A stretch of 64,000 bases of DNA from Malacoraja senta (taxonomy: Eukaryota): contig CM075988.1 of assembly GCA_038087875.1 (NCBI GenBank), positions 4,092,001 to 4,156,000 on the forward strand. The letters are read 5' to 3'. The position numbers and the translations under genes were made by a program. Below, in pieces: positions 1 to 64,000 of this stretch (position 1 is the stretch's first letter; the number at the start of each line of letters is the position of its first letter). A model generated the notes under the pieces. The model ran no database searches, was not told where the DNA came from, and saw only the letters and a program-made list of their open reading frames with translations.

Positions 1-445
1 TTTCTCCAGACTTCAGACTGAAGATGGGTCTCAACCCAATACGTCACCTACTCCTTCTCTCCAGAGATGCTGTCTGACCCGTTGAGTTACTCCAGCTTCT
101 TGTGTCCATCTGGGGTTAGATAGAGGTGTGTAACATGGAGAGGTTTAAAACAGAGAAAAAGAACAAAGACAAAAACAACACGGTCACATCCTTACATCCT
201 CTTGGGGACCACACCGTCCCGCGCCAACAATTGGCCTATCAGGGAACCCCGCTGCCCGAGGTCATCTGTTGCCGGCCCTGATTTGTCCTGGTCATTCCTT
301 GCTTCCAATTTCCCCACCCCCACAATAAGTCTGAAGAAGGGTCTCGACCTGAAACATTCACCCCTCCATGTTCTCCAAAGATACTGCCGGCCCCGCTGAG
401 TTACTTCAGCATTCTGTGTCTATCTTTGGTAAAACCCAGCATCTG
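1..445 (+). mobile_element. Two Penelope-like terminal-repeat (pLTR) fragments with degenerate hammerhead motif
   Basis: ctgaagatgggtctcaacccaatacgtc (~18-45) and gtctgaagaagggtctcgacctgaaac (~329-356), each followed by the family body (ctccagagatgctg...gagttactccagc...gtgtctatc) seen about 30 times in the window. Confidence 0.75.
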
Positions 446-753
446 CATGTCATTTGTATTACAGGTGCATTCTTTCAGTGCAAAACAATATTACAGTCGG
501 TTTCTGGAGCTGAGTGAATGTAGAATCGATTATTCCGATCTCTCAGAATGCAAACACATTTCAGTAACCGATATTTGAAAAGTTTGTGTTTGCCCTGACT
601 AATTTTATTCATAACCTATCCATCAAGGTAATATAAGAGCTCTTCTCGTTCTGCTGAATTGCATATTTCATTTAAGAAATGCTTTGTCATTCCAGCCATC
701 TCGAACACAGTTACATGTAATTCTTCAGATAAATGAGAGAAATCGATGCGTAA

Positions 754-1098
754 AGGGCTTGACCCACTTACGTGACCTTTACAGGCGACTGCCGGCAACC
801 ATCATAGGTCGCCGAAATTTTCAACATGTTGAAAATTCAGTGGCGACCAGAAAGACGCTACGACTCTTTGGAGACCTCTTACGACCATACGAGACCTCTT
901 ACGACCGTACAGCCTGTATGGTCGTGAGAGGTCACCCACGACAAGTTGCCAGGGGTCTCCTGTATGGTCGTGAGAGGTCTCCAAAGACTCGTAGCGTCTT
1001 TCTGGTTGCCACTGAATGTTCAACATGTTGAACATTTCGGCGACCTATGACGGGTGCCGGCAGTCACCTGTAAAGGTCGCGTAAGTGGGACAGGCCCT
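754..1098. mobile_element. Palindromic MITE, PIF/Harbinger-like
   Basis: TIRs agggcttgacccactta / taagtgggacaggccct; arms are inverted over most of the length; flanks TAA / TTA; same TIR as 19452-20785 and 44088-44388. Confidence 0.8.
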
Positions 1099-1587
1099 TT
1101 AAGGTACAGGTTACTGAAACCTCAAGAGGCCAGTGACTCAGACAGGACAATAGAAAACCTTTTTTAATTTAACAGTATGTTTCTTCTGGCAATCACTTTT
1201 GAGTCCATCATCTGTTCGTCAAATTGCTAACACGGTTATTAATCATTGTGCCTTAATTTCCTCCATGCTGTATTCCATTGAAAGATCTTTGAAGTACGTT
1301 TCTCCCCAGCTTACTGCCTGTGGGCTGTGAGACAATGGTTCATGTCGCTACCCATTACATACTGTACATATGTAAATTATTGTTCCCACTGAACTGTGTT
1401 CAAATTGGATTTTGCTTTGATGGTGATATTCCCTGAAGGTTTCCCATAGATGTGCCGTTCAAGGTACTTGCAAGGTTTCAGAGCAAGTGGTGATGTTTAT
1501 TTGATTGCTTCCAGTCATCCTTTGCACAGAGACTCACTGCCACTTGAGTTGTATTTGTAGAAGGCAAGGAAAATAAGTAGATAATAA

Positions 1588-1945
1588 AGGTAGACGCAAA
1601 ACGCTGGAGTGACTCAGCAGGGCAGCATCTCTGGGGAAAAGGAATAGGTGACGTTTCGGGGTTTGGACCCTTCTTCAGACTGAGAGTGGGGGGAAGTGGG
1701 GAACTACAGGAATGAAAAGATACAGAACAAAGCATAGCCGGCTCCGATGACCGAGGTAAAGTGGGGCCCACAATGGTCCATTGTTGGCTGTGGAAGAGGT
1801 GGTAATGAAGGGATATGAACAGTGAACGATCGCGACCCGAAACATCACCTATTTATTTTCTCCAAAGATGCTGCCTGACCCGATGCTGCCTTACTCCAGC
1901 AATTTGTGTCTATCTTCGGGATAAACCCGCATTTGGTTCCTATAC
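1588..1945. mobile_element. Penelope-like pLTR inverted pair
   Basis: Minus copy with hammerhead motif at ~1650-1678 plus 3' UTR-like sequence, then a plus copy starting gacccgaaacatcacc (~1834). Confidence 0.7.
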
Positions 1946-2063
1946 AAAATAAAGGTGATCGTTTCAGCTTGAATTGAGATGAACGAGGCAATGTCCACAA
2001 TGATGATTGTTAACCAAGGAAGAAGCTGAAGTGAGCCAAAAGACAATTGCCAAGCAGAGACTG

Positions 2064-2316
2064 CATTCGATCCCGACTACGGGTGCTGTCTGAACAGAAT
2101 TTGCACGTTCTCCCTGTGACCGCGTGGGTTTACTCCAGGTGCTCCGGTTTTCTACCACATTCCAAAGACGTGCAGGTTTGTAAGTACATTGGCTTCTGTA
2201 AATTGTCCCTAGTGTGTGCAGGATAGAACTAGTGTGTGCAGGATAAAGCTAGCACTGGTCGGTGCGGGCCGAAGGGCCGGTTTCCACACTGCATCTCGAA
2301 ATTAAACTAAACTAAA
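2064..2316 (+). mobile_element. HE1/V-SINE-like tRNA-derived SINE, 5' truncated
   Basis: B-box remnant ttcgatccc, body gggtgctgtctg...ccggttttctaccacattccaaagacgtgcagg, (aaact)n tail. Confidence 0.8.
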
Positions 2317-2539
2317 CCATATTAGATTAAGATTAAACTGTGCAGAAGGAGATCTGATGAGCTTCTGGGAATCGAGGTGGGCTACAGATGTTGGAATCGA
2401 GGTGGGATACAGATGTTGTATACGCAACAGCAAAATAGAACAAATATTTGGAATATGGCATTTCAAGCTCTAAAAACAAGCAAGTTATCTAAAGGGACAA
2501 AGATCATAAGACAAGTTGAGGAAAGATGGCTCATAAGGT

Positions 2540-4710
2540 CATAAGGTCATGTCATCGGGGCAGAATTAGGCCATTCTGTCTATCGAGTCTACTCCGCTAT
2601 TCAATCATGGCTGATTCTCCTGCCTTCTCTCCATCACCTCTGACACCCGTACTATCAAGAATCTATCTATCTCTGCCTCAAAATATCCACTGACTTTGCC
2701 TCCTCTGTGGAAAAGAATTCCACAAATTCACACCCCCTGACTAAAGAAATTCCTCCTCATCTCTTTCCTAAAAGAACGTCCTTTAATTCTGAATCTATGA
2801 CCTCTAGTCCTAGACTCTCCCACTAGTGGAAACATCCTGTCCCCATCCACTCTATCCAAGCATTTCACTATTCTGTATGTTTCATATGTTAACCCACTCA
2901 TTCCTGGGGTCATTCTTGTAAACCTCCTCTCCACAGCCAGCAAATCCTTCCTCAGATATGGGGCCCACATTTGCTTACTGTATTCCAAATGTGGCCTGAC
3001 TCATGCCTTACAGAGCCTCAGCTTTACATCCTTGGTTTTGTATTGCAGTCCTCTTGATATAAATGCTAGCATTGAATTTGCCTTCCTTACTATCAATTTG
3101 ACTTGCAAATATACTCTGGGAATCCTGCACCAGCATTCCCAAGTCCATTTCAACCTCCGATTTCTGGATTCTCTCCCCATTTAGAAACAAATCTACACCT
3201 TTATTCCTACTACAAAAATGCATAACTCCACCCTATTCTGCACTATATTCCATCTGCCACTTCTCTGCCCACTCTCCCAGCCTGTCCAAATCCTTCTGCA
3301 GAGTCCCTGCTTTCTCTACTTCCTGCCCCTCCACCTACTTTTGTATCATCCGCAAACTTTGCCACAAAGCCTTCAATCCCCTCGTCCAAATCATTAATAG
3401 ACAATGTGAGGAATAGCGGCTCCAGTACCGAGCCCTGCGGAACACCGCTAGTCACTTGCAGCCAAACAGAAAAAGCCCCCTTTATTGCCACTCTTTGTCT
3501 TCTGCCATCCAGCCAACCTGATATCCATGCTAGTATCTGCCCTTTGATACCATGGGCTCTCATCTTCCTTAGCAGCCTCCCATGTGGCACCTTATCAAAG
3601 GCTTTCTGAAAGTCTAGGTATACAACATCTACTGACTCTCCTTTGTCTGTCCTGCAATTTACTTCTTCAAAGAATTCCAGCAAATTTGTGAGCCAAGACC
3701 TCCCCTTCACAAAGCTATGCTGACTTTGGCCGATTTTATCGTGAACTTCTAAGTACTCCGTAACCTCATCCTTTATAATGGACTAACATTTTACCAACCA
3801 CCGTAGTCAGACTAACCGGCCAATAGTTCCCACTATTCTGCTTTGCTCCCTTTTTGTGCAGCGGGGTAATATTGGTAATTTTCCAATCATCTGGAACCTC
3901 TCCTGTCTCTAGTGATTCTTGAAATATCACTGTCAATGCCTCCACAATCTCTAAAGCCACCTCTTTTAGAACCCTAGGGACAGTCCATCTGGTCCAGGCG
4001 ACTTATCCACCTTCAGCCCTTTCAGCTTCCCAAGCACCTTCTCCCTGGTAATAGCCACTCCACTAACTTCCACCCCCTGACTCTCTTGAATTTCAGGCAC
4101 ATTGCTGGGGCCTTCCACTGTGAAGACTGATGCAACAAAGTTACTCAACTCCCCTGCCATTTCTTTATTCCTCATTATCACTTCTCCTGCACCATTCTCC
4201 AGCGGTCCAACGTCTGCTGGAATGAGAGGGGATCTTATTGAAACATATAAGATTATTAAGGGCTTGGACACGCTAGAGGCAGGAAACATGTTCCCGATGT
4301 TGGGGGAGCCCAGAACTAGGGGCCACAGTTTAAGAATAAGGGGTAAGCCATTTAGAACGGAGATGAGGAAACACATTTTCACACAGAGAGTTGTGAGTCT
4401 GTGGAATTCTTTGCCTCAGAGGATGGTGGAGGCCGGTTCTCTGGATGCTTTCAAGAGAGAGCTAGATAGGGCGCTTGAAGATAGCTGAGATATGGGGAGA
4501 ATGCAGGAACGGGGTACTGATTGTGGATGATCAGCCATGATCACATTGAATGGCAGTGCTGGCTCGAAGGGCCGAATGGCCTACTCCTGCACCTATTGTC
4601 ACTCTTGCCTCTTTCTTACTCTTTATATAACTGAAGAAACTCTTGCTATCCTCTTTTATATTATTGGCTAGCTTACCTTCATATTTCATCTTTTCTCCCC
4701 GTATAGTATT
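2540..4710 (-). mobile_element. CR1 LINE, decayed ORF2 (reverse transcriptase and 3' end), interrupted by a nested CR1 tail
   Basis: Translated motifs VYLDFQKAFDKVPH, GVPQGSVL, KFADDTK (ORF 3243-3710), VPDDWKITNITPLHKKG, KSPGPDG, and C-terminal ESRTRGHRFRIKG...RRNFFSQ; frameshifts and stops present. Confidence 0.92.
4217..4600 (+). mobile_element. CR1 LINE 3' fragment nested in opposite orientation
   Basis: MRGDLIETYKIIKGLD...RTRGHSLRIRG...FTQRVVSLWNSLPQ, then the CR1 3' UTR ggctcgaagggccgaatggcctactcctgcacctatt; the host CR1 resumes at ~4600. Confidence 0.9.
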
Positions 4711-5414
4711 TTAAACTAATAATGACATTACTGAAGGTTAAATTATATTTTCTGGTGTAGGAGGGAGGTGCTGAAAGTATGTTTCAGTCATGGCTTTGAT
4801 CTTGTCCTGAACGACCTTGGGTTTTACGGGGATAACAATGTATCGGCGAGAAGAACATAAAAGGAAAAACCAAATCACTTCACAGCGCGAGGGTTCTCTC
4901 AGTGAGGTCATTGTAATCATAAACCAACTAATGAAGATCCCATCAAAGATAAAAGGTGGAACTGGTTGACCGGTTGAATTTGTGACATAACCTCTCTACT
5001 GCTCCTCACCCCACACTCATCCAATGTGTCCATGGACAGAAGGCTATTGGAGCAGACCACTTGGCCCGATTCTACTATTAAATTGGATCATGGCCGATTA
5101 GCGTCTCGATGCATTTACCTGTCCTAGTTCTGTCAATTACATTACAGTTATCGAGTCATAGTCATACAGCGTGAAGACAGGCCCCTTCGGCTCGACTTAC
5201 CCACACCGATCAACATGCTCCATCTACACTTGCCCCACCTGCCTGTGTTTGGTTGTTTGGCCCATGTCCCTCTAAACCAGGGAACCCAGTCCTAGAAGAT
5301 GTACTCATCCATACAATGTAAGCACGGGAGTGCTGATTCACACTGGTACATCTGTACCGACCAATGTATCCTGGTGTGGTGGCACAACTGTTCACCGTTC
5401 TCCATGGTTTGCGA

Positions 5415-5720
5415 CAGGGTGGCGCAGCGGTAGAGCTACTGCCTTACAGCGTCAGAGACCCGGGTTCGACCCCGACTACGGATGCTGCCTGTGCGGAGTT
5501 TGTATGTTCTCCCTGTGACCTGCGTGTGTTTCTCTCCGAGATCTTCAGTTTCCCCCCACAATCCAAGCACATGTATGTTTGTAGGTTAATTGGCTTGGAA
5601 TAAATGTAAATTGTCCCTTGTGTAAGGACTAGGGTCATGTTCATGCATGGAGATCGCTGGTCGGTGAGGACTCGGTGGGCTGAAGAGTCTGTTTCCGCGC
5701 TGTATCTAAACTAAACTAAA
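5415..5720 (+). mobile_element. HE1/V-SINE-like tRNA-derived SINE, full length
   Basis: Pol III A box tggcgcagcgg (5420-5430), B box ggttcgacccc (5463-5473), conserved body, CR1-like 3' end and (ctaaa)n tail. Confidence 0.88.
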
Positions 5721-5997
5721 ACATGTCCTCTGCCATTCTCTGATCAGTTACTAACATTCAATATACTCTATTATATAATAGTAAGATTCAACGAGCTTAC
5801 CAAGTTTGAAGTTTGATCGTTATTTTATGAGGAGTTGGTGATTACGTGAAGAAGGCCCGTCAGGGCGCATGCGCGTCAATCTTCAAAATAGCGGTATGAA
5901 ATCACAGATAACACAATATTTGAAGTAACATATTAAGATGAGCAACATGAGAACTACCATATGACCTTTTTTATGAGAGAGGGTTGGGCGTGGCGGG

Positions 5998-6105
5998 CAC
6001 GTAATCACCAACGTAACTCATAAAATAAAGATCAAACTTCAAACTGGTAAGTTCTCGTTTAATCTTACTATTTTACTTCGGAGTCACGTGAGTGACTACG
6101 TGAAG
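5998..6105. repeat. DIRS internal complementary region (ICR)
   Basis: 5998-6072 is the imperfect reverse complement of 5777-5848; 6070-6105 (attttacttcggagtcacgtgagtgactacgtgaag) is the near reverse complement of ~10121-10154. Confidence 0.9.
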
Positions 6106-6279
6106 GGTTCAAAGTTCTGTGATTTTATGCCACAGATCCAAATCCCGGCTTCTCACTGCATTGATTGACTTTCGATGAGAAACAATCAATAATGCGTTAA
6201 ACATGAAATTTTAATATAATGCAGTAACAATTGATTTGAATAATCAAAACATATAGTAACCCCTCTATCCCAGGGGAAA

Positions 6280-7200
6280 CTAAACAGGACTTAATCCTGG
6301 ATTTGCAAACAGCCTCTCTCCGATCGGCAATAAGCCGATGGTAAAAAAAAATTTAAACAATTCATTTGACCACCCGGCTCCTGTAAGAATATGGCCGATG
6401 TGAACATCCATCGTCCTAGCCGACGACGTTGCTGCTGCACTAGTGGAAAAGGATATATACACTTCAGTGTTAATACCTGCCTGAATCAACATTTGCTTTA
6501 AACCAACTTGAGATAGTCTGCACTGACACTCTCCTGTGTGGCTTCATGTAACTGATAAACAATGCTGTTTCCACATTTCTTAAGGTCTTTATAGCTTCAA
6601 TATAATGAAATAAATGTGGCATTACACATAAACATGGATCAATAGGTTATGCTGAAACACAATTTTAACAAACCTGTGACACCTGGCCTGCTCTGTTTGA
6701 GCAGGACGCAAATATATAACATAACATTCTCTTCAGCAACTTCCATCCTGTCCAGCAGAGGCTTTTGCAAAATCTGCACTTGCTATGCTGAACCAATGCC
6801 ATGAGCATAACCACTTTCATGATTAGTTTGGCAAATTCAGAGACATGACAGAAACCTACTGTCGAAGCAACTTGAGGACCAGATCGCCATATACCTGGGT
6901 TTAGGAGGTTTAGAGTTGAAATTCCTTTCATCAATCCAGCTATGATATGATGAAACCCAATAGGATCTTTCCTGACCCCATCAAAACCATACGAGGACAA
7001 AGCACTTAAAGCTGTATTAATGGTGCTATAACTGAGCCCCTTATCATCGTAGAGTGTCAACAGGAACTCTAAATATCCACAATACCTGCAGTACTATAGT
7101 CAATATTATTTTGTACACAATATTGCTCCCATTTTTTTACACAAGTAATATACCACTTTTGAGTACTCTTTCTCCAGGCTACAGTGAGCATGTCCACCGT
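6280..7200 (-). pseudogene. DIRS tyrosine recombinase remnant
   Basis: GLSYSTINTALSALSS...IIAGLMKGI (N-terminal part) and LIQAGINTEVYISFSTSAAATSSARTMDVHIGHILTGAGWSN (box II region; canonical HSTR reads FSTS); multiple frameshifts. Confidence 0.85.
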
Positions 7201-7289
7201 TCGCCCAGACAGTCCTTGCCCCAGGTATGGCATTCTTAAACCTGCAAATTAACAAGTCAATACTATCACATAACAGATGACTTTCCCAT

Positions 7290-7640
7290 GTTAGCGGATG
7301 CTCCAGTCAATTCCTACGCTTGGGAACCACCAAAAAGAGGTTGGATCCCTAACTGTAACATCAAAGGGAACCATGCTTGATTCGGCCAATTAGGTATTAC
7401 AAGCACCCCCAATGTGGCATCCTGCTTGATTTCTTGCAGACTCCGACCTATTAGGCCAAATGGTAGGAAAATATATAAAACATACCACCCTAATGTAATG
7501 TCAAAGTATCAATTGCAACTGCCACCTGGTCTGGTTCCCATGAAACCTATTTAGGCTGCTGATGTTTGAACCTTGATGCAAAACAAATCGATATCTGGCA
7601 TTCATATATAAGTACTATATTATTGAACACCTCCTTGTTG
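7290..7640 (-). pseudogene. DIRS DNA N6-adenine methyltransferase-like domain remnant
   Basis: Hand translation gives PDIDLF/ASR (~7570-7600, frameshifted) and YIFLPFGLIGRSLQEIKQDATLGVLVIPNWPNQAWFP (~7365-7476), the DIRS MT signature with the xPPF motif degenerated to FLPF. Confidence 0.8.
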
Positions 7641-7669
7641 AACATTCAATCTATGTTGTCATGGAAACT

Positions 7670-8943
7670 TTCGTGACTTGACGTCTGCTACTATGTAGAA
7701 TCTACCTGGTAGATAAATAGCTGAAATATCTTTTTCAATGCACCAGGCCCAAATTTGATTAGCCAATCTGTCACAAGAAACCGACTTGATTCCACCGATG
7801 TGATTAATATATATGCCACTTGCGTTGTATTGTCAATCTGAAACTGAATATGCAGATACATTTGTTAGAGCAATAACCCTTGTCCTTAAAACCTCTTAAT
7901 AGTTAATTGCCCATGTCTGCAGAAGCGATGCCTCTTGCTCAGTCCATCTGCCTCCACAGCTGAAACTCGTATCCGTGACACCCCACCCGAGTGCACTGAC
8001 ATTCATCTGCAAAACCATGGAAGGCTGGTCAAGCATTACCTTGCTATAACTCCTGTATTCATGGTGAATCCACCATTGCAAATCAGAAATAGCCTTTACT
8101 GATAGCTGCATAGGTCTATTATAATGACCCAAATGTATCCTTAATGCCTCAATTAGCTTGATACACCTGTCAATTAGCTCTACCCTTTTTTCCCTGGGCA
8201 GAGTCACTTAATTGAATCGATTGTGACCCAAATAGTCAGGTGTTAATTTGGATTCCTCTGGATAGATAATGCCCAATCTTTGAAAATTGGATTTAACAAC
8301 TATCACCTGTTACTTCAGCTGTTCTCTTGGATACCCCTGTAATCAAGATATCATCGAAATAAGCAATGAGCACCTGACCCTGGCCTCTCAGCATGCCTAT
8401 TATAGGTTTTAACAATTTTGTTGCCATAGTTGATCCATCCAGGTGAATTTCAAATATCCTTATCCTGCAAATAAACAGACATTGAGTAATGCGCATCTTT
8501 AAGCTCTATAGTAGCCATATAGCATCCTCTTGACCCAGTTGCTTGGCAGTGACAATTCCATCTTACAATGTCTATACTATATCCCCCATCCTTTTTTGGC
8601 CTGGGAAAATATTAGACACAAATTGATGGGGTTGGTGAACCAACTTTACAATTACACCTTTATCACATAAGCTTGCAAGCGCAGTCTGAACATCCATCTG
8701 TTCTGTTAATGAAAACTGAATACTTCTCCCAAGAACATGCTGAATGTGCAAATCACAATTTGGATTGAAATCCATTCGAAACCTTTGAATAACACTCTGT
8801 ATAAACAGAGCTAAGGTCATTTGCTTCCATTCATCCCAGAAACAGATGTAATGTACCCCAGATTTAAGTTGTGTCACATTTGATATGTGCACCTGAGAAC
8901 CAGGCCCACCTACCTCCTTGGTACCTGGTGGATGTTTGACCAT
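7670..8943 (-). pseudogene. DIRS reverse transcriptase / RNase H remnant
   Basis: FWDEWKQMT...IQSVIQRFRMDF, LCDKGVI, FVSNIF, LIAYFDDILI (YxDD), DLQWW, SALGWG, IDNTTQVAYI/NHIGG, AIYLPGRFYIVAD; frameshifted. Confidence 0.88.
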
Positions 8944-8944
8944 G

Positions 8945-9995
8945 TTCCCGCTTCGTTTGTAGGGGTACTTTCTTTTTTGGAAACTTGCCGACTGCCGGTG
9001 GCTTGATCAAGCCCACCGTCTTTGCCTCGTCACCCATGTCCTTGACTCTCTTGGCGAGGTCCTCTCCGAAGAGTAGGTTGGCCGGCTGTATGTTGCTGGT
9101 CTGGAAAAATATTGCAATCTTGGAATTAATGGTGGGCCGAATGGCACTTTCCCTGAGACAATTTATCGAAAAAATGGGTGCTACAAAGCAACCCTAGTAC
9201 CTCTTGATGTGTTTCCAACACATGCCCTCCATCCACCGTTCTCGCGAACGCCGTCATTCCTGAGCCAAGTAATTTCACTGCTGGCACCTTCAGCAACTCG
9301 CAGTTACCCCGGTCTCTTGGTGATTCCAGACTCTGACTGGACAGCGAATCGTACTGCCAGAGATGGGAACTCTGACAACGGCCGTCTTCACTTTCCCAGT
9401 GGCACTCCATACTCTGACGGGACAGCGAATCGTGCTGCCAGAGAATGGACCTCTGACAACGGCCGTTCTTCGCTAAGTCCCAAGTCTCCGTCAGAGTCGG
9501 GGTCAGAACTTAGCTGACCCTCTGCACTCACCTCATGCATGAGGGTGCTTTAAGCAGCCCTCTACCAGGTGCTGCCAGCGTGGCCTTTCTGCAGCCTACC
9601 GCCCACACGACTCCTCCCCCCGGAGTGTGCGTTTCTGGAGCAACCTTTGGATGAGGTGCTCCATTTGGGAGAACCATTTAAAAAACATCTCCAGCCCCGT
9701 ACAGGCTCGTTGTGGCCTGACTCAGTTGAGTCCCAGGGCCTGTCAGACTTCCCCGTGCCTTACGCCCGACTGGCGTTGGCTTTGGTGCTTTTTAGCACTG
9801 AGTCTGAAGTTGCCCCGCTCCCGGTCGGCGACTGTGCAGGGGTACGAGGCAGCCGCTCACAGACCGCATTCCCACGGCTCTCCTATGCTTTACCTGCGGC
9901 TGCCCTCTCGTCCTCACTATGGTGCTGCCTGTAATAAAAAACACAGACCACGGCACCACAGCAAAGGAACTTTTCACTCCAGCTAAGTTTCCCAC
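8945..9995 (-). pseudogene. DIRS ORF1 (gag-like) region remnant
   Basis: Lies between the 5' ITR and RT; GC-rich, interrupted reading frames; internal 81-bp-period duplication (9330 vs 9411). Product assigned by position only. Confidence 0.55.
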
Positions 9996-10344
9996 TTAGC
10001 TGGAGCTTTAAACTATAAAAGTACTGTAAAAGTACTTACCACAGGAGGAGCTTTGTCCTCCCGCTGGTCCGTGCACCAATGCGACCGACGTAATGACGCG
10101 CATGCGCCCTGACGGGTCTTCTTCATGTAGTCACACGTGACTCCGAAGTAAAATCTTTACTTAGAGACTCCATTCATTCCTTTATGATGGATTTCATGGT
10201 AATAGATCTATAGAATTATTATAGAATTATTGGTTTTTCACTTTTAGCTTTTTGTAAATAAAAAAATGACGCAAAGATTTTTTTTCCATCTGGAACAATA
10301 CTTCCCAAATCAAGAGCTTTGAAAGATTATTATACAGACATAGG

Positions 10345-10697
10345 GTCAGCAGAGTGGCACAGGAGTAGAGTTCCTGCCTTACAGCGCCAGAGACCCAGGT
10401 TCGATCCCGACTATGGGTGCTGTCTGTACGGATGTGTGTAAGGGTGCTGTCTGTACTGATGGGTGTATGGGTGCTGTCTGTACGGATGGGTGTAAGGGTG
10501 CTGTCTGTTTTCCGAGATCTTCGGTTTCTTCCCACACTCCAAAGACATACAGGCTTGTACATTAATTGACTTGGTATGAATGTCAAATTGTCCCTAGTGT
10601 GTGTAGGATAGTGTTAATGTGCAGGGATCGCTGATCGGTGCGGACTCGGTGGGCCGATGGGTATCTCTACTTTACTTATCTCTAAAGTAAACTAAAC
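10345..10697 (+). mobile_element. HE1-like SINE with an internal ~27-bp tandem expansion
   Basis: A/B boxes (tggcacaggag, ggttcgatccc); four gggtgctgtctgt units at ~10414-10508. Confidence 0.85.
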
Positions 10698-10869
10698 ATA
10701 GGCACGGATTTTATCTTCTACTTTATCTTCTATTTTTAAGTTGTTGGAATGGCTACACTATCTAGTCCTCGGAGTTTGACACTTCCATTGTTTTCTTTCC
10801 TATTGTGTGTTGCTTCAAATGTAATTGAGTTCCCATCCTTGTTCAATAGTAGCTGATCTAGGATATCTG

Positions 10870-11062
10870 TAGGTAGGAACTGTAGATGCTGGTTTACACC
10901 GAAGATAGCCAAGTTTGGACACCTTCCCCTTCTTTATTTCTGTGTCTCCCTCTCCCCTGACTCTCGCTGTGAGGAAGAGTCTCGACCCGAAATGTCACCC
11001 ATTCCTTCACTCCAGAGATGCTGCCTGTCCCGCTGATTTACTCCAGCATTTTGTGTCTATCC
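10870..11062. mobile_element. Penelope-like pLTR insertion with a short inverted 5' piece
   Basis: aggaactgtagatgctggtttacaccgaagatag (minus), then plus UTR and gaagagtctcgacccgaaatgtcaccc. Confidence 0.7.
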
Positions 11063-11159
11063 AGGATAGATGTTACCCTCTGTTGTAAATAACGACAGTG
11101 GTCTTTCATTTCCTTATTTATAAAGCCACTGCTCTTAGTTTTTTTTATTGAATTGTTTG

Positions 11160-11470
11160 AAAGATACAGCATGGAAACGGGGCCTTCAGCTCACCGAGCA
11201 ACGCCAACCATCGATCACCCGCTCACACCAGTTCTATGTTATCCCACTTTTGCATCACTGACTACACACTAGGGGCAATTTACAGAGGGCCAATTAACTT
11301 ACAAACCTGCACGTCTTTGGGATGTGGGAGGAAACCGTAGCGTCCAGAGGAAACCTACAGGTCACGGGGAGAAGGTGCAAACTCCACACAGACAGCACAC
11401 AAGGTCTGGATTGAACCCGGCACCTTGGCTTTGTGAGGCAGCACCTCTACTTGCTATGCCACTGTACCGC
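11160..11470 (-). mobile_element. HE1-like SINE
   Basis: Reverse complement of the SINE body (gatacagcatggaaacg...acaaacctgcacgtctttgggatgtgggaggaaacc...acagacagcac). Confidence 0.8.
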
Positions 11471-11496
11471 TGTGTTTTGAAATTTTCTCATTGCTT

Positions 11497-11590
11497 AGTT
11501 ACTCCAGCTTTTAGTTACCCACTGAGTTACTCCAGCTTTTAGTTACCCACTGAGTTACTCCAGCTTTTAGTTACCCACTGAGATACTCCG
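11497..11590 (+). repeat. 28-bp tandem repeat x3 derived from the Penelope pLTR
   Basis: agttactccagcttttagttacccactg repeated directly. Confidence 0.85.
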
Positions 11591-12621
11591 GTTTTTTGTG
11601 TCTATCTTCGGTTTAAACCAGCAACTGCAGTTCCTTCCTACACAGGAAGTTGAGGCAGGTACTTTAACAACATAAAAAATATATTTAGATAGGTACTTGG
11701 ATAGGAAAGGTTTAGAGAGCGATGGGCCGAATGCGTGAGGTGGGAGCAGCGTAGGTGGGTAATCTAACAAGTATGGTCGTCGGGCTTGTTTCCGCACTGT
11801 ATGAATCTATGACTCTACGACTTCATTTCTCTTACCGATTTAACATTTTTCCTTTTCCAAACACAGCATTGAATTCATTCATAGTATGATTGCAAATTAG
11901 ATAAACGTCCACACACTATTAGCTTGGTAATAACATGTGGCTCATTAGGTATCCCTGACTAGAGGGAAGTTTTTCACCCTGTCGACTCTCAGACAAACTG
12001 TCCTGAAGACTTCATCAAGATCGGAAAAGATCTGGTCGGCTTTTGCCAATCTATTGGAAGTTAAAATGCCCCATTAATGCCTCGCTGACTTTGATACACA
12101 CAAGGGGAGGTCCAGATTTTGACCACCCCTGTGCACAACGTACTGCCTACAATCATTGTGAAATTCTAGGAATGTAGACCATGGAAAGCAGGACAATACA
12201 GCACAGGAACAGGCCCTTTGGCCCATAGTGTTGGTGCCGAACATGATACCTCTCTGAACTGATCTCCTCTGCCTGAATATCCCTCTATTCCCTACACTTC
12301 CAAGTGCCTATCCAAAGGCCTCTAAACGTCACTATTGTGTATGACTCCGTCCCTGGCGATGTGCTCCAGGCACCCCACCACTGTGTCAATAACTTGCTCT
12401 GCACATCTCCTTTAAACTTCCCCCCTCTCACCTTATAGCTATGGCCTCCAGTGCTCATATGTGATAGGAGCAGAAATAGGCCATTTGTCCCAACAAGTCT
12501 ACTCTGCCTATTCAATCATGTCTGAACTATCTCTCCCTCCTAACCCCCTTTGCCTGCCTTCTCCCCATAACCTCTACATTTATACCCTAACTTTATCCAT
12601 CATTTGTATATACTTCTATCA

Positions 12622-12935
12622 AGGGCGGCATGATGGTGCAGCGGTAGAGTTGCTGCCTTACAGCGCCAGAGACCTGGGTTCCCTCCTGAGTATGTGTGCT
12701 GTCTCTACGCAGTTTGTACGTTCTCCCCGTGACCTGCGTGGGTTTTCTCCGAAATCTTCGGTTTCCTCACACACACCAAAGACGTACAAGTCTGTAGGTT
12801 AATTGGATTGATTATAAATGTAAAATTGTCCTTGTAGTGTGTTTGGGGCAGTGTTAATGTGCAGGGATCGCTGGTCGGTGCGGACTCGTGAGCCGAATGG
12901 CCTGTTTCCGCGCTGTATGTCTAAAACAAAAACAA
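12622..12935 (+). mobile_element. HE1-like SINE
   Basis: ggcggcatgatggtgcagcggtagagttgctgccttacagcgccagagacc head, conserved body, A-rich tail. Confidence 0.85.
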
Positions 12936-13024
12936 AATATAAGTCTCCATTTTCAAGATTCATGTATCCTGATCTAAACATCCTCTACTGAGAACATAAT
13001 TTATTCCTAATATGCAGAGCTTGA

Positions 13025-13224
13025 NNNNNNNNNNNNNNNNNNNNNNNNNNNNNNNNNNNNNNNNNNNNNNNNNNNNNNNNNNNNNNNNNNNNNNNNNNNN
13101 NNNNNNNNNNNNNNNNNNNNNNNNNNNNNNNNNNNNNNNNNNNNNNNNNNNNNNNNNNNNNNNNNNNNNNNNNNNNNNNNNNNNNNNNNNNNNNNNNNNN
13201 NNNNNNNNNNNNNNNNNNNNNNNN
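13025..13224. other. Assembly gap (200 N)
   Basis: Run of N; the round length suggests a scaffold join of unknown true size. Confidence 0.98.
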
Positions 13225-13601
13225 GAAAAGTTGGAGACAAGGCACCCTGCAAAGCAGTCGCTCAGCGGGATTGCATTCAGACTCTTGGTGACATGTTGAA
13301 GCGGCCAAATCCGCGGGGGAGCTGTGAAAGGATCATTCCCAGCAATTCAGAAGCAGCTCAGTGTCTGGCACAGTGCCAACCTCCCTCTGCCTTACCCCCA
13401 ACCCCCTCCCTCTGCCACAGTTGAATCAGACCATTGTGCTGCTTTGGACGGCTACAATGCAACCTTCAAAGTCCCAAGCAAAAGGCCACGGGAGAGACAT
13501 GTCACACGGTCACAGTCACTTGCAGCGGTAAGGCGTCAGCACTCCCCATCCCAGTTTGTGCAGCGCACCATTTTTCGCGTCGGGCTAAAATAACACAAAG
13601 T

Positions 13602-14010
13602 GCTGGAAGCACCATCGAGGGGATCTATCACAGTCGCTGCCTCAAAAAGGCTGGCAGCATCATCAAGGACCCACACCATCCTGGCCACACACTCATCTCC
13701 CCCCTACCTTCAGGTAGAAGGTACAGGAGCCTGAAGACTGCAACGTCCAGGTTCAGAAACAGCTACTTCCCCACAGCCATCAGGCTATTGAACTCAACTC
13801 AAACAAAACTCTGAACATTAATAGCCCATTATCTGTTTATTTGCATTTTATCTGTTTTATTTATTCATGTGTGTATATATTTATACAATGGTATATGGAC
13901 ACACTGATCTGTTCTGTATTCATGCCTTCTATAATCTGTTGTGTTGAAGCAAAGCAAGAATTTAATTGTCCTATCTGGGACATATGACAAGAAACTCTCT
14001 TGAATCTTGA
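13602..14010 (+). mobile_element. Rex1/Babar non-LTR retrotransposon 3' fragment
   Basis: RCLKKAGSIIKDPHHPGHTLISPLPSGRRYRSLKTATSRFRNSYFPTAIRLLN, followed by a UTR ending ctcttgaatcttga. Confidence 0.85.
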
Positions 14011-14702
14011 AGTAACTCAGCGTGTCCGGCAGCAACTCAGGAGAACATGGACTCATGATTGAAAGATGCAGCACAAAAACCTTTGGCTCACCGAGACCAC
14101 TCCGACCATCGATCACCCGTTCACACTGGATCTATGTTGTACCACGTTTGCGTCCCCTCCCTACACACTCGAGGCAATTTTACAGAGGCCAATAACCTAC
14201 AAACTCCTAACAGACAGCACCCGAGGTCGGGATCGAAGCCAAGTCTTGGGAGCTCTACAGCCTTGCCATTAATGTACAGAGGGAACTCAGTGCAGTGTTT
14301 TAAATGCACCAATGCACCTCTCTTCTCACTACCTCTTCAGCCCATCATGTCTGAAGAACCCAGGGAAAACTTGTTATTCCATTAAAGCCACTTTAAATGC
14401 ATGTTTCCTATGAGAACATTGCAAAAATAGTTTTGCAAATGCCAACAATTGGGTGCCCATAACGTTAGTGATTTGTGTTGTGTGGTATAGAACTCCAAAC
14501 TCACGCAGTCTATTGAGGTTCACAATGTCAGGGTGCCGGGCATGTGGAGTACAGGGGATTGGCGACCAGGAATATCATGGGCCCAGAATATTGGAGTAAC
14601 AAGGGCCCAGATATTGGCTATCAAGGGTTTGCATATTAGAGAACTGGGTTACCAAGGGTTTGGAGATTGAGGACCTGCAATATCAAGGATTGGAGCTTGA
14701 GG

Positions 14703-15055
14703 AAAGTCAAAGTCAATTTTATTCGTCATATGCACCCGAAGGTGCAGTGAAATGAATTTGCCAGCAGCGATACACTTAAAAGAACACACAATACACAATA
14801 GAATTTAACACAAACATCCACCACAGCATTCTTCACTGTGGTGGAAGGCAACAAAGTTCAGCCAGTCCTCTCCTTTGTTCACCCGTGGTCGGGGCCATAA
14901 ACCCTCCGTAGTTGCTGCGACGGACGGCCCGATGTACAGGCCCTCTCGTCGGGATGATCAAACTTCTGATGTCGGGATGGTCAAACACACTCCACGGTTT
15001 GGAGCGCCCGAATTGGCACTTTCCTACCGGAGACCGCGGCTTCAGGATGTTATAC
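14703..15055 (-). mobile_element. Non-coding retroposon-like repeat, 3' part
   Basis: Reverse-complement similarity to 26635-26967 (e.g. tgttcacccgtggtcggggcc..aaccctccg, cggcc.gatgtacaggccctctcg). Confidence 0.75.
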
Positions 15056-15198
15056 GATTAGGGGTATCAGGGGTTTGCAGATTGGGGTCCTGCGGCATCA
15101 CGGGTCAGATGATGGAAATCTGGGGTACTAGGAAATTGGAACCTGGGATATCAAAGATTTGGAGATTGTGGATCTTGGGTATCAAGGGTTTGGAGATT

Positions 15199-15360
15199 GG
15201 GATCTGAGGCATAACAGGTCTGGTGTTGGAGATCGGGGCACTGGGAAGCGAGGGATCTGAGGCATAACAGGTCTGGTGTTGGAGATCGGGGCTCTGGGAT
15301 GCGAGGGATCTGAGGCATAACAGGTCTGGTGTTGGAGATCGGGGCTCTGGGATGCGAGGG
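15199..15360 (+). repeat. 53-bp minisatellite x3 within a degenerate G-rich tandem array
   Basis: gggatctgaggcataacaggtctggtgttggagatcgggg units start at 15199, 15252 and 15305; related degenerate units (tatcaagggtttggagatt) at ~14590-14700 and 15060-15200. Confidence 0.9.
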
Positions 15361-15609
15361 AAAGGCAGATTAAGCACCCGGCGCATCAGCAACATCCAGG
15401 TAGACCCAGTTGTAGGTGTTTGGGAAAACTGCCAGTTGGGCCTGCTCCACTCTGGTGGGGGTTTCATCGAGAGTGATTGCGTAATGCGGGCTGGGGAGGG
15501 GAATGAGGAGATGGAGGATAAAGGCAAGTTAGCAGCAAGAGATTTGTGAGCCTGAATGCCACAGTAGTGCTCATGGTAATGGCGATGGTCCTTACTGTAG
15601 ATCTCAGCT

Positions 15610-15930
15610 CAGATGTTGAGGGAGTCCAGAACCAGGGGTCGCAGTTTAAGAATAAGGGGTTGGCCATTTGGGACTGAGATGAAAAACCTTTTCACCCAGA
15701 GAGTTGTGAATCTGTGGAATTCTCTGCCACAGAAGGCAGTGGAGGCCAATTCACTGGATGTTTACAAGAGAGAGTTAGATTTAGCTCTAAGGGCTAACGG
15801 AATCAAGGGATATGGGGAAATAGCAGGATTGGGGTACTGATTTTAGATGATCAGCTATGATCATGCTGGCTCGAAGGGCTGAATGGCCTAGTCCTGCACC
15901 TATTTTTCTATGTTCTATGTTTCTATGTTT
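15610..15930 (+). mobile_element. CR1 LINE 3' end
   Basis: ESRTRGRSLRIRG...FTQRVVNLWNSLPQKAVEA, UTR and (tctatgtt)n tail. Confidence 0.88.
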
Positions 15931-16114
15931 CCTCTGCTAAAGGAGGTGTTGGTTGAGGCATTTTCCATGTGATATTCAAGTGCACCTTGAAACCTTGGCA
16001 GCTATCATATGTACTTGTGTCGCAAAGAAAGAGAGAACGAGCAGACGTAATCGGTGCTCACAGCACTCCAGTCTTTGTGAGTTCTGGTTGCTCGCATGAA
16101 AGTTGCCCGCATAA

Positions 16115-16425
16115 TGGGCGGCACAGCTGGTGGCACTGCCCGCAGCGCCAGAGAGCCAGGTTCAATCCTGACCTCGGTTGCTGTCTGTGTGGAGTTGGCA
16201 CGTTCTCCCGGTGACCCCGCGGGTTTCCCCCGAGAACTCCGGTTTCCTCCCCCATCCAAAGACATGGGGGTTCGGAGGTTAATTGGCCTCTGATAAATTG
16301 CCGCAAGTGTGTAGGGAATGGATGCAAAAGTGGGGATAACAGAACTAGTATGAACTGTTGACTACTGTTCGGCATGGGCTTGGTGGGCCGAAGGGCCTGA
16401 TTCCATGCTGTATCATTCAATCAAT
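16115..16425 (+). mobile_element. HE1-like SINE
   Basis: ggttcaatcc B box, conserved body, gggccgaagggcctg 3' end, (caat)n tail. Confidence 0.8.
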
Positions 16426-17676
16426 GAGGATACAGTACAGATGCTGTTCATTCAAATGTTTATTGAAGTAAATTCTGCCTGTATTATTTTAGGCCACGGA
16501 TGCAATTTCTACGCTATAAAAATTATAGTTATTTTCCAGGCAGCTGCTTCATGTACCTATTTAAATATGTAGCTGAATATTGTGAGAATACTTTTAAAAA
16601 TGCCGCTGTGATCTTCGGGTCAACGTAAATCCATTAAATACTCAGGGGAGACCAGCGCAGCTTTGACAATGATGTATGGGGCTCCCAATTTATGAGTGGA
16701 AGCATGATAGGAGTCTTTATTAGACCAGTAGGTCAGGTGAAAGTTGCAGAGTTAGTTGTTACAAGGAGAGAGATAACGCTGTGAGAAAGCATTTTTTCCC
16801 AGTCCTCGGGTCACCCTGGATCAGATCCCAGCAGTCCGGCTGCTGTCGGAAGTGTGTCCATGCTACTTTTTTTTAGTAAATACAGCGGTTGCTGCAGGTT
16901 GTTGCACTTAATCCAGTCATTATCCTACTTCATTTGAGAGCTCACACAGAGACACAGCACGAAACAGGCCCCTTTGGCTCTCTGAATGAGTAGCAACCAT
17001 CAACACCCTTTTCCACTAATCCTGCACAAATGCATTTCCACATTCTCATCACCTTGCCCCAGATTCCATCTCTCATCTCCACCACGGGCAATTCACAATG
17101 GCCAATCTCAAATGCCAAGGATGAGTTCTCAACCCTCCAATGGTTTAATGGTACTTTAGTGTCATATGTACCAAGATACAGTGAAATTCCTTTTTTCCCC
17201 ATACCGTTTCATAGAAATATTAGTATACATAAGCACAAATGTACATGAATAATACACCGAGAGTATAACCATATAACCATATAACAATTACAGCACTGAA
17301 ACAGGCCATCTTGGCCCTTCTAGTCCGTGCCGAAAACTTATTCTCACCTAGTCCCATCTACCTGCACTCAGACCATAACCCTCCATTCCTTTCCCGTCCA
17401 TATACCTATTTTCCCGTCCATATACCTACAAGAATCTATTTAATTGCTGCTCTTACACTTGTTTTTAACCTGCACTTTCTTTAGCTGTAACTCTATATTT
17501 TGCACAATGACCTCACTGGAGACACTCAGCCTTTCTTTAATTGGACTTTACTTGGCTTTATCTTGCATTAACGCATTCCCTTTATTCTGTATCAGTATAT
17601 AATGGATGGCTCGATTGTAATCATGTATGGTCTTTCCGCCGACTGGATAGCGCACGACAAAAGCCTTTCACTGTAG

Positions 17677-17985
17677 GGTGGTCACGGTGGCACTGCGGAA
17701 CAGTTGTTGCCTTACAGCGCTTGCAGCGCCAGAGACCCAGGTTAGATCCCGACCATGGGTGCTGTCTGTACGGAGCTTGTACGTTCTCCCGTGACCTGCG
17801 TGGGTTTTCTCCGAGATCTTCGGTTTCCTCCCACACCCCAAAGACGTACAGGGTTGTAGGTAAGTTGGCTTGGTATAAATGTACCATTGTCCCTCGTGTG
17901 TGTAGGATGGTGTTAATGTGCGGGGAACGCAGGGCGGTGCAGAATTGGACAGTTTCCGCGTTGTATCTCTAAACTACACTCAACT
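17677..17985 (+). mobile_element. HE1-like SINE (variant with a short duplication between the A and B boxes)
   Basis: gccttacagcgcttgcagcgccagagacc; a similar insertion occurs in copies near 34935, 36945 and 53410. Confidence 0.82.
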
Positions 17986-18288
17986 AAATGACTTCAGTAC
18001 ACATGACCATAAACTAAAGTGAATATTAGACTTCTCTTCTGCACTACCTTTTACTGTATACTCACGTATGGCGTGATTTGCGTAGATTTCATGCAAAACA
18101 GTTTTTCCCCAGTGTCTCGGTACACGTGACAATATTAATAACCAGTAAACCTGCCAGTAATTAACAATGTTGTCACATGTGGTCCTTTAGGGACACAGAC
18201 GTGATGGCATTTTTCATTTGTTGGAAGGTGAAACAGATGAGTCAAAGCTAGTGTCACGAATCTGAACAAAAGCCAGCACAAAGGTACA

Positions 18289-18379
18289 GGGGTCATCTCG
18301 ACCCGAAACGTCACCCATTCCTTCTCTCCAGAGATGCTGCCTGTCCCGCTGATTTACTCCAGTATTTTGTGTCTAACTT
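18289..18379 (+). mobile_element. Very short Penelope pLTR insertion with 12-bp TSD
   Basis: cacaaaggtaca at 18277-18288 and 18380-18391 flanks tctcgacccgaaacgtcaccc...gtgtct. Confidence 0.8.
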
Positions 18380-18414
18380 CACAAAGGTACAAGGCACAGA
18401 TTGGCAATGAAAGA

Positions 18415-18968
18415 ACATAGAATCATAGAAATACAGAAACATTGAGAATTGGTGCAGGAGTAGGCATTCGGCCCTTCGAGCCAGCACTGCCATTCAATGT
18501 GATCATGGCTGATCATCCAAAATCAGTACCTCGTTCCTGCTTTCTCCCCGAATCCTTTGATTCCATTAGCCCTAAGAGCTATTTCTAACTCTCTCTTGAA
18601 AACATCCAGTGAATTTGCCTCCACTGCCTTCTGTGGCTGAAAATTCCACAGATTCACAACTCTCTGGGTGAAAAGGTTTTTCCTCATCTCAGTCCTAAAT
18701 GGCCTACCCCTTATTCTTAAATTGTGACCCCTGGTTCTGGACTCACCCAACATCAGGAACATTTTTCCTGCAGCTAGCCTGTCCAATCCCTTAAGAATTT
18801 TATGTCTCTAAAAGATGCCCTCTCATCCTTCTAAATTCCAGTGAATACAAGTCCATTCTTTCATCATATGTCAGTCCCGCCATCCCGGGAATTAATTTGG
18901 TGAACCTACGCTGAACTCCCTTAATAGCAAGAATGTCCTTCCTCAAATTGGGAGACCAAAACTGCACC
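18415..18968 (-). mobile_element. CR1 LINE 3' fragment
   Basis: VQFWSPNLRKDILAIKGVQRRFTKLIPG...; ESRTRGHNLRIRG...FTQRVVNLWN. Confidence 0.88.
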
Positions 18969-19114
18969 CAATAAACAACAAAATACAACACAGGAACAGG
19001 CCTTTCAGTCCATAATGTCCGCAACAAAGATGATGTCAAGTAACAATCACAATCAGTCCAAGGAAGGGTCCTGACACCACGGATGCCGCCTGACCCGCTG
19101 AGTTACTCAAGCAC

Positions 19115-19425
19115 TTTTTTTAGTTTAGTTTAGAGATACAGCGTGGAAATAGTGTGGCAACCTTCGGCCCACCGAGTCCACGCCAACAAGCAGTCACCCC
19201 GCACATTAGCACTAACCTACACACTGGGGGCAATTTACAATGTACAGAATCCAATCAATCTGCAAACCTGTAAGTCTTCGGAGTGTTGGAGGAAACCGGA
19301 GCACCTTGAGAAAACCCACGCGGTCACAGGGAGAATGCACAAACTCCGTACATACAGCAAGATCGAACTCGGGTCTCTGGCGGTATAAGGCAGCAAATCG
19401 ACCACTACGCCGCTACTCCACCATG
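19115..19425 (-). mobile_element. HE1-like SINE
   Basis: (tttag)n tail, then the reverse-complement body and head. Confidence 0.8.
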
Positions 19426-19451
19426 TTCTACTGAATATTATTTCATTCTAA

Positions 19452-20121
19452 AGGGGCTGTCCCACTTGGGGGACCTAATCTGCAAGTTTAGAAGAGTGTC
19501 TTTGACCTTCAAACTCGCAGCATGGTCGACACAAGGTCCTAGGAGGTCCGATGAGGTGGCTGGAACTCTCCTTCATGCTCGAAGGAAGATCCCGAATATT
19601 CCCGGCCTTAGCTAGGTTGCGTAACAATTTTCAGCATGTTGAAACATTTTCCGCGAGTAAAATTTGGTCGGCATGGTTCTTTTGAACTCGTAGTGCAGTG
19701 GAGTGGGGTCGCTATGTAGTTACAGGCAGTCGAGGGCAGCCGTAGGCAATCTCCTTCGCTGACCGGGCATTTTGATTGGCTCATTGGAGTTTTCAGGACC
19801 AAGGAAGACCCACCGGTAGGTAAAATGCCCGCTAAACTTTATTATACTTCTTAAAGTGTCTCCACTCCTTCTCCCCCCTTCTCCCCCTCCCCTACTCCCC
19901 CTTCTCTCCCCTTCTCTCTCCTTCTCTCTCCTTCTCTCTCCTTCTCTCTCCTTCTCCCCCCCTTCTCCACCCCCCCCCCCCCCCGCGCTCTCTAAAGGAC
20001 TTACCGTTACTGTGCAGCCGTTTACCTTCCTCTTCATCGCGGGTGTGAATTTCAGACAGTGCTCGCCCGCTTTCCCTGGCCCCCGCCTTTGCGATGTGTT
20101 TGTGTGTGTGTGTGTGCGTGC

Positions 20122-20166
<45 letters not shown>

Positions 20167-20785
20167 TAGCATGTGTGTGTGTGTGTGTAGCATGTGTGCG
20201 TGCGTGTGTGTGTATGTGTATGTGTGTGTGCGTGTGCATGTGTGTGTGTGTGCGTGTAGCGTGTGTGCGTGCGTGTGTGTGTAGCATGTGTGTGTGTGTG
20301 TGTAGCATGTGTGTGTGCGTGTGCGTGTGTGTGCGTGTAGCGTGTGTGCGTGCGTGTGTGTGTGTTTGTATGTGTGTAGCATGTGTGTGTGTGTGTAGCA
20401 TGTGTGCGTGCGTGTGCACGTGTGTGTGTGTGCGTGTAGCGTGTGTGCGTGCATGTGTGTGTGTGTGTAGCATATGTGCGTGCGTGTGTGTGTGTGTGTA
20501 TGTGTGTAGCATGTGTGTGTGTGTGTGTAGCGTGTGTGCGTCCGTGTGCACGTGTGCGTGTAGCGTGTGTGCGTGCGTGTGTGTTTGTGTGTAGCGTGTG
20601 TGCGTGCATGCGTGTGCGCGCGTGTGTGTGTGTGTGTGTGTATGTGTGTGTGTGCGTGCGTGCGTGTGTGTATGTGTGCGGTCGTTCGATCCAGCTCGAG
20701 GCTTTCCAGGCGAGTTCCCTCGAGCTTGAAGGTCGAAGACACTCTTCTGGATCGCGGATTAGGTCGCCCAAGTGGGACAGGCCCT
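19452..20785. mobile_element. Harbinger-like MITE carrying CT-rich and compound (TG)n tracts
   Basis: TIRs aggggctgtcccacttggg..gacctaatc / gattaggtcgcccaagtgggacaggccct; subterminal inverted match gaagagtgtctttgaccttcaa / ttgaaggtcgaagacactcttc. Confidence 0.82.
20094..20679. repeat. Compound (TG)n microsatellite with tagca/tgcg interruptions
   Basis: Read directly; source of the spurious His/Thr and Cys/Val ORFs. Confidence 0.97.
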
Positions 20786-21179
20786 TTACTCTACAGGGGA
20801 CTGAGACTTTAGATAACTAGTGATGTCTGAAAATGGCACTTGCTGAAAGAGACACAATTCAGGACAGGCTGTCAGGTTCTGTACATCTGTCTGTCCATTT
20901 TTCTCCACAGATGTTGCCTGACCTGCTGAGTTCCTGCAACAGTTTGTTTTCTGCTCAAGATTACAGCATCTGCAGTCCTTGTGCGTGCACAGGTTGGTAA
21001 CTCTCTGATGTCTGATCTGACAGATGTAATATAGCTCAGAGATTCATAAAAGCTGGTTAGGGAGTTACTGTCTTCGCTAAAGATGCTAACTTTATTCTTG
21101 CTGTACAGTTGGCTAGTGTACAGTTGGGAAAGAGGTGCTTTGTATTTGTTTAGACTTGACGTGTGTGATACTGCGCGAA

Positions 21180-21665
21180 AAGAAAAACATAGAAAAAAAA
21201 TAGGTGCAGGAGTAGGCCATTCGGCCTTCGAGCTAGCACCACCATCCAATATGATCATGGCTAGCACCACCATCCAATATAATATGATCATCTAATATCA
21301 GTACCCGCGTTCCTGCTTTTTCTCCATATCCCTTGATTCCTTTAATCCTAAGAGCTAAATCCAACTCTCTCTTGAAGACATCCAGTGATGTATCCCTTCG
21401 GCCACACTGTGGGCCTCGACGACCAGTGATCACCCCGTACTCTAGCACTACCCTACACACTAGGATCAATTTCCAATTTTACCGAAGCCAATTAACCTAC
21501 AAACCTGCACGTCTATGGAATGTGGGAGGAAACCGGAGCACCTGGAGAAAACCCACGCGGTCACAGGGAGAATGTGCAAACTCCATACAGACAGCACCCG
21601 TACTCGGGACCCAAGCCGGGTCTCTGACGCTGCAAGGCAGCAACTCTACCACTGCGTCACCCGTA
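21180..21665 (-). mobile_element. CR1 3' tail (~21180-21390) abutting an HE1-like SINE (~21395-21665)
   Basis: ataggtgcaggagtaggccattcggcc CR1 tail; SINE body acaaacctgcacgtctatggaatgtgggaggaaaccggagca. Confidence 0.8.
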
Positions 21666-22038
21666 CTGCCCCCCCCCCCCAAGTGAGACAGCATGGAAGC
21701 AGGCCCTTCAGCCCGTCGAGTCCACACCGACCATGAAATGAAAAACAAAGTTAACGAGTACAATAGTTGGCAGCACAATAAACATGGACAGCAAAAACGC
21801 TGATGAGATTTCAGGCAGTAGACTGTGTCTAGAGCTTCACAAAACATGGGGCAAGTTGTGCCCACACACTTGCAGTTTCTTGCTTCATGTCCAGTAGACA
21901 GAGTTAACTGATGTGCTTAATCCCCCATTCACACTAATTCAGTTCAGTTCAGTTCAGTTTACTGTCACGTGGTACAGGTACAGTGAAAAGCTTTTGGGGC
22001 GTGCTATCCAGTCAGCAGAAACACAATACATGATTACA

Positions 22039-22157
22039 GAGGTGTCTGAAGAAGAGTTTCCAAAACGTTGCCTATTTCCTTCGCTCCATAGATGCTGCCT
22101 CACCCGCCGAGTTTCTCCAGCAACTTTGATTTTCCAGCATCTGCAGTTCCTTCTAAG
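22039..22157 (+). mobile_element. Short Penelope pLTR insertion with 10-bp TSD inside a Rex-type 3' tail
   Basis: catgattaca at 22029-22038 and 22158-22167; insert gtctgaagaagag...aaacgttgcc...ctgcagttccttct. Confidence 0.75.
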
Positions 22158-23065
22158 CATGATTACAATTGCTATTTAATTACATGATAACCAGTTGCCT
22201 GTTATCGCACTTTCCCATCCTCTCCCTACACACTAGGGGCAATTCCAGAGTCCAGTTAACCTACAAACCCGCACTAGCAAACCTGCATTCACCTACATCC
22301 TTTGGGATGAGGGAGGGAAACCGGAACACCCGGAATTAAACTCACGCGGGTCACAGGGAGAATGTGCAAACTCCACATGGGCAGCACCCGAGGGCAGGTG
22401 CCGACCCGGTGCCTCTGGCGCTGTGATGCAGCAGCATCTGCAGATCTACCAGCTGTGCTGCCCTTTGCATCGCTGTGCGGTGCGGTTAGCATCAATCAAC
22501 ACTGCTTTATACCCACACCATCTGTTAAATTGCACAATGCAATACAAAGCTGTGTAGTTCAAATCTTATTCCAACGTACTGGGACATTTACTCAGCATAT
22601 TCACAGATTCTGCTCAGGCAGGCAGTCCATTAGGAGCACGGGTGCTTTGTTTTTTTGTGCATTCTGGGGGTGTCTGATGGCACTAATATAGGGAAGGCCA
22701 ACCCTTCTACACGGGGGGCGGGGGGGGGGGGGGTAAGATGTGCCTTACCGCCAGGTGAGTGGGTCTTTTATGAGCTTGTGTGCTCCTCCCTCTCTGACTG
22801 CTGTGTGCTCCTGAATCCTGGGCTTGTGTTGCTCCATATCGTGCAGGTTTGTGGGCTAATTGGCCTCTAGAAATCGCTCCTCGTGTGTTGGGAAGGAAAT
22901 CAGAAAATGGGATAATGGAGAACAAGTGTGAACGGGTGATCAATGGACTTGGTGGGCTGAAGGGCCTGTTTCTATGCTGTATCTTTCAATCATGCTGAAC
23001 ATTCCTTGTGCAGGACGCAAGAGTGCTGGAGTAACTCAGCGGGTCAGGCAGCATCTCTGGAGGAC

Positions 23066-23508
23066 TTGTATTCACTGACTAGGCTTGTATTCACTGGAGT
23101 TTAGAAGGATGAGGGGGTATCTTATAGAAACATATAACATTATAAAAGGACTGGACAAGCTAGATGCAGGAAAAATGTTCCCAATGTTGGGGAACCAGAA
23201 CCAGGGGCCACAGTCTTAGAATAAAGGGGAGGCCATTTAAGACTGTGAGAAAATACTTTTTCACCAGAGAGTTGTGAATTTGTGGAATTCCCTGCCACAG
23301 AGGGCAGTGGAGGCCAAATCACTGGATGGATTTAAGAGAGGGTTAGATAGAGCTCTAGGGGCTAGTGGAATCAAGGGATATGGGGAGAAGGCAGGCACGG
23401 GTTATTGATTGGGGACGATCAGCCATGATCACAATGAATGGCGGTGCTGGCTCGAAGGGCTGAATGGCCTCCTCCTGCACCTATTTTCTATGTTTCTATG
23501 TTTCTATG
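23066..23508 (+). mobile_element. CR1 3' end nested inside a Penelope pLTR fold-back (~23015-23665)
   Basis: CR1 C-terminus and tail; the host pLTR reads ...ctctggaggacttg | gacttggataggcgatgtttc... Confidence 0.82.
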
Positions 23509-24126
23509 ACTTGGATAGGCGATGTTTCCGGTCTCGTCCCTTCTTCAGATGTTGGGACCCGACCTGAAACGTCGCCGATCCATGTCGTCCAGAGCTGCTG
23601 CCTGTCCCGCCAAGTTACTCCAGCACTGCGTTTTTGTTGCAAAGCAGCTTCTGCAGTTCCTTCCCAAACCTTTTTCAGGATGCAGAATGGAGGCTGATAA
23701 CTCTAATCACAAAGACCACAATGCAGCAGCACTTCCAATTTAGTAGAAATCCTTGAATCGCTGCCAGAGCAACTTGGACAAATGGTGCCGCAGTACTAAT
23801 ACCTGCCTCTGATGGGTAGTTACCGATTGGCATGGTGCGTGAAGTATAGCTCCCCAGGTGATGAATCAGGTGGTTGATGGGCCTTCACAGGTTGACTGAG
23901 CACGAGCTGGCCTCGCGAGAGGCCACTGTGAAGCAGCGGAGATAAATCACCCACAAACCCTTGTCCCTCTCACATAACCATGCAATCATGGGCTCCTGTA
24001 ATGTCAGTCAGCCTCTGTCAAGCATCGCAAAATGCAGCACTCAGACATTTTTGGTTGCAGAACTAAGCAAGTTAAAATTAACTTTGTGGTCTGTTGTCGG
24101 ACAATCACTCCCTCACCCACATAGCA

Positions 24127-24130
24127 GTGT

Positions 24131-24165
<35 letters not shown>

Positions 24166-24239
24166 AGTGTGAGTGTGTGTGTGAGTGTGAGTGTGAGTGT
24201 GTGCGCGTGTGTGAGTGTGTGTGCGCGTGTGTGAGTGTG

Positions 24240-24303
<64 letters not shown>

Positions 24304-24335
24304 CGCGTGTGTGAGCGTGTGTGTGTGTGTGTGTG

Positions 24336-24417
<82 letters not shown>

Positions 24418-24810
24418 TGTGTGTGTGTGAGTGTGTGTGAGTGTGTGTGAGTGTGTGTGAGTGTGTGTGAGTGTGTGTGACAGAGAGAGAGAGTGTGTGA
24501 GAGAGGGAGTGAGAGGGAGAGAGAGTGTGAGAGCGTGTTGGAGAGAGAGAGAGTGTGAGTGTGAAAGAGACAGAGAGTATGTGAGAGAGAGAGTGAAAGA
24601 AAGAGAGAGTGAGAGGGAGAGCGTGTTAGAGAGAGCGTGAGCGGGGAGAGAGAGAAAGAGGGGGAGAGAGAGAGTGAGGGGAGGGAGAGAGAGATGGAGA
24701 GTGAAAGAAAGTGAGAGAGTGTGAGTGAGTGTGAGAGTGAGAGAAAGTGTGTGAGCGAGCATGAGCGAATGTGAACGAGTGTGAGCGTGAGAGAGAGAGC
24801 GTGCGAGTCT
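24127..24810. repeat. (TG)n grading into (AG)n microsatellite
   Basis: Read directly. Confidence 0.97.
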
Positions 24811-25502
24811 CTCTATCCCCATGAAGACAGATGCTGAATGACGTGATTATGTGTGAGCAGTGTCTCCTTGTCAAGTGGAAGGCAAATCTGAAGTGTTTAA
24901 TGAAATGTAATTCCTTGAAATTGACAGCCTCACTTTTTGAAGCATGAATGTCCAGCCTCATTACTCTGACTAATCGTAACTTGACTTTTAAACAGATGAG
25001 TGTATTGGCACAGCCTTTAATCCTGCCTTCAATTGCAGCTCCAGTGCACTCACTCAGATTGACCCAGTGCCCACAAGGCCCATAGATTCCCCGTCCCACT
25101 CTCCCCTGCTTCTCAGCAAAGTCAACACCCACACAATCTCAGTAGACATCTGCTTTGGTGCTGACGTAGTACTGGTTTAGTTTAAAAAGGTTCTCGACCC
25201 GAAATGTCACCCATTCCTTCTCTCCAGAGTTGCTGCCTATCCCGCTGAGTTACTCCAGCTTTTTGTGTCTATCTTCGGTTTTAACCAGCCTCTGCAGTTC
25301 CTTCCTGCACCAGTTTAGTTTAATTTAGAGATACGAGCGTGGAATCAGGCCCAAGTCCATAGCGACCTTATGATCTCATTACGGGTGTCAGATGGAGAGA
25401 AGGCAGGAAAATGGGATTAGGAGGGAGATATAGATCAGCCATGATTGAATGGCAGACTAAACTAGACTTGACGGATCAAAGGCCCAATTCTGCTCCTATC
25501 CT

Positions 25503-25930
25503 TGCCCAGTCCATCACCGGCTCTGACCTCCCCACCATCGAAGGGATTTAACGGAGTCGCTGCCTCAAAAAGGCAGCCAACATAATCAGAGACCCCCACA
25601 CCACCCTGGCCACACACTCATTTCACCACTGCCATCGGGAAGAAGGTACAGGAGCCTGAAAACTGTAACGTCCAGGTTTAGGAACAGCTTCTTCCCTTCA
25701 ACCATCAGGCTATTACAACAACAAATAAGCTCTGAACTAGAACTGACTATTATTATTACTGCACTAGAATTATTTGTTTTTTGAGTATGTGTGTATGCGT
25801 TTATATACAGACTGAACTTTTATTCTCTCGTTTATGTACTATGTTTACATATTCTGTTGTGCTGCAGCAAGCAAGAATGTCATTGTTCTGTCTGGGACAC
25901 GTGGCAATAAAACTCTCTTGACTCTTGACT
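25503..25930 (+). mobile_element. Rex1/Babar 3' fragment
   Basis: cccaccatcgaagggattta...tgcctcaaaaaggcagcc...ggaagaaggtacaggagcctg, similar to 13602-14010; tail aataaaactctcttgactcttga. Confidence 0.85.
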
Positions 25931-26634
25931 CCATTATGATCTCAGCACCAATCACCCACACACTAGTTCTATCCTACACAGAAGCCAATTAACCTACAAA
26001 CTTGCACGGCTTTGGGATGTGGGAGGAAATTGAAGCCCCCGGAGAAAACCCCAGCGGTCACGGGGAGAATGTGGAATCTCCGTACAGACAGCGCCGGTAG
26101 TCAGGATGGCCACTGTGCCACCTTGTGACCACACTTTCAGTCGGAGCTGTTTTACGCCAGCTACCCCACAGTTCCATGAAAGTAGTTGAAGAGAAGGGCC
26201 GTTTCCCCCAGAGCCGGGGCTAAAATTCATTGCCCAACCACTGCTGAAAGAACTGGTTAACTGTGTCCCTCATTTTTGTTGTAATTTGCGGATCTTTGCG
26301 CTATGTGAATTATATTGCAATGCTCCTTACACTTCCAAGGCACTTCATTGTAGTGTGCGATGGGATGTCTTGCCTTTTGCTAACATTTATAATTCCAAGT
26401 TTTCCTCACTGCAGTGGGAAAGTATCACAGAAACACAAGGAACTGCAGATGCCGATTTACAACAACAAAAAAACGCACAAAATGCTGGAGGAACCCAGCG
26501 GGTCAGGCAACATCTCTGGAGAACATGGATAGGTGGCGTTTTGTGTCAGACTGAAGGTATCACACCCAACTGGTCTTTACAATTAGATAAGCAACCTCAA
26601 ACTCCTTCTGAAAACAACTGTTTTATTTTTGTAA

Positions 26635-26967
26635 GAAGCGGCCGATTTGGGAACTCCAAACCGCAGAGTGTGTTCCGATCCGTCCCGACGTCAGAGTTCC
26701 GATCATCCCGGCGAGAGGGCCTGTACATCAGGCCGTCCGTAGCGGCGACTGCGGAGGGTTCTAGGCCCCGACCACGGGTGAACAAAAGGAGGAAGCTGAC
26801 TGAACGTTATTGCCTTCCATCACAGTGAGAAATGTTGATTCCACTGTGGTTTGGTGTTTACGCTAAATTTTATCGTGTATTGTGTTCTTTTTATTCGTAT
26901 GGCTGTATGGTAACTGATATTTCACTGTACCATTTCGTGCATGTGACAATAAATGTGAACTTGAACG
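26635..26967 (+). mobile_element. Non-coding retroposon-like repeat, 3' part
   Basis: Matches 14703-15055 (reverse); ends tattgccttccatcacagtg...gtgacaataaatgtgaacttga. Confidence 0.75.
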
Positions 26968-27109
26968 AAGTAAAATGGGAACAACCCAGTGGGCGAATGG
27001 TCACCAAATATTTGATTCAGGATACCCAGATGTGGTTTCACACAAAGCCAATAACAACAGCAGACACAAATAACCCATCAGTGGACATCCAGGCCAAATA
27101 ACAGTTAAA

Positions 27110-27388
27110 ATGTGTAGGAAGGGAGGGTCTCGACCTGGAACGTCACCCATTCCTTCTCTCCACAGATACTGCCTGTCCCGCTGAGTTGCTCCAGCATTTT
27201 GTGCCTATCTTCCAAATAACAGTTAATTGGTGTTAAAGAAGGAACTGCAGATGCTGGAAAATTGAAGGTACACAAAAATGCTGGAGAAACTCAGCGGGAA
27301 GAAGGGTTTCGGCCCGAAACGTTACCTATTTCCTTCGCTCCATAGATGCTGCTGCACCCGCTGAGTTTCTCCAGCATTTTTGTGTACC
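27110..27388. mobile_element. Two successive short Penelope pLTR insertions at one target
   Basis: Target aacagttaa is present three times (~27100, ~27218, ~27389) and separates two different pLTR subfamily inserts. Confidence 0.75.
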
Positions 27389-28139
27389 AACAGTTAATCG
27401 GGACTGACTCTCACTGCTTTAGGGGTTTACCCTTTATCCAAGCAGGGTCAATGCCAGAAGGGATGGCACGGCGATGCAGCAGTAGAGTTGTTGCCTAACG
27501 ACACCACGGAGCCAGGTTCGATCCTGACTACAGGTGCTGTCTGTACAGAGTTTGTACGTTTGCCCTGTGACACAGACTTTGTGGGCCGAAGGGCCTGTTC
27601 CTGTGCTGTACTGTTCTATATTAATCTCAGTTTCTTTTATTCTGAATAGTGGTGGCTGGCTCTAGGAAATATTTTTCAGAATGTTATATAATTCTATATG
27701 TGGAGCAACTGCTCCCTACGCTTCCAAGGTATTTCATTATAGTGTATTTCATTACAGATTCACAACCCTCTGACTAAAGAAATTTCTCCTCATCTCCTTC
27801 CTAAAGGAACTGGTTTGTCTGGGTTGGGGAGTCTAAAAACAGCAGGCACATGTTTAAGATGAAAAGGGAGAAATTTAAAGTAGATTTGAGGGTGACCAGA
27901 GAAATGAATACACATAGAGCAGGGAATATCTGGTATGAGCTGCAAGAGGAGGAGGTGGTGAAGATACGATAATTACAATGTTTAAAAGGTATTTGGATAA
28001 GAAAGGCATGGTGGGAAGCAGGCATTATACAGGCAAATGCAATGCGTCTGAATAGGGATCATGGTCAGCATGGGCAATTGTGTTTGAAAGATCCATTTTG
28101 GTGTTGTATTCCTTGCTATACAATCTTATATCGTTCATC

Positions 28140-28850
28140 TCGGCTCATCAAGGCTTGGGAGTCAAGTTGGAAATACAAGGATGGCGTTAAAGGGAAAGAG
28201 AGTAGAGGAAAAGTTAAGAAAGACACCAGAATTAACGGGACAGAAAGCTCACGAAGGGATAGGAGAGCATGGCCAAGTGAAATAGGAATCGATGTGAAAG
28301 GTGAGGTGAGTAATGGATTATATTATATATTATATATATATTATATTATATTATATATGAATGCGCAAAGTATAAGAAGTAAAGTGGATGAGCTTGAGGC
28401 TCAGTTAGAGATTGGTACATGTGACATTGTGGGGAGTACAGAGTCATGACTGCAGGAGGATCGGGGCTGGGAACTGAATATTCAGGGTTATACGTCAGGG
28501 GTGGGGTAGCTCTGTTGGTGAGGGATGAAATTCAGTCCCTTGAAGAATTGTAAAGGTAAGAAGACACTAACGCGAGTTATCCACTGGCCCCCAAACAGTA
28601 GCCTTGATATAGGGTGCAAGTTGCAGCAGGAGTTAAAATTACACGTAACAAAGGTAATGCCACTGTGGTTATGGGAGATTTCAATATGCAGTTAGGCTGG
28701 GAAAATCAGGTTGGTTCTGGACACCAAGAAAGGGAGTTTGTGAAGTGCCTCTGAGAGGGATTCTTAAAGCAGCTTGTATTGGAGCCTACCAGAGAGAAGG
28801 CTATTCCGGATTTAGTGTTGTCTAATGAACCAGATTTAATAATGGAACTC
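28140..28850 (+). mobile_element. CR1-type LINE fragment, start of the ORF2 apurinic endonuclease domain
   Basis: LYMNAQSIRSKVDELEAQLE...DIVGSTES*LQED, GGVALLVRD, MGDFN, PTREKAIPDLVLSNEPDLI. Confidence 0.82.
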
Positions 28851-29184
28851 TGTTGGAAGATAATGACTTTATTTCCTAATACGTCTTGCTGTCTTTATCA
28901 CTGGAGAATTCCAAGCATGCATTTGCAGTGACGAATGAAGGCCAAGTTGCTCTAAGACGACTCATTTGGTCTTTGGAAAGACTAGGCAATGTTTCTTATT
29001 CCCTCACATTATGTCGTTAAGTAGCTCATTATCAGAACATTAACTGAGCCATTCTGTAAGACAACACTTAAAATGAGAGAACTTTTTCCCCTACCTGCAA
29101 TTATATGCTTTTAAGTGAGGTTGATGACACTCAACCAACCAATATAAATATATGTCAGTGGATGATATGGCTGACCATGTGGTT

Positions 29185-29610
29185 ATCACTTGCACCTGCT
29201 CCAACCTCGTCTACTGAATCCGCTGTTCCAGGCGTGGACTCCTATATATCAGCGAGACCAAGCGCAGGCTCGGCGATTGTTTCACTGGACACCTCTGCTC
29301 AGATTGCCTAAACCTCCCTGATCTCCCAGTTACTAAACACTTTAAATCCCCTTCCCGTTCCACACTGACCCTCCATATTGACCTAATTGACAAGTAACCC
29401 TTGTTTACCCGCTGTCTCCATCCTTCCCCCTTCCTAGTTCTCCGACCAGTCCCCTTTGATCTCTCCATTTCACACCTTACCTTCCCATATGTCGGTATAT
29501 CCGTATCCCCTGACACTCAGTCTGAAGAAGGGTCTCGACCCAAACCACCTATTTCTTCTCTCCAGAGATGCTGCCTGTCCTGCTGAGTTACTCCAGCATT
29601 TTGTGTCTCT
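29185..29610 (+). mobile_element. Penelope-like element 3' fragment: GIY-YIG remnant, UTR and pLTR
   Basis: Hand translation TCTCSNLVY*IRCSRRGLLYISETKRRLGDCFTGHL...KHFKSPSRSHTD; downstream gtctgaagaagggtctcgacccaaac (~29520). Confidence 0.85.
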
Positions 29611-29637
29611 CTTCTTATAAAGATTATCGCTGGCTTT

Positions 29638-29940
29638 GAGGTGGCATAGTTGCACAGCGGTAGTGTTACTGCCTTTCAGCGCCAGAGACCTGGGTTCGAT
29701 CCTGACTATGGGTGCTGCCTGTATGAAGTTTGTACGTTCTCCCCGTGACCGCGTGGGTTTTCGCCGAGTACTCCGGCTTCCACCCACACTCCAAAGTCGT
29801 GCAGATTTGCAGGTTAATTGGCTTCTCTAATTTATCCCTTGGGTGTAGGATGGAACTAGAGGATGGGTGATCATTGTTCGGCATTGACTTGGTGGGCCAG
29901 AGGGCCTGTTTACATACGGTATCTCCAAACTAAACTGAAA
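29638..29940 (+). mobile_element. HE1-like SINE
   Basis: ggttcgatcc B box, conserved body and tail. Confidence 0.82.
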
Positions 29941-29949
29941 ATAAACTTG

Positions 29950-30406
29950 TGCAGATGCTGGTTTAAATCAAAAATAGGCACAAAATCCTGGTGTAACTCA
30001 GCGGGGCAGGCAGCATCTCTGGATCGAAGGAATGGGCGACGTTTCGGGTCGAGACCCTTCTTCAGACTGATGTCAGGGGAGTGGGCGGTACAGAGATAAA
30101 ATGTAGTCGGAGACAGTAAGACTGGTCGGAGAACTGGGAAGAGGGAAGGGATGGAAAGAAAGGGAAAGCAAGGCCTAGAAGTTAGAGGTCAATGTTCATA
30201 CCGCTGGGGTGTAAGCTGCCCAAGTGAAATATGAGGTGCTGTTCCTCCAATTTGCGCTGGGCCTCACTCTGACAATGGAGGAGGCCCAGGACAGAAAGGT
30301 CAGCATGGGAATGGGAGGGGGACTTAAAGCGCTGAGCAACCAGGACTGAGAGGAGGTATTCAGTGAAACGATCGTTGATCCTGCGCTTGATCTCTCCGAT
30401 ATAAAC
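29950..30406 (-). mobile_element. Penelope-like element 3' fragment: GIY-YIG C-terminus, UTR and pLTR with intact hammerhead motif
   Basis: 30403-30182 reads YIGEIKRRINDRFTEYL...HSHADLSVLGLLHCQSEAQRKLEEQHLIFHLGSLHPSGMNIDL*; hammerhead core at 30038-30065. Confidence 0.9.
30038..30065 (-). ncRNA. Putative minimal type I hammerhead ribozyme
   Basis: CTGAAGA-A-GGGT CTCG ACCC-GAAA-CG-TC: both conserved boxes, 4-bp stem II, palindromic ACGT in place of stem III, GUC triplet. Confidence 0.7.
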
Positions 30407-30914
30407 TTGATTTCAACAAAGTTCGCAGGTTCTCCTGATGCTCATTCGGGCACGTTGGTTAATTCTGCAAATGCCTGCTGATCTCAAATGTTCATTAACC
30501 GACACATTTTATCACATCCTCAAAGGAAATGTACCAAAAGACCATTGCTTCAAACAATTGTTGATGTGTTGCTGGATTACTGACAATCAACACAGGAGCA
30601 AGAGGTCAAGGCTGATGGGTGAGATCGGACACTTACTTGTGTAGGAAGGAACTGCAGATGCTGGTTTGCACCACAGATAGACACAAAAAGCTAGAGTAAC
30701 TCTGCGTGCCAGACAGCATCTCTGGAGAAAGGGAATAGGTCGATTCCCTTTCTCCAGAGATGCTGTCTGATCTGCTGAGTTACTCTAGCTGTTTGTGTCT
30801 ATCTTTGGGTACTTACTTGTTCAGTTTAGTTAATTATCACGTGTAGCGAGGTACAGTGAAAAGCTTTTGTTGCGTGCTAACCAGCCAGTGGAAAGACAAT
30901 ACATGATTACAATC

Positions 30915-31120
30915 GTTTAAGAAGGAACTGCAGATGCTGGAAAATCGAAGGTAGACAAAAATGCTGGAGAAACTCAGTGGGTGAGGCAGCATCTATGGAG
31001 CAAAGGAAATAGGCAACGTTTCGGGCCGAAACCCCAGGGTTTCGGCCCGAAACGTTGCCCATTTCCTTCGCTCCATAGATGCTGCCTCACCCGCTGAGTT
31101 TCACCAGCATTTTTGTCCAC
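30915..31120. mobile_element. Penelope pLTR fold-back with ~84-bp near-perfect arms
   Basis: 30951-31034 is inverted against 31037-31120; inserted in a Rex-type tail with an imperfect duplication (atgattacaatcg / ataattataatcg). Confidence 0.85.
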
Positions 31121-31691
31121 ATAATTATAATCGAGCCATTTACAGTGTGTAGATACATGATCAGGGAATAACATTTAGTGCAAGGTAAAGCCAGCAAAGT
31201 CTGATCAAGGATAGTCCGAGGATCACCAATGAGGTAGATAGTAGTTCAGCACTGCTCTCAGGTTGTGGTAGGATAGTTCAGTTGCCTAGTAACAGCCTTG
31301 CATCCTAGACTCACTGCTCAGTTGTAATAGTAAATAGTAAATAAACTGAACAAGCATTGATGTCCTTGAGCCAGTGGACAGGTGTTGGACTAAACAAGAG
31401 CAGCACGTAGTACTCTGAACAAGTACCCGTTGTGCAGTTAACTGGGTGACCCCTCTTAACCTAAATGCTGGTTTCTGACTTCTGCTTGTGTGATTCAGTG
31501 GATTTGAAGAGAAAGAAAATGGATAGAAATGTTAGTATAAATTTTCAGTAGAAATAGCAGCATGGCAGTGGGAAAACAATTGCATACAGAGGCTTTAAGA
31601 TGATGGAATCCAAGCCCTTTCTAGTCAAAGGGAAAAATAACAACTCCCAGCAAGTCATGGCCTGCAAATGTTTGCCAGAACTAAACACACA

Positions 31692-32047
31692 GTTTAGTTT
31701 AGTTTTAGAGATACAGCACGGAAACAGGTCCATCGGCCCGCTGAGTCCGAACTGACCAGAGATCCCTGCACATTAACACTATCGTGGATATCATGACAGA
31801 AGCCTCCTAGTGGCGATCCCCAGAAACGACGCGACGATGCATTCGTGATGGGTCGGGCGATCAATTCTGTCAACATGTTGGACAACGACAGAAGCCGACA
31901 GCGAGCTACACGTCGTCTGACACACGAGCGACTGAACACTGTCGTACACACACTAGGGACAATAGGTACAAACACCCGTAGTCAGGATCGAACCCGTGTC
32001 TCTGGCGCTGTAAGGCAGCAACTCTACCGCTGCGCCACCATGCCACC
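31692..32047 (-). mobile_element. HE1-like SINE interrupted by a ~150-bp CpG-rich insert
   Basis: SINE sequence on both sides of ~31786-31934; aacactatcgt / aacactgtcgt flank the insert. Confidence 0.8.
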
Positions 32048-32562
32048 CTTCTTCCACTCTTTGGTGGTGCCCTGAGCCTCAATTCCCAAAAACCTTTCAT
32101 TGACCACCTTGAATATCATCCAATATCCCTGCATATAGAATTCTCAAGATTCACAATATTCCCAACAACAGAATTCTTCTGCAATGCACACCATGACATC
32201 CAACCCCATATCTTTGAGTTTAAACCATCATTAGCTCCAACACTAATCTTTGTGGCATTACAGTTAACTTGAAGTTCTATTTATTCCTACTCTCTGAATT
32301 CTGAGAGCCAATACTTAAGCTATGCAATATTTTTCATGATCTTAGATACCCTTGCACATAGAAAAAACGTGAAAACCTTCGCAAAATCCATATACGCCGC
32401 ATCTGCTGCATTTCCTCACCCACCCTGCCATTTACATCAAGGGGGAAGAATGGAATTTAATTTGTATGAATGGTTTCCCATACACAAAATCCATGATATT
32501 AACATTTCGTATTACAAACCTCTTTTATGGATTTCGATAGGTTCTCTAAAGCTGATTAAATG

Positions 32563-32840
32563 AGCTACTGCCTTACAGCGCCAGAGACATGGGTTCGATC
32601 CTGACCACAGGTGCTGTCTGTAGGAGTTTGCACGTTCTCCCCGTGACCTACATGGGTTTTCTCCGAGATCTTCAGTTTCCTCCCACACTCCAAAGACGTA
32701 CAGGTTTGTAGGTTAATTGGCTTGGTATAAATATAAATTGTCCCTAGTGTGTGTAGGATAGTGTTGACATTCAGGGATCGCTGGATGGTGCGGACTCAGT
32801 GGGCCAAGCTGTATCTCTAAAAGTAAAAAACTAAAACTAC
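32563..32840 (+). mobile_element. HE1-like SINE
   Basis: gccttacagcgccagagacatgggttcgatcc head, conserved body. Confidence 0.85.
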
Positions 32841-33139
32841 AAACTGAATGGTTTACAGTTCCTTATTCTGACTTTCCTTCTTGTTTGAAATGTGTTGTGA
32901 TATTTGTTGCTGCCAATCTTCTGGGACAGTTACAGAGTCTGGGGGAATCTAAGGAATGTTGCAAGCTGATCACTGGTTCATCCATAATCTCTGGTTGAAT
33001 CCTACGATCCAAGCCATCAGGTCCAACTTTAAATGTTACTCAGTTTACTATTGCTGACCTTACGTTTCACACTTTCATTAGATCATTCTTTTTCTCTTAT
33101 TCTTTATGCCCATTACTGAATAGAAACACAAAATCTGAT

Positions 33140-33440
33140 TAGAGTCATAGTCATAGAGTGAACTATGTCCCAGCTACACTAGTCCCACCTGCCCGCGTTT
33201 GGTCCATATCTCTCCAAACCTGTCCTATCCATGTACCTGTCTAACTGTTTCTTTAATGTAGGGATAGTCCGAGCCTCAACTACCTCCTCTGGCAGCTTGT
33301 TCCATACACTCACCACCCTTTGTGTGAAAAAGCTACCCATCAGATTCCTATTAAATCTTTTCCCCTTCACCTTAAACCTATGTCCTCTGGTCCTCGACTC
33401 CCCTACTCTGGACAACTCTGTGCATCTACCCAATCTATTC
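33140..33440 (-). mobile_element. CR1 3' end (second subfamily)
   Basis: GESRTRGHRFKVKGKRFNRNLMGSFFTQRVVSVWNKLPEEVVEA. Confidence 0.85.
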
Positions 33441-34176
33441 CTCAACCATTTCCTTGTCCCCCATTCCAATTTCTCCTCCCATCGCTTGCAGGAAACCCAC
33501 CTTTCCTTTTGGTAATCTCTTCCTTTTCATATGCTTGAAGAAATGTTTACAATTGTTAATTGACTTTTATAAAGTATCTTTCGTCTCATAATTAATTGAT
33601 TTGTTCATTGTTTGCCAATTTCAGTAAACCTACCATTTATCTTTCCACTAGATTTCTCTTTCTCTTAAATTTTGCTTTTCTCTAAAATTTATCTTTCTTT
33701 TAATCTCACACCAAATGTAAATGTACATCCATTCATACTCGTCATTAAATAGTTCTTGAAACATTTGCCATTTCCAACGAACCATTTTGTTTCCTCCATC
33801 TACCTTGTAAAACAGGCCACTCGTATCTAGTTAATTGTTTTTGATTCAAGTTTAAGCCTATGGTTTCCAATTTAAGTACATCACTATCAAAGTCAATACA
33901 AAATGCTATTACATTATAATCACATCTTCTTCCAGTCAGGCTGCTAATTGCCCCAGTGTATGATTCAAGATGTGAATAAACTTGCTTCGTCCTTCAATCC
34001 ATACCATGTTGCTCCAGGAAGCTGCACCAAATGCATTTAATCAACTCGTCTCCAAACTGCCTTTATTCATTAAATTTTCCCATCTTAAGTGAAGGCAAAA
34101 GCTCCCTTACAATTTGATTTTACCTTTGCATTAAGCTGCCATGCGCTGTTTCCTTTTCTCCGACAGTACAGCTTCT

Positions 34177-35555
34177 AGTTTTAGTTTTAGAAAATACAGC
34201 GTGGAAACAGGACCTTCGGCCTACCGTGTCCGCACCGACCAGCTATCTCCTCTATGCTACACACGGCGGCACAGCAGTAGAGTTGCTGCTTTCAGACCCA
34301 GAGACCAAGGTTCGATCCTGACTATGAGTGCTGTCTGTACGGAGTTTGCACATTCTCCCTGTGACCATGTGGGTTTACCACGGGTGCTCCGGTTTCCTCC
34401 CACACTCCAGAGACAGACGGGTTTGTAGGTTGTTTGGCTTCGGTAAAGACTGTAAATTGTCCCTAGTGTTGGGAAGTGCTAGTGTATGGTGATCGCTGGT
34501 TGGCGCAGGCTCAGTGGGGCAAAGGGCCTAGGTCTCTAAACTAAAGTACTGTTATGATAGGAACCCTACAAACAACTTCCAACAGTAATTCTTGCTGTTG
34601 CTCATCTTGTCCAAGACCAATTTTATTTTGTGATCTTTCAACCAAGAACATTTCTCACGGCAATCTTTTAATTTTGTTCAGTTTAGTTCAGTTTAGAGAT
34701 ACTGGCCCTTCGGCCCACAGAGTCCGCACTGACCAGCAAGCCCCACACATTAACATTATCCTACACTAGGTACAATTTTTACATTAACACCAAGCCAATT
34801 AACCTACAAACCTGTACATCTTTGGAGTGTGGGTGGAAGACCAAAGTTCTCGGAGAAAACCCATGGGGAGAACGTACAAACTCCGTACAGACAGCCCCCA
34901 TAGTCGGGATCGAACCCGGGTCTCTGGTGCAGTAAGCGCTGTAAGTCAGCAGCTCTACCGCTGTGCCAGCGTGCCACCCGGTGTATCACCAGGGTTGTCC
35001 ACTCACCCATTCTTCCAATTTTTTTCTGTCCTTTTCGAGCGTCTAAGACAAATAAATCTTTAATTTTTAATCTTAGTCACCGTGCAACCATGTTTCTGTA
35101 ATGGCTATTAGATAAAACCCATTGATCTCGTTAAAACAAACACTTAGCATACTCAGTTAAAGAAAACATTTCTACCATTTTTCCTTGATCTGACCCTCTT
35201 CTAGGGGTCTGGTATATTAAACATCACGCCGCATCCTGTCATTCACTGGATATTAGTGTCCAGTATTACAATTTACTCAGAATTCAACTCTTCTTTAGAG
35301 ATACATCGTGGAAACAGGCCCTTCGGCCCACTGAGTCGACAGCGACCAGCAATCACCCTGTACACTGGCACTATCCTACACACAAGGGAGAATTCACAAA
35401 ACCCAATTACCCAACCGACCTGTGTGCCTTTGGAGTTTGGGAGGAAAGTGGAGCACCCAGAGAAAACCCACGCAGTCATAGGGAGAAGGTACAGACAGCA
35501 GCTGTAGACGGCATGGAACCCAGGTCTCTGGCGCTGTGAGGCAGCAACTCTACAG
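34177..35555. mobile_element. Cluster of HE1-like SINE copies (~34265-34545 plus; ~34675-34980 minus; ~35295-35555 minus)
   Basis: Repeated SINE head, body and tail motifs. Confidence 0.78.
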
Positions 35556-35954
35556 CCTTATGTTTTTTCATTGCAAACTTATACCTTACCACATGAACCC
35601 TCCCCGACACTTTATATCAAGGTGTCCTCCAGATCTTGAGAGACAGGTTCCATTCCCACTCAAGTCAAACCCATCCCAACACCCCTTATTTTTCCAAGTC
35701 TGTACCCAATAAATCAAGCATTAAAAGAATGCTAATTCATACAAATGCCAACAAAAACTTGAATAATATCTTCGTCAAGACTGTCAAAACTAAGCAAATG
35801 GTTTTGGTCAGGTAATGGTACTTAGAGGTATAGAAGTAAGTGTATAAAATGCACTTTAAGGTACAAATCAGCAGTGCGCTCATAGGTGCAAAGGACCTCC
35901 TTGGTATCTCATGTTTGAATGTTACTAAACCATCTCCTCAGTTTACTCTCAAAG

Positions 35955-36245
35955 GACATAAGGTCATAAGTAATAGGAGCAGAATTAGGTCATTTGGCCC
36001 ATCAGGTCTACTCCATTCTCCTGCCTTCTCCCCATAACTGCTGACACCCATACTAATCAAGAATCTATCGATCCCTGCTTTAAAAATATCCATTGATTTG
36101 GCCTCCACAGCCTTCAGTGATTCACCACCCTCTGACTGAAGAAATTCCTTCTCATCTCATTTCTAAAGGAACGTCCTTTAATTCTGAGGCTTCAGCCTCT
36201 AGTCCTAGACTCTCCCACCAGTGGGAACATCCTCTCCACATCCAG
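35955..36245 (-). mobile_element. CR1 3' end
   Basis: Similar to 2540-2840 (ggagcagaattagg...ctagtcctagactctcccac). Confidence 0.82.
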
Positions 36246-36902
36246 GACAAAGGACTGCAAAGAGATGGAAGCAGCAGTAACAGTGGTAGTAATCAGTATA
36301 AACACACTCACCAATGCTCAGCTGTGGCCAGAGTTCCAGAACTGATGACAAATGTTGGTCCAACCTCTCTCTGAGTGTAGGTAATTATTTTCACCAGTTG
36401 TAAATGGAGATAGTCAAAGCATGATCACATCTGATTAGTTCATGCTTTTGGAGGAATGTGTTGTCCTTATCCAATCCAGCCTCAGCATGAATCATGATCT
36501 TTGACAATGTGATTGACAGGTTCACAAGTTATAGGAGTAGAATTAGGCCATTCGGCCCATCGTGTCTACTCCGCCATTCAATCATGGCTGATCTCTGCCT
36601 CCCAATCCCATTTTCCTGCCTTCTCCCCATAACCCTTGACACCCGTTCTAATCACAAACTTGTTTATCTCTGCCTTAAAAATATCTACTGATCGATACTA
36701 TCTCTTAAACAACCTAGAAATCCATTGGGAAATGGGAAAATTCTCCCTGTTTGCAATAACCAGAGCAGTACGCCCAATTAGTACCAATCAATGCTTTAAA
36801 TATCTGCTTTCACCAACAGTGTTGTGGTGTATTCAATCCACAGGGTGTTAGTGCAGCTTTGTGCCAATACTTGGTGAACCTCAGCACAAATGGTCACAAT
36901 CA

Positions 36903-37915
36903 CGGCATGGTGGCACAGCGGTAAAGTTGTTGCCTTACAGTGTTTCCAGCGGCGGTAGACCCGGGTTCGATCCCGACTATGGGTGCTTGTCTGTACGGAG
37001 TTTGTACATTCCCACTGTGACCTGTGTGGGTTTTCTCCGAGATCTTCGGTTTCCTCCCACACTCCAAACACGTACAGGTTTGTAGGTGAATTGGCTTCAG
37101 TAAAATTGTAAATTGTGTGTGTAGGATAGTGTTAATGTGCGGGGATCGCTGGTCAGTGCGGACTCGGTGGGCCGAAGGGCCTGTTTCTGCGATGTATCAC
37201 CAAGCCAAACAACCAAACTGAATCTGCTGCCACTTAGAATAGCCACTGGACGAGGCATGGTCACCTGATAGATAGATATAACAAGGAAACATAATAAGGG
37301 GTAGATCGGAGACGAGGAAACACTTTTTCTCACAGAGAGTGGTGAGTCTGTGGAATTCTCTGCCTCAGAGGGCGGTGGAGGCAGGCTCTCTGGATGCTTA
37401 CAAGAGAGAGCTAGATAGGGCTCTTAAAAATAGCGGAGTCAGGGGATATGGGGAGAAGGCAGGCACGGGGTACTGATTGGGGATGATCAGCCATGATGAC
37501 ATTGAATGGCGGTGCTGGCTCGAAGGGCCGAATGGCCTACTCCTGCACCTATTGTCTATTGTCTATTGTCTATTGAAACAGGACAATGAAGATGGGTCCC
37601 AACCCGACACTTGTGGGCACAGCAGAGGAGTTGCTGCCTTACAGCGCCAGAGACCCAGGTTCGATCCTGGCTAGGGGTGCTGTCTGTATGGAGTTTGTAC
37701 GTACTCCTTATAACCGCATGGGATTTCTCCGGGTGCTCCAGTTTCCTCCCACATCCAAAAGATGTGCAGGTTTGTAGGTTAATTGGCTTCTGTAAATTCT
37801 AAATTGCCCCTAGTGTGCAGGACCATGCTAGTTAATAGGGTGATCGCTGGTCGGCACAGACCCAGTGGGCCGAAGGGCCTGTTTCTGTGCTGGGTCGCTA
37901 AACTAAAGTCTAAAG
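36903..37915 (+). mobile_element. SINE (~36903-37200), CR1 3' end (~37305-37575), SINE (~37615-37915)
   Basis: SINE A/B boxes and bodies; CR1 tail ending (tattgtc)n. Confidence 0.82.
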
Positions 37916-38994
37916 TCACCCATCCTTTTTCTCCAGGGCTGGTGCCTGACCCCACAGAGTTACTCCAGCACTTTGTGTCTATCTTTGGTATAAACCGGCA
38001 TCTGCAGTTCCTTGTTCCTACAACGTGACTTAATTTGTTTGAAAGCAAGGCAGCAGTAAAATGCTGCAATCTTGTCTCACTCTGCAGAAGAGGTTCTTTG
38101 CCTAAAGCACAGGAGCCAAGTTACAGTTGTAACGGGCGCTCGGGGAATCAGCTGCAAGACCATTCTCTCTTTCACATTTGCTCAAACAAAGGACAAGTGT
38201 TCCAATCCATCCTTTTACAGGAAATGGGTCCCAGCCTCATCAAAATTCTCATACAATGTTCAGAAAAAGGAATGAGAGTTCAATGTCATGGGGGTCATTG
38301 CCGTCGCTGCCACCTCTTATCTCTGACTATTAAAACATTTTTTAAAAATAATTGTTAAAATTTCCTCTTAATTCATTGCAATCATCATTTCACTCGTTGG
38401 ATATCATTTGTCTGTGAAATAGATGGAGGCTTGTTCCTGTTTATCTGAAGGATTGCAGCGTTCCTTTCAGGCCGAGTTGTGGCTTTATTCTCCCTGGTAA
38501 TAAAGGCAGCGAACATGAAGGTTTATTAATGAGGAGCCTGTCAATAATGGAGCGGCAGGCCCTTGTATCGACGTGCTTCAAATGTCATGGCTGAGAGGAT
38601 GTTCTGTTCATCAAAAGGCCCTTCGAACCTGAAATGTGCGTCTTGTGCCAGCCCACGCTTTGTGTGTTGAGCTTCTTTCAGTGATAATCTCTTCGGCAGG
38701 CTTCCGCACAATCTACTGCTGCGCACAATAGATTCAGTGTTGGACACAAAAACTGGCAAACGTCTCTCTGCTAGCCACCTGAGTTCACCAGCTAATAGAG
38801 CCTGATAGGTGGGGTCATGGGATAATAGGAATAGGGTCCCGCTGAGAGAGGGTCTGGAGATAGCAGAGAAGGTCTGGCCTGGGATTGGGGTTATATTGGG
38901 ACCTTGGGTTTTTGGTCATTTATTATTATGCAAATGGAGTCAGCACTCCAAGAGTCAAGTCAAGTCAAGTCAAGTCGCACTGATTGTTGTTACC

Positions 38995-39672
38995 ACCAGG
39001 GGTCACTGCACAATGGCTGCCTCGCCAACAGTCTGTCTTCATCTTTTTCCTTCTTTGTTTTTTTAGTTTGTTGTAAAATGTATGTTTGAGTTTACCTTTA
39101 GTTTTGTATTATGTAGGGGGAGGTGGGCGGTGGTGGGGGGAACTTTTATTATCTCTTTCCTCGATGGAGATGCGACTTTTTCCATGTCGTATCTCGGTCC
39201 GCACGACGGCCTAACATCGTGGAGCTGGCGGTCCCTTGCTGGGACCTCTAGAGCTCCAAAACCGCAGAGCCTGCAGACTTAACATCTCGGAGCGGGCAAT
39301 CCCGTTGCCAGGGGTCGGCCATTGGTGCTCTAACCTGCAGGAGCTGCGGACTTTAACATCGTGAAGCTCGCTGTCCCTGGTTAGGGACCGAATTCGGGTA
39401 CTTCAAGCCACAGGCATTTCAACCGCCTCGACGTGGGAGCTCGATCGCCGGCTGCGGATGGTTCGACTCCCCCGACGGCGGGAGGAAAGGAGGAAAGAAG
39501 ATAAGACTTTATTGCCTTCCATCGCAGTGGGGAATGTGGACGAGTCCCTGTGGTGGAGGTTTATGTCCATTTTTATGTAGTTGTGTGTGTTATTCCTTTT
39601 TTGTTATGACTGTGTGTCAAACCAAATTCCTCGTATGTTGCGAAACATATTACGATTATGATTATGATTATA
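38995..39672 (+). mobile_element. Non-coding ~700-bp retroposon-like element
   Basis: Shares its 5' end (accagggg..cac.gcac.atggctgcct.gccaac.gtctgtc), internal ggagct repeats and (attatg)n tail with 49562-50286 (reverse). Confidence 0.75.
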
Positions 39673-40247
39673 GGCGCAAGTGCGGTGAGGCGCTGGTACA
39701 ATAATGAAAAACTGCTGCTTGCAGCACCAACAGATGATCTCAGACAACACACAAAAACATACATAACTCACACATGACTTACAAGTCTGTGAAAAGAAAA
39801 AGAATGGGCAAACAAAATAACAAGACATTAGTGCAAAAATACACGTACAAAACAAGTCCACAGTCATAAGAGGTGGTCCATGGTGTCCTGTTGCTCAAGT
39901 GGGATTCACTTCTTGCAAGTCGGTTAAGGAACCTGATGGTTGCAAGAAAGACCATTCCTGCATATGGTGCTGGGTGACTCCAGGCTTCTGTATCTTATGC
40001 CCGATGGTGGCAGCGAGAAGAAGAGATGGCCTGGATGGCAGGGATGATAGATGCCTCCTTCTCGAGGCAGCACCTCATGTAGATGTTTTCCATGCTGGGG
40101 AAGACCATGACTGAAATGTCCAACACTCGGGCCTAGTCCACCACTCTTTTCTCCCATTACCTTAAAGCTATGCCCTCTATTCTTTGACATTTTGACCCTT
40201 GAAAAAAAATTCTGATCTTCTGCCATATCTGTGCCTCTCATAATTGT

Positions 40248-40501
40248 TTAAGAAGGAACTGCAGATGCTGGAAAATCGAAGGTAGACAAAAATGCTGGAG
40301 AAACTCAGCGGGTGAGGCAGCATCTATGGAGCGAAGGAATAGTTTGCACTCCAGCAGTACGAACATTGACTTCTCTAATTTCAGGTAGTCCTTACTTTCT
40401 CCTCCCCTTCTCAGCTCTCCCTCAGCCCTCTGGCTCCACCTCTTCCTTTCTTCCTCCCGCCCCCCCCCCCCCCCACAAAGAAGGGTTTTGACCCGAAACG
40501 T
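40248..40501. mobile_element. Penelope insertion (inverted pLTR piece, GIY-YIG end, UTR, hammerhead remnant) with 16-bp TSD
   Basis: tgcctctcataattgt at 40232-40247 and 40502-40517; the insert encodes ...NIDFSNFR* and ends aagaagggttttgacccgaaacgtt. Confidence 0.82.
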
Positions 40502-41023
40502 TGCCTCTCATAATTGTAATACATTTGTGTCAGGTCTCCCTCCAAACTCAGATGCTCCAGAGAGAACAATCCAGGTTTCTCCAGCCTCTTCTGATAATTA
40601 ATAACTGTAATTCCGTCAGCGTTCAAGTAAACATATTCTCCACCCTCTCCAAAGCCTCCACTTCCTGTAATGGGGCGAGCAGAATTGCATACAATACTCC
40701 AGATGTGGCCTAATCAAAGTTCTATAAAACTACTCTATGACTTCCTGACTTTTATACTCAACGCCCCAAGCAATGAAGGCAAGCATAGCATACACTTTCT
40801 TTACCACTATCTACTAGTGTGGTCACTTTCAGGGAGCTACGGTCTTGGACTCCAAGATCCCCCTGCACATCAATGCTGTTAAGGATCTTGCCATTAACTA
40901 TATACTTTCCCATTACATTCAACCTCCCAGAGTGTAACACCTTGCACTTGCTTGGATTAAACTCCATCCGCCATTTCTCTGCCCACATCTGTAATTGGTC
41001 TGTATCCCGCTGTATCCTTCAGA

Positions 41024-41490
41024 GTGCCTTCAGAGAGTGGTGAGGACAGCGGAAATAATCATTGGGACTTCTCTTCCTTCCATCATGGACATTGGTTACA
41101 AACGCTGTCTGACAAGAGCATTACCAGAGCCCCCACACACCCACAATATGGACTGTTTACATTGCTGAACTCTGGGAGGAGGTACCGCAGCATGAAGAGC
41201 GGGACAACCAGGTTCTGCAACAGCTTCATCCCCCAGGCCATAAGACTAATGAACTCACAATCAAACTGATGCTAGAACTTTCTTATACATTGCCACTTTT
41301 AAAAACTTTCCTTTTTTAACTATGCACATGAAGCACTTTTTATGGACACACTAAGCACTTTTACTGATCGCCTGATATAAATGTTATATTCTGCTGCTAC
41401 TTTGAAGAGTCAATGCAACGAAATTTCGTTCAATGTGCACTGTGTCTATGTGTATACCTGAATGACAATTAAAGTTATATTCATTCATTC
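41024..41490 (+). mobile_element. Rex1/Babar 3' fragment nested in CR1
   Basis: PTHPQYGLFTLLNSGRRYRSMKSGTTRFCNSFIPQAIRLMN; (cattcatt) tail; gtatcctt duplicated on the flanks. Confidence 0.82.
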
Positions 41491-42140
41491 GTATCCTTTG
41501 ACAGCCTTCCTCATGGTCCGTTACGCCGACAATGTTGATCTTGTCTGCAAACTTACTAACCGATTGCTCTACCTATACATCTAGGTTGTTTATATATCAC
41601 AAACAACAGAGGAATCAGTACCAGATTGCTGTGGAACTCCGCGGGTCACACATGCCCAGCTGGAATAACTCACTTCCATCCCTAACCTCTGTCTTCCATG
41701 GCCATGGGCACTCACGCACCAAGTCACTGCGTGTCCCTTGCATGTTAATGGATCTACTGGATCAACCTACCATGATGCCTCACTAAAACCCACGTAGACA
41801 ACATCCACTGTCCCACCCTCAAACACCTTGATCGTTAGTTCAAGATGATCTACCATGGGCAAAGTCCTCAATCATCCCATTCTCTTCCAAACGTAATGAT
41901 ATCCTATCCAAAGGATCTTTTGCAATAGCTTCCCGACGGGAGGCTCACTGGCCTATAATTATCTGGAATATTCTTACTTCCTTTGTTAAACAAAGGAACA
42001 ACATTGGCTACTCTCCAGTCCTCTGGGTCATCGGCTGTGGTTAGAGTGGACACAAAGATCCTCTCTAGCCTCGAAAATGGTCACAAAATGCTGGAGTAAC
42101 TCAGCCGGACTGGCAGCATCTCAAGATAGAAGGATTGGGT

Positions 42141-42168
42141 GACGTTTCGGGTCGAGACCCTTCTTCAG
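42141..42168 (-). ncRNA. Putative minimal hammerhead ribozyme in a pLTR fold-back
   Basis: Exact core CTGAAGAAGGGTCTCGACCCGAAACGTC. Confidence 0.68.
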
Positions 42169-42324
42169 ACTGCATCTGCAGTTCCTTCCTAAACCAGCAT
42201 CTGCAGTTCCTTCCTGAACCAGCATCTGCAGTTCCTTCCGACAGACATCCTCTCTAGATGTTCCTACTGTAGATCCTCCTTAGCTACCCCTTCCCCATCA
42301 AACGTTCCAATAGTTTGGTATGTT

Positions 42325-43861
42325 GGCTCTGCCCGAGCCAGCTGCCTGCCCCTTTTCCGGGGTTATGTCCGTGCCCGGGTGGTACTAGAAAGGGACTATG
42401 CGCTGCCCACGGGCACCCTGGGGGATTTCTGGGACCACTGGGCACCGAGGGGGGGGTTGAGTGTTTCCTGGACAAGGATTGTAATATAGTTGTTTCGTAG
42501 TTGACTTGCTATATTTGTGTAGTCTTGAACTATGGTGGTGGGGTCTGTTTTGTTTTATTGTGTTCTAAATACTATTTTAATGTTTGAATAAATATGGGAC
42601 AACTTTATAAGGAAGGCACTTTTCTGACATTTCAGGAGTTGCAACAGACTTATGGACTTCGAGGAAATGATTATTTCAGATATCTTCAACTCAGAGATTA
42701 TGTAAAATCGAATACTCAAAACTTTCGAATTAGAAATTCAGAAATTCTTGACGAATGTTGGAATAAACATCCTAATACAGAAAAATTAATATCTTATATA
42801 TATAATATCTTATTAGACAGTGACATTCCATCGACCGACTTACACAGACAAACATGGGAAAAAGAATTAAATGAAATAATAACGAAAGATACTTGGGAAG
42901 AAAGTTTACAACATATACATCAATGTTCATTAAATGCCAGACATTCTTTAATACAATTTAAAGTAATACATAGATTACATTATTCAAAAACAAAATTACA
43001 TAAAATCTTTCAACATATCTCACCTATATGTGATAAATGTCAACATTTAGAAGCCACCTTATCTCATATGTTTGCAAACTGTACAAAAATTAAAAAATTC
43101 TGGGTAAATATTTTTAGTATAATATCTAAAGTGACCAGCACACAAGTGGACCCGGATCCAAAATTTATAATACTCGGAACATCAGAATTAATTCAAACAT
43201 TTACAACAACACAAAGAAACTTTATTGATTATAGTATAATAACAGGAAAAAAATTAATTCTAAAATTTTGGAAAGGCCCTACGGCCCCCACAATGAAAAT
43301 GTGGATTATAGAAATGACGGAGACCTTAAACGTGGAAAGAATCAGATTTTCCCTGTTGGACAAACAGGAAGTATTCGTTGGAACATGGTCTCCCTTTATT
43401 GATTATTTAAAGGGTCAGAATGGTTCAGCACGGGAACCTGACTAATGCTCGGGCTAAAAAATGGATGAAATGCTATATTCTGAAATGTACGAATATATCT
43501 CGAATGAAGTTTTTTATTTCAATAAATTTTTCCACTCTTCTTTAACTATCTTTCTCTTTTTTTTTTTTTTTTTTTCTTTTTTTTTTTTTTTCTCTCTCTT
43601 TTTCTTCTCTCTCTTTTCTTTCTTTACTTCATCTATCTTTTTAGTTCTATCTAGTTTAAAATAAAAAATTAAAAAAGGCAAAAGGTATTGGAGACAATGT
43701 AATAATAAATGTGATAATATTATCAATTTAAAAATGTAAGACTGTAATGATGTTAATAGGTTATGTACTTATCTCCAATAAAAAATATTTTCAAAAAAAA
43801 TAAATAATAATAAATAAATAAAATAAAATAAAAATGAATAAATATTTTGATTTAAAAAAAA
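42325..43861 (+). mobile_element. Tx1-clade LINE 3' end, split by an L1 insertion
   Basis: CLPLFRGYVRARVVLERDYALPTGTLGDFWDHWAPRG resembles the Tx1 ORF2 C-terminus; its UTR ends tgaataaatat | tttgatttaaaaaaaa after the L1. Confidence 0.7.
42596..43834 (+). mobile_element. L1-clade LINE, 5' truncated, uninterrupted ORF2 C-terminus with 3' UTR and A-rich tail
   Basis: ORF 42594-43445 (283 aa): FQELQQTYGL, FRYLQLRDYV, LIQFKVIHRLHY, CDKC...HMFANC zinc knuckle; TSD tgaataaatat at 42585-42595 and 43835-43845. Confidence 0.9.
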
Positions 43862-44087
43862 GTTCTGTATGTTTTCATAAAGTCTTTTCTCATTCTTCTA
43901 AACTCGTAATGAGACAGTTACACATTGAAATGTTAGAGTTGCCATCCTGGGCACCAGCTTGGTAAATCCATTGCACCCCCTCAAAATGCAAGTAGATGAG
44001 AATGTGTATTCTCACTGATGCCCTTGGGAAATGTAGTAAGATATCATTACTTTTGTACTCAAATGGCAGGGCCCCACCGTTGATTAA

Positions 44088-44388
44088 TGGGCCTGTCCCA
44101 CTTAGGCGATGTTTTAGGCGACTGCCAGCGACCAGGACAATGGAATTCACCAAAGTCAGCACCGGCGACAACCTACGTCACCCGGCGACTACCTACGCTA
44201 ACCTGGCGACAACCTACGCTAACCTGGCGACAACCTACGCTAACCTGGCGACAACCTACGATAGCATCTACGACAACCTACGACAGCCCAAATTGTCACC
44301 ACTGTTGCCGCAAATTTTTCAACATGTTGAAAATTTTTCGGCAGTCGCCTGTAGATGCCTAAAAAATCGCCTAAGTGGGACAGGCCCA
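44088..44388. mobile_element. Harbinger-like MITE with TAA TSD and internal 21-bp tandem repeats
   Basis: TIRs tgggcctgtcccacttaggcg / cgcctaagtgggacaggccca; TAA on both sides; units acctacgctaacctggcgaca. Confidence 0.85.
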
Positions 44389-44584
44389 TAAGTTAGCATA
44401 TGATAGACTTGCATAAAAACTTGTGTGTGGGAGAGATTGAGGTGGGGAGGCTGGTGCACATGAGCAACCATACCCTCTGGGTGGATTACAGTGGCGCGGT
44501 AAGACGTTACAGGCGGAAACTCCCTGGGCTGCAGTGGATGGCCATGTCTTCTTCCGTGCTTTGACGGAGTTTAAAAAATAAATC

Positions 44585-44812
44585 AGTGAAATTCTCTGCC
44601 ACAGAAGGCAGTGGAGGCCCATTCACTGGATGTTTTCAAGGGAGAGTTAGTTATAGCTCTTGGGGCTTTCAGAATCAAGGGATATGGGAAGAAAGCAGGA
44701 ATGGGGTACTGATTTTGGATGATCAGCCATGATCATATTGAATGGCGGTGCTGGCTCAAAGGGCCGAATGGTCTACTCCTGCTCCTATTGTCTATATTTC
44801 TATGTTTCTATG
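44585..44812 (+). mobile_element. CR1 3' end
   Basis: aattctctgccacagaaggcagtggaggcc...gggccgaatggtctactcctg, (tttctatg)n tail. Confidence 0.85.
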
Positions 44813-45277
44813 CCCTTTGCCTTCCAAAGTGCGCTGCTGAGCTGCCTTCCTGGCCGTGGAACCCTCTGTACTCAAATACTCTTTCATTAAAGCAACGAAA
44901 CAACTTAACTTCCAAACTGCTCATCGCACTTGCACGTTAACTTTCAGCGACTTGTAAACCATGAAACTGAGGACCCTTTGATCATTAACTTGTCCCAATC
45001 TCTCACCATTAAAGGAAAATCAGCCTTAGCGTTTTTTTGACCACAGACTATCATCTCACATTTTCCCATGTAGCAAGCCTACCCACTCACTCAGCTGGTA
45101 TATATTTCCTTGTAACCTCTTCCCAGTCTCACGATTACTCCCACTCCCTTGGATTTGTATCAACAGTAAACTTGAAAATGTTCCATTTGATCCTTGAAAC
45201 AAAATCATTGATATAGATTGTAGTAAATAGTTGGTGCAAGGTAACCGATCTTGTTATACAGCGTCCCAGTAATCAGA

Positions 45278-46230
45278 AGACAGACACAAAGTGCTGAAGT
45301 AACTCAGCGGGACAGGCAGCATCGCTGGAGAAAAGGAAAAGGTGATATTTTTGGTCGGGACCCTTCTTCAGAATGAGAGTCAGGAGAGAGGGAAACTAGG
45401 GAAAAGAAAATGTATAAAGAACAAATGAATGAAACGTGGTCGTAGAGCGGAGAGCAGGAGGAATCACAGAGGGGGTACAGAGAGAGAGGATGCTGCAGAA
45501 CTCTCATCGGAGAGCTTCTTCACAGTAGGTAGACAAAAATGCTGGAGTAACTCAGCGGGACAGACCGCATCTCTGGATAGAAGGAAGGGGTGACGTTTCG
45601 GGTCCGAACAAGGGTGGCGACCTGAAACGTCACCCATTCCTTCTATCCAGAGATGCTGCCTGTCCCGCTGAGTTGCTCCAGTATTTTGTGTTTACATTCG
45701 GTGTAAACCAGAATCTGCAGTCCCTTCCTACGCGTTCTTCAAAGTAGACATACCTTGAGGAGATTTCGCAGTGGAGTAGACAAAATGTGGAGGGAGGAAC
45801 GGAAGACGTTCCCTCCTCTCTGACAGGTTCTGCAACACCTTCTCCTGCTGCTCCCCCTCTGTGATTCCTCCTGCTGTCTGGCACTATGACCATGTTTCAT
45901 TTGTTTGTTCTTGGTACATTTTCATATCTCTACTTCCCCTCTTCCCTGAGTCTCAGTCTGAAGAAGAGTCTCGACACAAGACGTCACCTATTCTTTTTCT
46001 CTAGCGATGCTGCCTGACCCGCTGAGTTACTCCAGCATTGTGTGTCTATCTTCAGTGTAAACCAGCATCTGCAGTACCTTCCTACAAACGAATCAGGCCC
46101 TGCTAACCTGAGAGAGGCCTGTTATTGGACAGTCTGAAGAAGGGTCTCGACCTAAAACATCAACCATTCCGTCTCTCCAGAGATGCTGCCTGTCCCGCTA
46201 AGTTACCCCAGCTTTTTGTGTCTGTCTTCT
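45278..46230. mobile_element. Cluster of five Penelope pLTR copies forming nested inverted repeats
   Basis: Outer arms ~45280-45505 and ~45825-46055 are reverse complements; inner fold-back ~45530-45730; a fifth copy starts at ~46131. Confidence 0.8.
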
Positions 46231-46244
46231 GTTATTGGACACAG

Positions 46245-46870
46245 TTGTGAAGGTAGCCCAGACAATCGCACAAACCAAGCTCCCCTCCATGGACTCCATT
46301 TATACCACACCCTGCCTCGGCAAGGCCAGCAGCATAATCAAGGACGAGTCGCACCCTGGCCACTCCATCTTTTCCCTTCACCCATCAGGCAAAATGTATA
46401 GAAGTATGAAATTGCACAACTTCAGGGACAGTTTCTTCCCCGCTGTTATCAGGCAACTGAATCATCCTACCGAAACCGGAGAGCAGTGCTGAACTACTAT
46501 CTATCTCTGGTGACCCTCGGACTAACCTTGATTGGACTTCACTGGCTTTACCTTGTACTAAACGTTATTCCCTTATCATGTTTGTTTAAGAAGGAACTGC
46601 AGATGCTGGAAAATCCCAGGTACACAAAAATGCTGGAGAAACTCAGCGGGTGCAGCAGCATCTATGGAGTGAAGGAAATAGGCAACGTTTCGGGCCGAAA
46701 CCCTTCTTCAGAAATGTATCTATACAATGTATCTATACACTGTATATGTATCTATACACTGTAAATGGCTCGATTGTAATCATGTATTGTCTTTCCGCTA
46801 ACTGGATAGCACGCAACAAAAGCTTTTCACGGTACCTTGATACACGTGACAATAAACTAAACAAAACTGA
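46245..46870 (+). mobile_element. Rex1/Babar 3' fragment with a nested Penelope pLTR (~46583-46712)
   Basis: LPSMDSIYTTPCLGKASSIIKDESHPGHSIFSLHPSGKMYRS...FRDSFFPAVIRQLN; the nested copy has core CTGAAGAAGGGTTTCGGCCCGAAACGTT (46684-46711, minus). Confidence 0.82.
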
Positions 46871-49561
46871 ACTTATTCCTACTCTTTTTGGCATCTGGAT
46901 TTATTTGCTCAAGTCATCCGGGAAAGTTTAAAATCTATAACCCCTTCATTTAGAATCTTAGAGAGGAACGGGAATAAAGTTGGCACCCTAGGTGAATCAT
47001 ACAATGAGTCTCTCACAATTAGCATCAGTTTATTATTATTAAATTGTATTTTGGAACTTGTAAAAACATTGCATTTTGTGGTGGGATTTCTTGAATCCAG
47101 CCCCTTCACTAATAAAGATAGTTCAGCATTATAAAACAAATGGCCTGGAAATTAGTTTAGATTAGTTTGGAGACACAGAATAGAAACAGGCTTAGAATTG
47201 CATCATTCTTATTTTGGGTATTGAAGCATCTAAAAGGTACAAAAGCTTCAATGCACAACCTCCAGATTGAAAAACAGCTTCTTCTCTGCTCTTTTCACAC
47301 TCTTGAACAGATCTCTCATACGCTAAGGAGGTATCCTGATCTCCCAATCTACTTTGTTCCAGTTCTTGCACTTTATTTTGTTTCAAACTGCGCTTTCTCT
47401 GCAGTTGTAACACCATAGTCTGCACTCTGTTTCATAACTTATAGGAGCAGAAATAGACCATTCGGCCCATCAAGTCTACTGCCATTCAATCATGGCTGAT
47501 CTATCTTTCCCTCTCAACCCCATTCTTCTGCCTTCTCCCCATAACCCCTGACACCTGTACTAATCTAGAATCTGTCATTCTCTGTTTCCTCTACCTGATA
47601 TACTCATGTATGATTTGAATGGATGGGATGACTTGCCTGGATAGCATGCCGAACAAAGTCACTTTCACTGTATCTCAGTACACGACAATAATATATCAAT
47701 ACCAATACTAATAGAAGTCCAGTGTAGTGGACAGTTGAGAACTGCCTTACTAGTGAAGGCAGTCTCCCTGAAGCAATGTTTGAACTGACTGCAAATAAGA
47801 GTCTTGACAGCTGTGTGAAAGTTGTTGCAAAATTGTTGCCCCTGAATGTGCCTGATAGTGCTCACAAACTCTGGTCTAAGCTGTCTGAAGAAGGGTCTCA
47901 ACCCAAAATGTCAACCATTCCTTCTCTCCAGAGATGCTGCCTTTTCCGCTGAGTTACTCCAGCATTTTGTGTCTATCTTTGGCCTAAGTATCAATTCTCA
48001 AAGTGCATTGGAGGCCACAATGGGAAAGAAACATTTTTAGTTCATAAATTCTTAAATTCTCAGAGCAGAATTAGGCCATTCGGCCCATCAAGTCTACTCC
48101 GCCATTCAATCATGGCTGATCTAGCTCTCCCTCCCAACCCCATTCTCCTGCCTTCTTCCCATGAACCCTGACCCCCATGCTAATCAAGAATCTGTCCATC
48201 TCCGCCTTAAAATATTATTTACCCTTATATGATGCCAGGCTCTTTCCAGCCCTCCTGTTCACCTTATCTTTCACCCAGGCCAGGAACCAACAAAACTGGT
48301 GCCTAAAATTCAATTCTCTGTTGACGAGCTGCTTGTCGAGGTCAGTAAATGATGGCAGCACGTTGATTATATGTAAATCCATAACCAGTAATTTCTTGGT
48401 TATTGTCGTGTGAAATAGATGGAGGCTGGTTCTTGTGTTCAGTTTGTGAATCTGGATGTCAAAAGAGTAACTCCTGAGATTACATCTTTAACATTTCTGT
48501 AAAATAGGCGGGTTGATAACGTGGAAGTTACAGACACGCTACCATCCAGTAAACAGGAGCAGCCAGTTTGTCTGTTCCTAGTAAGGTTAACTGATGGGTC
48601 CATCTTGGACAGTCCATCAGGGACAGCTCTTCTTTATAGATCCTCGAGATTCTTCACACGCTGCAAAGAGGGCAAACGGTCTTAGTTTAAGACCACTTTG
48701 GAAAGATGGAAGCTTTGAAAGCCTCAACTCCTTTAGCACAATAGGCTTGACTTTTCTGCTCAGGTCTTTGGAGAGGAACTTAAATCTGCAACCCTTTCAC
48801 ACCGAAGAATGTTTGCAACTCACTAAATTGTGGATTTTAGCAAAGGGATTTGCTTTTAGAGAGATACAGCATGGAAACAGGCCCTGCGGCCCACCCCTGG
48901 ACACTAGAGGTATCCTACACACGAGGGACAATTTACAGAAACCAATTAACCTACAAACCCGGAGATAGACAGAAAAAGCTGGAGTAACTCAGCAACATCA
49001 CTGCAGTAAAGGAGTAGGTGATGCTTTGGGTCAAGACCTTTCTTCAGACTGAGATTCAGGGGAAAGGGAAACAAGAGATATAGACGGAGATATCGAGAGA
49101 TGTAGAACAAATGAATGAAAGATCTGCAGAAAAGTAACGATGATAAAGGAAACAGGCCATTGTCAGCTGTGTGCTAGGTGAAAAGGTGTTACAGACAATG
49201 AGACTCAACAAGACACCTTTGAACTCGAGACGACTTGGGTGGGGGAGGGATGGAGAGAGGGGGGATGTAAGGGTAGCCAAGTCACAAAATGCCCTAAAAT
49301 GCTGGACTAACTCAATGGGTCTGGCAACATCTCTGAAGAACGTGGATAGGCGATGTTTTGGATCAGGTCCCAGAAGAAGTATCCCTACCCAAGAATGAAG
49401 GGGGGAGCTGGTGGGGGCTGCCAGTGGCCACGGTCGATGACAGGCCTGGTTCACCGCTGCGAGCAGAAGATAAAACTGTTCAATAAACTTTCTTGTGACT
49501 TTGTCAGTGCCAGAAAGCTGGCCACTCTTGTGTACTGCCTAGATGAAGTCATGTGACTTTA

Positions 49562-50286
49562 TAATAATCATAATCGTAATTTATTAGCCAAGTATGTTTC
49601 GCAACATACGAGGAATTTGGTTTGCCATATAGTTATACAAAAAAAGCAACGTCACACAACCACATAAAAATTTGATATAAACATCCACCACAGCGGCTTC
49701 TCCACATTCCCCACTGTGATGGAAGGGAATAAAGTCATCTTCGTTCCTCCTTTTCTCCCGTGGTTGGGAAAGTCAAACCATCCGCAGTCGGGGCGATTGA
49801 AGCCCCTGCAGCCGGCGATTGAAGCTCCCACGTCGGGGTGATCGAAGCTCCCGTGATTGGGGCGGTCAAAGCTCCCGCAGCTTGGAGCTCCCGAAGCCGG
49901 TAACCAGGGACCGCGAGCTCCATGACTTTAAAGACCGCAGGCTCCCATGGTTGGAGCTTCCGAGATCGATCCCTGGCAAAGGGATAACAAGCTCCACGAT
50001 GTTTAGTCTGCAGGCTCCCATGGTTGGAGCTCCCGAGATCCCAACAAGAGGCCACCAGCTCCACGATGTTAGGCCGCAGTGCGGACGGAGATATGACACG
50101 GAAAAAGTCGCATCTCCCTCCAGGAAAGAGATTTTAAAAGTTTACCCGACCCCCCTCCCCCACCCCCCATATAACACAAAACTAAAGATAAATGAAAACA
50201 TACATTTTACAAAACTAAAAACACATCGAAGGAAAAAGACAAGACAGACCGTTGGCAAGGCAGCCATCGTGCGGTGCCCCCTGGTA
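49562..50286 (-). mobile_element. Non-coding ~700-bp retroposon-like element
   Basis: Homologous end to end with 38995-39672; internal GC-rich agctccc repeats; (ataatc)n tail at the left end. Confidence 0.75.
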
Positions 50287-50678
50287 TCTTATCTACACAT
50301 TGATTGATTGATTGATTCATCCACTCATTCATTCATTGACTGATTCATTGATTGAAAGATACAACAGGAAAATAGCCCTTCGGCTCACTGAGTCCACGCC
50401 GATTATAAACCACCCATTCACAATAGTTCTATATTATCCGACTTACTCATCCACCCCAGACAGACCGAGGGAAATTTACAAGAGGCCAATAAACCCACAT
50501 ACCCACAGGTCTTTGGGATGTGGTAGGAAGCCAGGGCACCCAGAGGAAACCCACGCGGTCGCAGGGAGAACGTAGAAACTCCACAAAGACAGTACCTGAG
50601 GTCGGGATCAAAGCTGGATCTAACAACTGTGCCACTGTTGCTCTCCATGATATTATGATCATATCCTACACTTTAAAA

Positions 50679-52991
50679 AATATATATTTTTATTTTATTA
50701 GAAGTAAGTACAGTAATATGGCACCAAGGTGCCTAATATATATTGGCAGGTTACATTTTATGTACAGCTTCTTATTTTTTTTTTTAAATAATGAAAGAGA
50801 GAAAGAGAGAATAGATAATAAAAGATAGAAATACGTGTGATATATGGTGTGTGAAAAGGAGAAAGGGGGGAAAGAGGGAAAGTGAAGAAAGGAAAAGGAG
50901 AGAGAAAGAGAAAGAGTAGAGAGTAGGAAATTAAGGAGATTGTTATTTATATTCTTGACCATCCTTCACCCAGTCCTGAAACAGTTAGTTTCTACGATTT
51001 TGTTGCACCATATGCTTCCAAAAAGTCGATAAATGGAGACCAACTCATTAAGAATTGGTCTGATTTATCTATTAGGAAGAATCGCATTTCTTCAAGATGT
51101 GCAGTCCAACATGTTTGAAATCCACATTTTAAGCGTTGGTATGGGTGTATTTTTCCAAAATTTAAGTATAGTTTTTTTTGCCGTTATTAACCCATAATTA
51201 AAAAATGAATTTTGAAATGTGTTCAATTTGTTTCCGTCTTCCATTACTCCAAATATAATCATTTTAGTGTTAGGTTCCATTTTTATCTTGAATAATTTTG
51301 TAAATATTTCAAAGATATCACTCCAGAATTTATAAAGTTTTATGCAGGAAACAAAAGAGTGTGTTATAGTGGCATTTTGGGATAGACATTTATCACAAAT
51401 GGTGGAAGTATTTGGATAGAATTTATTCAGTCTAGTTTTTGAATAATATAATCTATGTAAAATTTTAAATTGAATGAAGTTATGTCTTACATTAATTGAA
51501 CATTTGTGTATATATATCAAATACTTTTCCCATGTTTCATTCATGATTTTTACCATTAATTCTCGTTCCCAATCTTCTCTAAGTGCCTCTGTCGATGGTA
51601 GTTCTATATTTAAAATACTATTATATAAATATGATATTAATTTCTGTGTCAGCCTTAATATTCATTGCTTCTTCCAGTGGATCTAAAGTTATATTTTGAT
51701 GTCTTTGTATGTATTTCTTCATGAAGTTGCAGATCTGAAGATATTTAAAATATTGGTTATTTTTCAGTTTAAATTTTAATTGTAATTGTTGGAATGATGA
51801 CAGATTTCCCATTTCATACATATCACCGATCCTTTTAATTCCCATTCTTTCCCATTGATTATATGTTTTATCAATTAGAGATGGTTTAAATGCAGGATTA
51901 TTCACTATTGGCGTTAACAATGATAGGTTTCTTAATTTTAAAGCTAATTTTATTTGTTTCCAAATTCTTATTGTATTATGTATAATTGGGTTATTCTTAT
52001 ATATTGTGTTGTTCAGTTTTATCGGGGAGAAGAGGATCGCTCCTATGTTACAAGGAGAACAATCCTCTTTCTCCATTCTTATCCATTCTATCTGTTGGGT
52101 AGGACTGTCCAACCAATAAATTATATTCTTAATATGCACTGCCCAATAATAATACAAAAAGTTCGGAAGTGAAAGTCCCCCAACGTCTTTGGGTTTACAC
52201 AAGTGTTTTCTTTGAATTCTATGTGATCTATAGTCCCAAATAAAATTGGTAATATTAGAGTCTAGTTTTTTGAAAACGTTTTTTGGTATATATAATGGTA
52301 TAGATTGAAATAGGTATAAAATTGTGGTAAAAAGATCATTTTTATAGCGTTTATTCTGCCTATTATTGACAACGGAAGTGTTTTCCAGAATTTAATCAAC
52401 GCGTTCAGTTTATTTAATAAAGGCATAAAATTAGCATTAAATAATGCTTTGTATTTTCTAGTAATTTGAATACACAAATACTTAAATTTTTCTGTTGCAA
52501 TTTTAAAGGGGAATTTTAATAAGTGTGTAGATTCTTGAGGTTTTAACGTCATGATTTCACCTTTATTCCAATTTATTCTATATCCAGAAAAATAACCAAA
52601 TTCCTCTATTAAATTTAATAAGTTTGGTATGCTCGTTTGTGAATTTGTAATGTATAGAAATATATCGTCTGCGTATAATGGAATTTTATTATTTGAGTCC
52701 TTAGTATTATATCCCCGAATATTCAGATGAGTTCTTATACTTTCAGCCAAGGGCTCTATCATAAGGGCAAATAGCAGGGGTGATAAAGCACATCCATGCC
52801 TATTGCCCCTTTATAATTGAAATTTTGGAGACAACATATTATTAGTTAATATTCTTGCCATCGGTTTATCATATAATAATTTTACCCATACAATAAAATT
52901 CTCTCCCATATTAAAATTTTGCAGTACTTTATATAAATACTGCCACTCTACCTGATCAAATGCTTTCTCTGCGTCCAGAGAAACAATTGAT
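50679..52991 (-). mobile_element. L1-clade LINE, 5' truncated (RT, C-terminal domain, 3' UTR), frameshifted
   Basis: SLDAEKAFDQVEWQYL, GCALSPLLFAL, KIPLYADD, GYRINWNK, GGLSLPNF, FIQFKILHRLYY, CDKC..HSFVSC; TSD atatcctacactttaaaa at 50661-50678 and 52992-53009. Confidence 0.92.
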
Positions 52992-53072
52992 ATATCCTAC
53001 ACTTTAAAAGTGGACAAAAATGCTGTAGAAACTCAGCCGGTGAGGCAGCATCTGTGGAGCGAAGGAATAGGC

Positions 53073-53100
53073 GACGTTTCGGGTCGAGACCCTTCTTCAG
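53073..53100 (-). ncRNA. Putative minimal hammerhead ribozyme
   Basis: Exact core CTGAAGAAGGGTCTCGACCCGAAACGTC within a ~110-bp pLTR insert. Confidence 0.68.
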
Positions 53101-53127
53101 ACTCCTCCTTAAACATATCCTACACGT

Positions 53128-53456
53128 TAGTTTAGTTATGCTTAGTTTAGAGATACAGCACGGAAACAGGCCCATTGGCCCACCGAGTCCATACCAACCA
53201 GCGATCCCCGCAGATTAACACTATCCTACACACACATTAGGAACAATTTCTTACACATACCAAACCAACTAACCTACATACCTGTACGTCTTTGGAGTGT
53301 GGGAGGAAATCGAAGATCTCGGAGAAAACCCAGGCGGTCACGGGGAGAACGTACAAACTCCATACAGACAGCACCCGTTGTCAGAATCGAACCCGGGTCC
53401 CTGGCCCTGCAAGCGCTGTAAAGCAGCAACTCTACCGTTGCGCCACTGTGCTGCCA
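53128..53456 (-). mobile_element. HE1-like SINE
   Basis: Full reverse-complement body with (ttag)n tail. Confidence 0.85.
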
Positions 53457-53659
53457 CTTCATGACATAATGAGCATTATTCCTTGACTACACCCATTGAC
53501 ACTTTGTCCATTCACTCCAGCTCACTCACTGCCTAAATTATACTGATTAAAAAATTTATCAGGAGAGATTCTTCTCCTTTGACCCTTACTTTGGTATAAT
53601 TCCACATTACTGAGGCGTTGCCCTCACCCAGTTTCACCACACTACAGCTCTCATGTATA

Positions 53660-54252
53660 TAAACATATAAACATAGAAAATAGGTGCAGAGGAGGTCATT
53701 CGGCCCTTCGAGCCAGCACCGCCATTCATTGTGATCATGGCTGATCGTCCCCAATCAATAACCCGTGCATGCCTTCTCCCCATATCCCTTGATTCCACTA
53801 GCCCCTCGAGCTTTATCTAACTCTCTCTTAAATCCATCCAGTGATTTGGCCTCCACTGCCCTCTGTGGCAGGGAATTCCACAAATTCACAACTCTCTGGG
53901 TGAAAAAGATTTTCTCACCTCAGTCTTAAATGGCCTCCCCTTTATTCTAAGACTGTGGCCCCTGGTTCTGGACTCGCCCACCATTGGGAACATTTTTTCC
54001 TGCATCAAGCTTGTCCAATCCTTTTATAATTTTATATGTTTCTATAAGATCCCCTCATCCTTCTAAACTCCAGTGAATAAAAGCCTTGTCTTTTCAATCT
54101 TTCCTCATATGACAGTCCCGCCATACTAGGGATCAATCTTATGAACCTACACTGCACTGCCTCAATCACAAGGATGTCCTTCCTCAAATTAGGAGACCAA
54201 AACTGTACACTATACTCCAGATGTGGTCTCACCAGAGCCCTATACAGCTGCA
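53660..54252 (-). mobile_element. CR1 3' fragment
   Basis: LYRALVRPHLEYSVQFWSPNLRKDILVIEAVQCRFIRLIP...; CR1 tail. Confidence 0.9.
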
Positions 54253-54920
54253 GACTGTATCTCTCTAATTCCGTTGCAGATTTGCCTCTCTCGTCCCCTT
54301 CGCTATCTCGGTGACCAATACTATATCTCTTCAAGCAATGAGCTTTGGCCTTGGCCCCTCAAAGACATCATCTCTTTCTGGCTGGAAAATATCATCCTTA
54401 ATCAGTATTTCCACCCTGTCTCCTTTCTTCCCAACTTATCTTTTCTTAACACCTTTTATCAAGGAATATTAGGTGCCTGATCCTCTCTTTACTTGAGCCA
54501 GTGTTTCCATTATCACCACAATATCACACTTTCACACAGATGTCTGTGGCTCACTAACGTCATTCACCACACTTGGTGAGTTTGCAAACACTTATTTTAA
54601 ACCTGTCTTTGACCCGCAACTCGACTACTTTCCGATTCCTATATTACCTAACAGTTTCATCTTGCGATAGACAAAAAATGCTGGAGTAACTCAGCGGGAC
54701 AGGCAGCATCTGTGGAGAGAAGGAATGGGTGACGTTTCGGGTCGCGACCCTTCTTCAGACCCGAAACATCACCCATTCTTTCTCTCCAGAGTTATTCCAG
54801 TATTTTGTGTCTATCTTCGGTTTAAACCAGCATCTGCAGTTCCTTCCTACACAGTTCAATCTTGTGCATCTTATTCCTCTATTTTACCACTTGCTGAACC
54901 ACCCTTTGTTTAGTGTAAGT

Positions 54921-55127
54921 CAAGGGTTCCCAACCTGGGGTAAATTACACCTACCCAGGGGGTAAATTTGTTGATTCTGGATTTGTACATATTTTTTCTC
55001 ATTGACTGACTATGTTTGGTTCTGGTATCTGTTCATCATTAGTTGTTCATAAATAAGTGAAATAACATTGTTATGTGCTATTAAAGTTGCCCGGGGTAAA
55101 CGGGACGAAAAAGGTTGAGAACCCCTG
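54921..55127. mobile_element. hAT (Charlie-type) MITE
   Basis: TIRs caagggttcccaacct / aggttgagaacccctg; 8-bp TSD gtgtaagt (54913-54920) / gtttaagt (55128-55135). Confidence 0.88.
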
Positions 55128-55194
55128 GTTTAAGTGAACTCCATCTATCCCACTGGACTTCATGAGTTTTTTTTTAGTTACAACATGGAAGACT

Positions 55195-55870
55195 CCTGCT
55201 CATTGACGGCAGCTCTGCTTTCCATACCATTATCCCATCCAAGTTTATCTCCAAACTAGTGGAACTTGAAGTCAGCACACCCCTCTACAACTGGAGGAGA
55301 GGTGACAAATCATCCTCTCCGATAATCCTCAACACTGGTGCCCCGCAAGGATGTGTTCTCAGCCCCCCTTCTATACTCCTTCTATACTCATTACTGTGAA
55401 GCCAAATACCAACCCAACTCAATTTACACATGTGCAGATAACACTACCGTAGTGGGTTGGATATCAAATAATGATGAGACGGGGTACAGGATGGAGATTG
55501 AGAAACTCATAACCTGGTGACAAGACCACAACCTCTCACTCAATGGCAGGAAGACAAAGGAGATTGTGATCGACTTCAGGATTCACAGCGATACACATTA
55601 CCAGTATACACTGATAGCACCTTAGTATCATACAACACCAATCTGTCCTGGATCTTCTACATCAAAGCTATGGCCAAGAAAGCCTTTGAATTATCTTTAA
55701 TTAGGCATCAATGTTATATCTTGCTCTGAATGTTGTATCCTTTGTCCTTTATCTGGGCTCTGTGGATGGCTCGATTATATTCATGTGTTCAATCCACTGA
55801 CTGGACAGCATGCAACAGAAAGCTTTTCACTGTTCCTTGGTACATATGACAATAATAAACTAAACTAAAC
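55195..55870 (+). mobile_element. Rex1/Babar RT remnant and 3' tail
   Basis: NTGAPQGCVLSP, LYSFYTHYC, ADNTTVVGWISNNDETGYRMEIEKL; tail tgacaataataaactaaac. Confidence 0.78.
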
Positions 55871-57732
55871 TATATTTATATGTGCAGGAAGGAACTGAAG
55901 ATGCTGGTTTACACTGAAGATAGACACATAATGCTCTAACTTCAAGTAACCCTTGCTTTCCCTCTCTCTCCATCCCTCCCCCATCCTAGTTCTCCGACTA
56001 GTCTGACTGTCCTCCTCATTTAAATTTGATCTTTGCATACTTCGTTGTCACCTTCCCCAAGCTAACAATGATCTATTCTACATTTCCCTTGAATTTTCAC
56101 ACCTCACCCTTCCATATCTCTGTGTCTCCCTCTCCCCTGACTCACAGTCAGAAGATGGGTCTCGGCTTGAAACGTCACCCATTCCTTCTACCCAGAGATG
56201 TTGCCTGTCCCGCTGAGTTACTCCAGCATTTTGTCATACTAAACTAAACTAAACTAAACTTAGATTCAGATGTCTGACCCAATCCTTTCCATTCCCCATG
56301 GCCTTGAATTTGTGCAATAATCATTTCATATCTCCAGAAGCCACCACCAGTAGGGGGACCCAGCTGGGAACCTCCGCTCTCAGAAGAACCAGTAACATCT
56401 CCTCTAATCTCATAAGTTGACACACCCGAGGCACTTTGTCCATGTAGTGAATCACCAGCCAAGAGTGGCTGAGTCTCAGATATGAAAGACCAGTGACCAG
56501 GAGAGCAAACTTGAGAGCAAACTTGTACTTTGACTATAGAAGACTCAGATGTGAACTGCAGTTGGTTGACTTATGGATGATGAGCATGCACTTTGAGATG
56601 CATTGGGATGTTGTTTGGCCAGTTGGAAACCACACATAAGATGGGGCCGTCCAACTGTAACCTTGCACTTGGAGACCATTCTTTCCAACTGCCCCGACTC
56701 ATCTCCCACAGATTCAACCACTGTCCAGCATGGCGGAGTAGACTTGATGAGATGAACGGCCTAATTCTACTGCCATCCCTTATGACCTTATGACCCTATG
56801 ATCTACTCCAGCGTTTTGTCTACCTTCGGTTTAAACCAGCATCTGCAGTTCCTTCCTGAACCTTGTGAGGTTTCTCTGGAGGGCATCTCTGGAGGATATG
56901 AACCACCTGAGCCACTTGGTTACTCCACCACTTTGGTGTCTTTCCCTCTAAACCTTTCCTGTCAATGTCCCCAATTCTTCAATGTGCATGCCGGTGGATT
57001 CTCTGCCCTATATCGCCCACCAGCTTGGTTATCCGTAACCATTGTAGCTCCCTGTTCCATGATTGAAAGGCCTTTATGGATGTTACAGCATTCCAGGAAT
57101 CTCCGTGCAGCAGAACAGATTGTACAGCGGACTTCCTATCTCGAGAGAGTGATCTCGTGTCCGCTCCACACTCGGGTTAACGGACGATATGCTCCCAACA
57201 CTTCCCCACCTGGGCGGGCATCAGCTGTGGACATCAGTCAGCCAGCTGGCACCTCTGGCCAGATGGTACAAGCTGAAACTGAGCCACGAGGGCCCAGTGC
57301 TGCTCTAGGTTGCCTTTATGGCCATCTGCTCCCTCCTCCACTGCAAGCATCCACCATCTCCACTCAAGCCAGTGGGACTCGTCGTCATTGTGTAGGGACT
57401 GTGCAGAAGTGGCAGGCCAAGCGAAAGCATGTGTCATAGAGTCATACCGTGATACATTTTGGAAACAGGCACTTCAGCCCAACTTGCCCATGCCGACCAG
57501 CATGTCCCAGCTACACTAGTCCCACCTGCCCACATTTGGTCCATACCCCTCTAAACCTGTCCTATCCAAGTACCTGTCAACATGTATATGCGGTAGTCAG
57601 CCACCAAGGGAGGAGGATAGGATGATCAGTCTGCAGTTGTACCATTTTTGGTTGGATGCACAACTAACTTCATTTGTTTATTGATTTGCTTATGACTTGA
57701 TGAGAATGGGAATCGCAGAGATGATCAGAGAT

Positions 57733-58040
57733 TTTAGTTTAGTTTAGTTTAGAGATACAGCACGGAAACAGGCCCTTCAGCCAACTGAGTCCACACTGAC
57801 CAGCCATCCCCATACACTAACACTATCCTACACACACACGGGACAATTTACATTTATACCAAGCCAATAAACCTACCAACCAGTACGTCTTTGGAATGTG
57901 GGAGGAAACCGGAGCATCCGGAGAAAATCTACATAGTCGCAGGGAGAACGTACAAACTCCGTTCAGACAGCACCTGTAGTCAGGATCGAACCTAAGTCTC
58001 TGTCAGGCAGTAACTCTACCGCTACGCCACAGTGCCACCC
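57733..58040 (-). mobile_element. HE1-like SINE
   Basis: (tttag)n tail and reverse-complement body and head. Confidence 0.85.
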
Positions 58041-58414
58041 ACTATTGGTGAATAGTCTCTGTAGTCTCATGTGTCTCCATACGCATGAATCTACTGGTAG
58101 AAACAAAGAGCCCTAGGTGCTGGTTTCCTATAAAGGACACAAAGTGCTGGAGTCAATCAGCAGGTCAGGCAGCATCTCCTGAGAACATGGACAGATGGAT
58201 TTTCTGTCTTCTTCAGGCTAATTTTTGGAGGGGGAAGAGGGAGGAAGTAAGAAAGATAGAGGCAGGACAAATGTGGCAGGTAATAGGTGAACACAGACAG
58301 GGAGTGGGGATTGATAGGCAGATGGTTGGACAAAGGCCTGAGTTTTAAAAAACAGTAGGCGTAAAACAAAAGGATTGAAGAGCTGCGAATTGGGAAGCCA
58401 GAGTAAGGAATGTA

Positions 58415-60036
58415 CAGTGCCCTGCATACTGTTTGGGACAAAGATCCATCATTTATTTATTTACCTCTGTACTCCACAAATTTGAGATTTGTAATTTAAA
58501 AAATCACATGTGGTTAAAGCGCACATTGTCAGATTTTATTAAAGGGTATTTTTATACATTTTGGTTTCACCATGTAGAAATTACATCTGTGTTTATACAT
58601 AGTCCCCCTATTTCAGGGCACCATAATGTTTGGGACACATGGCTTCATAAACGTTTGTAATTGCTCAGGTGTGTTTAATTGCCTCCTTAATGCAGGTAAA
58701 AGAGAGCTCTCAGCACCTAGTCTTTCCTCCAGTCTTTCCATCACCTTTGCAAAGTTTTATTGCTGTTTATCAATACGAGGACCAAAGTTATGCCAATGAA
58801 AGTCAAAGAAGCCATTATGAGACTGAGAAACTAGAATAAAACTGTTAGAGACATCAGCCAAACCTTAGGCTTACCAAAATCAACTGTTTGGAACATCATT
58901 AAGAAGAAAGAGAGCATTGGTGAGCTTACTAATCGCAAAAGGACTGGCAGGCCAAGGAAGACCTCTTCAGCTGATGACAATAGAATTCTCTCTATAATAA
59001 AGAAAAATCTCCAAACACCTGTCCGACAGATCAGAAACCTCTTCAGGTGTGGATTTGTCAATGACTACTGTCTGCAGAAGTCTTCATGAACAGAAATACA
59101 GAGGCTATACTGCAAGATGCAAACCACAGCTCGACTGCAAAAATAGGTTGGCCAGGTTACAGTTTGCCAAGAAGTACTTAAAAGAGCAATCACAGTTCTG
59201 GACAAAGGTCTTGTGGACAGATGAGACTAAGATTAAATTATATCAGAGTGATGGCAAGAGAAAAGTATGGAGGAGAGAAGGAACTGCCCAAGATCCAAAG
59301 CATACCACCTTGTCTGTGAAACACAGTGGTGGGGGTGTTATGGCCTGGGCATGTATGGCTGCTGAAGGTACTGGCTCACTTATCTTCATTGATAATACAA
59401 CTGCTGATGGTAGTAGCAATATGAATTCTAGTATAAAGACACATCCTATCTGCTCAAGTTCAATCAAATGCCTCAAAACTCAAAATTCTACAGCAAGACA
59501 ATGATCCCAAACATACTGCTAAAGCAACAAAGGAGTTTGACAAAATGAAAAAATGATCAATTCTTGAATGGCCAAGTTAATCACCTGATCTTAACCCAAT
59601 TGAGCATGCCTTTTATATGCTGAAGAGAAAACACAAGGGGACTAGCCCCCAAAACAAGCATAAGCTAAAGATGGCTGCAATACAGTCCTGGCAGAGCATC
59701 ACCAGAGAAGACACCTAGCAACTGGTGATGTCCATGAATCGGAGACTTCAAGCAGTCATTTGTTTTCAAGAGTATGCAACACAATACTAAACATGACTAC
59801 TTTCATTTACATGACATTGCTGTGTCCCAAATATGATGGTGCCCTGAAATGGGGGGACGATGTATAAACACTGCTGTAATTTCTACATGGTGAAACCAGA
59901 ATGTATAAAAATGGCCTTTATTAAAATCTGACAATCTGACATGCGATTTTTTTTCTATTGCAACTCTCAAATTGTGGAGTGCAGAGGCAAATAAATAAAT
60001 GATCGGTCTTTGTCCCAAACATTATGGAGGGCACTG
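58415..60036 (+). mobile_element. Tc1-like DNA transposon (IR/DR type), full length, inactive
   Basis: TA TSD (58413-58414 and 60037-60038); termini cagtgccct / agggcactg; ~220-bp TIRs with inner direct repeats (cataatgtttgggaca at ~58622; inverse at ~59822). Confidence 0.95.
58774..59790 (+). pseudogene. Tc1 DD34E transposase remnant
   Basis: GRPRKTS, KVLWTDETKI, VKHSGGGVMAWAC, QQDNDPKHTAK, WPS*SPDLNPIEH; 34 residues between the second D and E by hand count; stops, frameshifts and a small deletion. Confidence 0.92.
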
Positions 60037-61794
60037 TAGGTGGAGGGGGAGGGGGAGTGGGAGGGGGAGGTGAGAAATACTTCCAGAGGAGGGGGGTGGG
60101 GAGCACTGGATTGTGTTAAACTCACTTCTGTCTTCCCTGGTAACAGATGCAAAGTGAAAGGATGTGTAAATGCCGAATTTAGAATGGCACAGTGATGATT
60201 GTGTGGTTTTAATGAAGTATTTGAATTTTCATAACTTCATGTGATAGGAGCAGAATGAGGCCATTCGGCCCATCAAGTCTACCCCACCATTCAATCATGG
60301 CTCATCTATCTTTCCCTCTCAACCCCATTCTCCTGCCTTCTCCTCATAACCCCTGACACCCTTACTAATCAAGAAATTGTCAATCTCCGCCTTAAACATG
60401 TTCATTGACTTGACCTCCACAGCCTTCTGTGACTTTTTGTATCAGTTGGGATAAGCAAGCTGACTATGTTTCTGGAAATTCTGGAATATCAGCCAAATGA
60501 TGTCCATGAACTAACAAAGGAGCAGTCCGTGATGGTCTGGGTGTTGAGTAATGAGCAGATTTCACTAACAACCAAATGATGCATGAACATTTATCTGATA
60601 GCAATCGTAATTAAATTCAACGGTGCCTTTGAAATGAAAATCATTAAACATTGTCTAAGATTCTAAACCTGGCAAGGGCAGAATTACAGAAAATAGGACA
60701 GGGACTACCCCAGTAAAATGGGCACATATGGCAACAGATGAAGCCTCAGTACGAAGAGTGGATGACACACAAACACAGCCGTCCGCTCTAGCTCGGTGCA
60801 TGTGACAATAATGAGCACATAACATCCATAACAAAAACTAAAATACTGAGAGGTATTCAATAAAGAATTTGCTGTGCTGCTAGTCACCCTAGACGTCAGA
60901 GGGAAAAGTATTAGTTATGGAAGAAAAAAGTAAGTAAGTACGTAAGTTTATTGAAGTATTCACATACCAGGAATTTGCCTTGGTGCTCCGCCCACAAGTA
61001 ACAGCATGAGATACAGTGAGAGTTAAAGATAGGAACAATACAAAGCAAATACTAGGGCTGCACGGTGGCACAGCAGTAGAGTTGCCGCCTCACGGCACCA
61101 GAGACGTAGGTTCAACCCTGAATACAGTTGCTGTCTGTACGGAGTTTGTATTAGTTTTGGGTCGAGGACGAAGCGTCTGAAGAAGGGCTCGACCCGAAAC
61201 ATCACCGATTCCTTCTACCCAGAGATGCTGCCTGTCCCGCTGAGTTACTCCAGCATGTTGTGTCAATCTTCGGAGTAAACCAGCATCTGTAGTTCCTTCC
61301 TACACGCAGCAGCACTACCTGCCGCCACATCATTGTACCTGATAGAGATAGACAATGGAGACAATGAAGAGCTACAGATGCTGGAATCTGCAGCAAAACC
61401 CAATGTGTTGAAGGAAATCAAGGGGTCAGACAGTATCTGTGGAGGGAATTAACAGGCAACATTTCAGGTCAGGAACCTTCCACAGATTGAAAAAGGGTTT
61501 CGAACTGAAACATTGCCGTCTAATCCCTCTCTAGATGCTGCCTGACCTACTGCGTTCCCTCACAACTTTTGTGTTTTGCTTCGGATTCCAGCATTGGCAG
61601 CTCCTTGTGTCTTCATGGTGGTGTATTTTTTAATTGGTGGTATTCTCTCCAGGCATTGCCTTTATGAACTTTTGGAAGGCAGCTGACTAGCTCCTTCATG
61701 AGAGACCATTAAAAAATGTTAACGTTTGTGGAACTTTGGCAATGTCTTGGTTGGGCTAAGAAATGGTCTGAATGGCACGTCTTTAGACTTTACA

Positions 61795-62642
61795 CTTTAG
61801 GGATACAGCGTAGAATCAGGCCCTTCAGCCCACCAAGTCCAGGCCGACCAGCGATCACCCGTACACTAGCACTATCCTCACGAAAGATTCTGAGGTTCAG
61901 CAGGGAAGACAAACGCACCAACATCAGCGTTTTGGAGGAAGCCAACATGACCAGCACCACCACCACAATAATGCAGCACTAAGTCCGATGGACTGGCCAT
62001 GTCATCCGCATGTCTCCCTAAACAAATCCTGTACTCTCAATTGAAGGAAGGTCGGCGAGCCCCCGGCGGGCCAAAGAAATACTTCAAGGACAACGTCAAG
62101 AACAGTCTGAAGAAATTCCACATCCCATCGAGCAACTGGGAGCACATCGCACTGGACAGGCGCTCCTGGAGGAAATCAGTGCAGGAAGGAGCTGCACGTC
62201 ACGAAATGGAACCACACCGTGTCGCAGAGACGAAGCGACAGCACCGTAAGGAGAGAGAGAAGGGGGCTCGACAACTACCAACCACCGCCAGTCTCCACTG
62301 CCCACGTTGCACCAAGGTGTGCGGATTGCGGATCGGCCTCTACAGACTTCTGCAGACCCACAAGTAGACGACTCTATGGAGAGGAGACGACAGTCATACT
62401 CGTTTGGAGTGACCACCGATGAGCACTGTCCAACACACAAGGGAAGATTTAATTTTTTTTTCCCAAAGCCAATTAACTTACAAACCAGTATGTCTTTGGA
62501 GTGTGGGAGGAAACCGGAGCGCCCGGAGAAAACCCACGCAGGTCACGGGAAGACTGTACAAGCTCCATCCATAGTCAGGATCGAACACGGGTCTCAGGTG
62601 CTGTCAGGCAGCAACTCTACTGCTGCACCATTGTACTGCCCC
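61795..62642 (-). mobile_element. HE1-like SINE split by an RTE insertion
   Basis: SINE 3' part ~61795-61878 and 5' part ~62422-62642; agcactatcc / agcactgtcc flank the insert. Confidence 0.78.
61879..62422 (+). mobile_element. RTE-clade (BovB-like) LINE 3' fragment
   Basis: RKILRFSREDKRTNISVLEEAN, RWTGHV, LPKQILYSQLKEGRRAPGGPKKYFKDNVK, WEHIALDRRSWRKSVQEG, terminal CPRC...HK decayed zinc-finger-like motif. Confidence 0.85.
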
Positions 62643-62964
62643 TGATATCAGAGGTAATGGACGTGTAGTAGATCGCAGCTGACCCTGAACTCATGTGGTC
62701 TGAACACATCATACCCCTCATTCCCCAGCCCCTCACCTACTAAAATGTTGCCTTAAATACAGGAAAGCTTTCTGGCGAAAACCACTCCACTCTCTAACAA
62801 GCAATTGAGAGTCTTTTGTATGATGCATTGTCTCTGCAATGGCTTCCACTAAAAATGCAACCACTAACTTTGTTGCTTTCCAACAGAATGAATCTTTTGG
62901 GCTGCATCAAATCACATTTGTGTGGGATGTGGTAAATGTACCTATCAAAGCAAAGGAGCATTAC

Positions 62965-63700
62965 AGATTCATCAGCTCCATTCTCCCCATATCTTTCATT
63001 CATCTGTTCTATATCTCTCTACATCACTGTCTATATCTCTCGATTCCCTTCCTCCTGACTCTCAGTCTGAAAAAGGGTCTCGACCCGAAACGTCACCTAT
63101 TCCTTTTCTCCAGCGATGCTGTGTGGACCGCTGATGTGGAAGGAAACCGGAGCACCCGAAGACAACATCGCAGGTCACAGGGAGAACATGCAAACTCCGC
63201 ACAGATGACACCAACAATTGACCATTGTGGGCTCCACCTTTCCTTGATCATCGTTCCTGGCTTTGATTTGTCTTTTTGCAAACCTCTCATTCATTTGTCA
63301 AGTCAAGTCAAGTTTATTCGTCACATACACATACGAGATGTGCAGTGAAATGAAAAGTGGCAATGCTCGCGGTCTTTGTGCAAAAACCAAACGAACAAGC
63401 AACAAACTACAAACAGAATGGAACAGAATCACATATTCTTTTACATATTACATATTGTGGGAGGAAGGAAAAAGGAAAAAGGAAAAAAACAGCAATTAAA
63501 AAAAAAAAGTTTTCCTCTTCCCTGACTCAGTCTGAAGAAGGGTCTCGACCCAAAACGTTACCTATTCCGTTTCTCCAGAGATGCTGCCTGACCTGCTGAG
63601 TTACTCCAGCATTTTGTGTCTATCTATGTAAACCAGCATCTGCAGTTCCTTGGAGAGAAGGAATGGGTGACGTTTCGGGTCAAGACCCTCTTTAGACTGG
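62965..63700. mobile_element. Penelope pLTR copies interleaved with SINE and Rex tail fragments
   Basis: Hammerhead-like motifs at ~63067-63094 (plus), ~63532-63559 (plus) and ~63669-63696 (minus). Confidence 0.7.
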
Positions 63701-64000
63701 ACCCAGACTCCTACAAATCCACAAGAAAGGCAAGTGTAAAGGTGAGTAGATCTGGACGAGGGTATTGAGACCGTGGGCCAAAGCAAAGTGGCAGTACATG
63801 GTGCAAATGAATCACCAGGGGGAATCATTGAGCACCAGAGGGCATTTTGCCCCACTGTCCAGTAAATGATAACCTCTTAAATAGTGACAATAAAGCAAAA
63901 AGTAACTTAAAAAGTCATCACCCAGATAAAGCAAAATCACAGGAGTTTGCTGCATGTCCCGCTGAGTTACTCCAGCTTTTGTGCCTATCTTCAGTATAAA

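Follow-up and report, generated by a model that had tools for sequence, protein, structure and literature searches.

The window, that is, the whole 64,000-nucleotide stretch of Malacoraja senta DNA analysed here, carries on its minus strand the end of a decayed retrotransposon, in which a minimal hammerhead motif lies 3' of a GIY-YIG endonuclease remnant. Fragments of the same repeat recur throughout the window, several of them fused head to head. The features are as follows.

30038..30065, minus strand: minimal hammerhead core (CUGAAGA plus an extra A, helix II GGGU/ACCC, CUCG loop, GAAA, CG palindromic stub, UC)
Between 30038 and 30037, minus strand: predicted cut site, placed from the hammerhead consensus
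30036..30067, minus strand: motif with its 2-bp helix I (G30067-C30036, U30066.G30037), with an A.C mismatch at the third pair position
29941..30037, minus strand: downstream pLTR part with the optional tail of about 35 nt
30068..30184, minus strand: pyrimidine-rich upstream pLTR, from the ORF end to the ribozyme
30185..30412, minus strand: C-terminal remnant of a GIY-YIG endonuclease that shares 77% identity over 56 aa with its counterpart in locus L006
42043..42173, minus strand: short copy whose core is exact and whose 5' truncation falls at the ribozyme edge
52999..53106, minus strand: another short copy, also with an exact core and cut off 5' at the edge of the ribozyme
46583..46713, minus strand: copy of the young UUCG-loop subfamily with intact core, in which truncation removed helix I
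54651..54851: head-to-head pair with an intact core (54731-54758) in the minus arm
30915..31146: head-to-head pair joined within helix II, without the CUGA box; source of spurious Rfam microRNA matches
45517..45731: head-to-head pair with decayed cores
30639..30811: head-to-head pair of tails, the ribozyme mostly missing
61366..61605: head-to-head pair of an older subfamily

Other mobile elements have left remnants at 3246-3782, 52265-52810, 42588-43442 and 59001-59501, namely reverse transcriptase (RT) fragments of LINE type (RVT_1, weak zf-RVT) as well as a transposase of the Tc1/Tc3 type. Approximately 13020-13230, 19720-20820 and 24000-24850 are occupied by some 200 consecutive Ns and by long simple-repeat tracts.

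The core had been reported as a 28-mer present exactly at 30038-30065, 42141-42168 and 53073-53100, all on the minus strand, and these positions were reproduced. With up to 3 mismatches the 28-mer matches 10 times in the window and not once in 100 shuffles. An edit-distance scan returned 25, 26 and 30 copies at up to 5, 6 and 7 edits, against a mean of 0-0.1 copies in 20 resamples, and a ribozyme-plus-tail profile detected 50 fragments, against none on the reversed sequence. The 26 further positions given for near-intact or decayed copies all correspond to real fragments, 25 overlapping a profile match and the 26th (23520) being recovered by the edit scan, but most are not intact ribozymes, and the CUGA box is missing from several, for example those at 18297 and 31014. 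A strict core pattern and a general descriptor that includes helix I each select 5 window copies and share 4, which leaves 6 distinct intact ones; with 5-6 of 50 fragments intact, most copies are dead. A second subfamily, described as GGGT-TTCG-GCCC...GAAACGTT, is also real.

In the numbering used here, +1 is the C of CUGA and the predicted cut falls between +28 and +29. The proposed anatomy, a minimal type I hammerhead with a palindromic ACGU stub, agrees at every position with the consensus published for Penelope-like elements (PLEs), CUGANGAH-G...C-GAAA-N-palindrome-N-UH (Cervera and De la Pena 2014; PMC4209133, searchable parts), and the motif occupies the homologous place in the pLTR. The CUGANGA box is followed by one extra base before helix II; helix II opens with G10.1-C11.1 and has 4 bp in all seven subfamily majority sequences; and GAAA-CG-UC/UU provides the palindromic 15.2/16.2 stub and the UH cut site. 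The extra base after A9, for which the original prediction had cited a natural viroid hammerhead, is present but not rare, since it belongs to that same consensus (CUGANGAH). Helix I is indeed only 2 bp long, the third pair being A.C in 219 of 300 copies, and has precedents in Culex, D. virilis and Oikopleura in the accessible parts of the literature. A longer helix I was rejected, as pairs three and four mismatch.

Penelope ancestry, likewise predicted, is borne out by the presence of the motif in the end repeats of an RT-endonuclease element. The ribozyme lies on the sense strand in both pLTRs of this element of about 3.9 kb. At 25 of 30 RT-bearing loci (two locus pairs look duplicate) the motif is found in sense orientation, 95-130 nt downstream of the ORF, and the full-length loci L121 and L122 have a ribozyme at each end, spaced 3.8-3.9 kb apart. 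In the element protein, RT is followed by a C-terminal GIY-YIG domain; the Pfam matches (RVT_1, E=5e-6; GIY-YIG, E=4e-4) each fall slightly below the curated cut-off, and 3 of 4 short fragments gave no Pfam match. A CX4CXXC linker and a CCHH motif can be seen by eye in the translations. According to the accessible text of published surveys, a CX2-5CxxC linker marks Neptune and Nematis elements; judged from these sequence features, the element is likely of the Neptune type, the linker being shared with Nematis. Among named proteins, its closest relatives (56-67% identity) come from rays and sharks. Long copies form partial tandems with a ribozyme at every unit boundary, and these tandems, inverted truncated copies and a 30-40-bp tail were all found, as in EN+ PLEs. 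Sequencing runs of eight organisms share words with the stretch, and the repeat is present in the six of these that were examined.

Several further properties of the element were observed. L121 (G000:C13:1764631-1768669) and L122 are full-length units of 3.8-3.9 kb, yet frameshifted, and their N-terminal region contains variable tandem repeats of 24-42 nt. At least 40 N-terminal copies are 97% alike, which indicates recent amplification. In L202, L203 and L210, the likely start codon of the long ORF, near position 1530, lies within AG|GTATGC, which resembles a splice donor; upstream of it, an ORF of 41 codons extends across the tail. Short tandemly repeated units of about 66 nt, each restarting at GAAACGTC and devoid of both CUGA and helix II, occur at L065:6141, L103:8003, L126:12-121 and L126:8368-8563. 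Two close same-strand pairs of intact cores, G000:C1:3601827/3602000 (173 nt) and C1:3997405/3997443 (38 nt), are candidate natural dimers.

Across the 1.94-Gb genome, the exact 28-mer occurs 18,728 times, an intact core with paired helix II 54,595 times, and an intact core with helix II and the 2-bp helix I 41,266 times; reversed-pattern controls gave zero. Fragments were counted in 152 of 160 fetched 10-kb stretches (1.518 Mb), the 8 targeted stretches being excluded and 20 of the 152 coming from small contigs known to carry an RT match. The 656 fragments in this sample (1 per 2.3 kb, a lower density than the 1 per 1.3 kb of the window) extrapolate to about 840,000 genome-wide (bootstrap 730,000-950,000). 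From the sample, 49,900 strict cores would be expected, close to the number counted, so that it can be taken as representative. A descriptor search and an Rfam scan were among the checks suggested with the original prediction. The minimal-hammerhead descriptor matched 51 times in the sample (about 65,000 extrapolated genome-wide), every match belonging to this one family and none to another ribozyme family, against 0-1 matches in 5 resamples. The Rfam covariance-model scan of the window yielded no hammerhead at E<=1; its 8 matches at that level were without exception to microRNAs and sub-threshold, and were rejected as fold-back artefacts. The very large repeat family that had been anticipated exists, but the data do not support taking its copy number as a count of working ribozymes: compensatory covariation is lacking, and neither genomic junctions nor RNA ends mark the cut site. 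In the literature covered, as far as its text is accessible, the largest count of minimal hammerheads for one genome is about 9,000 (X. tropicalis). The family is notable for its copy number and is unusually abundant; its kind is already known. Luense et al. (2017) reportedly counted more than 150,000 such motifs over a wide range of genomes, cartilaginous fish possibly among them, which is why a copy-number record is not established.

Clustering placed 415 of the 656 fragments in seven subfamily majority sequences, from which members diverge by 5-18%. Across the seven, the core bases and the three G-C pairs of helix II are invariant except for a G>A change at stub position 26 in two older subfamilies, read as CpG decay; downstream, 21 of about 68 columns vary, and blocks of the tail are as invariant as the core. 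Subfamily changes fall in loop II, at N17 (C to U) and at U-A pairs of helices I and II that become U.G. These helix changes are one-sided and keep pairing, with no two-sided change here or in four other organisms, which leaves covariation unproven; the pattern fits constraint on the ribozyme in a master lineage. Once inserted, the core decays almost like its flanks. Per copy, non-CpG mismatch is 5.0% in the core and 7.3% in invariant tail columns, with CpG sites at 20-30%, so that the core lies slightly below a purely neutral expectation, a difference confounded by end-trimming and hidden subfamilies. The minimum-energy fold predicted for monomer or dimer is not a hammerhead (helix II probability <=0.02, helix I about 0), although this is weak evidence because nearest-neighbour models ignore the non-standard pairs of the core. 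A 3' flank complementary to GAAGAAGGGU is predicted to form a rival hairpin that sequesters the core (30026-30063 of the window, minus strand; family-wide).

The ends of the copies carry most of the information on how they arose. Among 560 of the 656 fragments with enough flank, 296 were joined to unrelated flanking DNA, 222 (about 40%) were head to head, and 42 had a same-strand neighbour within 250 nt, about half of these 42 being without the 5' box. The 296 flank-joined copies show no 5'-junction spike at the predicted cut site: in the 3 nt after it, 7 of 271 copies at risk end (0.9% per base), and from +51 to +3 the chance of ending is 0.3-1.1% per base. At +3..+10, 20 of 228 copies end, and at -4..+2, 74 of 208 (7% per base). 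This pile-up at the 5' edge of the ribozyme is confirmed, independently of alignment ends, by target-site duplications, which were identified in 63 of 282 copies against 17 of 282 controls. Among the 63, 12 have their 5' end at -4..+2, 10 at +3..+10 and none at +29..+31; the corresponding numbers for the 17 controls are 1, 0 and 0. At their 3' ends, copies fall into two classes, about +65 and about +100 after the cut site.

Long copies behave differently. Of 30 that include the ORF start, 25 extend as far as the upstream ribozyme; 24 of these continue through it and 1 ends there, compared with 15 of 38 short copies of the young subfamily that end at the 5' edge (p=0.002). The stop would thus act mainly at the first ribozyme met. 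Since cut-site junctions are absent and long copies continue through the upstream ribozyme, we infer that the RNA serving as template was mostly uncut. The missing junctions inform only on RNAs that were copied; cut RNAs may go unused.

Head-to-head pairs are mostly ribozyme-centred fold-backs of 200-270 bp, about 120,000 of them genome-wide. Direct repeats of at least 10 nt flank 45 of 95 pairs, against 7 of 95 controls, and many pair junctions lie at the palindromes of the motif. One short and one tailed arm are combined in 62 of 74 clear pairs, where 37 were expected (p=1e-9). The 95 pairs display no strong ADAR-type A-to-G asymmetry (totals 188 and 182).

RNA was examined in one poly(A) run, X23, from another species, in which 16,491 of 7,335,232 reads (0.22%) fall on the ribozyme stretch, with equal depth on both strands across the predicted cut site. 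The RNA ends that had been expected to pile up at this site were absent from the run, a weak test in which about 6% of the run was covered and about 7% of fragments have an intact core. The both-strand signal fits passive transcription within host RNAs. At L122:4436-4745, the few ORF-start reads are strand-biased, probably antisense to the element if the library is of the usual stranded type. Splicing onto the CAG 5' of the core, as in D. virilis, is not supported: no RNA-specific joint appeared among those listed, 53 young flanks share no upstream exon, and the boundary is not confined to one base.

Based on these data, the motif is very probably a consensus hammerhead in both repeats of a shark/ray PLE, likely of the Neptune clade, whose dispersed copies are likely stumps of copying rather than working host ribozymes. 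By comparison with the Anolis PLE, reverse transcription would begin internally on the RNA, at two sites that lie 65 and 100 nt beyond the ribozyme and match the two 3' end classes found here. Most cDNAs stop after 70-110 nt, preferentially at the 5' edge of the ribozyme, as the junctions show. Both ends of the cut target DNA may often be primed, one per start site, and the two cDNAs could join at the ribozyme palindromes, producing head-to-head pairs with target-site duplications of 12-17 bp. The ribozyme itself would cut weakly, depending on a second copy and probably also on the element's protein; it may be kept intact in the master lineage and decay freely after insertion.

Alternatively, an initiator-like TCAGT 5' of the core could drive transcription of the ribozyme-plus-tail unit, which would spread like a non-autonomous SINE, the 5' pile-up then being an RNA start. 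TCAGT fits the initiator consensus, the 5' ends are concentrated at -4..+5, similar loose ends, with heterogeneous flanks, recur at -2/-3 in the runs of the six other organisms, and D. virilis Penelope has an internal TATA-less promoter. We nevertheless consider this unlikely, though deserving of some weight: the ends fade stepwise, by about 30% per base from +1 to -6, instead of marking a single base; they are far rarer at this site in long than in young short copies; and the poly(A) reads, a weak test, lack a pile-up of starts.

A more speculative proposal, which we regard as doubtful, is that the hammerhead acts as a pairing and boundary element in the productive complex and not as a cutter. 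A protein dimer would hold two RNAs joined through their ACGU palindromes, with one start site for each target DNA end, and copying would be halted at, or the protected RNA would end at, the ribozyme 5' edge, much like a telomerase template boundary. If true, this would explain the pile-up at the 5' edge, its absence at the second ribozyme of long copies and the roughly 120,000 asymmetric fold-backs.

That the ribozyme is instead efficient in vivo, cutting multi-unit PLE RNA and host intron and UTR transcripts at tens of thousands of sites, appears quite improbable. The retention of core, helix II and helix I in 41,266 copies and the share of the relative's poly(A) reads that carry the repeat (0.22%) would favour it, as would the weak cutting of minimal hammerheads as dimers reported in accessible published text. 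Against it stand the missing junction spike in the genome, the lack of an RNA-end pile-up with equal depth of both strands across the site, the predicted fold, and the fact that most intact copies are lone monomers, only 42 of 560 having a same-strand neighbour within 250 nt. Least probable is a merely hammerhead-like motif conserved as a protein-binding or promoter element, for although two-sided covariation and an Rfam hammerhead match at E<=1 are missing and helix I has 2 bp, the whole published PLE consensus is matched at the homologous pLTR place, the 51 descriptor matches in 1.518 Mb all belong to one family (0-1 in 5 resamples), and homologous motifs do cut according to the accessible literature.

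The role of minimal hammerheads in PLEs is an open question according to the accessible parts of reviews, and the value of this family lies in its junction statistics: it is a very large natural record of insertion junctions that makes this role testable. Counts of shark and ray ribozymes will be dominated by dead stumps, and the fold-backs probably give rise to double-stranded RNA and to false positives in microRNA annotation.

Much of what is described here has counterparts in known systems; anatomy, tails and inverted copies are already known for PLEs from the accessible literature. The published minimal hammerheads of PLEs, as far as their descriptions are accessible, share with this family CUGANGAH, G10.1-C11.1, GAAA-N-palindrome-N-UH and the lack of helix III, together with a place in both pLTRs and mostly dispersed single copies; the 4-bp helix II and 2-bp helix I lie at the short end of their range. 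Intact motifs number 41,000-65,000 here, compared with about 9,000 in X. tropicalis and about 4,000 in the coelacanth. The searchable text and supplement of the PLE hammerhead survey (PMC4209133) contain no cartilaginous fish, and among the papers listed in the literature searches, a weak test, the single mention of shark or ray PLE hammerheads concerned retrozymes of one species. These non-LTR retrozymes (Li et al., bioRxiv 10.64898/2026.07.22.740005, accessible text) also have type I hammerheads in PLE-derived non-coding repeats; they are reported in one chondrichthyan and reach at most 14,255 copies, in the axolotl. Retrozymes are tandem arrays with a ribozyme per unit, whereas the present family is dispersed or head to head. 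Identity with them was rejected, 42 of 560 copies having a same-strand neighbour, although intact close pairs do occasionally occur.

Neptune-clade EN+ PLEs (Craig et al. 2021; PMC8557442, accessible text) agree in RT with C-terminal GIY-YIG, the CX2-5CxxC linker, partial tandems, an adjacent inverted truncated copy and a tail at one end only; they differ in that inverted units here are mostly ribozyme-centred fold-backs. The pile-up at the ribozyme 5' edge and the arm asymmetry were not found in the accessible text of the Anolis study (PMC11167929) or of other PLE literature, including PMC4209133, PMC6765202, PMC5680766, PMC6155905, PMC8557442, PMC2377424 and PMC7761336. The Poseidon element of Anolis (PAc; Frangieh et al. 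2024, PMC11167929), although of a different clade and with an ORF that starts inside the ribozyme rather than about 160 nt further on, as the long ORF does here, shares the two internal start sites that define the tail, priming of both target strands, a ribozyme in the pLTR and an uncut RNA template. Its ribozyme, according to the same accessible text, required protein in order to cut and left no ends in RNA-seq, and insertion did not depend on it. The junction record of the present family lends in vivo support to the use of two start sites and the priming of both strands, as observed in vitro for that element, argues against cleavage setting the 5' end of the copied RNA, and points to an unexplained but testable stop at the ribozyme 5' edge.
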